Shown: positions 1-64,000 of the stretch, piece by piece
Layout: the number at the start of each line of letters is the position of its first letter
Numbering within the stretch: the first letter of the stretch is position 1
Source of the DNA: Magallana gigas
Lineage: Eukaryota
Direction: 5' to 3'
NCBI RefSeq assembly: GCF_963853765.1
Contig: NC_088853.1
Location: 28,892,001-28,956,000 of the forward strand
Length of the DNA stretch: 64,000 nt
The notes under the pieces: generated by a model
Database searches by the model: none
What the model was told of the DNA's origin: nothing
The model's input: the letters and a program-made list of their open reading frames with translations, nothing else
Translations under genes and position numbers: made by a program

Positions 1-1254
1 AGCAGATTTCATTCAGCCAACTGATTTTGTCTTCATCAGTCTTCTCTTGAAAATCACTTGGTAACAATTGATCTTCATCCTCTACATTCATTTCCTGCAT
101 GAACAAGGAGCAACATATTGCATCAAATACTACATAATAGAGTAGTTTGTGCGCACGGAATGAATTTTTCACTTTTCCTTTTACATTCTTTGCGTTCAAC
201 AGGATTTTAAAATAGTACATAGTTCCTCTTTCTGCTGACGATTCCTGCTTAAACGTTGACTTGCAAATAGCCTAAAAAGAAAAGAATTTTATATAGTTTA
301 CTGCAATTAAAGCTGTCTTACTCAGGTCATGTACATAAAATAAATGAGAGCAAGAGATATTTTAGGGGCATAATCATAATAAAATTATTTAAGCATTATT
401 ATTAATTACAGGTATGATTTCACACAAGAAATAAATGCAATCTGTTTTTATTGAGGTCAATTTGACTTTAAAAAATTTCACAGGAAATCAGCATGATAAA
501 AAATGACAATCGTATTTCAAAACAATTCAAATTCCCATAAACGTACCTCAAGAAAATTCATCATGCGATGCCAATCCTCAATCTTTGATATAAAACCTTG
601 TAGTTTTCCCTTGGAAGTTTCTGCATTTTCCATTGCTCGTTGCGCCCCTTGAACACGCTCATCTGTTAACCTGTCTCCTAGAAATTATAAGTCAATAGAA
701 ACTTATACATGTATAGGTCACACTGCGTTTTTCTCAAGATATGTAAATTGCATTGAAAATTTTACTACACAAACCTCCAAAGAAGACTTCATCAATTACT
801 TCATCACCATCAAGGGGTACATATTTCTCTGTCAAAAACTTCAACAGCTTGATCACCTCTTGATTCTTTGTCTCATTGCAGTCAAAAAGACCCAAAGACA
901 TTAACATTATATGTTAAATGTGCATACTGAATATGAGAAGGCTTTAATTATGTTTGACTATATTTTAAATTACTGGTACCCAGTTTTGTGTTATAAGAAG
1001 TTTTCAAATATTTAAACATCACTGAAATTACCTTAGACATTTTAGAGTGGAAAATTCTATTTGACCTCAACTAACAGAGTACACTTAATCTGAAAGATTC
1101 ATATAATTTTTATACTCTCTTACCTGTTGAGTTTTCATGCCAACTTTATCGCTGTGATCATGCTGCAAATGCATGGGAAATAGGTCAGCCATGGCTTTGT
1201 TGATCTGTTCTAAATTCAGGACAACTGATGTTGCAACCAGAAAAGTTAATTCCT

Positions 1255-1416
1255 GGATTAAGATTTCTTGTTCTTCCAGGGATGGTATGTAATCACTGAT
1301 AGAAAGTCTTTTTCCTGCTTCATGACTAGGTGTAGGATTAAGATTTCTTGTTCTTCCAGGGATGGTATGTAATCACTGATAGAAAGTCTTTTTCCTGCTT
1401 CATGTCTAGGTGTAGG
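1255..1416 (+). repeat. 80-bp tandem duplication inside a transposase exon
   Basis: The unit GGATTAAGATTTCTTG...CTAGGTGTA starts at 1255 and again at 1335. 80 is not a multiple of 3. Confidence 0.95.
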
Positions 1417-2712
1417 GATAATCAACAACTGCTATGATATGAAACAAATGCAGAGATAAGGTCTTACACTGACTGGTTCTATATGATGGCACAATGTTCT
1501 TATCCCAGTTATCTCCAATTAACTGATACTTCTGTTTATCTCCATTTGCCCATTTCTCTTTCAAACTCAGTATCTCGCTATCAAGGTGTTCTTCCCACGA
1601 CGAAAGTTTGTTCTGGATGGAGCGTGGTGATGTACAGATACCTATCCTGGACAGTCTCTCAATATCCTACAATCATTATAGTTAACGTTTAATTACTCAT
1701 ATAACATTTTTAAAATCTGATAGTTAGCCTTAGATAAACTTTTGTGGTTTTGTCACTCTCTTAATTAGACATGTAGCTGATTGTTGGCATGGATGCACAT
1801 TATTATAGCATTATGCATAAAATGTACATATCAATATTTAATATAACACTTTGTTTGCTTTCAATCATGGCACTGGAAACATTACAAAGTAATCTAATGA
1901 TAAAATATGTACCCTGACTGTACATCCTCCATGTGCCAAAATCAGTCCTATCTGGTAATGTAGATTAGACATTTCTTGGAATCTGCCATGTACTCCTGAC
2001 GCAAAAGTATGAAGTATGCAGAGCTGTTTCTTTGGCGTGTGTGTAATTGTAGGGTTGCAAACCGTTGCCGAGATAATCTTCAAAGTGTTAGGAGCCTGAA
2101 TTTGAATTTCCTTGCGAAAGTCGTCCCACGTGAAGTCGAATAAACCTTTATAACTTGTATCTTGGAGAATACTACCAGTTCCTCTTTTGCACAGTCCTTC
2201 ACACTCTCTGTTGATTAGTTTTGATGCTACTGTTGCTATAGATGTTGGATCTGATTTGCATATGATTTCAAGAATACAGTTAATAACATTTTGATTTCTA
2301 TAAACTGCTCTACAGATTTGTTTCATGACATCATCTCTGACAAATGCTGATTTTTCTCCACTAGGGTAATGCACTGTCAACTACAATGACAAAAATTTAA
2401 ATTAAATCACAATTCTTTTATAAATCATGTTTTTTCTCTTTGTATATTTGATAAAGTATTAAAACAACATATTTTTAATTTCATTTGTATCTTTCAATAT
2501 GGTTTGTGGAAACAATATTTCACTGGACGCTCAAACAAGCAAACAACCCAGTTTCCTTAAACTTAAATTTCATAACAAAAAACTAAACACAAACATCACT
2601 TAAAAAGGCCATTAATATACACTATGTTCCTAGCAACTAAGTGATTGAAATTTAATATCAGGCGCGTAGGTGCTTTAACAAGTGTGTACACATCATTCAT
2701 AAAGAAAGGGGA

Positions 2713-2716
<4 letters not shown>

Positions 2717-2742
<26 letters not shown>
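2717..2742 (+). repeat. (AG)n microsatellite
   Basis: Direct reading. Confidence 0.95.
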
Positions 2743-2747
<5 letters not shown>

Positions 2748-5534
2748 TTTTATTTGGAGTAAAAAGAATTTACTATCCAGCACTACCTGTTTCAAATTGT
2801 TTTATGTCTTTAACATTGCTCATTTTAAATCTATAAGCAGCAAGTATGTGCAATCAAATTAAAAGTCTTTTATTGAATAATTGCCAAAAATTCTTCCAAA
2901 ATTTAAGAGAAAACATACTAGCCTAGATGTATAGTGCAGCAGTTAATTCGTGTTATACTGTTTATCCAGACCATAAATTTGATGAGTAAATGAGCTAAGG
3001 GTTGCAAAAATATCAAATATTCTATAGAACAATTTAATAAATTTTTTAAAAAAGTATTTTCTGACGATAAACCATTATAAACAATACTAGTATTTAAATG
3101 ACTCCTTTGTTGAGCCATCTCAAACTGGGAAACTTTTTTCAGTGCTACGCATTTGCTAGAGAAAAGGGATGAAGCATGATATCTTTTGCAGGATAATGAC
3201 TTAAAATTTTGGTAAACCCCCAGAATCCCCGGCCATTTCATGCGTACACTTCATTTCCATTTTGGCTATGCACCTGAATATCACAAACTTTTTAATAAAA
3301 TTGGCCTGCTTTCTTAAGATTCTGCTTGGTATATGTGCAGTTAATTCTATTCATACTTGTAAACTTCAGATCATAATAGCCCTTTTAAATACAAGATACC
3401 AGTCAAAGAAAGTTATTAACAAAACATAAAACAAAAACATAAAACATACATGTAACTGTACATATTCCGGTATATGCAAATGTAAAATTTGATTGATAAG
3501 TCATAACAGTTTCTCAATGGAAACAAAACCATATGCAGATCTAAATAGGAGCAACACAATTTAACTTTAATTCATATGTTTGTCATAAAATATCAATACT
3601 GCGTAAGGCAGAGAATGGTTGTAAAATTCACTATAAGTTATGAAGCCAATTCAGAGATAGATTGCCAAATGGTTAAATGCTACCATCATTTATAATCCTT
3701 AACAAACATTTAATCTCTTCTTACTACTAAATTTAAACTAAATCAAATTCAATGTAAAATCTGAAAATAACATTTGTTAACAAAAAACAAAAAACAAAAA
3801 TATGTAAACTGAACTCAAAACCAACTTTATGCAAATATTTGGCACCTTGACTTCGTCTACATATTCAGAAGTACTTATATCCTTGTTAGCATTTTCAATA
3901 ACTTTGCTAAAGCCAAGAGATCTTCTAGCAGTTTTGGTTTCTTGATCAGATGACCCTATAGTTGATACTATCCAACAAACACACATTATAAGTTATCCAA
4001 TAATGTGACTCTAAAGAACTTCCTTTTATATACACCTTGGGAATGTGCAGAATTGAGATATAAATTCATCTGAAAGTTTTATGTTTGTACAAGTACCTAA
4101 TACATACCAGCATTCAAGCTTTTGTCAGCTAACATCCCTGTGCAATGTGGGTCTTGAATCTAAAAAAATGAAAGAACATTGCTTGCATTTGTATCTAATA
4201 AACTTAAAGGCTTAATATATCTACCTTTTAGGATTAACTTAACTGCTATAAATAACTTATCCATCACTCATTTAGAGACATAAATTTCTTCTTTATTAAA
4301 GCATATTATATCTATTACTTGCAAAGCATTTTACCTGTACAATGCCCGGAAGTTCCCTCAGAGAGATGTATGGCGACTCTGAAAAGTTATTTTATATTTT
4401 TTTTAAAGTCATTCTACCATTTTTGAAACTTACGAGTATATCTTATCCAACGAAAGTGCATTTTTGTCTTTTAAAATTGTTTATGGAAGCTCACTACAAG
4501 ACTTTCACATCTCAATTCTTAAAATGGCAATGAAATGATCCGTTCAGAATCATCATGAAAATAATCTTTCAATGAAGATGACACTAATGCCAAATCAATT
4601 AAAAATGTAAATTTTTTTTACTCAATTACATTAATTTACATTTTACCTTTCCTGATCTGGAAAACAAAATAAAGAAATAAATTGCATTGTTATACCTTCA
4701 GGCTTTGGCAACAAGGGTATGTGTTGACATGTAGATAGATTGTGAATCTCATGGGTCGGTACAATCCCTTCACAAATATGAACTGACTTGGCTTCTGGTA
4801 CAGTTGCCTGTCAAAGTACATTGAATAATGTAAGAATTTGGTAAATGCACATTTCTCATGTTTATTTAAAGTATAAAATGCTTACAACTTCCTTAACCAG
4901 AAAATTCAATGCTTTACAAAACTTTTATTTAATGAATATATCTTAAATGGAACAAAATATGGAATTTACCAAGAGTATGATCAATCGCGTTTTCGTGAAT
5001 GACAGATTTTTTTTAACGAGTGATTGTTACCTGCGGGGATCTGAGTAGCCTTTTCTTCCTAGACCCAGGTGTCTTAGACATATTCCGTTTCATATTCTCT
5101 TCGAACTGAGATATTATAGCTAAAATCTCCTTCCGGTACTTAATTACTTTCTCAACTTTTGAGAAGCATTTCGTGCACACACCGTCAGTATTGTCGGGTA
5201 TTGTTGTCACTTGACTGATTGCAGCACGCTTCTCTTCGCTTAAACGGAGTTTTAATTTCGAAAACTTCTTAACAGTGGATTTGCCGTTCTCGTCAATTTC
5301 TTTTACTATAAAGGAAAATCCACATAGGCAGCATATGTTTGTGGAGCTGTATACCTTTCGCGGTGTCATGGACGCCGCCATCTTTGTTTATACGCAGCCG
5401 ACTGTCACACCGAACATTTCATAGGCGATACGCTGATTGGTTGGAGCAAAAGGTCACCAGAACGTGACCTGAACGGGGTTGCGTTAGATCCTTTCACGAG
5501 CGGTATCCATATATAACAGAGAGCGAGATGAAAG

Positions 5535-5554
5535 GTCTAATTTTAATTAGATTG
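5535..5554 (-). mobile_element. Candidate terminus of the Academ-like element (CAATCTAATTAAAATTAGAC hairpin)
   Basis: Short hairpin TCTAATT-AA-AATTAGA beginning with YR, about 150 bp upstream of the transposase ATG. It coincides with an abrupt change in sequence character. Confidence 0.4.
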
Positions 5555-5619
5555 AATACTTTGTAGATGTAAATATAAAACTATAACAGACTGCGCATCT
5601 ATTTATGTAGAGTAAAGTT

Positions 5620-6015
5620 TTGTGGGACTGTGTGATTTAATAGATTCTAGACTTGTGGGACTATAGTCTGGTTTTGTGGGACTTTTTGTTTACTGGTAAA
5701 TAGAATTTAGACTTGTGGGACTATGGTCAGGTTTTGTGTGACTATGTGATATAAAATCTAGACTTGCGGGACTTTGGTCAAGTCTTGTGGGACTTTGGTC
5801 AGGTTTTGTGGGACTATGTGATGTAATCTGGACTTGTCAGGTTTTGTGGGACTTTGTGATGTAGTCTGGACTTGTCAGGTTTTGTGGGACTTTGTGTTTA
5901 AATAGAATCTAGTTTTGTGGGACTATGGTCAGGTTTTATGGGACTACATGATGAAATCTAGACTTGTTAGGTTTTGTGGGACTATGGGATTTAATAGAGT
6001 CTAAACTTGTGGAAC
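5620..6015 (+). repeat. Dense cluster of TTGTGGGACT-containing degenerate repeats
   Basis: More than 12 same-strand copies of TTGTGGGACT(A/T) or close variants, spaced ~20-40 bp. Further scattered copies run to ~10240. Confidence 0.85.
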
Positions 6016-6043
6016 CAAGTGTATATACTCATGTGACTTCAAG

Positions 6044-6163
6044 ATGGAGGAAATTCCCATTGGATTTATTTTGTTTTATTCTCCTTATGACTACTCACAG
6101 GCATGCACCTTCTGCTCAGATTTTTTGTTTTGGAAATCTTTATACATGGATTTTGTTGTTTAA
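6044..6163 (+). CDS. Micro-ORF cassette 1 (39 aa MEEIPIGFILFYSPYDYSQACTFCSDF...), possibly truncated by an indel
   Basis: CATGTGAC at 6030, AAGATGG start, TAA at 6161, GTAAGT donor at 6260. Confidence 0.3.
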   Translation: MEEIPIGFILFYSPYDYSQACTFCSDFLFWKSLYMDFVV

Positions 6164-6702
6164 CTTTTTTTTCATTGCCTGAATTCCATGCGTGTCAGGC
6201 TTTTTGCAATATCTCAAATTTTCATGTTGAGAGGTTTACTCTTCTTTGAAGGACTTTAAGTAAGTAAAACCTTTGTTGTCTGTCCATGTTATTGTTTCTA
6301 CATAGATACATACCAGAGAAATAGTTAATGCATTTAAAAGATTGTAGAAGCAACTGTAGATTACTGTTGCTGAAAGTCCAAGCTAGCTTACTTTTTTCAA
6401 CATATCTTCATTTCATAGATATTTTAATTTGATATATGGGTAGATTAATTATTTGAAAGTTACTTTATACTTGTGGGGCTATGCCCAAGATTTTGATGAA
6501 AATGAAAATGTCTCGGTGAACTTGCAGGACTATGATCAATGTTTTGTGGGACTATTAGTCTTATAGTAGTAGATGCATCTCTTAACTGACTTATGGAACT
6601 TTGACCATTGGTTTTTAAACAATGAAATGTTAAATTCCAAAATTGAAGTGATGAACATCTAACAGGAAATTAACATTATAGAAATAACTGTAGGAATATA
6701 AG

Positions 6703-6894
6703 ATGAAGAAGAGGGAGATATTTTGTTGGGGTGTTCATGTAATTTTGAGTCTGCTGCTGAAAGGGCTGGCTTATTTTTTTAATACCTTTTCAGTTTATGG
6801 ACATATCAGTTTAAATCATCTTTTTACGATTTCTTTCATATTTGATTTAATATTTTGTTTTGTTGCTGCTGTGTATTTTTATTGTTGGCCATAG
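6703..6894 (+). CDS. Micro-ORF cassette 2 (63 aa, hydrophobic, possible membrane peptide)
   Basis: ORF track. Preceded by ACAGGAAAT and a ctgtag acceptor; GTAAGT donor at 6904. Confidence 0.3.
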   Translation: MKKREIFCWGVHVILSLLLKGLAYFFNTFSVYGHISLNHLFTISFIFDLIFCFVAAVYFYCWP

Positions 6895-8830
6895 AGAGTT
6901 ATGGTAAGTGAATATTTTAAGTACAATATCATAGGAAATGGTTTGTATCACTCTTCTTAAACAAACTTTGCATTGTTTGAAGTAGCTATAGGGATCGTAG
7001 AACTAACAACTCGATCAAATTAAATCAACTATCCTTTTTTGTCGTAAAGCCATGATTAAATCTTTTTATTACACAAAAAACAAAATTATATTTACAGTTG
7101 AATGATAAAATATGTTGTTTATCTTATTAAGGAATCAAAATTTACAAATGAATTTGACTGCAAAACATTAATTCTTTCAAATATTTTCTAAAGATACATT
7201 GACAAATTCGATTCTTAAGGGTACTCTGTACTTGTGAAACTATGGCTTAGTTTTGAGATATTACTAAAGGATTAACTGGACGTATATCTATATATATCTA
7301 TAGCTTATCTTAAGGATGACAGACCCAATTCACTTCTACAGTTATTAATGATTTTCATGAAAATTCTATATGAGTTAGAGTTACTAAATATATATTAAAA
7401 TCAATAAAAAATAACATAAAAATTGAATTAGATTTGTAGTAGGGATTATTTCAAAAAATGTTTGTATTACATCAGGTTCTCTTTCAATTGAACCTAATGG
7501 GGAAAAGGATTCTTGTGAGGGAAAAATTAATTTTTAAAAAATTCTGCAATTAATTATCTATCCAAATCAAAGTATGACACTTATATGATGATTTTGAATT
7601 AATACCATTTTAAAAAGGACCATGTCATTCACCTCGTTTTTACGGGGGCACATGCCGAAGTTTGGTGTGTCATCATTTTTCTTCAATTTTTTATGAGAAG
7701 TACTGCGCAAACATTAAGGAAAAGTTTATGTACATTATTTTGAGGTTGATTTATATAAAAAAAAAACCAAATATCAGAGTGTGCTAAACGTTTGTGTATG
7801 ATAAAATACTTCAGAACTTAAGCACAGGGGCAGTTTTCCTATATTTTCAATACGAGTATTGAAGCGAATAGAAATGTATATGATTAATGTTCCCTGGCTC
7901 AAACTCTGTTAAAAAAAAGCTTTGTAGGTGTTTATAATTAACTTGAGCTAATATAAAACTCCCTACAGTTTTTGACATCCCCTAAACAAATAATGTTGAA
8001 AAGTGTATTTTAGCATATTGCTTAATCATAGCAAGGTCAGCCACAACTTGCACTATATAAAGTGTGTATTGATGAAGTTGAACAGCTATATCTTGCATCA
8101 TAAGCGATTTTCCATTGAGTTTTAGTGATTGTGACGTAATATTGAGAATTCAATGTTCATAACAATCAATCTTTTAAGGTGCGCGATATTGTGCAAATGG
8201 AATATTAAATTGGGTCCGTCGTCCATAAATATATATGTATTCCTGAGGTTATGTATCCAAAAAAAAATTATGGCCTCTCAACTTGAGGGACTTTGCTAAG
8301 TTTTGCAGGAGAGTTGCCTCTACTTGGTCAAGTCTTGTGAAACTACAGAAAGATAAGAATCTATTTAAACTTGTTAGGATATGGCCTAAGTCTTGTGGGA
8401 CTACAGAGAGGTGACTACAGAGAGGTGTTTATGTTATGTTTAGTGGGAAATCCTACTTTGTAATTAATCACAAGATTAATTAATTCTAGAGACTCTTACC
8501 ACTGTGCCACATGGGCAACCACTTTAAACAATAATATGACTGCTATGTGACTATATTGATGTCCAACAATATATTGATAACTGTTATGCAATTTTAATTC
8601 AATGTTAGGGAATTAAAAGAAAAGGATTACGGGTAATTTGAAAAGTTGGGAGCAAAAAACAACTGGTAAAAAATAGAAATTTCAAGCAAAAAATTTTCGG
8701 AAACATTCATGTCCATTTGGGACTTTTTGGTCATGTGACTTACATGTAACAGTACTTTTGGACTCTGAACATAGCAAATTCCAGAGCAGTGGTTTTTTTT
8801 AACACAGTTTGTTGTAGGGATTTTACTAAT

Positions 8831-9067
8831 ATGGAAAATGGAATGAAATTGCAAGTTAAGCTTAGAAGTGATCATGATTACATACTTGTGTTATCATATG
8901 TACTTTATAATAACTGCAATTGTGTGCTTACTGTGAAAGATGAGCCTGATCAGCAAACTTTTAAAATGGTGTGGAGTTGTGTCTTGGAATTTGAATCTTA
9001 TTTTGAATTCATGGATGTAACTCATTATTGTAATCTGATGGGAATATCCTTTTTAATGTGCAATTAA
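8831..9067 (+). CDS. Micro-ORF cassette 3 (78 aa MENGMKLQVKLRSDHDY...CNLMGISFLMCN)
   Basis: CATGTGAC near 8732, ttgtag acceptor, open frame, AAG|GTATGT donor at 9079. Confidence 0.4.
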   Translation: MENGMKLQVKLRSDHDYILVLSYVLYNNCNCVLTVKDEPDQQTFKMVWSCVLEFESYFEFMDVTHYCNLMGISFLMCN

Positions 9068-9286
9068 GTGATTTCAAGGTATGTGTCTATAAACAGAATA
9101 GACATGTATTTTATTTGCTTAATTAATTCTATAAGATTTAGTATAAGCAAAAATTTTTGTGATATAGGGCCTATGTGTACTTTGTTCTTCTGGGACTTTT
9201 GCTTCTGTATCTTGGACATAACAAAGGTTAAGATAGGAAGTTATAGTAGACATGTGACAGGAAATGGATTTGTGATAGAATCTAAA

Positions 9287-9412
9287 ATGGCTGATTTGCT
9301 AGCAGCTCTCCTTGGTGTTATGACTGTCTCTGCTGTTTTTTTGCTATTTATATCCATTGCTCTCTTTTATTGTTGTATTCGGTGGACAAGGATGGCAACT
9401 CCAGGGAATTAA
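9287..9412 (+). CDS. Micro-ORF cassette 4 (41-aa single-TM peptide MADLLAALLGVMTVSAVFLLFISIALFYCCIRWTRMATPGN)
   Basis: CATGTGACAGGAAAT at 9251, AAAATGGC start, TAA, AAG|GTATGC donor at 9433. Paralog at 10026. Confidence 0.45.
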   Translation: MADLLAALLGVMTVSAVFLLFISIALFYCCIRWTRMATPGN

Positions 9413-10025
9413 GCAATCTTGATTTCATCAAGGTATGCCAATGGTTAAAATTACAGCTCTTGACAACCTTAAACTATAGTGTTAAATTACCATGGGACTT
9501 TGTGAATATTTTTTAATCAACCATTTTCAAAAATGAATGGATGGCAGATATTTCATAGATATAGCATTTTTTCTTAACCAATTTAAATAAAAAAAACACC
9601 CAGTTTCTTAATGTATATGACTTATATAATTCCTGTATAGTATTATGGGACTTTGGCTATCTTTTGTGAAACTTAATTTAGAAATATACAAATCCTTTCT
9701 AGGCTTATGGGACTATAAGCATGTTAAGTAAGACTTTAAATTGGATATATTTAAGTCATATCTAAACTTGTGGGACTATTTACAAGTTTTATCTGATTAG
9801 TTGTATTTTTAACAGCTAGCATTGGACATGTACATAAATTGTATTTTTATTGGAATTGGCCATAAAGTTATTCCAGTGGGATCTATTCTTTGTAAAGGAT
9901 TATAATATATAACCATTTTAAGAGTTTTATCAAGACTATTTGACAATTTTTAAAGGTTATAATAAGAAGGGAAAGAAGACATGTGACAGGAAGTGAATTT
10001 GTGATAGGAAATTTAAGAATCCAAA

Positions 10026-10158
10026 ATGGCTGAGGAGGATTTGCTAGCAGCCCTCCTTGGTATTATGACTGTCTCTACTGTTTTTTTACATTTTTATTTT
10101 CACTGTCCTTTTCTATATTTGTGTTTGGTGGACAAGACTGCCATCTCTAGGGATTTAA
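10026..10158 (+). pseudogene. Micro-ORF cassette 5, frameshifted paralog of cassette 4 (MAEEDLLAALLGIMTVSTVF...)
   Basis: Clear nucleotide similarity to 9250-9480, including the CATGTGACAGGAAG motif (9980) and the donor (10179). There is an indel in the T-rich segment. Confidence 0.55.
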
Positions 10159-10949
10159 GCAATTTTGAATTTATCAAGGTATGCCAACGGCTCTTATAGA
10201 TAACCTTACAATGTTAAATTTCCATGTACTTGTGGGACTTCAAAATCTTTGTAAATTAGTCTTTAAAAAAAAAAATGGATGACAGAAGTTTCAAAAAGAT
10301 AACATATTTTTATGACCAATTTAAAATTTTGCAAAATGCGATATATTTCAAATTTATGTGATTTTGTTTGAGAGTAGTTTGATTTTACAATTAAGATCAG
10401 TTCAAATTTAGGATTTTCCATTTTTTTTTGGTTAGCTTTACTATTTTGTTTCAATTTCTTGTTGAAATATGATTGTATAGCAATTGTTTAATGTGAGTGA
10501 CAGTTGATTTGCAGTTTTTATACACATCTGATGTCATACTAAAATTTCATAGAATTAATCCAAGATGGTAATGAATCATTCCTGCCTCAGGCTACCTGGT
10601 TCTTACAAATAGCTGTAAATAGCTGATGTCATATTCTGCCAGTAAGTGCAAATAAATCAAATAAATAGGTTAAAAATATATTTTGTAACATTAATCTTCT
10701 TAAAATAACATAACAATTTATTGTATCTGAAACAATTTTAAAGAAGGTAAATTATCATTTATGGGGGCCAAATGTGACTCGTACCATATATAGTTCTTTA
10801 TGGCTAAATACAAGATTTTTGGGTATCTTAGTAAATGTACTTGTTTATCTTCCAAAAAAGTGTTATACTATTTTTCTGTAGAAAAGTTTTGAATCAGATG
10901 ATACAAAAATTAATTTAATAGATAACTTATTTTGTCATCTTTATTGCAG

Positions 10950-12567
10950 ATGATGAACTTGTCAGATTCACAGCTGCAGTAGGCATGTGTCGATTTAGCT
11001 CACACAAAAGCACTTCATTTAAACCACTATCGACAACTCAGCGGTTACCTTGAACGAGTTCAGATTGCAAAGCTCATGATTGTTCAAGCATGAATCTTAC
11101 AAGTGAATTAAAAGGGAAAACCCTTGCAGACAAAGAATTCAATGGTAAGGTCCAGTCACCTAGTACATATTTACCGATTAGTGTTTAATGCCAAAAAATG
11201 AAGATAACAAATAGTGTTTAATCTCAAAAAACATATGTGAACAGGGCATAAAAACACAGACTCCTGGAATTTTGAGAGATCGGATTTGGTTTCTAGGAAG
11301 GTTAGGTACCCTCTTTTTACTGGTCTCACTGTCCATGGGCCTTGTGTACTAATCAGATTGATGGAACAATCCATAATCAAATTCAGTCTAACAATTGGTA
11401 TCAAGCTTATTATCCAACAGACAAACCTCTTAATTGATTATAAGGTCATTATAACAACCTTAAAGTTTATGAAATGCTAACTTTAAATGTGGTATTGAAA
11501 TCTGTGTAGCATCAAAATATTTGTTTGTAGCTTTCTTTGGTTAAAAACTGATTGTTTCGGGAGCATGAAATAAGTTGGGAGATGTGACATGCCAATGATA
11601 ATGGAATATTTATTCATGTACCCGGTACATAAATATAAGAAAAATTGACACAAAAGTTAAAATCATCTTGTTTAGTAGTTAGTTTGCATAATCTCTAAAA
11701 GAATATAACTTTATATGTATCTTTTACGTATCTTGATACATGTGCAAAATAAGTATTTTGAAGAAGTAATGAAATAATGTGATATAAATAATAATTGCAT
11801 ACTCTCTAGCTTCTTTAACCCTTTTATGAACTTGCACATACTGGTTGCAGTCCATTCAAATCACTATAAATGCAACATGTTCTGCTATAAATGCAGTTCA
11901 ATTCTTACACTCACTCAGATCAAGTGTTTCAAACAACAGGCCCATATATAAATATATATGTATGTTAAAATTTGTGCGATAGAACAAATTCTTTAACATT
12001 GCTGATCATGAGCATCAAATTTTTTAATTTTTTCATTAAACAAAATCCCTTTAAGTTGTGACATACATCTATATCAGAAAAGGATTTTGCAAAGTCTTAA
12101 CATTGAGTCTATCAAAATTAACTGCAATGAAATTTTACTCTAAAATTCTAGGAATTAGAAATTCAATTTGACATCTATGAATTCATATTGTAGAGGCCGT
12201 GTTAAAGGAAATTCAGGGGGAAATTGGAGGTGCAGACGAAGCAGTGGAGCCCCTGAATTTTAAATTCAACTTCGATGATAATGTCGAAGATCTGGATTCA
12301 ATCGACATTTATGATTATGATCAGGATGATGTTGATAGTGTTGAAAAAAATGATCGCAAGCCGAAGAGCAGTAGAAAAAGGTGGACTGAAGAGGAGATTG
12401 AAGAAATTCAACAGTATTTTGCAAAATTTCTAAAGACAAAAACATGCCCCAGCAAGACAAACACACTAAAAGCCATTGAGAAAAGTAACACAAAAAGGGG
12501 GGGGGGGGGGGCACTCGCCAAAAGATTTTGGCATACTATTGTCAAAAAAAATTCTAACATGAAATAA
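10950..12567 (+). pseudogene. Two C-terminal exons of a tyrosine-recombinase-like protein (family of invertebrate/fish SET-associated YR proteins)
   Basis: Exon 10950-11144 gives MMNLSDSQLQ*ACVDLAHTKALHLNHYRQLSGYLERVQIAKLMIVQ/MNLTSELKGKTLAD, a degenerate LGH..VH..HY box with the catalytic Tyr. Exon 12194-12567 gives an acidic linker plus RKRWTEEEIEEIQQYF..CPSK..AKRFWHTIV. Confidence 0.6.
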
Positions 12568-12789
12568 AAGTAACTGAGTGAAGTTTTCCAGAGATACTGC
12601 AGTGAAAACAGGAAGTGGAAGATACTTTTAACTATGCATAATATTGTGAACAAAGTTATTGTTTTACAACATTTAAAATTCTTTTTACCTGAATGTAGTC
12701 CAAAGGATTTAGTGAATGCAAGAAATTGTAAACTTCAACATTTTGTACTGTGAAAATATATTTTATTTAAGTTACTACCGGTCCAAATA

Positions 12790-13250
12790 TAATATCATGA
12801 TTCCCATTTCTATTGTATTGAATCATATGATATAATATTTTATCATAGAATATGATATTGTAAAATATTATATGGTTCAATATGATATTTAATCAATAGT
12901 TTTTCGTATTAAATCATATGGTATTTTATATTGTATTATATATTTTGTATTTTTGTATCATATCAAATTGTTTTATCATATGATATTAAATCATATTAAA
13001 TAATATTGTAATCATATAATCTTGTTTGATGTGAAATTGTATTATATAATATTGTATCTTATGATAATGTTATATGATACAGTCTTGCATTATATGATAC
13101 ATTATCATTTTATATTATACAATATCATAAATATTATATAATGCAATATGATTTTGTATCATATATGTCTTATGATAATGTATCATGATTTTGTATCATA
13201 TGTCATGATAATGGATTATGAAGTTTTGTATTACAGTTCTACAATATCTT
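12790..13250. repeat. AT-rich low-complexity array of ATATCAT/ATGATAT/TTGTAT motifs
   Basis: Direct reading. Confidence 0.7.
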
Positions 13251-13459
13251 ATATTTTGACATAAGAGATCATTTAATATGTTCTGTCTCTTATTACAAGA
13301 TTAGCAAAAGAATTGCTTTAAATAAAATATATTTGATTTTTTATTCATCCTTACTATTTTCTTTGCGATTTACAGTTTCAGAACCCATTTGCAGCTGGGT
13401 AAACTGAGACAATGCAGATAAAGTGTCTTGTCTAATGACAGAACATGCAACCTTAAGTA

Positions 13460-13540
13460 CCCACAGTTGGTATCGAACCGGAGACCTTTTAGATACCAGC
13501 CAACAACTACATGTACTACCACTGAGCTACATTCTCCACA
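13460..13540 (-). mobile_element. tRNA-derived SINE head
   Basis: The reverse strand has an A box (TAGCTCAGTGG) and a B box (GGTTCGATACC) but no intact cloverleaf. Confidence 0.7.
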
Positions 13541-13793
13541 CTCCACCTTGAGTGCAGTTGCATAATAATTAATAATATTTAAGCATTACTTTCAGAAAAT
13601 AATTGACAGAATTTCTCAAATTTAGGGGACCTGGTTTTATGAATGTAATTAGATATCATAGTTATGATAGACTTGGGGGAACTGTAAGTTTTGTAAGATC
13701 ACAGAGAACTTTTTAAATTCAGCAACTACTGCTTGCATAACCATATAAAGGTAACTGAATAAACCAAAGATTGATTTTGTATATCTTAAAATA

Positions 13794-14008
13794 CTGTAGA
13801 ATCATTAGATTTTATGGTGGCTCAATTTTCGTGGAATTCGTCTTTCTTATCCACGAAATAACATCCTCCACAAATTGATAGATAAGGGTAATAAAGTCAG
13901 AATTCCTTCTGTAAATATATGAGAATACACGATATTACGTCCCCACGAACCTGTAATATTTAAGCCATCCACGAAAACTGGCCCCCACGAAATTTAATGA
14001 TTCCACTG
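13794..14008. mobile_element. MITE with ~28-bp imperfect TIRs and TA TSD (Tc1/mariner-type)
   Basis: Left CTGTAGAATCATTAGATTTTATGGTGGC versus right reverse complement CAGTGGAATCATTAAATTTCGTGGGGGC, with TA on both flanks. Confidence 0.8.
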
Positions 14009-14128
14009 TATAGTCTTGTGCATCGTAAAGTTTTAAAGAGTACGATGAAGTAATATATATTCCAATTTTAAATTGTAGGAATATGTCCCAGTTTTGTGAA
14101 ACTCAACAAATTAATGGACTTCAATCTC

Positions 14129-14390
14129 CTGGCCCTATTTTCTCGCATATATCAGACATTGGTTATGTACATAATAACATTTTCGACTTGCCTGACTAAA
14201 CACAAGCCTTTGTGACAAAGAACATTTTAAAATGTTGTCAGGCTCTTGGCAAGAGAGAGGATATCAGATTGCCTATAACTGCCCAAATCCTTAAGAAATT
14301 ACTTCTGCTTTAGAAATTAGAACGTACTGTTTCCAAGTAACCCCTCAGGCTTTTGCTCCATGCAGTTTTTCTTTTGGCTTTCAACTGCGT
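14129..14390 (+). pseudogene. DIRS/Ngaro tyrosine recombinase N-terminal fragment
   Basis: PGPIFSHISDIGYVH..LPD*TQAFVTKNILKCCQALGKREDIRLPITAQILKKLL; nearly the same sequence occurs at 17390-17635. Confidence 0.75.
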
Positions 14391-14400
14391 ATATTCTGTC

Positions 14401-14598
14401 TTGTAAATATATTACTGTTATACATATGTATTTACAGTGAAATTCTGACAATTTTTCTGTGTTTACTTTTTTTTTTTTACAATTCTCGATTTTTTTTATT
14501 TGTATGTGTTCCAAACCTTTATTATTCAATTCAATTATTTGTCCCATTTGAAATTAGCCTTGCGGGGGTATTACTCCCATTAGGGCAGTTCTAGTTCA
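14401..14598 (+). repeat. Dispersed repeat, inverted copy at 55262-55478
   Basis: Shares e.g. ATTCAATTCAATTATTTGTCCCATTTGAAATTAGCC with the reverse complement of 55262-55478. Confidence 0.85.
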
Positions 14599-15049
14599 TA
14601 TTTTATAGTAAGAAAGCACATGTCTTTGTAAATAATCAAATCTGCTGTGCTTAAAGACATCAATCAAACAAATCCTGACCAAACATTTAAATGATATGAT
14701 TTTTGTTTATATACACACTTTTTTGCTCCTTTATGTCATCAAAGCAAAACCTTGTGTAAGATTCTTATTCCAGCCATCTGCAAAAACTGGCATCACATTA
14801 CGGAAGCTTAAACACCTTCTGCAGCCAAAAATGAATGAAACAGGGTCTAACAAAAGAAAACAGCAGGAGAAGATGTACGAGTTGCAGGTACACATACAAT
14901 GTTCAACGGGTAAACTAGTTAGGTCTCCCAAACGAAGTAATCAAGTATCAACTCTTTGTGTCTGTAAAGTTTGACAAATGTGGGTCATTTTTACCCCGAA
15001 TGATGGCCTTTTTCATTTTGAAGACTTTATAATTGCCCTGATTATAAAT

Positions 15050-15880
15050 ACATCTTATTTAATTTATAAAATTGGGATATATTTTATTAACTGGAAAAAA
15101 GAGATGTTTGAAAACAAATTTAACATTAGTCATGTATGTACAATGCAATATAATAGCATTATAAGTGCCATTGCAAAGTTTTTAAGACTTTTTAGTTTCA
15201 CCAAAGAAATGTATTGTTATACTATTGGTCCAGTTATACCATTGTATTATGAGCCATTGTTCTTTTATAATAAGTGTACCAATATTATCTATAAAAATAT
15301 TAACAAAACTCCAGCTTCTGTTGTCAGATGGAACTCTGAAATGTCACTTAATGGTTATTTAGAAAAAAACACCAAAGATGTATTCAAAATATGTTTTAAT
15401 GTGACCAAAGATTCTGCTGCTCAATGGTTCCAGTATAGGATTTTACACAGAATTCTCCCAGTTAAAAATTATCTGAGGAAGATAAAAGCTACTGATAACG
15501 ATGATTGCACATTCTGTGGGAATTCTACTGAAACTATTGAGCATATTTCTGTTAGTTGTTCCCATTCATTAGCTATGTGGAATCAGTTTAGTATTCACAT
15601 TTATAATACTACTTCAGAAAGAGTTGATTTCAATATATCAAATGTCATTTTTGGAAATTGTCCTCTTCTAGATACAAATATGGTTGTGAATTTCCTTATT
15701 TTATATGGAAAACTATTCATGTTTTATTGTTCTAAACAAAACAAACTTCCATGTTTATCTGGTTTATTATGTTTCTTAAAAGTGAAATATGAAATTGAAA
15801 AATGTATATCTTATAAAAATTCTGAAATGAAAATATTTGACAAAAGATGGACTTTGTGGAGAAATATTTTTCAAGAGTAG
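15050..15880 (+). mobile_element. 5'-truncated L1/Tx1-clade LINE, ORF2 C-terminus (zf-RVT)
   Basis: QWFQYRILHRILP..CTFCGNSTETIEHISVSC..MWNQF..VNFLILYGK..YEIEKCI..FDKRW within ORF 14978-15880. Confidence 0.85.
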
Positions 15881-16164
15881 ACTCGTATACTTTTTTTTCA
15901 ATTTATATCAGTACGGTTTAAACCGTGGGAGAGTGACTCGTCACAACATGGCCTATCCCGCTCCGAATCGCTTCAAGATTTGTTTCATTGGACATTGATA
16001 TATTTCTCGTTAGGGACGATACTTGACGTCGCATCCTGACTTAATGAACTTTCGTTGATATCGTGAGCAGTACGATGTGATTATCCGGGACCGTGGTGTA
16101 TTAAGATTTGCAAGTTTGACAAATTCTAGGTATTTATTGACTTTTCGGGTGACACTATATAAAT

Positions 16165-16242
16165 AGTGCCTGTTTGGGAGAGTAACCGTTAATGGTTTTC
16201 GAGGGGTGTCAATTTCAACAGTTACCCTCTCAAACAGGCACT
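16165..16242. repeat. 26-bp-arm palindrome of a non-autonomous (probably Crypton-type) element
   Basis: AGTGCCTGTTTGGGAGAGTAACCGTT versus reverse complement AGTGCCTGTTTGAGAGGGTAACTGTT. The family assignment is from memory of oyster repeats. Confidence 0.65.
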
Positions 16243-17139
16243 TTTTATTTTATTATACTGAATGTCTTACTTTTTAAGAACTTTTACTGCTTTTATACAG
16301 AAATTAAGTGATTTCTGCGGTGAACCGTACGGGCATAATTTTCGCGCATGTAACAATTCGTTGTGTTACCTGTTGCTAAGTATGTTGCTAACGCAGAGGG
16401 TAATAGAACGGATTATCAACTGCGTCTAAACCAAGTATAATAAATGAAAGTATAATAAATGATTTTTTTTTGATTGGTAAAAAAGACGTTCTGTCGTTTA
16501 TTGTAGACACTATCGTGCGAGAAATTGTTGCTCTTGCATCGTGCATTTGTTCTGGTGTTGGAACAAGGACAGTGACAATCGGACAGATCTTTGGATTCAT
16601 CGTCGGATCTCAACAACAGAATTGTGGCCATTAATGTCAAATTAAGGACCCAGACTTCATCACCTGATAGGGTTGACTTCTGGCACAAGGTACAAGTTTC
16701 CATGCAATTTATGTAGGGGCATTTGCAATGAAACAAGTACACTTAGAACCCGGCACCTTATGTTTAAAAGTGTTTCTCCTCTGGTTATCACAGCAACACA
16801 ATTTGACCTTGGTGGAAATTATTTTATAATGACTCGTATTAAATTTACAATTGATTATATCTGGGATACTTAATCTGTATACTGTTATTTATTGACACAC
16901 AGGAAAAATTCAGATATTTTATGAACTGGCTGTGCAACCTATCATAATGTTTCCAAAAACCTCTTATGGTCAGAAAATTAAAAACAAATATATCATTTCC
17001 TTTTTAAGTTTTGACTTTTAGTTCAGATTAATCATGGCAACAAAGAGAGGACAGAAGTTTGCAACTAAGCAAAGTTCAGCAACACCAGGTCCTTCATCTG
17101 TGCAACAAGAGGATCAGGCGACAGATGTGTCTTCAGGCC

Positions 17140-17635
17140 TAGAAGCCCTTCTCGACAAAGTATTTACAGGAGGCTTTCCAGGTAGCACACAAACCAAAGT
17201 ACGAAACACTTTTGAGTAATTTGACACAAGTTTGCCAAAAACTCTTAGCATCTGCTTTGTCAAACTGATCTTCAATTGCATATCGGAGAAGTTGAAATCT
17301 ATTTCTGGCTTGGAAACTTCAACTTTCACTCCCAATTCCAGTAGTTGAAATATGCAACGTTATTGGCCATTTATTTATCGAAAATTATTCTCCCGGCCCT
17401 ATTTCATCGCATATATCAGCCATTTGTTATGTACATAATAAAACCTTCGACTTGCCTGACTAAACACAAGCCTTTGTGACAAAGAAAATTTTAAAACGTT
17501 GTCAAGCTCTTGGCAAGAGAGAGGATACCAGATTGCCTATAACTGCCCCAAATCCCTCAGAAATTAGGACGTACTGTTTCCAAGTACCCCCTCAGGCTTT
17601 TGCTCCGTGAAGTTTTTCTTTTGTCTTTCAACTTC
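17140..17635 (+). pseudogene. DIRS/Ngaro RNase H end plus YR N-terminus, degraded
   Basis: LTQVCQKLLASALSN*SSIAYRRS*NLFLAWKLQLSLPIPVVEICNVIGHLFIENYSPGPISSHISAICYVH..KREDTRLPIT. Confidence 0.75.
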
Positions 17636-17799
17636 GTGGACTCGGTCTCCTAGTCTCAACACTTGTATCCATCGAATGTTTCCTCCACACGGAATATGCA
17701 TTCGTTGTTATGTCTATTCCATCAAAAACTAATTTAAGCAAACTGTACCAAGAAAACGCAGGAAATAACATAAAATAACATTAAAGAAACTGAGTTTGA

Positions 17800-18025
17800 A
17801 AAAACATTCTTGAATGAGTTTGTGAAATAATAATTTCTAAAAACTCCGAAGAATGTCGGCTTTGTTTATGTTTACCATGTATCACAGATGAAAATAATAG
17901 ATGTGGTTATCAGAGCCAGTTTTGACAAACGAACGAAATGGGGTCCTGAGAAAAGATCAAAGTACTGAAGTACTGAAAGCCGGGCTCTTTTGGTGTGTCT
18001 TTATGCATATTGTGTAGTAAGACTG

Positions 18026-18083
<58 letters not shown>

Positions 18084-18745
18084 GCTTTTAATGTCGGCAA
18101 AGCATCAGAGAGCGACCAAATTTTGTAAGCGGCTATAAACAAAAAATATGTCTGTCTAGTAGAAGTTAAAAAGTTCAACAGTTGCTGCCTTGAATTTTGC
18201 AACAAGCATTATATATTGAATCCCCATTTCTTCATCGCGCAGCAAAGTAGTTCATGGAAATTCATGCGCATTGTATGTGTCCAAAATGCAAAGTAATGTT
18301 TTAAAAACACAGTGTTAATAAGAAAACTCAAACAGATAGACAATTCATTCGAAATTTAAAAAAAAAAGAAACAAAATGCCAACACTTTTTACAAAACGTG
18401 GCTCTTTGTGTAACTATTTGGTATAGCGGAAGCTTTACCTTGACGCTGTTTGGTTTTGTGTTTACTTGTGCTATTTATAGTAACATTGGCGATTTGCCTG
18501 CCTATAGCCAGGACTCTGCTTTCAGCAGAGCCCGGCTAAAAAGTACAAGCTTTTCTGGACAACGCTATTTCACACGGGAGTATTTATGGACTCAAGATTC
18601 AAATTTCGGAAAATAGAGCCATTGCAGGAAGATCTAAAACTAAGAGATGTCGTATGCCATGGCAGAGATATTTTAAAACTTGTGCGATTCTGGTACCACA
18701 ATCCGGAAAAAAATATTCCACACGTGAGATATCACTGGAAGGGAT
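17800..18745 (+). pseudogene. Cys-rich KolX/P2X7-ballast-like protein remnant, interrupted
   Basis: ECRLCLCLPCITDENNR near 17850. After an interruption, PAKKYKLFWTTLFHTGVFMD.RFKFRK..RDILKLVRFWYHNPEKNIPHVRYHW (18530-18745) resembles the R..P.CV..IR..FP.P..Y C-terminus. Confidence 0.5.
18030..18081 (+). repeat. (CT)n microsatellite
   Basis: Direct reading. Confidence 0.95.
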
Positions 18746-20309
18746 GTCAATAATTGCAGAAATAGTAAAATTTATTTATTTACATAAATAAAACAATTGT
18801 AAACATAAGTTATGCAAATAACGAGCAAATCGTAAACTATTCCGCCCGAGTGCTTTCATTCATAAGCATGATCAGGAAAACATATTTTGCGATTAGTGAC
18901 TAGGTACTGACGTTTCTCAAGTTTTTTTTATTGTAGAAATGTGTAATACTCTAAGTGTAAACAAACATCACGTGACTGTGTTATGTCTACGCTCTTTCTG
19001 TGAGACTCGCACGTAATTCGAATTGGCAACTTTATTGGGAATACCCGATATTCATCAAAGGTTGACATTCTAGGTCTGCATAGTGTTTCATATTTTGATT
19101 CATGTATTGGAGGCGGCTCAGTGCAAAATTCACGGGATCTTTACCAGTTTCTAAGTATATTACAGAGATACCGTTCCGCCTCCTTCATCGTGCACAGCAG
19201 ATGAAAGGGCCTGGATACAAATGATGACTGCACAGAACTAATGGTTTCTAGACTGGTGGCATTTCTAACTCATGTACGACAAACTTTCCAAATTCGACCA
19301 TAATCTAACAAATCACCCCCGGATGTCAACGAATTACATTAGTTATGAACTCTACAATTGTTTAAATACAGCTATTTAAACTCAATTGTGCTATTACAGA
19401 TATTCAGTACTGGAGATTGCGCGTGTTTATCAACAGCAAAGACAATATATTCTCCTCTGAACATGACAGGACAGGAAAAGTATTTTCGGAAATTTAAGGG
19501 GATCTCTTTGTATGACAGATAGGAAGTTGTTTAGCCATGTTGTCAGGTGCTTCTTTTCATGATATTCTTTTTGTTCTTTTGTTATCATTTATTGTATATA
19601 AGCTTTATGTTTGTTTATTTAGTTACTAACCTTTTATTCATATACTAGCATGTCTGAGCGTGGTTTTTTTTGTAGATAATTGATGCTTACCTTGGGATTA
19701 TTTGTAGTGTTAGTAAGCAATGGCCAATTAATTTAATATTTGTAATTTATTAATAATTAATTCACTGCAAGTGTATATGACAGAGATAGATTTGCGTAGT
19801 CATATTCGATTATGTTTTTATTTGCTTTTTTAGAGTTTTAATCTATTTTTTTTTTTTAAGCTAAGCAACAAATTCTTCTATGTGCCGTGCAGTGTGATAT
19901 CAATGATTTTTCATCCCCGGCATCAAAACGAAGTTGCAGATCTTTGTTACTCCTTTACATCTTATTTGTCTAATAGGTCATATGCTTCATTTCAAGTATA
20001 TTAAGGAAGTGTCAAAACTATTGTATTTATGAAAACATAACTAAAATTATATTCAAATTATATTATGTATTCCGATTTTGTAATAATTAGATTGTATAAT
20101 ATTTCAAAATTTGGATGACTGGATCATAGCTGATTCAAACAAAAGTTCAAACAAACTTTATATGTCAGCTACATGTATTGAAGGGCATGCCTCAACAATC
20201 CCGACAATTTTCTCATGAATACAAGTATTTAAAGTGATTGAATGTGTATATTTATATATGCATGTTAGTATGTGTGTGCTTATAAATATGTGATTTTTGT
20301 TACTTTCTA

Positions 20310-22064
20310 AGGTTATTGATCAACAGAACAAATCTCTGTTGATTATTGATCCAATGGGAGAGAACAAAACAACGTGCCAGCTAATTTTTAAACTGTGGAC
20401 GTAAGTAAGTATAAGACATTAATTGAATTGTAGAATAATGTGAATAACACATTTATGATTTAAAATAAAGGTTAAGTTAGAATTGTTTTTAAATTAATTT
20501 TTTTAACCTAATTACTTGACACATAGAGAACATGATGCAGAAGGGTGAAAAATAGATACTATCCACCACTCCAAGCAACAGGACAGTGATTCTTGTGGAG
20601 TTTATTGCAAGGAGGTAAAACATTGTTAACTTTAAGGCCAAATATCAGATTGTAAATTCTTCGTCTCTACTCTAATTTTTAAACTGTGGACGTAAGTAAG
20701 CATTGGACATTTATTGAATTGTAGAATGATGTGAGTAGAATGATGTGAATAACACATTTAAGATTTAAAAATAAAGATTTATGCATTTAATAAAGTTGTT
20801 CTTTTCTTAAGTTTGCAGAAGCAGTTGTTTTGAAAACGTCACTACATCTTCCGAAGGACACTGTGCAGGAAATGAGATGCAACATTATGAAGACCATCAT
20901 AAATAATCAAGGTACAGTGCATTGTTTAGTTAAGAAAACTGAAATGTTAAGAAAGTAGTCATATTACAGAATCATTAGTTAAAAAGTAAAACATGTAATA
21001 TATACATATGCATTCAAATTATCTCAATGGATATGATTTAAATAACTTTAAATAATCTCCTTTATTGAAACATATTTATATTTCTACATGTGTACATTAC
21101 AGTTGCTTTACAATATATTTTTGTGATAGTTTAATTGATGTGTTGAAATTATTCAAATGTTATGCTGTAATATATGTGCTAGAGTTTAACCTGTATATGT
21201 GGAGGTTAAATTATTAAGATTGGCACAATTTGAGAGGAAGACAACTGGATCACTGGATCTTGATCATTGCTGAAATATTTCTTTTTTCCTCCATCAAGGA
21301 GGAACTGCAATTTATATATCTTCTCTCAAATAATTGAAAGAATTGAAGATTAATCATGTTTATGACAGAAAATAGTGCGTGTTATTGGTTTCACTGACAA
21401 TGATGCAATGTTTAAAGTGCAAAGAAAGTTCTAACTTGAGAATTACGAATTTTCAACATTGTCAATTAACACTTATAGAGTAAAATATAAAATTTTAAAT
21501 GTAATGGTAATAATGTTTCAAAATAACTAATAACTCCTAGAAAGAAAATTGCATTATTTGAGAGATTTATATTTTGTAGATGAGGACACTAGCAATTTAT
21601 GCAGACGTTGCTACAGACATGAACCCCCAAATATCAAAGTAAAAAGCATCAAGTGGGTGAGTAAACGTTTCATTTATAATAATTACAAAACAAATATTCA
21701 ATATTTCTTCAGGGAATAAAATATATATAATTGTACTGTCTGCATTTAAATATTTCAAGGAGAAATCTGTATTATAAGAATGATTTACTTAAGCTTCTAT
21801 TGGTCTGATCGGCCAAAAACTTATGATTTTTATTCATTCTACAAGAGATTATTTTATTTTAAATCATGTACGTATCTTTTAAAGCTTGCTTTTTTTTCTT
21901 TTAATTTTTTCTTATTACGATCTACTGTAAACATTTTGCTTTATTTACAGGTTCAATGTGATGGATGTGCCATTTCTTGGTATCACGTTGTGTGTTTGAA
22001 TATAAAACAAGTCAGAGAATCAACTTTGTTTTGTGCGATATTTGCAAAAGGTCTGAGTAGTTAA
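20310..22064 (+). pseudogene. Ulp1/SENP (C48) protease C-terminus plus PHD finger, copy 1
   Basis: GT-AG exons give VIDQQNKSLLIIDPMGENK, then IDTIHHSKQQDSDSCGVYCK, FAEAVVLK..EMRCNIMKTII, DEDTSNLCRRC..IKW and VQCDGCAISWYHVVCLNI. There is an in-frame stop. Confidence 0.75.
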
Positions 22065-22739
22065 TGTAAATGTCAATTACAGATATGTGTATAACTTTTC
22101 TGCTATGATTATTCATATTTTCCTATGCAAGTTTTTATCTATTAATTAATTTTTTTAAGCTAAGCAACAAATTTGTCTATGTGCCGTGCAGTGTGATGTC
22201 AATGATTTTTCATCCCCGGCATCAAAACGATGTTGCAGATGTATGTTACTCGTTTACATCTTATTTGTCTAATAGGTCATATGCCTTATTTCAAATATAT
22301 TAAGGAATTGTCAAAACTATTGTATTTATGAAAACATAACTGAAATTAAATTCATATTATATAAAATATTCCGATTTTGTAATAATTAGATTGTATATTT
22401 CAAAATTTATGGCATGTGATTTTTTTGGGTCCTTAATAAGAACAAGAAAAAGTGTTGCTTGCCATTGTTAATAGGAAAGAAATCCACTTCATTTTGTTGG
22501 TGAACTGATTCTTACATATCAAGTGAATTTAATCTTTTTGGCTATGACTGGATCATAGCTGATTCAAACAAAATTTCAAACAAAATGTATATGTCAGCTA
22601 CATGTATTAAAGGGCATGCCTCAACAATCCAGACAATTTTCTCAGGAATACAAGTATTTAATGTGATTGAATGTGTTTAATTATATATACATGTTAGTAT
22701 GTGTGTGCTTATAAATATGTGATCTTTGTTACTTTGGAA

Positions 22740-24010
22740 TGTTATTGATCAACAGAACAAATCTCTGTTGATTATTGATCCAATGGGAGAGAACAAACCA
22801 ACGTGCCCGCTAATTTTTAAACTGTGGACGTAAGTAAGCATTGGACATTTATTGAATTGTAGAATGATGTGAATAACACATTTAAGATTTAAAAATAAAG
22901 ATTTATGCATTTAATAAAGTTGTTCTTTTCTTAAGTTTGCAGAAGCAGTTGTTTTGAAAACGTCACTACATCTTCCGAAGGACACTGTGCAGGAAATGAG
23001 ATGCAACATTATGAAGACCATCATTAATAAACAAGGTACAGTGCATTGTTTAGTTAAGAAAAGAGAACTGAAATGTTAAGAAAGTAGCCATATTACAAAA
23101 TCGTCAGTTTAAAAGTAAAACCGTAACTCTGCATATGCTAGGGTTTAATCTGTATATGTGGAAGTTAAATTATTAAGATTTGCACAATTTGTGAGGAAGA
23201 CACCTGGGTCACTGAACCTTGATCATTTCTGAAATATTTCCTTTTTCCTCCATCAAGGAGGAGCTGCAATTTATATATCTTCTCTCACATGATTGAAAGA
23301 ATTGAGGATTTATCATGTTTATGACAGAAAAAACTGCTTGTTACTGATTTCACTGACAATGATGCAATGTTTAAAGTGCAAAGAAAGTTCTAACTTGAGA
23401 ATTATGAATTTTCAGCATTGTCAATTAACACTTGTAGAGTAAAATATGAAATGTTAAATGTGATGGTAATTATGTTTGAAAATAATTAATTACTCCTAGA
23501 AAGAAAATTGCATTATTTGAGATTTATATTTTGTAGATGAGGACACTAGCAATTTATGCAGACGTTGCTACAATCATGAACCTCTAAACACCAAAGTGAA
23601 AAGCATCAAGTGGGTGAGTAAACGTTTCATTTATAATAATTAAAACAAATATTCAATATTTCTTCAGGGGAAAAATATATATCATTTTACTGTCTGAATT
23701 CAAATGATTAAGTTTCATTTCAAGGAGAAATCTGTATTATTAGAGTGACTATCGGCCAAAAAATAAAATAATTTTTATTCATTCTACAAGAGATTATTTT
23801 ATTTTAAATAATGTACGTATCTTTTAAAGCTTGTTTTTTTATCTTTTAAATTCTTCTTATTAAGATGTACTGTAAACATTTTGCTTTATTTACAGGTTCA
23901 ATGTGATGGATGTGCCATTTCTTGGTATCACGCTGTGTGTTTGAATTTAAAACAAGTCAGAGAATCAACTTTGTTTTGTGTGATGTTTGCAAAATTTCTG
24001 AGGAGTTGAT
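22740..24010 (+). pseudogene. Ulp1 plus PHD copy 2, lacking the catalytic-Cys exon
   Basis: Same exons as copy 1 except that the QQDSDSCG exon (20527-20614 in copy 1) is absent. Confidence 0.75.
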
Positions 24011-24650
24011 GTAATATCAATTACAGATATGTGTATAACTTTTCTGCTATGATTATTCATATTTTCCTGTGCAAGGGTAAAATAGAATGCGTTAATTTGC
24101 TGCTCCACATGGGTCGCTCCACATGCATGTAGATTAGTTTTTGTCTGTGTATATTTTTATACATTGTACTTTCCTGAGTGAGTGTAAAGTCAACGCATGT
24201 TCAGTCTTAAACAGTTAAACAGTAGTATATAAACCGTTGACAGATCCTCTTAAACACTATCATTTCAACTGTGTAGTGGATATATTTTCGGAAGGTATCG
24301 GGCATCATCTTCGTTATTGTAAGAGGTTGTTCCGATATAAGCTAGGCACAATCATGTTTCAGGATGCTGACCAACATAAATGAAGTGGGGGTAAGGAAGC
24401 TTTCGTAAAACAGAAATAGAAATAGGTAATGCTTGTGATCAATGATTATTATCTTGTATTTCAAATTTGTAAAATTCGCCAAATTTTATTTTGCAGCTCA
24501 GTAATTTGCAGTTCAGTCGTTATTATCTACTATTTTTTATACGTGTAGCATGGTGTATTGGCCAGACATTATATTACCTCCATATATTACCTCCACCAAA
24601 CTGCTTAAAAATACAAACTAAAAGGAATTGGTTTTGGTGTTTTATATGAA

Positions 24651-24720
24651 TGGCTGGCTGGCTGGGGCTAGACAGATCGATGGATGAAATAAATGATAGA
24701 TAGATAGATAGATAGATAGA
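24651..24720 (+). repeat. (TGGC)n and (GATA)n microsatellites
   Basis: Direct reading. Confidence 0.9.
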
Positions 24721-25069
24721 ATAACCAACAACACATGCAATTGAATTTGTCAAATTTTGCTACAGCCTCTTACAGTCTCTTCGTCGGGACTATATACGTA
24801 AATTTGATAATATGAATAAAAATAAACACACGCAAACTAAAATACATATAAGGGCACCAAACGACAGAAAACTCAAAAGCAAATAGCTTCTACATCATGA
24901 TGAATTTTAATTTTATACATGTATTACAAAGTTGCATGTTCTGTGCTGACAAACTTATTGGTTGACTGAAATTCATGTACAGTGTATGTTGTGTCAACTT
25001 TACACCTGATTTGAATGCAATTTAGACAATTTAATTGTAATAAAAGTCATGAATTCATTCTAACTTTTA

Positions 25070-26140
25070 TTGTATTTTTTCTGAAGCAGTTAAGCTTTAA
25101 ATAAAAGCGGGAGCCATGGAAAATGACAATAAAACAAAGAACCTAGCAAAGTTAGTGAAGTTGCAGAGGCAAATTAAAACTGATCAAGAAAAGCTAAAAT
25201 CTTACATCAATACGTTTGCACCTCCAAAGAAAAAACCTAAGAGAGAAAATTTGCAGAAATAGACCAAAATAAAGGTACATGTACCACAAATCTCATATAC
25301 AAGAGAATAAAGGTTTTCTTTGCAGCATTTAATCTTTACCCTTTAAATCATGTAATTAGAATACACATGTAGAGGTAATTTTATTTGTATTTTTTTTAAA
25401 AATCATTATCTTGGCAATTACAGAGGAGGGTAATTTGACTCTAAATAATGAATCTTTTGTTCAGCAAGATGGCTTGATGTCCATGATTAATGCCAACGTA
25501 TCAAAATCATGTATTATGTATAGTTAATGTACCGGTATGTAAATTTTTTCACATTGCCATAAGAATTCTTGATTTCACTATCCAGTTAAATTTTAACAGA
25601 AAACATGTTAACTTATCATATCAAAAAAACTTTAATGAAAAAGTTATACAGTATACAGTGTGTGAATAAGAAAAGTTGCATGCAATGATTTTAAAACTTC
25701 TAGTTGATGAACTGAAAACCAAGATCAAACAGTTAAGGATTGCAACAAAATCTAATGACAAAACCAGTTGGGAAAACAGAGAAAGCAGCGTGAAACTGAA
25801 AACTGGGCCAATATACGACACTGTTTATTTGAGGCAGTAATAAAAACTGAATAAATTTTCAGATCCTCTTTCTGTACATGTATGCTGTAAATGCCAAAAT
25901 CCAACTGACTGCTTAATCAGGTATGCAAATCATGTATATGACCTTGAATTATTCTTGACTATTTTGGTAAAAAATTGTATGCTTGTGTTCATTTAACTGT
26001 AAATATAGTATATAAAATATTGTACGTATTTGAGACAATATACATCTTTATCAAAAGGTGTCAACAATGTGTTTCCACATTATGCAATACGTGTGATGAA
26101 GATGTGCATACAGTTAATGCATTACATGACAGACAGGTAA
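25070..26140 (+). pseudogene. N-terminal exons of a KDZ (Kyakuja/Dileera/Zisupton)-type transposase with a CxC cysteine cluster
   Basis: TSWENRE/QRETENWANIRHCLFEAVIKTE (~25760-25850) followed by CQQCVSTLCNTCDEDVHTVNALHDRQ (~26055-26135), the C..C...LC..CD..H...LH.R pattern. Confidence 0.45.
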
Positions 26141-26201
26141 AAATAATAATCACTGGGCAGATGTTGCACCGCTACAGGGTGTAGATATTGATGATAAGTT
26201 G

Positions 26202-26556
26202 GATGCGGTAATGGGCCGCTCCACATGTAGTGAACTTTTCTGCTATGAATATATTTTATATTTTCCCACGTGAGTGTACAGTTGGATGCGGTTATGGGCT
26301 GATCCACATGTAGATTACCTTTCATCTATGAATATTGATATTTTCTTGTACGAGTGTAATGTTGGGTGTAGTAATGGGCCACTCCACATGTAGATTACGT
26401 TTCTTCTATGCATACTATTTATATTTTCTTGTGAGAGTGTAAAGTCGGATGCGGTAATGGGCGCCCCACATGTAGATTAACTTTCCTCTATACATATATT
26501 TATATTTTTTGTGCGAGTATAACGTCTGATGCGGTAATGGGCCGTTCCACATGTGG
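26202..26556 (+). repeat. Minisatellite, ~81-bp unit, ~4.4 copies
   Basis: Units GATGCGGTAATGGGCCGCTCCACATGTAG... start at 26202, 26285, 26365, 26448 and 26528. Confidence 0.92.
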
Positions 26557-26569
26557 ACAGTACGATTAA

Positions 26570-27430
26570 TGCCTCAACCTCTCCTTGCATTGATTGTCGA
26601 TCCTGAACTGTCGACACAGTTCATTAATGGATAATATGATTAGCTTATGTTTGGCGGCAAAAGCACCAGTGTTGAAAGAAATTGTCCATCAATCAATATG
26701 AAAAGAAATGACACGTCAGACCCACGCTTACACAAGTACCTTTTGAATGATTAAATAATTGTGATTTAAAGCAGGTATATGTCTATATGAAGTCAGATTT
26801 ACAGCTTGAAAAAAAAATCATTTTAAGTTCCTTTTCCAGGAGGAAGATGTGAATTTGTTTTCCAAGAAGACAAAGACAAAAGCAGCAAGACAAAATAGAC
26901 AACCAGGAGTGGTTGGTATATACATAGTTTTAGTTGGCGATTAACCAATTCGCAGGAGTTAAAGCTGAAACATCTTTAGTACCTTCTGCCCCTTCCCTTA
27001 AAAAAAGTGATAAAATATCCATCAACATCACAAAATGAATGGAAACCTTTCAAATTTTTGCAGCGGTTTACTCTGAAAAATCTCCGCAGGGAAACGGTGG
27101 TTTAATGACTTGTACCTAAACCATTCAGAATATTGCGAACACCTGTGGAGTTAATTATGCCATGATTCAAAGTTCAGGAAATGGAAAGAATAATTGTTCG
27201 CTGCTTCTCCTTGGCACCTTGATAAAAATTACAAACCAGAAAGCAGGAGCCCTTCGGTGGACAGACCAAACACAATTATACTGATTATCCAACAGCAACA
27301 ATGGTTTCTGCTGAAGTGGCACCTCTCATCGCCAAGTCTGCCAAATTTTCTGCTGAAAACATCTCCCAAAAATCTTGTCGCAGACCAAAAAATAACAAAC
27401 CGTAACCCAATAAATATCATGTATCCGCCA
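26570..27430 (+). pseudogene. DIRS/Ngaro ORF1 (gag-like) remnant
   Basis: NDTSDPRLHK; ETFQIFAAVYSEKSPQ..TIQNIANTCG; DSKFRKWKE*LFAASPWHL. These fit the W..F.IF..Y..P..YD..FR..W..PW signature. Confidence 0.55.
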
Positions 27431-27840
27431 GACAACCAATGCGCTCATTATTTTATCATATACAATGGTATTTTTGTAAACAGAGAGAGTTTCTTCTTTT
27501 ATGATTCTGTCTAAAGGCTTTGTTATTGAAAGTATGCAAATTGCCATTATAATCTAATTTTATTCACAAATGATAACGTATTATTTTATTCATGTAACCA
27601 AATTTAGATAGAATTTAACATAGTATGTTAATAAAGATCTAGGTTTGGTTTTTTTAAAGTTTATTTTATTGTATTAGGTTGTTTAAGTGTTGCTTACATC
27701 AATATTATAAGACGCGCAAAATAACATTTCTTTTCATATGTTCATAATCTCAATGAGACTCCAAAATTCATAACTTATAGTTTTGCAGTTAAAAATGATG
27801 CGTCCTTCAATGTTGTTTTGAATAAAACACGTCGTTTTAA

Positions 27841-28689
27841 AGGGAAAGGTCATGCAAAAAATGAAGAGTTGAAATATTTATATTTACCATAAAAATGTCA
27901 ACCACTAAATTCTTCTTAACATGATCATAATTCAGCAACAATCACCGATTGAATATCAAAGTTTGACAAAGTCATGTGAGCTGCCATTTTGATGCTCTCC
28001 ACTGTTTAAAGTTAAATATGTTGTGGCTTATCATCGGGTTTTATCGCAGCATCCCGATAACTTCCAAATGTTCTGTGATGTCAGCATACCCCATTCACAG
28101 TTCTTAACAGTTCACATGTGTGGTCAGTGTCTAGGGAAGTTATACATCCTTGTTGTTTTTTAAACATCATAAATTGAGAAATAGTAACAAGGAGAACATC
28201 TGGATTAAGAATTAGAAGATCAAATTGGTCATGGTAAGTTATACAACCTATCTCTCCCATATTTTCTATTGTATAATCGCAGTGTTTACAACACATGCAT
28301 TCCTCGGCAGTGGGCATGACCTCAAACTGTCTACAGGAACACCATTCCTCTAATGTTGGAATAATTGGACTTAACGATTTATTATTGGCAGGGAGATTTT
28401 CAACTTCTTCAGTATATTCAGGTTTAAATGCATAGCGTACTATCCCAAATGTTTTTTCTTGCGCCATTCTTGCAGAGTAATGTTATACAATACGTGGATC
28501 AGTTTATGGAAGTGGTATGCTGACGTCACAAAGATGCTATCAAAGCAGCCTCCTTGCGCTTGCAGGAGATTTAATTAAACCGAGTTTTATGGCTTAAGAT
28601 GAAATCATGAGATAAAGTATATGGTGGATGTTTTAAACAAAGTTTTGTTTATCTATTTCACTAGAGATGTGTTATACCTGATCTTCCCT
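27841..28689 (-). mobile_element. Internally deleted Kolobok element retaining a KolX ORF
   Basis: TTAA at 27837-27840 and 28690-28693. Termini AGGGAAAGGTCA and (reverse complement) AGGGAAGATCA. Carries a KolX-like ORF. Confidence 0.75.
28081..28467 (-). CDS. KolX-like (P2X7 ballast-like) Cys-rich protein, C-terminally truncated
   Basis: RYAFKPEY..EWCSCRQFEVMPTAEECMCCK..CITYHDQFDLLILNPDVL. Confidence 0.7.
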   Translation of the reverse strand: MAQEKTFGIVRYAFKPEYTEEVENLPANNKSLSPIIPTLEEWCSCRQFEVMPTAEECMCCKHCDYTIENMGEIGCITYHDQFDLLILNPDVLLVTISQFMMFKKQQGCITSLDTDHTCELLRTVNGVC

Positions 28690-30049
28690 TTAACGACAAA
28701 GTTCTTGTAATTAACATGAATTTGTTGAAAATGATTCCGATTAACATTAAGAACGAGTTGTCAATAATTACCTGTTTATTAACATTGTTAAATTGCACGT
28801 GGAGTGTTTCTGATTATTCAAATAAGCAAGAACAATGGATACTCTTAAAGTAACAAATATGGACTCAATTTTTTATTTCAACCTAAAGAATTGTTTCTTA
28901 GTAAATAATACAACAACAAAAAATGTTCCTTGGTAAGTATCTCTATATATGTCTGATACGTATGATAAGTTACATTTACCCGAAAACAATCATGACCGAG
29001 TTAACTAGACTAACGTATACTGTCTTTTTCTTTAAAAAGGTTAATACCATCAATTTTTGTTAATCTTTTCGTGCAGAAATTACTTAAATGTCGTCTCCAA
29101 ACAATTTAATGAATAATGGTAATAACAACAATAACTAATTTTGTTAAGTGATATCAAATAAATAAACCTGAAATACTTTTAGAACGATTGAGTATACCTT
29201 TGGGGTTTATCGATTTTATTAGACTGTACATGAAGTGTTTCTGATCATTATACGTATGCGCAGTTGTGTACCTTCTTTGTCATTAAATGTGAATTCCGTG
29301 TAACTGTACGAATAAGTAATCAAATGTTAATTCCGTTTAACTGTACGAATAAGTAAATTAAAGTATGTTGTATCTATATCAAGTTTTATAAAAAGGGGGG
29401 TTGTCATGGACGCTTACGTAATACATTCGAGGTGTTTTTCCGAGCTTGCCGGAAAGGCCCGATAAGTTGCGATTTGGTTTGGAATAAATCGAAAATTGCA
29501 CATATTTCTAATTTGCTCTTTGTTGTTAAAGAATAGTTCGGTAATGCAGTTTGGCATAGTGGTAGATTTAAGTTCTTTAACTTTTTTAAAAAGACGGATG
29601 ATTCCCAATCTAAGTTCAGTTAACGAAACGATTTTTGAGCAAATAATTTGATTTTATATGACTCTATTATTGTCTAATGATAACAATAACGATTTTCAGG
29701 GAACACGACGAATTTTCGAATGCCATCGATAGCGAACATGGCGGTGAATTAGAACCAATATTAAAACAAAAGAGTCAGCGTCGTCTTGCTAGTTTTGTCA
29801 AATTAAACAAACCTGTTGGGAAATAATTCAAGAAAGGCAGTCAGCAATTGATGATGCATTGAACAAAATGATCATTGGCAAGGTTTTACTTGTGAGCATT
29901 GTTTATAACATCTACTTTAGGGCATCTGTGGAACTCTTAGATCCGAGGTATGTGTAAAATTGTCTAACGTTTATGTTCTTAAATATATGAATGGCTAATG
30001 CCTAATCGTTATATGATTTTATGAAATTAATATAAGTTATTAGATTATA

Positions 30050-31230
30050 TCACAGTCTGTCCCGTCTTGTTGAGTGAATGAAGCTTGTCGGTGCCTAGTA
30101 CAATTTTGTTTGGAATGTTTCCCTTGGCAGTGCTGACAGATGTAAGGGTGGGGAATGAGGCTTGTCGGTGCCTAGTACAATTTCTCCCTTGGCAGTGCTG
30201 ACAGATGTAAGGGTGGGGAATGAGGCTTGTCGGTGCCTAGTACAATTTCGTTTGGAATGTTTCCCTTGGCAGTGCTGAAAGATGTGAGGGTGGGGACATG
30301 CTCGCCCTTTGGGGCAGGTGCCATGATTATTGAATGAATAGCAGTACATGTGCGTCTGGAGGGGGGGGGGGGGGGTGGCACGAAAGGGCTGTTTCTTATT
30401 TTTCAATTTGTAGTCAAGCCCAAAAAAAACTGCTTCTTGGCAAAGTTCGACATTCTTTAGTTGCCATGGACAAGAACCAGGGTCATTTTCTCCCAATTTC
30501 CTAAATTTATCGTCATAGATTAGTGCTGCTGCGTCCCCACAAGCATCTGAAACGCGCTATACAATTTGTGCGTAATCCATTAAGTAACTAATTTCCTGCG
30601 GATGTTTCTCGGCATAAATTGCCACAAATATGTGGAATGCCTCCATCCGTTTTGCAATAGTCTTAACACTCTCCTTTTCATTTTATTTAAGAAAGAGTAG
30701 CTGACCATCCTTTTCAACGGATTTGTATTTATCATTCTCAGTAGTCAAGTTTGATTGCAGAAGGGAGGAGAGTTTTATGTAATCCCCAACATGTATCTAA
30801 GCCCTTAAACATCAATGCCCAAAGTGAGAGATACTGAGCCAAATGGGGGAGTAATATTTTTAGCAGATGATTGGATAGTAGTACCTGGTAGGTGGTGGAC
30901 AGTTAACATCTATAGATTCTGTAGATCGGTTGGCAGTTTTCCTTTGTTGCGTATGAAAGTTTTCCATGTATTGACGGAATGTATTTTCGGTGTTGGGAAG
31001 AATGTGTGCCATGCATGATTGGATCATGCTTTCAGTGTTTATATTTTGTGGCATGGCAGGTGTTGTACTTCTGCTTGCTGTTGTAGGAGGGTTGGGAAGT
31101 TGTACCCGAGAGGTCTTCCTACGCTTAGGTCTTGACGCCATCCTATTGAGAGAAACGCAGCAATATGAACAATAATCAGTAATAATGTAAATGTTAGTGG
31201 GATTTACCTGTGTTATCATGCAAATCCTGA
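30050..31230 (-). pseudogene. DIRS/Ngaro ORF1 (gag-like) with CCCH/CCHC-like finger, degraded
   Basis: MASRPKRRK..MAHILPN.ENTF; EAFHIFVAIYAEKHPQEI; LIYDDKFRK; CPWQ; YCYSFNNHGTCPKGRACPHPH..QHCQGKH. Confidence 0.7.
30083..30295 (+). repeat. Triplicated 65-77-bp unit at the gag C-terminus
   Basis: GCTTGTCGGTGCCTAGTACAATTT at 30083, 30160 and 30225. Confidence 0.95.
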
Positions 31231-31489
31231 ATCACATACATCACTGAAAATTCTAAGAAAATATAGAATTAAGACAACATATAAATCACATCGCTTAAAA
31301 ATGCCAACTGTGACATAAGGTGAACTAGCCACCCAAATAATATTTATATATATATATGATGTTCATAATAGCTGAAATATATATTAGCTACGTACCTGCA
31401 AACATAGGTGGATATTGTTAACCTCAAACTTGGAAAGCCAAGTACATATCAGCAATCATAGCTGAAGAGGTCAACAGCAGTATATATCA

Positions 31490-32260
31490 TATCTGGCGAC
31501 AGTTGCATGGTCTCCGGTGTTGTTCATCACCATCTGGATCATTGCAGCGTTCACTGTTGCTTGGATTGCCTCATTAAGGTTGACTGAAGACGAGGAGGAT
31601 GTAACCATCAAACCGTGTTCCACAGTCTGCTGACCAAATGCTTTTCACTCAAGTCCAAATCACAATCTGCCAATTGGAACAGGTGAATGAAATTGTCAAC
31701 TGACTCCTGGTCTTCTTGTTTGACAACGTCCAGGTCCGACTCACAGCCGTCCTCCCTGAATCTTTATAAGAATGCTTCTTTGAATACATTCATGTTTGTC
31801 TTGAGTTGGTCCCCCAAAGTGAGAAACCAATGCCTCACTAAATCTGTGGCGTTATATGGAAAGATGTCCAGGGCCTGTCCATCTGTCAGCGAATACAGAC
31901 TGACGTACGCCATGAATGTCATCCACCATTGGAGGGGCGATGTAAGTCTATTGTATGCTGGTGGCTGTGAATAATGGTATTGTGTGTTGGCACTGTATTC
32001 GCCACATTGACATTTGATCGTCCGCTGGTTTGATTAGGAACATTTCCCATTTCGATTAATCGGCCACTGGCTTGAGTAGAGGTATTTCCAGATTCACTTG
32101 CTCGTCCAGTGCTCTGGCAATCAGGGTTGGTGGTAGGGGAGAAAAGGGAACGAATGGTCGTCCTTCTTGATCAGCATGTTTGAATCCGTTCCTTCGCAGA
32201 CTGAAGTCTTGTGTCATTCTGTCTTCGGTACTGGTGTCTGTAGGCTTCATTTTGAGGTTA
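31490..32260 (-). pseudogene. Ty3/Gypsy-type gag remnant
   Basis: QWWMTFMAYVSLYSLTDGQALDIFPY..HWFLTLGDQLKTNMNVFKEAFL*RF. Confidence 0.6.
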
Positions 32261-32411
32261 GGGTCTTAAAGATTCTCCACCAGAAAAAAATATATTTTTG
32301 TTGTTGAGTTTTGTTGTTTGGTTGTGTCGGGAATTTGGCTCAAATAATCCGGACGTTTTGTTCGTGCGATGCAAATGACGTGATTTGTCTTTGTGTACTA
32401 GCTGCAAAAAA

Positions 32412-33314
32412 CAAAGTCGGAATTAGGCTTGTCGATACGTATATTTGTTGAGCTCGCAATGGAAAGAATATACAAAACAACATGTTAATACAATGCATTA
32501 TACATGTACATGACATGGCAATTCTTTGCATTGAGACAATAACCAAAAATTTATTACATAACATCATCACAGTTCTGTCTCTCAAGTTGAAACATAACAT
32601 GGTTTATCAATTAATCAAATTGAATTATATCACTTATGTTTCATTTCTCAGAAGAGTGTCAGTATTATGCGTCTTACTACAAAGTACTAATCGATCAACA
32701 AATTTTAAAGAAAAGACTATATGTACAAACTATTACACTACAGTAGAGTTCAGTAACTAAATTATATCCTTATCATAATTAACAATAAAGTTTCTCATTG
32801 AATCATTAAAGGTTTTCATCAAGAGAACACAAAATGATTAGCAATATTATTCTTCATAACTAAACAAAAATATATTTATCGTGTTCACAATTTCAATATC
32901 TTAAACTTGTTCTCGAAATAGGAAAAGTTATGAGATTTGTATCTTCCTGTACTGTAGAGCTTTCAGAGTAGCGCGAAATTCAATTATTTTTACAGAACAT
33001 CAAACAATATTACGCTTCATCAAAAATGTATTAAAACTACAAAACATTACATTGCAAAAGTTTGAAAAGAAAATATTGTAAATACTAAAACGGTTATCTT
33101 TAATAAATTTCCTTACTATCTTATAAATAATAAAAATAAACATGATTGTAAATTTAACAAATTCTAACCTAAAGTAACACACGGAACATTTAACATAATA
33201 ATACATTTAGATCAGAATATCAAATAGTATAACAATTTATAACATACCTGCAAATAACACACAAAGTCGGAGTAAGGCTTGTCGATACGTATATTTGTTG
33301 AGCTCGCAATGGAA
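32412..33314 (+). repeat. ~53-bp direct repeat pair (32412-32464 and 33262-33314)
   Basis: CAAAGTCGGA(AT/GT)(T/A)AGGCTTGTCGATACGTATATTTGTTGAGCTCGCAATGGAA occurs twice, 850 bp apart. Confidence 0.9.
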
Positions 33315-33735
33315 TGAGCCAAAAGTTGGGCGCGAGTATACATATCGAATTTCGACTGACCAACAAGTATCCAATCAAAACACACTATTTTAGTCATGTG
33401 ATACAAAACATTTATTCCGAAATTTGCACTAAAGCTTTATTTAATCTTACGTAAGAAATTATACAAATAGGAAGACCGACTTGCCTGAGGCTAAACAGTT
33501 TAAAGTATTATCACCTATTTAGCTAATAAAATGGCTATAATATTTTAAAAATTAATAGGTCAAAAGGCCATAAAATTGAAAAAAATCAGTGTCAAACGTG
33601 TATACAGAATCTTCCTTGTTATTAAAATAAACTAGTAAAGATAAGCAAAATTAAGAATGAAAAAGAAAATTTTAAAGCGTTTTGTTAAGTATTTGAATTT
33701 GAATAGTAAAGTTATACATGAAAGTTTAGAATTTA

Positions 33736-33825
33736 CCGGGTGGCACTAAATACAAAATTTACATTACATTACTTCCAAGAATTCAATATCATTTAACTAC
33801 TATGTTGGATGTAGTGCCACCGGGG
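33736..33825. repeat. Small inverted-repeat element
   Basis: CCGGGTGGCACTA ... TAGTGCCACCGGGG. Confidence 0.6.
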
Positions 33826-34049
33826 TTTTTTCAAAAAGGTGCAGACGTGATTCAGGCTGTATTAACGACACTGCACGTGAAGTAAGGCTGCACTATCGGT
33901 GCAAAATAATACAATTACCTTAGAAATTCTTTCTAAGAATAAATTTATTTTGTATTTTATAATGTTTTCTTTTTTTCAAACATATTACTACAATGTGTAG
34001 TTCATGCATGAAGGAGTCCGTGCAACATGAATGCCTCGATCGGAAACCA

Positions 34050-34375
34050 ATCAACCGCAAGTTTTCGGATGGCCCACACACGTTCAAGACAAGGACTGAT
34101 CCCAATTCAATTAATCATGTGTCCAAAATGCTCAATGATCTGCTTTCTGAACTTGGATTTGGCTCTTTTGAGTTTAAACCCAACCTCCTGAATTCTGTCC
34201 AACACACGGTCTATACCCTCGTCATGTTCCTCTTTGGATTGCCCGTACATTATAACGTCGTCCATTATAGCATCAGCTCCATCGATGTTTCCAAGAATTT
34301 CTGACATTCGTTGCTGGAATATATCGGATGATGACATGGTTCCAAAAAGAATCCGCTAGAAATAGACTCGGGTCG
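34050..34375 (-). pseudogene. Ty3/Gypsy reverse transcriptase fragment
   Basis: RIPFGTMSSSDIFQQRMSEILGNIDGADAIMDDVIMYGQSKEEHD..FGHMIN (RT MDD motif). Confidence 0.85.
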
Positions 34376-34639
34376 AAACCGCCCTCTAACTCTCGCCCAA
34401 ATATAGCTTAGATTACAGTTTATAATTTGCACCATGAAATCAAATAGGCCAATGCAAAACGATTGCGAATGAAAATTTGGCCTTTGAGGGAATGTGTGAT
34501 TTGTCTGAATTTAAATGAAGGTGGCTACGGCGATTTTGGTGTAGGTTTGAACACTTGCGAAGAGCTTGTCATCAAACCCGAGATGCAACCCGATATATTA
34601 GCTACGCGCATAGGACATCGGAAACGGAGGAACAGTTGA

Positions 34640-35040
34640 AAAATCCCATGTCAAATCAGGATAATTCAAACATAAATAAAACAACACTAAATATGCCGTC
34701 AATGTTTTCGAGAAAAGGGTGGAAAATATTCTCGAATATCACCTTATGGATTTTCAAACAATGGCTTACTGGCTGGAGGTGGAAATAAGGAAAAACAAGA
34801 CGGAGCGGATCTGAATTTTTGTAGCCTTCTAAGACATATGCGCGACGAAGAAGTATACAACAATACTTTTTTAAATGAGAGAAACACAGAATTCTCCAGA
34901 TTTCGAAAGGTAGCCGATGCTTTAATGAGAAGTCTCATTGATAAAGGACGTGTCTGACATAAAATGCGCAGACCCAATTCTTCCCCATAAGAAAGAACAA
35001 AATTAGGAAAGAGAGCCTTTAGATAGACATGCCAAGCCAA
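34640..35040 (+). pseudogene. Crypton (DUF3504/ZMYM-like) tyrosine recombinase fragment
   Basis: NNTKYAVNVF..MDFQTMAYWLEVEIRK; FCSLLRHMRD..FSRFRKVADALMRSLIDKG; ADPILP. Confidence 0.65.
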
Positions 35041-36073
35041 TTTTGAAATGGTATTACGAGATTAAAATATTTGTGCCTCTAAATTATGTAATCTGCTATT
35101 AGGGTTGAAAATGTATTGCTTTTGAAAGTTTCTAATATAAATTTTTTTAAAGATATTTCTGAAGTTTGCACTTTGACTGCGTCTAGAATTGAAATTTACA
35201 AATATGTCCCCTTCATTTTCATACCTTTAAACCACTGAGAATTTCTTTTAATACAAACTCAAGAGAATCGATAAAACAATATCCAGTACGAAATTTTCAT
35301 TAAACATGCAGTTTTATTATATTTCTACTGTTAGCAAAGTTTAGCATTATCTCTCAAGTTCCTAAAATTTTTTGTTAGTTCTCTTATTGTTTTTGTTTTT
35401 ACTATTCATCAACCACTTCTTTTAATTTTTTTCTTTTTCTGTCATTTCTTAGACTATATTTTGCGCGAAATGTTTAGATGTCTCTATTTTTTTCTTCACA
35501 AAGAAGTTTTCTACTCTTTATTTCTTTACGTTGTTCCTTTATTTTGTTGCTTAAAGACATCAAAGCAAAATTAAATGCTTGTGACGTAGAGGTTGCCACA
35601 ATTGGCGCTGTAACATCTCATGCAGTTACTGTCCCTACATAAATTTCAAATATAGCAGCTTCAAAATCATTTTTTCCCTTTTTTTCTTTGAATTTCAACT
35701 TGTGCGTCCTAATTTCCTTTTTAGAGCATCCGAATAAATACTTTCATTTTCTCCTATTTAATCTTGTGGTCTATTTTGCAAAGTGGGACAATGTCATTTT
35801 TCCAAACAAGTTTAAGGCTTCTTTACAGGTTAGTTACTATTTTATTTGGGAGGGGGTGTAATTAGCAGATATCGCCAGAACTGTCAGTTCTATTCATTTC
35901 AAAAATGCTACATCGTATATCAAGGAGTCCTAGAATTTTCTTTTCACGCTTGAAAAAACATTCTTTAGCAATATTTTCAACCAGAAAACATACTGACGCA
36001 CGCGTCAAATGGGCCGCAAAAAAATATAATTAGTGTATAATAATTATGCCATCGTCCATGATTCTATCATAAC

Positions 36074-36283
36074 CTATACTAATTTTTTTAACCAGAGTCT
36101 ACGCTGCTTTGTTTTTCGCAAATTTGAAACAGGCTGTATAGGTAAAACATCACCAGGCTGACCAGCATTTTGGGAGCTACAACCTGCCTCCTCATGCATC
36201 ATCGCCTTCATCTGTGTGGCTGATCCAGCTGCTGCGGGAGGTCTAGTCCTTGTTTTTCTCCTACCTTCCCCACTGGAATTCAT
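36074..36283 (-). CDS. Short basic/Pro-rich ORF resembling a DIRS ORF1 N-terminus
   Basis: MNSSGEGRRKTRTRPPAAAGS... directly after a ttccag acceptor. Similarity is compositional only. Confidence 0.25.
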   Translation of the reverse strand: MNSSGEGRRKTRTRPPAAAGSATQMKAMMHEEAGCSSQNAGQPGDVLPIQPVSNLRKTKQRRLWLKKLV

Positions 36284-36392
36284 CTGGAAATATTTTATAA
36301 ATGCGATTTAAACTTTGCTTTAAAAAAAAGGGGGATATCTTTCAACAGAAACCACGAAGAAGCATGTGAAAAAGCGGGTATTTGCATATAAT

Positions 36393-36835
36393 ATAACCCC
36401 AACCATATAGGCCGACAAAGGGGTATAGTATAAACACCTTTACCAAATGGGTCAGTTAAGAAATATTTGCACATATATGGCAAAAATGTAATTAACTCCG
36501 ACCATATAGGGGTATATATTAAAAGCCCAACGGGACATAAATAAACTGCGTATGTGTGTATTAATAGGACAATAACCCCGACTTTATAGGGGTTCAAAAA
36601 TATTCACACAATGGGTTGTTCCTTCAGCATACACATATACATATGATGCAATTAACCCCGACCATATAGGGGTATGGATGGAAAAATCCATTGAAAAATT
36701 TGCGAATAGGAATACGCAATTAAATTAAAGAATCCCCCACCATTTAGGGGTATGTTAAATGGAATCTTACATTCAACATGGAATATTAATGCAATTAAAA
36801 AAACCTTCAGTGCTAACCTCAACCATATAGAGGTG
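36393..36835. repeat. Regularly interspaced hairpin-repeat array (6 repeats, ~80-nt period, dissimilar spacers)
   Basis: Consensus AATTAACCCCGACCATATAGGGGTAT at ~36393 (with a 10-nt insert), 36490, 36571, 36650, ~36732 and ~36814. Confidence 0.85.
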
Positions 36836-36970
36836 ATACACCAACAAGTATCCATAATAAATTAAACTACTAATAAAGTTTTTAAAACAAGAGAATAGTT
36901 TGCATTAATATATGCATTGATAATTAGCACCTGCTTTATAAGGATAAGCATCTAATCATAGCAATTAACT

Positions 36971-37340
36971 TTACCCACCACTGTGCAGATATTTGAGGGT
37001 TGAAACAACCACAGCTCTGGTGTTATTAAAATACTTTCTGTGCCCTTGTTCGTTAAGGTGAACTCCATCATCAAGGTAGACATTAGACCGATTTGGGGGA
37101 TTCAGGAATCCTGAAAGACGAAAGACAGCTACACCCTCCACTTCTTTAATGTACTCTGAATTTCTTCTGTTAAGTTCATCAACCCTGCTGTTGAACCATG
37201 GTAGATCAACTTGGTATCGTGTGGTCTTTAACGGAGCAATTATGTGAAAAGTTTTTAAAATTACCACCGATTTTACAGATTCTCCATAGCGTAAATCGAG
37301 CACAAATTCAACTAGATGCTGTCATTAGACAGTAAAACCC
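36971..37340 (-). pseudogene. SGNH/GDSL hydrolase C-terminal half
   Basis: FNSRVDELN..VYLDDGVHLNEQGHRKYF (block V DGVHLN). Confidence 0.75.
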
Positions 37341-37379
37341 GCACCAAGTGTTTGCCCATAAATACATGTAAGACTGTTT

Positions 37380-37497
37380 AGTAAGAAATTCCAATGTTAG
37401 AAAGATATTGACTGGACATGATTGTACTGACAGATGGATGAATGGACAAAGTGATTCCTATATACCCCCTCAAATCCTGTTTGCAGAGGTATAATTA
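37380..37497 (+). mobile_element. HINE/pearl-like (Helentron-associated) 3' end
   Basis: Degenerate GACA-like microsatellite followed by the TATACCCCCTC...GAGGTATA stem-loop. Confidence 0.6.
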
Positions 37498-37744
37498 AAT
37501 CTAAAAAGCTGATTAAATTACCGATAATCATACAAAAATGACATTCACATGCAGTGCTCAATATGTAACATACTTGTATGTCTATTTCCTTCAGAATTCT
37601 AAAAAACTTGTCATCGGTTTCAAAGAATCTTTCACTAAAATCAAAACCAATTATTCTAATTATTATTTTGATATTAACAATGTGTTGCAGTATACTAATT
37701 TATGAAGAACAATATTTACTCTTTGACCTGATAGGGCATAGGGA

Positions 37745-40015
37745 CATGACATCCACATTTGAAAGGTTCGGCTGAAACGTCAATGCAGTGCTTGTGATAT
37801 TTTTGGCCACACGTAGAACATGTTATTTTGTCACCAAAATCTCCCTGACATAATCCATATATTTTGGCTCCACATTTCTCAAAAAAACTTCTGCCCTCTT
37901 CTAACAAGGAAACTATACACCAAAGGCAAAAATGCTTGTGTGTTCTTTCATTTTCATTTCAAGAAGCCAAACATTAGGAACAATGGATTTATTGTTCTCA
38001 TTTGGATGGACATGCTCTTTCTCCCCACTGTTTAAATACATAGTAATTGTTCGCTTTGCTAGTGTAGCTATAGCTTTCAAGTGCAGTTCACCTACAACAT
38101 TAAGCACGATAGAACATATCAGTATTGTTATTATACTTTAAAAAATCATGTACTTTAATATTTTGTTTTGAAAACGATCATATAATTTATAAAGTTGCTG
38201 CATAGTATGGGCATATTTATTTTAAATCAAGGATATCATAAGTTTCAATGTAGAAACATTCAAACAATCATACGTGCATCAGGAGAGCTTTTCGTTGACT
38301 TAGGGTCCATTTCAAGTCGAATTAAGTCTTCTCTACGCTGTAATATAAAGAATTTATATGCATACCTAAGTGAATAAACCCTTGCAATATTACTTTAATT
38401 TACAAATAAATAAAGACTCCTTGCTGATTTCAAATTAGTTATCTGTTTCCGCCAAGATTTGTTTTTATCTCAAAGTAACCAATTAAGCTATGTATCATTG
38501 CAATGTTGTGATGTTTTGATTTGTTTAATTAGTTTTACAAAAAAGTTATTGGATCCAAATACTTACTTGACAGTGATTTCATGGCATACTACTGCCAGTC
38601 TTAAAAACTGCACTTTTTTCACATCTCCCCATATTAGAATGCTAATGGATGCAAACAAACTTTCGCTAGGAGAAAACCCTGTTGTCAAGGGACATAACTT
38701 ATCTTTCTGTATGGAAGATGGTAGATGATCAATGTAGCTAAAAAAAAACAGTGAAAACAATTGATCTGGTAAATTGTATCATCTAAAGGAAGCTAAAGGC
38801 AATTAACATGTGTGGAGGATTTTTCCTCACATTTTTAAAAGTTGCAACCATCCATATTAAAAAGATCAACTAAATGTTCTAGGGATTTTATGAGTGAGGT
38901 AATACTGGTAATTAAGCACAATTAACTTAAAAGATAAAACACATTACTATTTATGAACTAAAAATAATGTTTGATTTATGAAATTCAAAATAATAATAAT
39001 AACATATTACCCATCACCAAAGTCACCGACAATGTTGAAGCCATAAAATCGAGTCTGTACATTATCAGGAAGTGGTGGAATGTTGGATTCTATTTTTCCT
39101 ACAGTTTCTGGAATTCTGTACCAGCCACAATGTCTCCTGGCATCCAACAATCCCTCACAGTCTCTCTCAGAAAATCTCTGTAAAAAGTGTAGTGATATAA
39201 TATGAAAATCTCATTTAAGTAAATTATAACATAATATAATTAGTACACGTACCTTGATACATTAAAAGACGCTTTGCTATTCTTACTCTGCTTACTCTCA
39301 ATTCTTCAGGAGAAATGTTCAAAAGGTTTTCCTTTTGAAAAGTGCCTTACACAAAACTAAAACAAATAATAACAATTTTAGATAAATACCAACAGCAATT
39401 TAAGGGACTTGTTACAACAAAATGCCAATTATAATTTCATTTTTTCAAAGGAATGCTTACAAGGAGAAAAAAACGCCACAGTTATGGCTATCCAGCTGTT
39501 TGCTGTGATCTACTGTATGCAGGGTCCAATTCCCATTCTGGATACTTGACGTGCTTGATTCTAAACCAGTTGCAAATCTTTGATTGAAGAAATAACTAAA
39601 ACATACCTGACAGAGTTAATTATCCAGAAAGGGCATGTTTAACATGGAATCAATTATCTACAGGGTTTATATACATTCTGATTATACTAAGTTGCATTAG
39701 TTTTTATCCCCCAATATGATTAACTAGTTTTTATCCCCCAAAATGATAAACAAGTATATAATGTATGTTTGTTCATATATAATGTACCTTCAGTTCTCAT
39801 GAATCATCGTCTTTTGTAAAAGGGTTTCACCAAGTGGATTGAAAAAATTTATTTGTCTTGCCTTGGGTTTAACTAACTGGAGGTAAATAAAAGAAAACAT
39901 GCCACAAACATAAATAATGTCATAATACTGAACTAAAAAAAATTACCTTGTCTTTATTATATGTTAAGTCTTTATAGCTGAAATTGTTAAACTATCAAAA
40001 ATAGTAAAACAAAAA

Positions 40016-40055
<40 letters not shown>

Positions 40056-40437
40056 GCGACCCATCCATCAAGCTCAAAACCTCAGTTGTCACAGTAGGAG
40101 GTTCTGGTGTCTGCCTTTTCATTTTAAGCTCCTTGTCAAAATCAAAATCAGGATCAACTTCATTGTCATCATTGCTACTTGAAATTTCTGGCTTTAGGTC
40201 TGAATCCTCCATCTCTGTGCTGTCAGCATGTTGTTGCCTCTCAGGCATCAAGTTCGAATCCTCTGTTGTCTTGATTATAGATTCTGTCTCCATGACAGGG
40301 CCCAACTCCTGGATAGACGATTCCGTCTCCATAACTTCTATTTCTATGCTGTCAGAAGTTTGATGTGTTTCAAGATATGGGATTAAATCCTGTGTTGCCA
40401 CTGTGGGAGACTGGGTGCCATTTGCAGTATGTTGCAA
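37745..40437 (-). pseudogene. Multi-exon acidic linker-Ulp1 protease-OTU-like-PHD-like gene
   Basis: Exons give LVKPKARQIN/FNPLGETLLQK (~39790-39875), NWTLHTVDHSKQLDSHNCGVF (~39460-39580), ENLLNISPEELRVSRVRIAKRLLMYQG (~39255-39345), LCPLTT..LFASISILIWGD..FLRLAVVCHE (~38565-38720) and CSTCGQKYHKHCI..FKCGC (~37745-37830). Confidence 0.65.
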
Positions 40438-40837
40438 TAAAGCAAAATCTACATCCTCTTTAAAACATTGTAATGTTTTAGGTTTCTTCTTAAATGCTCC
40501 TACAAAAAAATCATGAATGCAATTTTAAGACATTATGAAAAAGTTTACTTTATTAAATGTGATTTGGATCATGCTAAACACAAAATATGGTCAAAATATA
40601 CGGTGGATTTCGCTTTAAACCGATAGTCGATTTGTCTTTCAAAAATTATCACATTAACCAATAATAAGATTAAACAATTTAGCGTTCTGTGGTCTTGGAT
40701 TTTGATAGAGAATGAAAAATCAATCGTTATAAGGTTATTCATCAATGTACAGTAAAGAAAAAAACAGGTATTGTGTAACGCAATTTATATTCAGTTTAAT
40801 TATTTTCATATATCATTATTTTATTTCATATGTTTAT

Positions 40838-41083
40838 TTATATACCCGTTGCTCCCGAAGAGCAACCAATGAAAATGACCAAAGAGTCATTACACAGGTC
40901 CATCAGCGGAACCTTGTGTTTCTCGTCTGGATATGAAAAATACAAACTCACTATTTTTGCTTCATTTTTGTTAACATTAGCAACGACAAACAATCTAAAT
41001 TCAGATGACAATGAGGCACTTGAAGAATATTTGCTGTCAAATTCGTTCAAAATCTCTTTCACCCCTGCGAATGTTATTGTCAT
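40838..41083 (-). CDS. 81-aa ORF of unknown function
   Basis: ORF track only; no recognised motif. Confidence 0.2.
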   Translation of the reverse strand: MTITFAGVKEILNEFDSKYSSSASLSSEFRLFVVANVNKNEAKIVSLYFSYPDEKHKVPLMDLCNDSLVIFIGCSSGATGI

Positions 41084-41857
41084 TTAAATTCATATCACAT
41101 GGGTTTCGCTGACCCGTAACAAGTTCATAGGTCATAACAGACCCGGAGTAAAAAAGGCGGGAAAAAATCTATAGTATATTTCTATGTTTGAAGTACATTC
41201 TTTTCAGCGTATCCTTGGTCATCGTCTCAGACCATATTCCCGAAGTACGCAATCGGCATAGCCTCGCACCCGCTATTATTTATGGATTCAATGAAAAATA
41301 TTGCATATATGGTGAAACATATAGTATCGTTTTGTTGGGATAGGGGGGTGTTAAGCAGTAAATATGAATATAAGTTCATGTTAATAACCGTTTTTGAAAC
41401 ATTACAACTCTTAATGTAACCCACCATTAGACATATTTGTTGCAAGGACCTTATAGACGGTGTCATAAAATTCAATTTTTGCGGATGAGAAGGGGGGGGG
41501 GTCATCACCCACGGAATATTAAACATTAAATTTTATAGTAAATACCTATAAAGTAACCCTTTTGTAGTAAAGAATTTTTTGTGGCTCCATCATTTACAAA
41601 AGCTCCCAGCTGGAAGATTATAACTTAGAAATTTAGTTGAAACTTAAATTACCACAATTTCCCCACATTCAAAATGACATGCAAGTTCTATTGTTTTCAT
41701 TTTGTCTTCTTGTCCCAGGGTAATAAAACCTACGAGTAGACAAGCTTACTCTTCCAATTTATATTTCTTAAGTGATAGTAACCCCAAACCAAAAACGAGT
41801 TTGTCGAAGTTGAATAGCCTTAGAGCATGCATAGGCTTCGGCTTTAATGAAATGATA

Positions 41858-42088
41858 CTGTTGGATCATTAAAATTAGTGGGGGACAATTTTTGTGCATT
41901 GCTTAAATTTTACAGGTTTGTGGGTACGTAAGTATATTTTCATTTATTATGTTATACTTAAAAGGAAATATGACTTTATAACCTTTATTTATTAATTCAG
42001 GGAGAAAGTTAATTCATGGATGGAATGTACACAGCATCTCAACAAAAATTGAGCCACCACAAAATTTATTTATATAATGATTTCACAG
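41858..42088. mobile_element. MITE, same family as 13794-14008
   Basis: TA|CTGTTGGATCATTAAAATTAGTGGGGG ... GCCACCACAAAATTT..AATGATTTCACAG|TA. A partial third copy lies at ~51144-51195. Confidence 0.75.
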
Positions 42089-44665
42089 TATCCATTTCTT
42101 ATATCCCTTTCTGATTGTTCTCTCTTTCCCTCTGCCTTTCTTTCCCTTCCTCCTCCTCTCTTTAAAAAACAATGTTTCTTTCATAACTCATTATCTGGTA
42201 AAATTAATAAGATGTCAATCTTTTACATATACATGTATAATATTGATTTATAAGAAGATTCATCACATTTACATATAATCAAAACAATATATCCAACTGT
42301 ATTGTACATCAGTATTCATTAAAACAATAACATCACTATACACCACAGTTTGCAACATGTAATTCTAATAATTTTAACACACTTTCATATATTTCTAATA
42401 TGAACTATATCACAGCATATTGTAATTATTGTACATACATATGAGAATTCAAAGGTCCTTCAAAAGTTTATAGTTTGTTCCAGTCTTTCAAAAAAAAGAA
42501 ACTTTCTATCATAATATAAAAGATGTGAAAAAATTCTGATAACATAGCAATATAGATTTATATATTAAAATATTGATTAGTGCCAGCTAGTACATGTTAA
42601 GGTGCATTTAGAAAAGATTAGATTATTAGCATATCACCAGATGATTTTGGTTAAAAATTAATTTGTTCATTTCATTGCTTTATTTAGTCATTTAATCCCC
42701 CCCCCCCCAAAAAAAAGGAGGGGTATTCCGGTAACTAAAAATGCTATGGTGAAATATAAATATATACACACAATTAATTTTTGTATGTATCATAAGTCTT
42801 AAAAACAATAGTATACTACTTCATTTTAACTAATATTTAAGGTAATGATGAAAACAATTGTAGTCTTTTTATGCATTGAAAAGCATGGAAATGAATAATT
42901 CACCAATGATGCAAAGGTAAACTTGAAAATAGAGTCTCCATATGTAAATGATAGGTTTTTGAAACCAAAGCATATCAGACACAGTAAACAAAGATTGTAA
43001 GTGTCCTATGGTTATCAAAATTCATTTATCTTTTTATACATTGAGGTACATAATACACTCAACCTGTCTAGTTAAATCGCATTTGTGTTAACATGCTATA
43101 CTTATAATACAGCATAAAATTATTTGTGGTCATTGAAGTATGTACATGTACCAATTGTTGGACAGTTTAAAAAATATACACTCTAATACCTTGATTATCT
43201 TTTATCTTGATGTGGGTCTACTTAATGTATACCAAAAAATGTACACTTGATAATAACCCTATTTACTGACATTTCATATTTTCTACTGTATCTAATTCAA
43301 AATTTATCATGTGGAAATATACATATCAAACGCTTCACATCTTGATTGTACAAATATAAAATAATAATTATTCAACAATAGTAAATTATATTTAGTATTT
43401 AGTTTCATGTGATTTGTAAATCATATGATTCTAAAAACAAACAATGTAAGTTTAAATTGATATACTCAGTATTGGATTCAGCTTTAAAAAAGTGACTTTA
43501 AATGAGTGATTAAGGGAAGTGTATGGCTAACTCTGCTAAAGGTGAAATGCTGTTTAGTTGGCTTCCAGTGATGTGCTGCATATCAGCTTGTTAGTGTTGT
43601 TACATCAGATGGGTTATCCTGAAATACATAATTATAAATATTCAGATTAAATTAACATATCCATGTTGCACTTATTAAATAAATAATCTATTAACAGTCA
43701 ATGTATAAGGCTAAGCAAGGGAATATTTACTTATATAAATAATACATTTTATTACTGAAAGGTACTACATGTATAGCTATAGGTAAAAAATTCAAAAGCG
43801 TGATATAAATAGTGAAATGAAGACTTCTGAATCATAAAACAGAACATATGCTTTCCATTGTGATATAAGAAAGCAGAGAAGAATTATCAACAACAGCTGA
43901 TATAAAGGGGAAAAAAAATGAATATGATACAATGAGCCTATTGTTCATTAATTCATAATACTTCTTGTTTTTGTTTTTTTTTTTGTGGAAAAAAACAGGT
44001 TAGAAAAGACAAATATTACTTCAACCAGATTTTAAATGCGATTTAAATATTTTTTGCAATTCAGTTTACTAAATATATATGAAATAAATTTTCTACCCCA
44101 TGAGGACTGAGAGAGAGAGAGGAGTAGAGACATATCATTTTAAAAAAAGATATATATTAAATAATTTTGCAAATACTCTTGTTGAAATATGTCAAAAGTA
44201 CATAAAGTTATTAATTTAAAACTACCAAACAATAACACCGTATATAAATAATGTAAAATGACACTTTGGCATTAAAATTGTGCCAATAGAGTTAAAAGCA
44301 TTTGAAGTGCATTGATCAATATATATGCATGATATATTGACCATTATTATATTGTCCACATATTTTACTCATGCACCTAATTATAACATTACAATGTTAC
44401 ACGATTCAAACAAGGGCATGTGAAAATTAAAACACTGGTAAACACAATAACGGATGTAGAATTGGTTTGTTCTAAAATTTAACTAACTGTCTTTTTATAC
44501 ACGAGGAAACTTCCCTCAATCATTTTGACTGTCCTTTTTTTGAAAGATGGACACGATCATGACATAAATCAGACATTTTAAATTTGCTAGTTGAGCAAAA
44601 AAAATATTATGGCTATGTTCAAATGAAAAGTACAATTGCTTATTTAAAAAAAAAAAAATAATTTT

Positions 44666-45030
44666 TCAATTATCATTAGATTCTATAAACCTTGGATTAC
44701 TCCTAGGAAAAATTCCAACAACAGACGCTGAAAATGGACCTAAATTTTTTATATAATAAATGGTTTCCATTAAATGAAATAAAATTAATGAGGGATTAGT
44801 ATTTCTTTTAATGTCATTACCCCCAATTTGAACAAGAACATAATCGGGGGTAAATACATTAATATAATAGGGAGCGATTTCCCGCATATCCGTAATTGTT
44901 CCTCCTGGCTTTCCAACACTGAAAATTTCCCAGTGACTAGTAAAAAAACTTGCAAGAACTGATCTGTCTATCCGTGACACAAAACTATGTCCTATAATTA
45001 ATACTCTTGGGCTAAGAGGACCTACAAATT
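44666..45030 (-). pseudogene. SGNH/GDSL hydrolase N-terminal part
   Basis: PRVLIIGHSFVSR (block I), VGKPGG (block II), VLVQIGGNDI (block III). Confidence 0.8.
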
Positions 45031-45471
45031 TTTCATCTGAAATAATAAAATGTTGCTTGAATAATTCAGCATTGCATGAATGAATTTTTGGTTAGTAAAT
45101 TAATGTAACCTTAATTTATCTAAATAATATCACCTCTTTTTATTACCTCTCGATTTCTGTATAAGAAAGTTAACAATTTTGTTTATAGTGGCTGACTACA
45201 CCTTAAAAACGTTTCTCAAACCAGAATTACGTGATTATGATAAATATCATGATGGGTAAGAAGTATATATGTCAAACAGGTTAAAAAATAATTAATTTTG
45301 ATTAAAAAGATATATTTCTCAAAATTGTATTCAGTTAATGTAAACAAAAGCCTCAGCGAGGCTTTAACTGCTGAGCTATGGCCATATTTAACCTAATCGA
45401 TTGTTAAGAAAAGTTTTTAAAAAATTGAATTAACATCTTGTGATGTAGTGTCTTAAAAAGTACAAGTCTAG

Positions 45472-45741
45472 GTGTCATGACCTTGTCCCAAGGTCATTCG
45501 GGCAAGGTCACTGGCAGAAAAAATACAAAATTCGTGTCCGGTCAATATCTTTCTTATAGAGAATTATTGGAAGTTCTTACTTCACACAAATATTGCTTAT
45601 GACAAATTGGTGTGTCATGACCTTGACCCAAGGTCATTTGGTCAAGGTCACTGGCAGAAAAAGTGCAAAATTCATGTCCGGTCATTATCTTTCTTATGGA
45701 GAAGCATTGCATTTCTTACTTCACACAAATATTGCTTATGA
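45472..45741 (+). repeat. Two ~140-bp units of a Cg170-like oyster satellite in a Helitron-like remnant
   Basis: GTGTCATGACCTTG..CAAGGTCA..GAAGTTCTTACTTCACACAAATATTGCTTATGA at 45472 and 45612. A GCGGGGGGTATCC end follows at ~45857. Confidence 0.75.
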
Positions 45742-46251
45742 TCAACTGTTTTAAAAAAAATAGAGCAGTTGTTATTCATAGAAAATGGACGATGAACTAG
45801 ATTCATCCAATATTTTCCATAATTGGAAAATTACATGCATTATGATTTTTTTCTTAGCGGGGGGTATCCATTGCTCTACTTTTAGCGAGTTTTGCTAGCT
45901 GCTGCCAGAGGAAGAACGAAATTATGTCTTGCCAGATGTTGCCAGAGTCCAATGAGAGGATGTTGGGCGTCAGCATCTTGATAGTGGACAGAGTATTCGG
46001 GGAAACGGTGGTCTTGAGGAGTTTTGAGCTGAGCAAGATCATTATAACTTTATTTTAACAAAACATTATTCCGAATATAAAAGTCAATGTACGTGTATTT
46101 GACGATTGAATTTATATTGATATTGTATGTGAGTGAAGCTTAATTTTTTTTTTTGATTATTTATTTCATATGCATGTTTTATTGCAATAGGACCTCGGTG
46201 ACATGACAAATAAGAACAAAACACCACGCAAAGTAAAGGGATTTTGATGAG

Positions 46252-46791
46252 TTGAATCACGAAGCTCTATCCAAGATTGATTACTTAGATTTAACTATTC
46301 GACTCCCCGACATAATTTCAACCCAGAACAAAACAACGGAGAATGGCTTATGTGAAATAACCCAAGTCCTCAAGGACCGACATGAACTTTCAAAGAAACG
46401 TGAAAGCCTCATTCATGGAAACAGGACCGGAAGTTACCCATCTTGGTACGGTGTAAACACGAAATGTTTTCTAAACCTGCCAAACGAACAAGAGGACAAA
46501 CAATTTCGAGGCTTCTGGAAAGAACTCACCAACGCCATCCAGAAGCAAGCCTCGCAGAAAGTCATAAACCTCCTCTCAAACCAAAATAAGGAAAAAGAAA
46601 ACGAAGCAAACAAAATTAGAACGGAAACAATTAAGAAAATAGGATTTGCCACCCAGGAAAGCTCCTCTATCAGAAAACAGCTGGATAAGGATATGCTGCA
46701 GCTGCATGAGGAAAATACAAAGGAACTTGAGGAATTCCGTAGACATCTTGTCAAAAGACTGCTTGACTACTTTTTCAATATCACTGCTTAG
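46252..46791 (+). CDS. 179-aa helical/coiled-coil ORF, unknown, probably a TE ORF1 fragment
   Basis: Long open frame in AT-rich DNA with a non-ATG start; no recognised family. Confidence 0.3.
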   Translation: MNHEALSKIDYLDLTIRLPDIISTQNKTTENGLCEITQVLKDRHELSKKRESLIHGNRTGSYPSWYGVNTKCFLNLPNEQEDKQFRGFWKELTNAIQKQASQKVINLLSNQNKEKENEANKIRTETIKKIGFATQESSSIRKQLDKDMLQLHEENTKELEEFRRHLVKRLLDYFFNITA

Positions 46792-47010
46792 CAAAACTTT
46801 TTTGTCCAACCTATACAGTAAACCATCTCGAACACTAAATTGGTCCTTGTCCCTGTAAAATTGTAAAATTGCACGTCTTTGTTCAATAGTTCTATCTTTT
46901 ACTGGAACTCTGAAAGTGTCATTAGTAAGCTGAGACAGTGTGTCATATCTCTCCTTTGTCACAGGACGTATTGACCTTCGTTCCTTCATGTCGTACCTTA
47001 AAAAACCACA
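46770..47010 (-). pseudogene. Ginger/KRBA2-like integrase N-terminal region
   Basis: RYDTLSQL..FRVPVKDRTIEQRRAILQFYR..FSVRDGLLYRLDKKVL.SSDIEKVVKQSF. Confidence 0.4.
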
Positions 47011-47919
47011 ACAAATAAGATTATACACATACTTGTCATCAGATTCAGGATTCGTAAACCAAGATAAACTTTTCAAAACATCAATTAGAAACTTGTGACC
47101 AAGGGTATGGTAAATTCTTTTGATACACGAGAGAAAGTATTGCAATATTTTTGAACAATATTATTTATTTTTAAAATACAGTGATGCAAGAACTGTTATC
47201 CAGGTGAGCAATGTGGCTCATGGGCCTCTTTTCTGGAAAACGGCAATCGTCAGATGTATATATAATTTTAAAATCAATAATGTTAAAACCGTTTCTCACA
47301 CTTTTAAAGATTAAAAAAAAGAATTCTGATTATTGAAAGCTGATGTATACAATGTAAGGCATTATTTAGAACCCCCTTTCCCTCTCTCTCACTCTCTCTC
47401 ACTCTCTCTCTCTCTCTCTCTCAAATTCATATTTCTATCTCCAATTGGAGATCACATCCCACTACCAACCCACCACATGTTCGCTCTGTTTTTGGCTTTA
47501 TTCTTACTTCTTGATTTTCAGTCATGTTATTTCATAAACGTAGAATTATGTATTTTAAAATTTAATGTTGTGAAATGATGATAATTAATCTTACCAAGGT
47601 AATGCAAGAATGGCTATAAAGATCAGTAATACCTTCTGTATATTACCAGTCGGTTGCCTAATTTCAGATTAAACTGTAATCAGATTGTTTAATATCTCTT
47701 AGTTTCACAAATTTATGTAACGTCATTAAAATCTACAAAAACAAGAACTCTATACCTCGAATAAAAGAAAAATCATTAAAAATCTGAAATATTTTTTCCT
47801 TTCAGGAAAAATATAAAAAGCAGTGTTTTATGATACCTTAATCATTATTTAAGATAAAAAAGGGCATGCTATACTACGGAAGCCCATTTAGGACCTATCA
47901 AAAAATATTTTTGAATTTG

Positions 47920-48345
47920 ATATAACGAATTCTTGAATTTGTTAAAACGAATTTAAATCGTTATAACGAATTAAATGTGTTATAACAAATTTTATGAATT
48001 CGTTATAACGAATTTAATCTGTTATAACAAATTCGCTGAATTCGTTATTTCAAATTTTGAAATCTGTTTTAACAAATTAAATTTGAAATAACGAATTCTT
48101 GAATTCGTTATTTCAAAGATTGAATTCGTATTTTCGGTTTTTTTAAAAATCTGTTTTAACGTATTTTCATCCACTTTGTGATAACAAATTCCATAAATTG
48201 TGGGAACAAATTGAACAGTATCAAAATTTCAATGTTATAAATCCGTTATCACGAAGTGTCATCTGTGATAACAAATAAATAAATTTGATAAAACGAATTA
48301 TAAAATTGTTATATCAATTTGCAAACCGATATAACGAATTTAATT
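47920..48345. repeat. Array of short inverted motifs (TTATAACGAATT/AATTCGTTAT), MITE interior
   Basis: Many AACGAATT, AATTCGTT and ATAACAAAT copies in both orientations. Confidence 0.75.
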
Positions 48346-50179
48346 ATTTATGCGATCGCCATGTGATGAGTGAGGCTGACTTTAGGAAGCAATTACACAA
48401 AAAGGTAAGTCACGAGTGTAGTTTAACATTAATTTTAGTTATATATTGATCAATATTCATATGTGGTTTATCTTGAATTGTCAAGAAACGTCATTAAAAC
48501 TCACAATGGATGAAAAAAAATGTATTTGTTTTTGAATACAGGGTGTCCCAAAATATCGGAAACCTGTCTTTTTTCTGAGGGATGCATGACGGCAGTTTAA
48601 ACACATATTTTAATTGCCAAGAACTGCAGAGTAACTTAAGTTATCTGTCAAGCATCTGTACTTTTCCGCTTATAATTTTAAGAAGTTAAATAAAAAATAA
48701 ATAGGATCATTGCTAGAAAACGCACTGAAAACAAATCAGTAGCTTTAGCTTCCAAAAAAAGGAATGTTTACATATTTTATATATGGTCTTAAAATCTATT
48801 ATTATTTAAACTTTCAAGGATTCATGTATATATACAGTTAAAATTATGTTTTCCTCTCGCGTTCTGTGTGAACTTAGTTCATGGATGGTTTCCGGTTAAT
48901 AAAATACACAAGGCATTTTTTTGGCCGCACTATGTGAGGTCACTTGTTTTCCAGAAACAATTCAAATTGTTATTTTAATCTACTTATAGTCAACTCAAAT
49001 TGTTATAAATTGAATACTTACCTTGAATTACTGAAGTAAGACAAAATTTGTCTATTCTAAAAGTTAAGCAAAATAATATTACAATATGATAAGATTTCAC
49101 TAATCGAAGACTTGATGGCTTTTTAAGTGTAAACCAAATGTCAAGTTAAGACATATCTGGGGGGTCGTATATCACTCAAAATGTTACACAATCAGTTAAT
49201 CGGCGGATTTTGTATACACTGACATACTGAAATATTGTCAAATAATATTACCATATTATACATTGTATATATATCATCATTTATAAACAAAAGCAGGTAC
49301 ATGTACTCTTTGTCTAAAACTTTTGTAGGGCGATAAGTTTATATCGAAAATAAAAATTTAGGGTATCATGTGCATGAAAGAAAACGACAGAAGTTCCCAT
49401 TACTTGAGTACAAACATGATAATTGAATGATTAAACTGAATATAAATACTGTATTGATTAACTTAGATTACATCAGAAAAATATTATAAGATGTATACAT
49501 AACTAAGTGAATGATTTCTGTTTGTTTTACAAATTGCAGCTGTTAACAATAAGTAAGCAGACGTCACATATATGAAACAATATGATCTACCGATAATCGC
49601 GACATCATAGCAACATGCCTTGTTTTAAAGAAATTAAAAGTCAAAATATTTCATAGGTAGAAACAACTTCATTATTACATTTACATTTTTCAAACTACTC
49701 GTTTTTATTGTATATCATCGCCCTACAAATTTAAGTTTATAACAATTTTTAAAAACATAATATAGCGGTGCCTTTTTAACCAGCTCTTATTTTGATACGA
49801 GCGTCAAGAAAATACTAAGACTTGGTAAAGTTGTCTTTCTTAGAAATGGATTAAAAAAATATATTGTACGAGATAAATGAAAATGTTTTTGTAAGTTTGC
49901 TGTACCATAAATTATATTTCATGAATGTATCTTATCTTGTCCTAATTTTGTTTTTAAAATATAGGGAAAAATACTTTTAATTAGTATAGTAAAGTGTAAA
50001 AACTATCAATTGATAGAAATTTTTGCTGTTAAGTTTTGCATTTCATAAGCGTATGCTTAAATGTGTAGATAAGGTAGAGTGACGGTACTTTAAGAAAATT
50101 GTCTCAGAAAACTCAGTGTAGTAAAATCTGCAAAATAATGAAAACATCTTGTTTAAATTGATGACAATTTTTTCCACAG

Positions 50180-50257
50180 ATGGACGAATTACTAGAAGAC
50201 TTCGTAGAGGAAAGGGGTATTCCAGCAGCAAAAATAGAAGAGATGAAGGATCAAAAG
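50180..50257 (+). pseudogene. Isolated first coding exon (MDELLEDFVEERGIPAAKIEEMKDQK), SAM-like N-terminus of transposon accessory proteins
   Basis: ccacag|ATG ... AAG|gttgg, 26 codons. Confidence 0.4.
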
Positions 50258-51249
50258 GTTGGATGTTTCTTATCCTACTTTTTTTATATTGCTTTGTTAA
50301 TTACTCTGATTCCAATTTGTGCATAAAAGACTAAGAGGGTTGGGGGTTGCATATATGTTGCATTTATAAGAGCTCCCTATATAAATATAAAAGTCATGAA
50401 ATTTTAAATTGAAATGAATCTTCACAAAACAATATTTGTCAGATTGAAACATCTTATAATTAAAATTCAGTTGGTTTTGATGGTTATTGTTGACTTCCAG
50501 GATGCTTTTGACAACTGTAATCCTCATACTATTAAATTAAAGATTGTCGGACCCCACATTTATTATGCACACAGATGATTCTATTCAGTATTAAATCTTT
50601 ATCTTAATATTATCCCTTTAAAAATCCGAATTTAATATCGATAAGACTAGCACTGAGTATTTTGAAAATTAAACTTGATAAGAGATGAGAATGACAAGAC
50701 ACGTTTAAGGTTTTCTGTTAAAACATTTATATTCTTCACAATAATATCTTGCTATTGTATATATTATGATGAGAAAAAGACGGGATGGGACAAAGCAAAG
50801 AAACGACGCATCTCAAATGCTTTAGAGCTAAGTTATATGAGGAGGAAATGACTGAACGACAAAAGCCCATTTCCTGATTTTTTTTCTTCAAATTTTACAA
50901 CAAAAATCATTATAAATATTTACCATCGCTAATTTCAAATGGGGCAATTTGCCGCAAACGTGACTTTCCATAATTTAAGTAACTATATTATTGAAACAAG
51001 AAACAAGTTTAATAAATTTTCAAGTTTATATGGGAAACAAAATTGTGTCTACAGACAGACAAGATTATTCAAATATACCCCCATAAACTTCGTTTTTAGG
51101 AACTGAAAGGCCTGCTTAAACTAATGTCAGATAAGCAGCAAATACAGTGGATTTATTAGAATTTGTGGTGGCTCAATTTTCATGGTATTCGTGGTTAGCA
51201 CGAAATGCAGACCGCAGTACTAGAAGCTAGAGCACATTCTAGAGGTTGT

Positions 51250-51860
51250 CCTTCAACACCAAATATACCAGAAGTATAATGAGAATTTTTCCTGTGATGG
51301 TGACAAATTTGCCAAAAAATCTCCTCAGAAAGAGGGGTGTTCAAGATTTTGGCACCAAGGCAGTCATTGCCAGATAACCTTGAAGATTTAAGCATGTGTC
51401 CAGAAGATGAGTTTACACTTTCTTTTCCATTGTTCTAGTACATTGTTTTACATTGGTGAGAAACTTTGTATTTATTGTAATTTCATGTCATGTATTTTGG
51501 AATTTTTATTTTAATTATCACATGTTTATTTCAATTTAGGAGATGAAAATCGTTGCACCTTAGAGAAATTTGCCTCTGGGACATTTAGAGACATGGACAA
51601 TATTCAATTAAATGGAATTGTCATCAATGGAAAACAATTCTCAGTAAAGTGGTAAGGTTATCTCATCATCGATGTTTATTTTTTTTTTCTGTACCCTATA
51701 TGTTATATCATTTGAAATTCTAGACTAGTATATATATTTTGTAGGATAATGACTTGTGGTTGGAAGGCACTTGCCTCACTGAGGGGAATTAATGGTGCTC
51801 AATGCGAATTTTTCTGTATGTGGTGCCACTGCTCCAAAAAGCAGATATGTGATTTCAGTA
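51250..51860 (+). pseudogene. RAG1/Transib-like transposase core remnant (3 exons)
   Basis: NFSCDGDKFAKK (cf. RAG1 KESCDG); DENRCTLEKF..GIVINGKQFSVKW; IMTCGWKALASLRGINGAQCEFFCMWCHCSKKQI. Confidence 0.6.
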
Positions 51861-51901
51861 GTAAGCAACTGTTGTAAATTGATAAAATGATACAAACATT
51901 G

Positions 51902-51981
51902 TAATAAGAACAATAGCAATTCCTGGAAAAATAATGTGACTTAATAAGAACAATAGCAATTCCTGGACAACAAATGTGACT
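51902..51981 (+). repeat. 40-bp tandem duplication
   Basis: TAATAAGAACAATAGCAATTCCTGGA...ATGTGACT twice. Confidence 0.9.
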
Positions 51982-52419
51982 TAATAATGTATTTTGTAGT
52001 CCCATCTTGGTTGATACAGAGATCTAAAGAAGAACAGCAAACTGTTCTAAATTCTGAAAAGAAAACGTTCGTGTACAAAGATAACGATCTCTACTTTCAT
52101 TTTATACCATGATATTCCCCTCGCACGTAAACTGTAAAACAACAAACACATTCAACGTTTTCAGTCTGTCCCGTTTTCGTGCGTCAAACATGGCTGCCTT
52201 TAACAAACACCTGTTTTTCGATATACGAAATACCGAACCCGAAGTTATAAACTAATTGATCCCCATTCGTTCTTTATAATTTTTTTCGTAAATTACTCAA
52301 ATTTGAAACAGAATTAGCCCACGATTTTTACTATTCATAATTTGATTTCCATAAGGATTATTTAGGCTAAATCGCGTTAAATTTTAAGATTTTTAAAAAT
52401 ACACCTCCCTTTTTCTACA

Positions 52420-52645
52420 GTTGGGGGTTTTTTCCCCTTTAAATAAAAATCGATCTTTAATTTCTGCAATCTATATTCCTCTAACCATTAGGATGCTTTG
52501 TGTCAAATTTGGTTGAAATTGACCCAGTAGTTTTAGAAAAAGAAGGTAAAATGTTACAGACGGACGGGCGGACGGACAGACACTCAGACGGACGACCGAG
52601 AAACTAGGAGCAGAAGAGCTTACTTTCAGCTGAGGTGAGCTAAAA
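52420..52645 (+). mobile_element. HINE/Helitron-N 3' portion
   Basis: GTGTCAAATTTGGTTGAAATTGACCCAGTAGTT, an (ACGG/ACAG)n tract, then an AGCT..CAGCTGAGGTGAGCTAAAA end. Confidence 0.65.
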
Positions 52646-53059
52646 CATTTATTCTGAGTTCATTTGGTGCCCTAAAAGAACAACTTTGAAAAAAAAAAAT
52701 ACTTATACATACAGACTTAAGTATACCGTAAACTAACATTATGCCTCTTGTATATAAAACATAATTTTTATTATGCATGCTCAAACATTAAGCTTAATGA
52801 ATTTACACTGTATTTAGATAGTACGGAACACCTGTGATTTTATTGATTTGTTTTTAAAAAAAATACAAATTAATGGTTTACAATTATGTCAAACTTACAT
52901 CTGCTTGCTCAAATTTATCAAATTTTGTTAACGATTTATAAAGATGGGTATGCCTAAGTAAATGCATAATAAAAACCATTGCAGATGTTTTCTAGGTCAA
53001 TTAAGCATAGTTGAATGGGGAAAAATGGTGTTCAAAATCCGTTTTCAAACACAAACGAC

Positions 53060-53308
53060 TTAAAAGGGTAAACGGTATACCGTTCGAATTATCTCTATTG
53101 GATTCTTTCTTCTACTCTTTTCCGAAATTCGGGTTTTAGAATGTAATTTCTTGTGCCCAATTCTTTTACGACTCTTAAGAGCGTCAGAGTTCCATTTCAG
53201 ATTTGTTATTTTATATACTGAGTCGTCTTCCGAATCATTTTTGTACTCTGGTGACATGTAATTGAAAAGAAGAATAGCTTCTACTTGTTTTTGTTCTCCA
53301 GGACCCAT
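53060..53308 (-). pseudogene. Transposon-associated domain fragment (C14orf93-like)
   Basis: YMSPEYKNDSEDDSVYKITNLKWNSDALK, the YMS.E..acidic..V..L.W.S pattern. Confidence 0.35.
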
Positions 53309-54409
53309 TCCATCATTGTTTGGATGTGTTTATAATTTTTCTCTTTCACAGAGTACAACAGTAATATATGTCTGCACCTATAAACAAAGCCAAAACACAA
53401 TCAACTAAACCAAAAGGAAAATAAAAAGCTGAAGAATCCTTATCTCCCCTTGTTCCAGTACAGTCTCAACAACAAATTAGGCGCCTCTCACGATGGTTGC
53501 GAAGGTGGACCTCTCACAATGGTTGCGATGGTGGACCTATGTTATTTTCAATTAAGTCCTATTAATCCTCGAAGTGTACTCATTCATTGCAGATACAAAG
53601 TACATTTACTAATGACAGAAAATCTGGAATCTGCCAAAGGTTGGAGTACCTCAACTTTGGCCATACATTTATGCCTAGTTTAGACAAAATGCATGCTCAA
53701 AAATGTAATGTATCGTGTTCATCATATTGAAAGTGTAAAGTTAACATATCGGGACCATTTCGTTATTTCTTTAGCTACATCACTTGAGTGGATCTAATAT
53801 TCTAAATCACAGTCGTTGTTGTGTCTTTTTCCTATCAAACTGTACAACAATAGGCTAATTTTTGTGCATATTTCTCAAGGAGTTTGATGAAATAAAGTCT
53901 ACAAAATGTACTATACTATATCTTTAAAAGTTGTAGTTTGATTCTCCACATATTGGTTTTTCTCATATAGATTATATAGACGACGATTACATTTACCCAG
54001 TGGATTTTCCCGATATGAAGGTCAAAAGACATTTTTATCGGACACGTGTTTAGTCTTATACATGTATATCGTTTATTTTCCATTAATTTGCACGAGTATT
54101 TTTTATTCCTACTATATAAGAAATCTTAAATACTAACGACTTGATACTTAAATAATTGTTAGCAGACTTGTCAACCCGTGGCATTCCATCTTACAAAGAA
54201 TTTTAAAAAGTTCGGCAGGAGAAGGAGGCAGAACTGAGGCAAACATTCGTTGCAAAATGTAAGAAACTATCGAGAATAAAAGTACGTTAAATGTCTTTTT
54301 TTTTTTTACATTTTCTTATGCATATATTTATCTTATTGTTCACATAATGATTTTGTTATTATATTATCAATGCAACATCTTTTAATTAATTACATAAATG
54401 TTGCAGTAA

Positions 54410-54700
54410 TTTTGTATGATCTGCATGAATCAAAATACGTCAGAGGAAGTCTTCTGCCTCTTGAAATCTTCCCTTCAAGTACTGACAGAAATGTTTTAGG
54501 TATGTCATCCAAAAAACATCAGATGAACGATAAATCGCTTCCACTCTATGAGTATGTTCTTCTGTACAAGGATGGGTCAAGGGCAAAGACGCTTCCAGGG
54601 ACCACGAATATTTTTTTCAGTTCGAGGATACAAGGAACTCCTCGGTAAACCATTAAATTCTTTGCAATTATTCGTATGTTCGAAGGACAAATATGATTCA
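54410..54700 (+). pseudogene. N-terminal fragment of TE-borne G2E3-like (HECT-associated) proteins
   Basis: VRGSLLPLEIF..YEYVLLYKDGSRAKTLPGTTNIFF/VRGYKELLGKP. Confidence 0.45.
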
Positions 54701-55261
54701 AGTAAGTAATCAAAGTCATAATATTTTTTCTGTTTAAAACAATGCATAACATACTATTATAAAATATAAATTTTCTTTAATTATTTATTTGGATTTCATC
54801 AGTTTTGACCAACAGCCGTGATTTAGATGATCTTCCTGATCTACATCTAAACACTGGTTAACTGGTTGTTTTGCTATTTCAATTTATAATGAACATATAT
54901 CTTTATCTTTTATCCTTTTTTTTCAATTGATTTTTGCTAATTTAATTAGGAGGGTGATGCTTCATGGGAAACGCTGGGTACACCAAAACGTTTTCAAATA
55001 AAGAAACCACGTAACAATACAGAGACTATGAAGCCTGTGTGTACCACTTCAACGACAACAGACAGGAATCTAATGTGTTAAATATCCGGATAGTCCCCCA
55101 TTGATTTTTTACACAATAGCCCAAATGTTAACCCCTTCTAATTGTTCCTCCCTACCCCCTTATCCGGTTAATGCCCCATTGTTTATGATAATTATTGTTA
55201 TATGATTATTTTATGGTGTTTACTGATTGTGATTGCGCAAGAACTGTACAGGCAGTTGATG

Positions 55262-55478
55262 GAACTAGAACTGTCCTAATGGGACTAATACCCCCGCTAG
55301 GCTAATTTCAAATGGGACAAATAATTGAATTGAATAATAATTAAGGTTTGGAACACATATAAAAAAAAAATTTTTAGAAATGTAAAAAAAAAATAAAATA
55401 GTTAACAAAGAAAAATTAAAATCAAAATTGTCAGAATTTCACTGTAAATACATATCTATAACAGTAATACATTTACAA
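55262..55478 (-). repeat. Inverted copy of the 14401-14598 repeat
   Basis: Direct comparison by eye. Confidence 0.85.
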
Positions 55479-56339
55479 ATGTATGTATTTGATGATATAT
55501 TTTTTTAATTTAATTGATTTAAAGAAAAACCAACAAAATGACAATAACCCCTCCCTTTGCAGTGAATAGAAATACCGGTAGCCAAGCAATGCTCTTCTGT
55601 TGATAAAACTTTCAATATCTTTCTAATAAGAGTCTTGACAGATGCAATTAGTTGTTTCAAATTTTCCTCACTTTCTCCTATGGCACAATTGAACTCCATA
55701 TCAGAAAATTGATCCCATAGGACTATGATTTTCTTTGATGAGCTTGTTAAATTTAATAAACTCCCAAAACATTACCATAATTACCATACTATGTAAAAAT
55801 ATGTAAAAAAGAAAATTTAATATTACAAACAATTTTAAAATTGCCAAAACACTACAATCATATCAGTTATTTTGAATTTCATTTAAATTAATGCCCAATA
55901 GGGTCACTTCATCAATTTACTTGACATATAAATTTAAACAACCTCTAATAATAGTTTAACTTCTTTATTAATAATGATATTATTTATTTCCTTATAATGA
56001 TATAAATTTTGGCTCCCTTGGGACAAATGAAATCAGTCACACTTGTCTTTGATGTTCTTATTAGCTCCTAAGAATTTATCATTGACAAACAAAAACTTTG
56101 CATTGTCAGTTGATAGAATACTTATAAAAAATATTTTTTTTTTTATTAATTAAGACATAAAGACAAAAAACTCCACCTGGATGTATTTATATAAATATAT
56201 TTTAGAGTGTTTTCTATTAATTAATTAATAAAATCTGTAAGGATTACATCCCTTACTTTTCAACATTAGTGTACAATATATAGAATAAGGAAAATGAAAA
56301 CTGTCATAAAATCATTAAATCTTGTCTGATCTTAAAAAA

Positions 56340-56446
56340 AATTGCAGGTGCAAATCTTCAGATGGTTTTCAACATATGTACAAATTTTCAAACTGTTCCA
56401 TGCAGTAATAAAAAATTCTATAGGGGGGACAAAGTTGCGTCTACAG

Positions 56447-56481
<35 letters not shown>

Positions 56482-56540
56482 GACAGACGGACAGGGTGAA
56501 ACCAATATACCCCCCTAAACTTCGTTTGCGGGGGTATAAT
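56340..56540 (+). mobile_element. HINE/pearl-like element 3' part
   Basis: (ACAG/ACGG)n at 56444-56495, then TATACCCCCCTAAACTTCGTTTGCGGGGGTATAA. Confidence 0.8.
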
Positions 56541-59399
56541 TACCTATTACCTATACTTGTGATCAGACGTCGAAAGTATTAAATAAAACGGGACAAGTAC
56601 ACACAAACTGTGTTCGTTTCTTGCTAAGGTACTTTTCTATTTATACGTCAAATTGACTTCTTTTTATACACTGTTGAAGTCTTTAAGTAAATCAATAAAA
56701 CATAATTCATGTATTAATTTAACGCTGCATTGTGCAGCCTTAAAGTTTACAGTAACTTTATACATACGTCGTTTCCGAATAGACAAAAATGTAGCGCGCA
56801 TCAATTTTCTTTACCGCTTTGAAAGTATAAAACTTTCAAAACAATATAAAACAATATTTTATTGTTTAACATTGTATAAAAAACAAAATTGTTGTTGTAA
56901 GTGTATTTCTAGATGAATTTTCGTTTTGCAAAACCACTCGGAAATTTATTCTCGAATCTGATTGGCAACAGGATGCAGGATAGGATATAATTTGACTTCA
57001 GTGTTTCTATCATGTATCCTGAATCCTGTATCCTATCCAACCTACATTGGACAAATTATAACTGATAGAGACAATCCTCCTACCAAGAAGTGCAGATGAC
57101 CAAATGAGTACAAACAACCCCATGCTCGGAAGCTGCAACACACACTTCGCCACTCGGTCAACTACCGATTCAGTAGAAATACCTGTAACAGTAATGAGAC
57201 AAACGCCCAAAATCCGAAGCTATCCAGAGGGGTTATTTTATGTCCAACCAAAAGAGTATAACCTTCGCAAACTTTGAACCGCATGCATATTTAGCCGTAC
57301 ATAGGATTAACCATAACCAAGGGACGTCGAAAGGCAACTTTCGAAAGCAAACATTTGATGAAGACGTTATTCCTATATCCGTGGCAAAAACTTATTAGTA
57401 TATATAGTCAAACAAACAGTACCACTACGCTAAATAAATGCTAATATATCAATGAATTATTCCTTAACAGTATGAATAACCATTTATTTTACATTTTTCT
57501 AGCTTTAGTGTACCATGTCCCTCAATTCATAGGAAGATTTAAGTACCTTCACGATATTGGAGTAGCGCAGGTTGAGGAAAAAATGTTGACCGTCGACAAG
57601 GTCATTTCGGAATGGCAGGGAATGTAAATCTTAAAGCACGAAAAATACCTTAACTCTGTGAAGAAAATGTCTTTGATCCTTCTAAAATCTTCTTTCTGAA
57701 TTTTAAAGATATTTCATCTTTTAGTTCCATATGTAATTTGATATGAAAAATTATATTTCAGGCAAATTGACGTTACCTTTTGGTATTTTCAAGATTCCTG
57801 AACGCGAGAACGGAATGTTGCGGGTAGGTTTAGAAGGAAAGAATAGGAATATAGAAAAAGGCGTCCTTAACAAAATAAGAATGAAGAACTAAATGAGAGT
57901 TCAGTCTTAACTTTATCTTTCTTGCAAAATCATCAGTGACGATGTTTCTACGATACCTTTGTGAAGGTCACATGTATCCACGCTGGTCCAGGAACACTCA
58001 CCTTGCATACATTAAAGAAATTCGTTGTAATGGTGGTACATTTCGTTATTATTCACCTTTACGGGACTCTAAATTTGTTTAATCCGAATTCGTTATAACC
58101 GTACAATTTTGCTAAGATTTGTTAAGAATTTTACCGGGGACTCGAACAAACTTTGCTATATCTAAGAATTCGCTATATACGTAAAATAAGCTTAATTAAA
58201 TCAAACCTACTTCGAGAAATTCGTTTGATATTTAAATACTATACGCAACAAAAACATTTTACATACTTAGAGCATTACTTTTTTGACTGAAATAGTTTTA
58301 CACAGAGTTATTTTTTTAATTTACAGGAGAAATAACGCCACACATTTTGAGGCACTCAACAGACACTGAGAAGCTTTCGAATCCGGAGGAGAATCTATCA
58401 CAGCAACCTCTGCAGGAAGAAGTGGATGCAATTTACGAATTGATTAATTGCATCCAGGCAGATTTGACTCAAACCATTTTCTTAATCACATATGTCAAAA
58501 TCTATGTGAGAAAAAACTGTAAACGAAGAATACCACTCCAAACTTTGACTAAGCGATAAGGGCTACTGGAATGGAATTTTGGAAAGCAGTGTAACTCATT
58601 TTGAATAAATATTATTGGAGAATGTGTCCAACATAATTTTTTATTAGGAGCCGCGGGAGAGCACAGGGCTGATCACGTCATCTGTAAGTTTTAGGTCGTG
58701 TTCTTTTATGACAAAGTTCTGAAAGGAACTTTCAATATATTTTTAATTTAGATTAAAGAAATAATTCTGGAATTTGTTTCAAATTCTAAAATATTGAAGA
58801 TATATCCTTATTTGGTTACCGTAAAAAATAAATATTAATGGCTTTAAAATGAAAATAGTCTATCCATGAAGTAAACGTGAGAATACTCAAAAGTTTGCTA
58901 TTTGAATAAAAAAGTATCATCTCCATAGGAATGTCTATCTTTTTTTTTACCTTAAGAGTCAAGATATTTTCTACTTTTCTCTATAATTTTTTATTACTGA
59001 CTTCTGTTGACAAATAAATGTGCCGATTCAATTTATTTTAACACGAATTTACTACACGTCCATTAATACAATGAACTGTTGGCCTAAAGACGCATTTTGT
59101 GTCATTATGTATAAGTAATCTCTTTTTAATTGTTGAAAATTTGGGAGTTCTCTGTTTACAGGATCAATTGATACATCAGATTTTCCATTATCGTTTTGAA
59201 CCCTAATGTTATGGGGTGGGGGGGGGGGGATGGGGTGGGGGGGGGGTGGGGTGTCACAATTCTCCTTCACCACCAAGTCACGTGGGTATAACGTGAGATA
59301 TGCAAGCCTTCTCCCAGATCAGTTGCGCGTTTATTCCCAGATTAAGTAGAAGTGAAACTTTTAAAAGAACGATTATTTTCAATATTTGGAAATTTAACA

Positions 59400-59780
59400 A
59401 TGTCGTTGTTGGAAAAGTTATCTGATGAATTTGGACTTCGTGACGTGGATAATTCGGATGTCAGTTTAATTCAAGAAGAGACTTGTATGACAATAGCTTA
59501 GAGAATTCTCCTACCGCCAAGCTGTTTAGGATATTCTTCTTTTCCTGCAATAAAGCTGCTCAGGAGAATCTTCATCTGCTTGTCTACGAGATTTCGATGA
59601 TGAGACTGAAGGACAACCACCGAAATAAAAATTTAAAAAATTCTACAGAATCTTCTGGTTTGTCTATAACTAAGGGAAAAAGTCCTAACGCTGCAGATGA
59701 TTACATTCTGGAGAAACTGTCCAAACAATTTGATGGTAAGGATAAGTACGGCCAACCAGTGAAAGAACAATCAAATTTTT
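59400..59780 (+). pseudogene. DIRS ORF1-like fragment
   Basis: DDYILEKLSKQFDGKDKYGQPVKEQ resembles the DIRS ORF1 mid region. Confidence 0.35.
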
Positions 59781-60049
59781 TAAAAGGAATGTTATTTTTT
59801 ATTTACCTAAATAGATTGTTTTAAATACAAGTGACTGGTTGAATATTCATTTGACTGCGGAAATCACTGCGGTCCGTTCAATAGACCTAAATTTAAACGA
59901 CCTAGCGGCTAGGCTAGCTGCTACGATCTTGAACGCAGCCCAGATGTTTAAGGTGGCATAACACATCTTCACAAAATGGCTGACCGCTGATCAAAACGAC
60001 ATTTCGTTTTACTAAAAGGATTTTATGGACTAAAACATGTACCTTTCTC

Positions 60050-60115
60050 CATAGCCGAGTGGATAAAGTGACGGACTTGTGATCCGTACATCCCGAGTTC
60101 GAATCCCGCAGTCGC
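60050..60115 (+). mobile_element. tRNA-derived (Thr-UGU-like) sequence embedded in a repeat
   Basis: TAGCCGAGTGG A box, CGGA-CTTGTGA-TCCG anticodon arm, GAGTTCGAATCCC B box; no acceptor stem. Confidence 0.6.
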
Positions 60116-62006
60116 TTTTGTTGTCACTTACTGGAATAATTGTTTTAGATATTCATTTTTTATCCCCAAACTGCAATTGTTTCGCTTATTTGACATTTGT
60201 ACAGTTTATTTATCATTATATCTTTCATTATTAAAAAAAAATCCTGTTAATTTGAGGGACTTTTTCTAGTAGTGTTTTTCAACCTTAAATCTTTGCCTTG
60301 ATTTAAAATACCACATACACAGTGTAATCTACCATTTGTCAATAATTGAATTGTTTTCCCTATCTTCTTTTTCATTTTAAGCATAATAAACCGTTCCCAA
60401 CATTTGCAGTACGTGACTTTTCGATTTAAAAAGTTTCGACCAATCGATAAACGGGGCGCGTCTATTATAGAGCTGTAAGTAACTATAAATCATATTCGGT
60501 AAATTTAAATAAAAAGCTCATAAAGTTAGTATATATATTTATAATATACTTACAACAAAAGTCAAATCATTACATCATACAGCAAAAACAAAATAACAAA
60601 GATTTCACTCATGTCCAAAATGCACACCATTAACTGCAAGCTGCCATTCTATAGACTACATATGTTATTATCAAACTATTTTGTAATAATAGAACAAATC
60701 TTGTTAATGTTAATATATTTTTTCCTTAATTAAGGCTGCTCAAAACAATGTAACTACCACGCTTATCTACTTTTAAACTCTGACGTATATAAACAGGCGC
60801 GCGGTTTTCCCGCCGTTCGAGTAGCAGGGTCACACTGACCGTCAACTCGACAAAAGAGACTCCTCAGCTCTTCATTATTTTCAACTCGTGTGCTTTAACT
60901 CTGTTTTCTCGCACCAAAATAAGTATACGTCCGAGAAAGTGTAAGTAATGAAACACATGTTCTTCTATGTCAAAACGTTAAACGTCTACCGCTGAGCTGA
61001 GCTCATTTGCATAAGAGCGATAACACCGCGGGTATCTTGAAGTTTCATAATCATAGCAATATCTTTTTCAGTCATTAAAAATGTTCCAGTTCTGGAGATA
61101 TACACTTGATATGTTTTATACAATTAATTGATTGCAAAAATGATGTACCTTTAGTATAGGAAATGTGTTAACAATGAAGAAATTCTTGGAAGTGAACCCG
61201 AAATAGTTTAAGAACGACTGAACATTGTAATCCGCATATAAATGTTGTTAGATCGTACATTAAGTGTTTCTTATTCACACATTAAGTCAACTTTAAAGCT
61301 GAACACCGATCGGAAATAGGAAAGAGAGAAATAAGGCGGACAAGGACTATTTAGAAGCGATCAGCTTTAAATTCAGATTTACTACACAATATTAGTATAT
61401 TTTAACACGAATTACATATACCTCGAATAAATAAAACTCTAACCCGAAAAAAATATTTGAATGTGCTAACATGATTCCCTGTGTCTTTGCAAAGCTAAAT
61501 CGTAAATCAAATGTATACGCATTTTCTTATCAATCAAATATAATTTAATGACACTGCCAGCATTTTTATGATAACAGTCAGTTAGTCTGGTTTATATTTA
61601 TTAACCACTGCATTTATGAATGCAGGGAAACGCGCGGATCCTGATATATATGCACATTGTATTGCTTGAGGTGAGTGATGAATGGGCAAGTCGCTACAAC
61701 AAGTTCAACAGGCTAATTGTAAAATAGAAACATTGCATACGTATATTTATTTCTTTTAACATTATAGCTCTGACAGTAATATCTTAAACACCGATCGTGG
61801 TCGGCCAGTTTTCCGTGGGTTAAAACACCATCTGGGCAGTTTAGGTGATTCACTACACCTTGAGATATTGTCTCAAATCAGCAGAAAATTACTTGATTAT
61901 GATAGAAAGTATGATGGATAAGAAGTATATATGTCAAATAGGCGAACACATTTGCAATTTTTGGATAAAAAATTACATTTTCAAAAATATCATATTGTAT
62001 TATCAT

Positions 62007-62073
62007 AAGCCCAGGCGGATTCGAAGGCATGATCTGCGGTTCACAAGCCTGATACTTTAACCACTGAGCCATG
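62007..62073 (-). mobile_element. tRNA-derived (Thr-UGU-like) sequence
   Basis: Reverse strand reads TGGCTCAGTGG..CTTGTGA..TTCGAATCC. Confidence 0.55.
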
Positions 62074-62132
62074 ATGTTATACATCTGAATCGATTGACAC
62101 AAACAGTTGAAAAAATACTTAAAAGGCCATCT

Positions 62133-62420
62133 TCCCAGTTACCACAGAAACGTTATTAAAACGTTATGTAAACGCTTTTTAATGTTACGAAAAGATATTA
62201 TATAACGTTAAATTTAAGTGAATTTGTACGGTTTTTTAACGTAATTACAACGTTATAAAAAATGTTTTAAATCCTTAAAATAACATAAATACAAACATTT
62301 TGGAAAACGTTTTTTAAAATGTCGGTGAAACATTTTCATAAAATGTTATGTAAAGGACATATTGTATGGTTTTTAAACGTTATTATATCGTTTCCTTGAA
62401 ACTTTTTTACTGAACTTTTT
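62133..62420. repeat. AACGTT-motif MITE remnant
   Basis: CCCAGTTACCACAG start followed by repeated AACGTT(A/T)T. Confidence 0.5.
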
Positions 62421-62829
62421 TTTTACAAAACACTGTTGGTCAAATTCTCCAAGATATTCTAGGAATAAAATATAGAAAACAAATCATGTAAAAGAAATAA
62501 CAAAAGTTGTTTAATTGACATATCCAACGTTGCACAGCATTACATAATAAACACAAAAAATGATTTGCAATTTTTTTTTTACTTCATCTGAACGTTGTGT
62601 CCTTCTTATGAGGTTTAGGGGACATGCTTTTACTAACTGTTAATTAATGTATATATCAAAAAATGTCTAAAAACAAGTGATCCGTGAGCCTATGCTTACT
62701 ACATGTAGCAGTGCTCCTGCTTTTGTGTAAATACACAGAAATTCAAAGTCAATTGGAGTCAGATTTGTTTGAAAATAAATTCCACTGTAAGGCATGTCTA
62801 GAATGAAAATTTTGTCGAAAATTTAAGTC

Positions 62830-63042
62830 TAAAAACTAACAGTCATAATTCGACAGGAAATTAAAACCAATATGGCAGACCTTACTAAACAATGTGTCAA
62901 AATCTCAAAAGTCTTTGATTAATAGTTGCTGAGAAAAATGCGACAGAAAATTTGTTACAGACAGAATGACACAAACACACGGACAAACAGACAGACAGAC
63001 AGGGGTGAAATACCCCCTCTCCTTCAGAGTGGGGGTATTATA
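62830..63042 (+). mobile_element. HINE/pearl-like element 3' part
   Basis: (ACAG)n then TACCCCCTCTCCTTCAGAGTGGGGGTA stem-loop. Confidence 0.7.
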
Positions 63043-63439
63043 AATGTATATGAAAAAAGACCCAAGAGAATCTAAACTGATTCATGGTACATGTAATATG
63101 CATGATGGTGATCTACATTATATGCAACATTTTAAAAAATACGTTTCAAAACTGCACACTAACTGCATGCAAATAAAATGGTCGACATATTTTGTTTTAA
63201 AAAAAAGTCTAACAATCACACAAGAAGTAAACTTGTTGAGTAGGGTATAATGCCATAATAATGTTCAGTTATTCTCAATCCGATTCCTCCAGAAAATCAT
63301 CTACTCTTGGTCGTCTGTCTCCTTTTTTCTGCAATACATTCATTAAATACCATTAGTGGTCATACAATAGGCACATCAGTTATATTTACATCTACCAAGT
63401 ATTATTCACTCTATTTCTTATGGAAACTTAATAGTTAAT

Positions 63440-63910
63440 TCATAGCTCTATAGAAACAGCCAGACTGAAATCTACACGCCCCGTTTATCGATTGGTCGAA
63501 ATCTACAGCGGCTGAAACTGACAGGACAGAAATTGACACGCCCAGTTTATCGATTGGTCGAAATCTACCACTACCTAAGAAAAATCACGGACTGCACGAA
63601 ATAACCATGATGATGTCAGATTCACAAGAGACGATTTGGCTGTTTCTTTTAGCTAACATTCTTACGTACATTAACAGTAATTTAGTGAATTTTACTTACT
63701 TTTTACGCTCAATGTTTTGATTAGTTAAAAGAAAGATGTTAATATAAACAATGAAATCCTTTTTTAATTATTCATGCGGGTTATGAAGGTAGCGATCATT
63801 GCAGAAAATTTTTACAAAACCCGCTAACGCGGGTTATGTATTTTTTCTACTATGTCACTACCCTCATATCCCGAATGAATCACCAACAAAAGCATTTTAT
63901 TATTTAAATG
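63440..63910. mobile_element. Non-autonomous element (probably Crypton-type) with a 62-bp direct repeat and a long palindrome
   Basis: ACACGCCC(C/A)GTTTATCGATTGGTCGAAATCTAC twice (units from 63467 and 63529). Imperfect ~50-bp arms at 63771-63879 around CCCGC-TAAC-GCGGG. An inverted related motif lies at ~60437. Confidence 0.55.
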
Positions 63911-64000
63911 ATAACGATGCCATCAACATGAAATTCAGTACAAGTGTACATACTTTAACATAGTTGGTTCCTCCAGGTTGTCTGGGAGCAAACCTCAACA

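What the first reader, a model, noticed from the sequence alone, without database searches (positions are those of the whole stretch)
36393..36835. CRISPR-like array of interspaced hairpin repeats in an animal genome, between an SGNH hydrolase and a gag-like ORF
Seen: six copies of a ~26-nt repeat (AATTAACCCCGACCATATAGGGGTAT) at an ~80-nt period. The ~55-nt spacers are far more divergent than the repeats. Each repeat folds as ACCCC-N9-GGGGT. Copy 6 is ACCTC/GAGGT (a compensatory pair) and copy 2 is ACTCC/GGGGT (G-U compatible), so pairing looks conserved. The 80-nt period rules out a peptide repeat. Caveat: spacers 1-3 share a weak C-C/A-AA(T/C)GGG element and spacers 4-5 share ATGGAA..GGAATA..GCAATTAAA, so an old minisatellite is possible. 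Inferred hypotheses: (a) a processed small/guide-RNA array carried by a DIRS/Ngaro-like element; (b) an array of recombinase or replication binding sites (integron attC-like or viral hr-like); (c) a splicing device, since the plus strand reads branch TTAAC/CTAAC...AG|GG|GT (e.g. AG-GG-GTATGT, AG-AG-GTGAT), i.e. ~78-nt mini-introns with 2-nt microexons or recursive splice sites. No cas gene is present.
Basis: partly seen in the sequence, partly recalled or inferred. Interest (0 to 1): 0.8.

Follow-up and report, generated by a model that had tools for sequence, protein, structure and literature searches.

The report
Hairpin array inside a retrotransposon intron
The repeats are real, but they are not CRISPR-like: they are conserved stem-loops inside an intron of an oyster "jumping gene" (a Ngaro retrotransposon), and probably mark its unspliced RNA as the copy to be replicated.

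Summary
Six copies of a 21-26-nt motif lie at 36394-36834 with a period of about 80 nt, where chance predicts none.

The array belongs to the minus strand. Window 36132-37314 is a dead internal fragment of an oyster Ngaro-type tyrosine-recombinase retrotransposon. Its order is SGNH esterase, intron, gag, RT, YR.

The array fills a 695-nt GT-AG intron (36978-36284, minus strand) between the esterase and gag:
- RNA contigs of two runs and a Logan contig carry the exon junction.
- The contigs of a DNA run do not carry it.
- NCBI's Crassostrea virginica gene model splices it.

It is not CRISPR-like. The "spacers" are colinear between copies (93% and 78% identity) and alignable between genera. There is no spacer turnover and no cas gene.

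The hairpin itself is supported. Crassostrea, Saccostrea and a more distant relative carry 3-11 copies at 30-130-nt spacing. The loop TATATRGTY is nearly invariant and the stems covary (score 0.264 against 0.121 for shuffles, 0 of 500 reaching it).

A second hairpin array lies 3' of YR in related copies. Its covariation is stronger and specific to the sense strand.

Best reading (inferred): a multivalent cis-acting RNA signal that only the unspliced genomic RNA carries.

Earlier scan notes on other DNA of this genome saw the esterase lying 5' of gag, but not the array.

The parts
36393..36835 (-). Array of six hairpin motifs. In the sense orientation each reads ACCCC-TATATGGTY-GGGGT. Cores on the + strand: 36394-36414, 36493-36513, 36573-36593, 36653-36673, 36731-36751, 36814-36834.
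   Evidence: Covariance model hits lie only here and only on the minus strand.
36284..36978 (-). A 695-nt GT-AG spliceosomal intron that holds the whole array. Donor …CACAGTG|GTGGGTAAAG; acceptor …TATTTCCAG|ATGAATTCC.
   Evidence: The joint 36284->36982 (net 695 nt) is in RNA contigs of runs X15 and X17 and in no contig of DNA run X1. L010 has the same junction, and NCBI model P0012 starts 'MM'.
36971..37314 (-). 3' part of the SGNH/GDSL esterase ORF of the element. It is truncated on its 5' side at about 37314, and its stop codon TAA is at 36973-36971.
   Evidence: Pfam Lipase_GDSL_2, E 2.9e-6. It is 86% identical to the intact esterase of L001 over residues 91-186. The DNA match ends at 37314.
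37042..37043 (-). Alternative GC donor (…AACAAGG|GCACAG) about 65 nt upstream of the main donor. It splices to the same acceptor and creates an ATGA stop/start overlap between esterase and gag.
   Evidence: Contigs L002 and L003 join here. The equivalent site in L004 reads CAAG|GCAACA. It is not known whether these two runs are RNA.
36132..36283 (-). First 51 codons of the gag-like ORF (exon 2). Homology to full copies stops at 36132, so the copy is truncated there.
   Evidence: tblastn gives 84-86% identity to the gag N-termini of L002 and L003. An RNA contig of a paralog continues with gag sequence beyond 36132 (table 5c).

Best explanation
WHAT IT IS (largely shown). The array is a relic of a conserved cis-element of oyster Ngaro-type tyrosine-recombinase retrotransposons. 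It is a string of 3-11 short stem-loops: a 5-6-bp stem of variable sequence around a near-invariant 9-nt loop, UAUAURGUY. It sits in the spliceosomal intron that separates the 5' SGNH-esterase ORF from gag. It arose by tandem duplication of a unit of about 80 nt. Since then the hairpins have been kept while the rest of each unit drifted. The window's copy is a dead 1.2-kb internal fragment.

HOW IT MOST LIKELY WORKS (inferred). Splicing removes the array and puts the end of the esterase ORF next to the gag AUG. The ORFs then overlap by 26 nt, or form an AUGA overlap when the alternative GC donor is used. The spliced RNA is therefore the gag-pol messenger. All five copies seen in assembled genomes keep the intervening segment, so the unspliced RNA must be the template that is reverse-transcribed. 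The hairpins are carried only by that RNA. I propose that they are multivalent binding sites for a protein, either the element's zinc-knuckle Gag or a host export factor. That protein would select the intron-retaining RNA for export and/or packaging and reverse transcription. Retroviral Psi, placed downstream of the major splice donor, and a CTE/RRE inside a retained intron do the same job. Damping of splicing is a closely related alternative.
For: Anatomy:
- The window fragment matches esterase-array-gag contigs at 93% (L001) and 78% (L004) along the whole array.
- Full copies encode RT (RVT_1, E 4.8e-10) and YR (Phage_int_SAM_1, E 2.4e-5).
- The C. virginica copy has the split direct repeats A1/A2 (164 nt, 99%) and B1/B2 (300 nt, 100%).

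Intron:
- The exon junction is in RNA contigs of two runs at depths 125 and 157, against 25-30 over the array. It is in none of the DNA run's contigs.
- The Logan contig L010 (run type unknown) has the same junction, with a 26-nt esterase/gag overlap.
- NCBI's protein P0012 begins 'MM', which reflects this splice.
- Copies in four other public genome assemblies keep the segment between esterase, or the 5' end, and gag: L011, L016, L018 and, in scallop, L017.

Constraint:
- Five of six cores in L004 are identical although its esterase is only 63% identical to the window's.
- Core columns are better conserved than the rest of the intron: 84% against 62% for L004 versus L016, p = 1.7e-6.
- Copy number (3-11) and spacing (30-130 nt) vary between Crassostrea and Saccostrea, yet the motif is kept.

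Structure:
- When the distant relative L020 is included, the stems differ (ACCCC/GGGGT, TTCCCA/TGGGAA, GATCTC/GAGATC) around the same loop.
- The covariation score is 0.264 against 0.121±0.017 for shuffles (0 of 500 reach it). Thirty cells are changed on both sides against 8.1 expected, and 5 of 6 pairs show a two-sided change.

Precedent within the same elements:
- A second array 3' of YR shows 93.8% pairing and a covariation score of 0.628 against 0.206.
- It has 23 G·U cells on the sense strand and no A·C cells, so it is a sense-strand RNA structure.

Specificity:
- The motif is absent from viral contigs and has only 3 lone hits in metagenome contigs.
- Model hits occur only in these introns across 143 kb.
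Against: - No binding, export or packaging experiment exists, so the function rests on position and conservation alone.
- Within oysters alone the stems are invariant and covariation is nil (90.3% paired, the same as shuffles). The signal depends on one distant locus, L020, whose copies are recent duplicates. The independent two-sided events number about four or five, not thirty.
- G·U against A·C counts for this hairpin are 6 to 4, so the strand is not decided.
- Single hairpins fold no better than shuffled sequence.
- In the raw poly(A) RNA reads of run X21 the array is covered 3-11x, more than the flanking exons, and only by pairs whose first mate lies on the minus strand. If that library is of the usual dUTP type, this RNA is antisense to the element. 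I could not calibrate the library.
- The scallop relative L017 has the same esterase-intron-gag layout but no hit to the hairpin model. It has only a shared TATATGGTCG string in a different repeat of about 180 nt.
- One Saccostrea family (L018) has no esterase upstream, and no splice has been shown for it.
Confidence: 0.45

Rival explanations
1. Intronic splicing regulator. The hairpins bind a repressor or act as non-productive decoy 5' splice sites. This would keep part of the transcripts unspliced, as the negative regulator of splicing does in Rous sarcoma virus.
For: The array lies between a weak donor and the acceptor. The loop plus 3' arm (TATATG|GTCGGGG) resembles the real donor (…ATG|GTGGGT) in all families. 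In RNA contigs both spliced and unspliced forms coexist, with depths of about 125-300 and 25-30.
Against: GUCGGG and GUUGGG are poor matches to the 5' splice-site consensus, and the site is partly buried in the stem. No joint starting inside the array was seen. The resemblance may only reflect common descent of the donor region and the repeat unit.
Confidence: 0.2
2. DNA-level cluster of binding sites for a transcription factor or insulator protein. This would be an enhancer or internal promoter in the leader, like the 12 Su(Hw) sites of gypsy or the monomers of mouse L1.
For: The loop sequence is as conserved as the stem. Copy number and spacing vary freely while the core is kept. The core contains a TATA-like string.
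Against: Within one element (L020) two different stem sequences flank the same loop and stay complementary. That fits a folded strand, not a protein reading double-stranded arms. The sister 3' array is clearly a sense-strand RNA structure. No read starts pile up downstream of the array (table 6).
Confidence: 0.12
3. Hairpins that act in the single-stranded cDNA. They could be start sites for second-strand synthesis or sites read by the tyrosine recombinase, in the manner of folded attC sites of integrons.
For: DIRS-1 amplifies through linear single-stranded cDNA (PMC7192593). Watson-Crick covariation suits DNA hairpins as well, and the strand is undecided.
Against: The motif is about 1 kb from the element's 5' end and is absent from the A and B terminal repeats where recombination is expected. 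The stems, at 5-6 bp, are much shorter than those of attC.
Confidence: 0.08
4. A neutral old minisatellite whose cores look conserved by chance or by gene conversion.
For: The units clearly descend from one unit of about 80 nt (or 160 nt). A DNA contig shows a deletion of one unit (83 nt). One family (L012) has decayed motifs.
Against: The cores are identical within arrays whose spacers have diverged beyond TRF's reach. The motif is kept across genera with different spacing. The stems covary.
Confidence: 0.04
5. A CRISPR-like or guide-RNA array that is processed into units of about 80 nt.
For: Only the repeat-spacer appearance and the transcription of the array.
Against: The spacers are colinear and homologous between copies and species. 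There is no cas gene, no processing ends and no Rfam family.
Confidence: 0.02

Closest known systems
Ngaro retrotransposons (tyrosine-recombinase retrotransposons, order DIRS)
   Same: Full relatives have gag, RT/RNase H and YR, the split direct repeats A1…B1-A2-B2, no methyltransferase domain, and an extra SGNH hydrolase ORF (PMC9210276, PMC7192593).
   Different: The hydrolase lies 5' of gag, not after YR as described for amphibians. A conserved spliceosomal intron separates it from gag. Two arrays of structured hairpins, one in the intron and one 3' of YR, are not mentioned in the papers I could search.
Retroviral packaging signal (Psi) and export elements (CTE, RRE) in intron-containing genomic RNA
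   Same: Stem-loops lie in the part of the transcript that splicing removes, so only unspliced RNA carries them. They are repeated, or multivalent. The background is in PMC5035971 and PMC4829213.
   Different: There is no sequence or fold relationship. Here 3-11 copies of one simple hairpin replace a single complex domain. Binding partner and function are untested. The spliced RNA here serves gag-pol, whereas in retroviruses it serves env.
Arrays of protein-binding motifs in retroelement leaders (gypsy Su(Hw) sites, L1 monomers)
   Same: A short conserved core is repeated with variable, AT-rich spacing between the 5' end and gag, and copy number varies between families.
   Different: Those act as double-stranded DNA. 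Here the stems covary and the array is intronic.
CRISPR array
   Same: Short direct repeats with hairpin potential, separated by longer and more diverged stretches.
   Different: The host is an animal and there is no cas gene. The spacers are diverged copies of one unit, conserved in order between copies and genera, with no acquisition.
Retrotransposons with functional introns and separate RNA pools (Ogre, BARE)
   Same: Splicing divides the transcripts into a translated pool and a replicated pool (PMC3735527).
   Different: Those are plant LTR elements, and no hairpin array is described in their introns.

Membership tests
CRISPR array | Near-identical short direct repeats at a regular period | tested here: met
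   Six cores at a period of about 80 nt. Five of six are identical in L004.
CRISPR array | Spacers unrelated to each other and differing between strains (acquisition and turnover) | tested here: not met
   The array is colinear at 93% (L001) and 78% (L004). The introns of four families align end to end, and the spacers share a second motif.
CRISPR array | cas genes nearby, in a prokaryotic or viral genome | tested here: not met
   The neighbours are retroelement remnants. The sequence is held by oyster DNA runs.
Ngaro (YR retrotransposon) | Reverse transcriptase and tyrosine recombinase ORFs | tested here: met
   Met in related full copies L010, L012 and L011. The window fragment itself holds neither.
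Ngaro (YR retrotransposon) | Split direct repeats A1 … B1 A2 B2 | tested here: met
   In L011: A at 9029-9192 and 15426-15589 (99%); B at 15070-15369 and 15735-16034 (100%).
Ngaro (YR retrotransposon) | No methyltransferase domain; an optional SGNH hydrolase ORF after YR | tested here: inconclusive
   There is no MT hit in Pfam. The SGNH ORF is present but lies 5' of gag, unlike the Xenopus elements (PMC9210276).
Spliceosomal intron | GT…AG ends, with the exon-exon junction in RNA but not in DNA | tested here: met
   GT at 36978-36977 and AG at 36285-36284. The junction is in RNA contigs of X15 and X17 and not in those of DNA run X1. It is also in L010 and in the NCBI model. Absence from DNA rests on the contigs of one run.
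Structured cis-acting RNA element | Base pairs kept through two-sided changes | tested here: met
   Alignment A3: 5 of 6 pairs with two-sided changes; score 0.264 against 0.121 (0 of 500 shuffles). Oysters alone give no signal.
Structured cis-acting RNA element | Strand-specific pairing (G·U tolerated, A·C not) | tested here: inconclusive
   Six G·U against four A·C for the intron hairpin. The 3' array gives 23 against 0.
Retroviral-type packaging or export signal | Binds Gag or an export factor and is needed for packaging or export of unspliced RNA | not testable with these tools
   Only its position inside the removed intron is shown.
Minisatellite / tandem repeat | Head-to-tail units of common descent with variable copy number | tested here: met
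   There is unit similarity and a 160-nt higher order, 3-11 copies between families, and a one-unit deletion in a DNA contig. TRF itself reports nothing.
Integron attC-like recombination site | Long imperfect palindrome at cassette or element boundaries, read by the recombinase | tested here: not met
   The stem is 5-6 bp. The motif is absent from the terminal repeats.
Any Rfam family | A match to a curated covariance model | tested here: not met
   No match at E ≤ 1 in window 36000-37400 or in L018 5100-10300.

The most novel reading that the evidence does not exclude
The intron array and the 3' array are the genome-selection signals of Ngaro retrotransposons. They would be multivalent RNA hairpin platforms that the element's own Gag or RT, or a host export factor, recognises by their invariant loops. 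The intron would then act as a switch between messenger (spliced, gag-pol translated by coupling to the esterase ORF) and genome (unspliced, packaged and reverse-transcribed). These would be the first cis-acting RNA signals defined for any tyrosine-recombinase retrotransposon.
Probability: 0.35. Interest if true: 0.7.

Novelty: new variant of a known kind. Interest (0 to 1): 0.55.

Why it matters
How tyrosine-recombinase retrotransposons copy themselves is poorly understood. As far as I could find, no cis-acting RNA signal has been described for them.

This family keeps three unusual features across oyster genera, and part of the layout in a scallop:
- a spliceosomal intron between a 5' esterase ORF and gag;
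- an array of hairpins with an invariant loop inside that intron;
- a second hairpin array after the recombinase gene, with strong covariation.

Together they give short, concrete RNA targets for binding, export and splicing tests. They also suggest how a retroelement can hold on to an intron: only the unspliced RNA carries the signal.

For genome annotation, such "CRISPR-like" arrays in bivalve genomes should be read as Ngaro intron relics.

Tried and rejected
- Tandem Repeats Finder found no array; the spacers are too diverged.
- A self-comparison found no other copy of the region in the window.
- PDB sequence search and the protein atlas added nothing on the esterase beyond GDSL/SGNH.
- Rfam gave no family for the array or for a full related element. 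That includes the hammerhead, HDV and other ribozyme models it holds.
- Scanning for the motif gave nothing in viral contigs and three lone, presumably chance, hits in metagenomes.
- A full-text search for the three motif strings found no paper.
- Covariation within oysters alone was not significant, because the stems are invariant.
- Single-hairpin folding energies did not differ from shuffles. Whole-intron z-scores (-3.7 sense, -5.2 antisense) do not separate the strands.
- The G·U against A·C test for the strand of the intron hairpin was inconclusive.
- The strandedness of the raw-read library could not be calibrated from the stretch laid.
- I considered a tRNA primer-binding site (TGGTCGGGG…). 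It would need a tRNA with an unusual C1-G72 acceptor end and would not be expected in six copies, so I rejected it on general knowledge.
- I considered a CArG/SRF or YY1 site. The A/T run is one base short of CArG and only the CCAT core fits YY1, so I did not pursue it.
- I first suspected a CR1/L2-type LINE ORF1 (PHD plus esterase) because of the PHD-like ORF at 37716-37907. I rejected this once relatives showed esterase-gag-RT-YR and the homology ended at 37314.
- An ATGA overlap between RT and YR in L010 was checked and not confirmed. The called start is TTG.

Full report
**1. The observation**

The six repeats are there. The repeat finder lists cores of 21 nt at 36394, 36493, 36573, 36653, 36731 and 36814, spaced 99, 80, 80, 78 and 83 nt. 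A mismatch search finds four of them within three mismatches, against none in 100 shuffles. Tandem Repeats Finder reports nothing, because the units are too diverged outside the core. An alignment of the six units has only the core conserved. The first copy is interrupted by a partial duplication of itself, which explains the 99-nt step.

**2. Which strand, and what surrounds it**

All coding remnants are on the minus strand.
- ORF 37303-36971 is the C-terminal half of a GDSL/SGNH hydrolase (Pfam E 2.9e-6).
- An ATG at 36283 opens a 69-codon ORF.

A word search with the hydrolase piece found five relatives on short public contigs, and fetching them was decisive.
- Contigs L001 and L004-L009 carry esterase, then the same array in the same order.
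- Contigs L002 and L003 join the esterase directly to the downstream ORF, which continues as a gag-like protein with a CCCH knuckle.
- DNA comparison shows that the window holds only an internal fragment of the element, 37314 to 36132, and nothing beyond either end. It is 93% identical to L001 along the whole array and 78% identical to L004.
- More distant gag and esterase fragments elsewhere in the window (30694-30266 and 45016-44765) belong to other relics.

**3. The element**

Searching with the gag piece gave longer loci.
- L010 reads esterase end, gag (351 aa), RT (RVT_1, E 4.8e-10) and tyrosine recombinase (Phage_int_SAM_1, E 2.4e-5).
- L012 has the full 206-aa esterase, an intervening 0.78 kb, then gag, RT and YR.
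- The C. virginica chromosomal copy L011 has two pairs of direct repeats laid out A1 … B1 A2 B2 (164 nt at 99% and 300 nt at 100%). This is the split-direct-repeat signature of Ngaro elements (PMC9210276, PMC7192593).

Ngaro elements of amphibians carry an SGNH hydrolase ORF after YR (PMC9210276). Here it lies in front of gag. First-stage notes on other parts of this genome say the same (s1-382430, s1-403332, s1-359083). I confirmed it only for the loci above.

**4. The array lies in an intron**

Reads and contigs of four runs were laid on 35900-37500. That gave a joint from 36284 to 36982 with two letters between, a net 695 nt.
- The joint is in RNA contigs of two runs from different studies, at depths 125 and 157.
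- It is in no contig of the DNA run.
- Contig depth over the array in those RNA runs is 25-30.

Read on the minus strand, the joint is …CACA(A/G)TG|GTGGGTAAAG … TATTTCCAG|ATGAATTCC. That is a canonical GT-AG intron from 36978 to 36284.

Further support:
- L010 has exactly this junction (…CACAATG ATGAATTCC…), and there the esterase ORF overlaps gag by 26 nt.
- NCBI's gene model for the C. virginica copy starts with the ATG that ends exon 1 and continues at the ATG that opens exon 2. Its protein therefore begins MM.
- The same ATG|GT … AG|ATG arrangement is seen in L012, L016 and L020.
- L002 and L003 use a second donor about 65 nt upstream, of the GC-AG type. In L002 it yields an ATGA stop/start overlap. 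I do not know whether those two runs are RNA.

**5. Not CRISPR-like**

The stretches between the cores are colinear between copies. The introns of four families from two genera align from end to end, with a second small conserved island in the spacers. There is no turnover, no cas gene and no prokaryotic context. In origin the array is an old tandem duplication. One DNA contig lacks exactly one unit, and copy number runs from 3 to 11 between families.

**6. Constraint and structure**

- Within L004, five of six cores are identical although its spacers are unalignable by TRF and its esterase is 63% identical to the window's.
- Core columns are better conserved than the rest of the intron between families, for example 84% against 62% (p = 1.7e-6).
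- The motif persists in C. virginica (spacing 30-77 nt), Saccostrea echinata (75-130 nt) and S. cucullata (36-46 nt, nine exact copies, no esterase upstream).
- Within oysters the stem is invariant, so covariation cannot be scored: 90.3% of cells pair, the same as shuffles.
- Locus L020, whose gag is 45% identical, resolves this. It has the same esterase-intron-gag layout, and its intron holds eleven hairpins with the loop TATATAGTT and two different stems, TTCCCA/TGGGAA and GATCTC/GAGATC.
- On 50 instances, five of six pairs show two-sided changes. The covariation score is 0.264 against 0.121±0.017 (0 of 500 shuffles), and slid controls are lower.
- The L020 copies are recent duplicates, so I count about four or five independent events.
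- The loop (T, A, T, A, T, R, G, T, Y) is the most conserved part. This points to recognition of the loop by a protein.
- A covariance model finds such hairpins only in these introns, always on the element's strand, across 143 kb.

**7. A second array**

Downstream of the recombinase ORF, every family including the scallop has 3-8 dispersed copies of GACTGTCTGAGGCAGC. Their flanks pair with many different sequences.
- 93.8% of cells are paired against 70.5% in shuffles.
- The covariation score is 0.628 against 0.206 (0 of 500 shuffles).
- Slid controls give 21-56% paired.
- There are 23 G·U cells on the sense strand and no A·C cells.

This is therefore a sense-strand RNA hairpin. It is not in the window and not in Rfam. 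It shows that these elements use arrays of RNA hairpins with fixed loops.

**8. Mechanism**

Shown:
- the position inside a spliced intron;
- transcription of the array;
- retention of the intervening segment in every assembled genomic copy seen;
- conservation of the motif and pairing of the stem.

Inferred:
- Spliced RNA brings gag next to the esterase stop, so gag-pol can be translated by coupling.
- The unspliced RNA cannot do this, because 0.7 kb of AUG-rich sequence intervenes. It is, however, the only form that can pass the intron on.
- A signal confined to the intron can tell the two apart, as Psi does downstream of the retroviral splice donor, or a CTE/RRE in a retained intron (PMC5035971, PMC4829213). 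Plant elements also keep separate RNA pools for translation and replication (PMC3735527).
- I cannot separate packaging, export and damping of splicing.

Points against:
- The strand of this hairpin is undecided (6 G·U against 4 A·C).
- In the raw poly(A) reads the array is covered more than the exons, and only by pairs whose first mate lies on the minus strand. In a dUTP library that would mean antisense RNA.
- The scallop has a different repeat in its intron that shares only TATATGGTCG.

**9. Limits**

- The window copy is a dead fragment, so nothing here bears on local function.
- The type of several Logan runs (L001-L010, L012, L019) is unknown.
- Absence of the junction from DNA rests on the contigs of one run.
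One functional step was referred.

Noticed in passing
L010 3884-4464; L011 14525-14788; L012 5201-5726; L017 6469-7127; L018 9600-10144; L020 7130-7276: A second dispersed array lies 3' of the recombinase ORF in all families, scallop included. The core GACTGTCTGAGGCAGC is nearly invariant and its flanking stems covary strongly (score 0.628 against 0.206). There are 23 sense-strand G·U cells and no A·C cells, so it is a sense-strand RNA hairpin. It is not in Rfam and not in the window.
   Followed up: partly
window 36441-36452, 36527-36538, 36609-36620 (+ strand), and the matching places in L004, L012 and L016: The spacers carry a second small conserved island (sense ACCCAYTGGGT-like, itself palindromic). 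It alternates with the main hairpin and gives a higher-order period of about 160 nt.
   Followed up: partly
window 37304-37364 and 35954-36061: Two short stretches flanking the Ngaro fragment have contig depths in the thousands in every run, DNA and RNA, with loose ends at 37310, 37364 and about 35980. They look like very high-copy short repeats (SINE- or MITE-like). One of them abuts the fragment's 5' truncation at 37314.
   Followed up: no
window 37716-37907 (-): A 63-codon ORF has a weak PHD-finger match (E 0.003) just beyond the truncation point. It is not part of the Ngaro relatives fetched, and its origin is unknown.
   Followed up: no
window 30266-30694 (-) and 44765-45016 (-): These are distant relics of other YR-retrotransposon families: a gag-like piece with a CCCH knuckle (28-36% identical) and the N-terminal half of an esterase (27-29% identical).
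   Followed up: partly
L018 5100-6000: The Saccostrea cucullata family has the hairpin array (9-11 copies at about 40 nt) directly after the element's 5' end, with no esterase ORF. Most units carry an extra palindrome related to GCAGGATCCTGC (exact in one unit). A donor-like ATATATG|GTAACC precedes the array, but no splice has been shown.
   Followed up: partly
L017 1444-2770: The Pecten maximus relative has the same esterase-intron-gag layout. Its intron holds 3-4 copies of a different unit of about 180 nt, with GGTCAGTTRTATGGTCGAG and a GTAAC-NNN-GTTAC palindrome. It has no hit to the oyster hairpin model.
   Followed up: partly
L001 30-40; L004 131-141: A strong 5' splice-site-like string (CAAT|GTAAGT or CAAT|GTGAGT) lies in the leader upstream of the esterase ATG. 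It could be a donor for an RNA that skips the esterase. No junction was seen.
   Followed up: no
window 36802-36886: One contig of the DNA run skips 83 nt, exactly one repeat unit. This is copy-number variation among genomic copies of the array.
   Followed up: no
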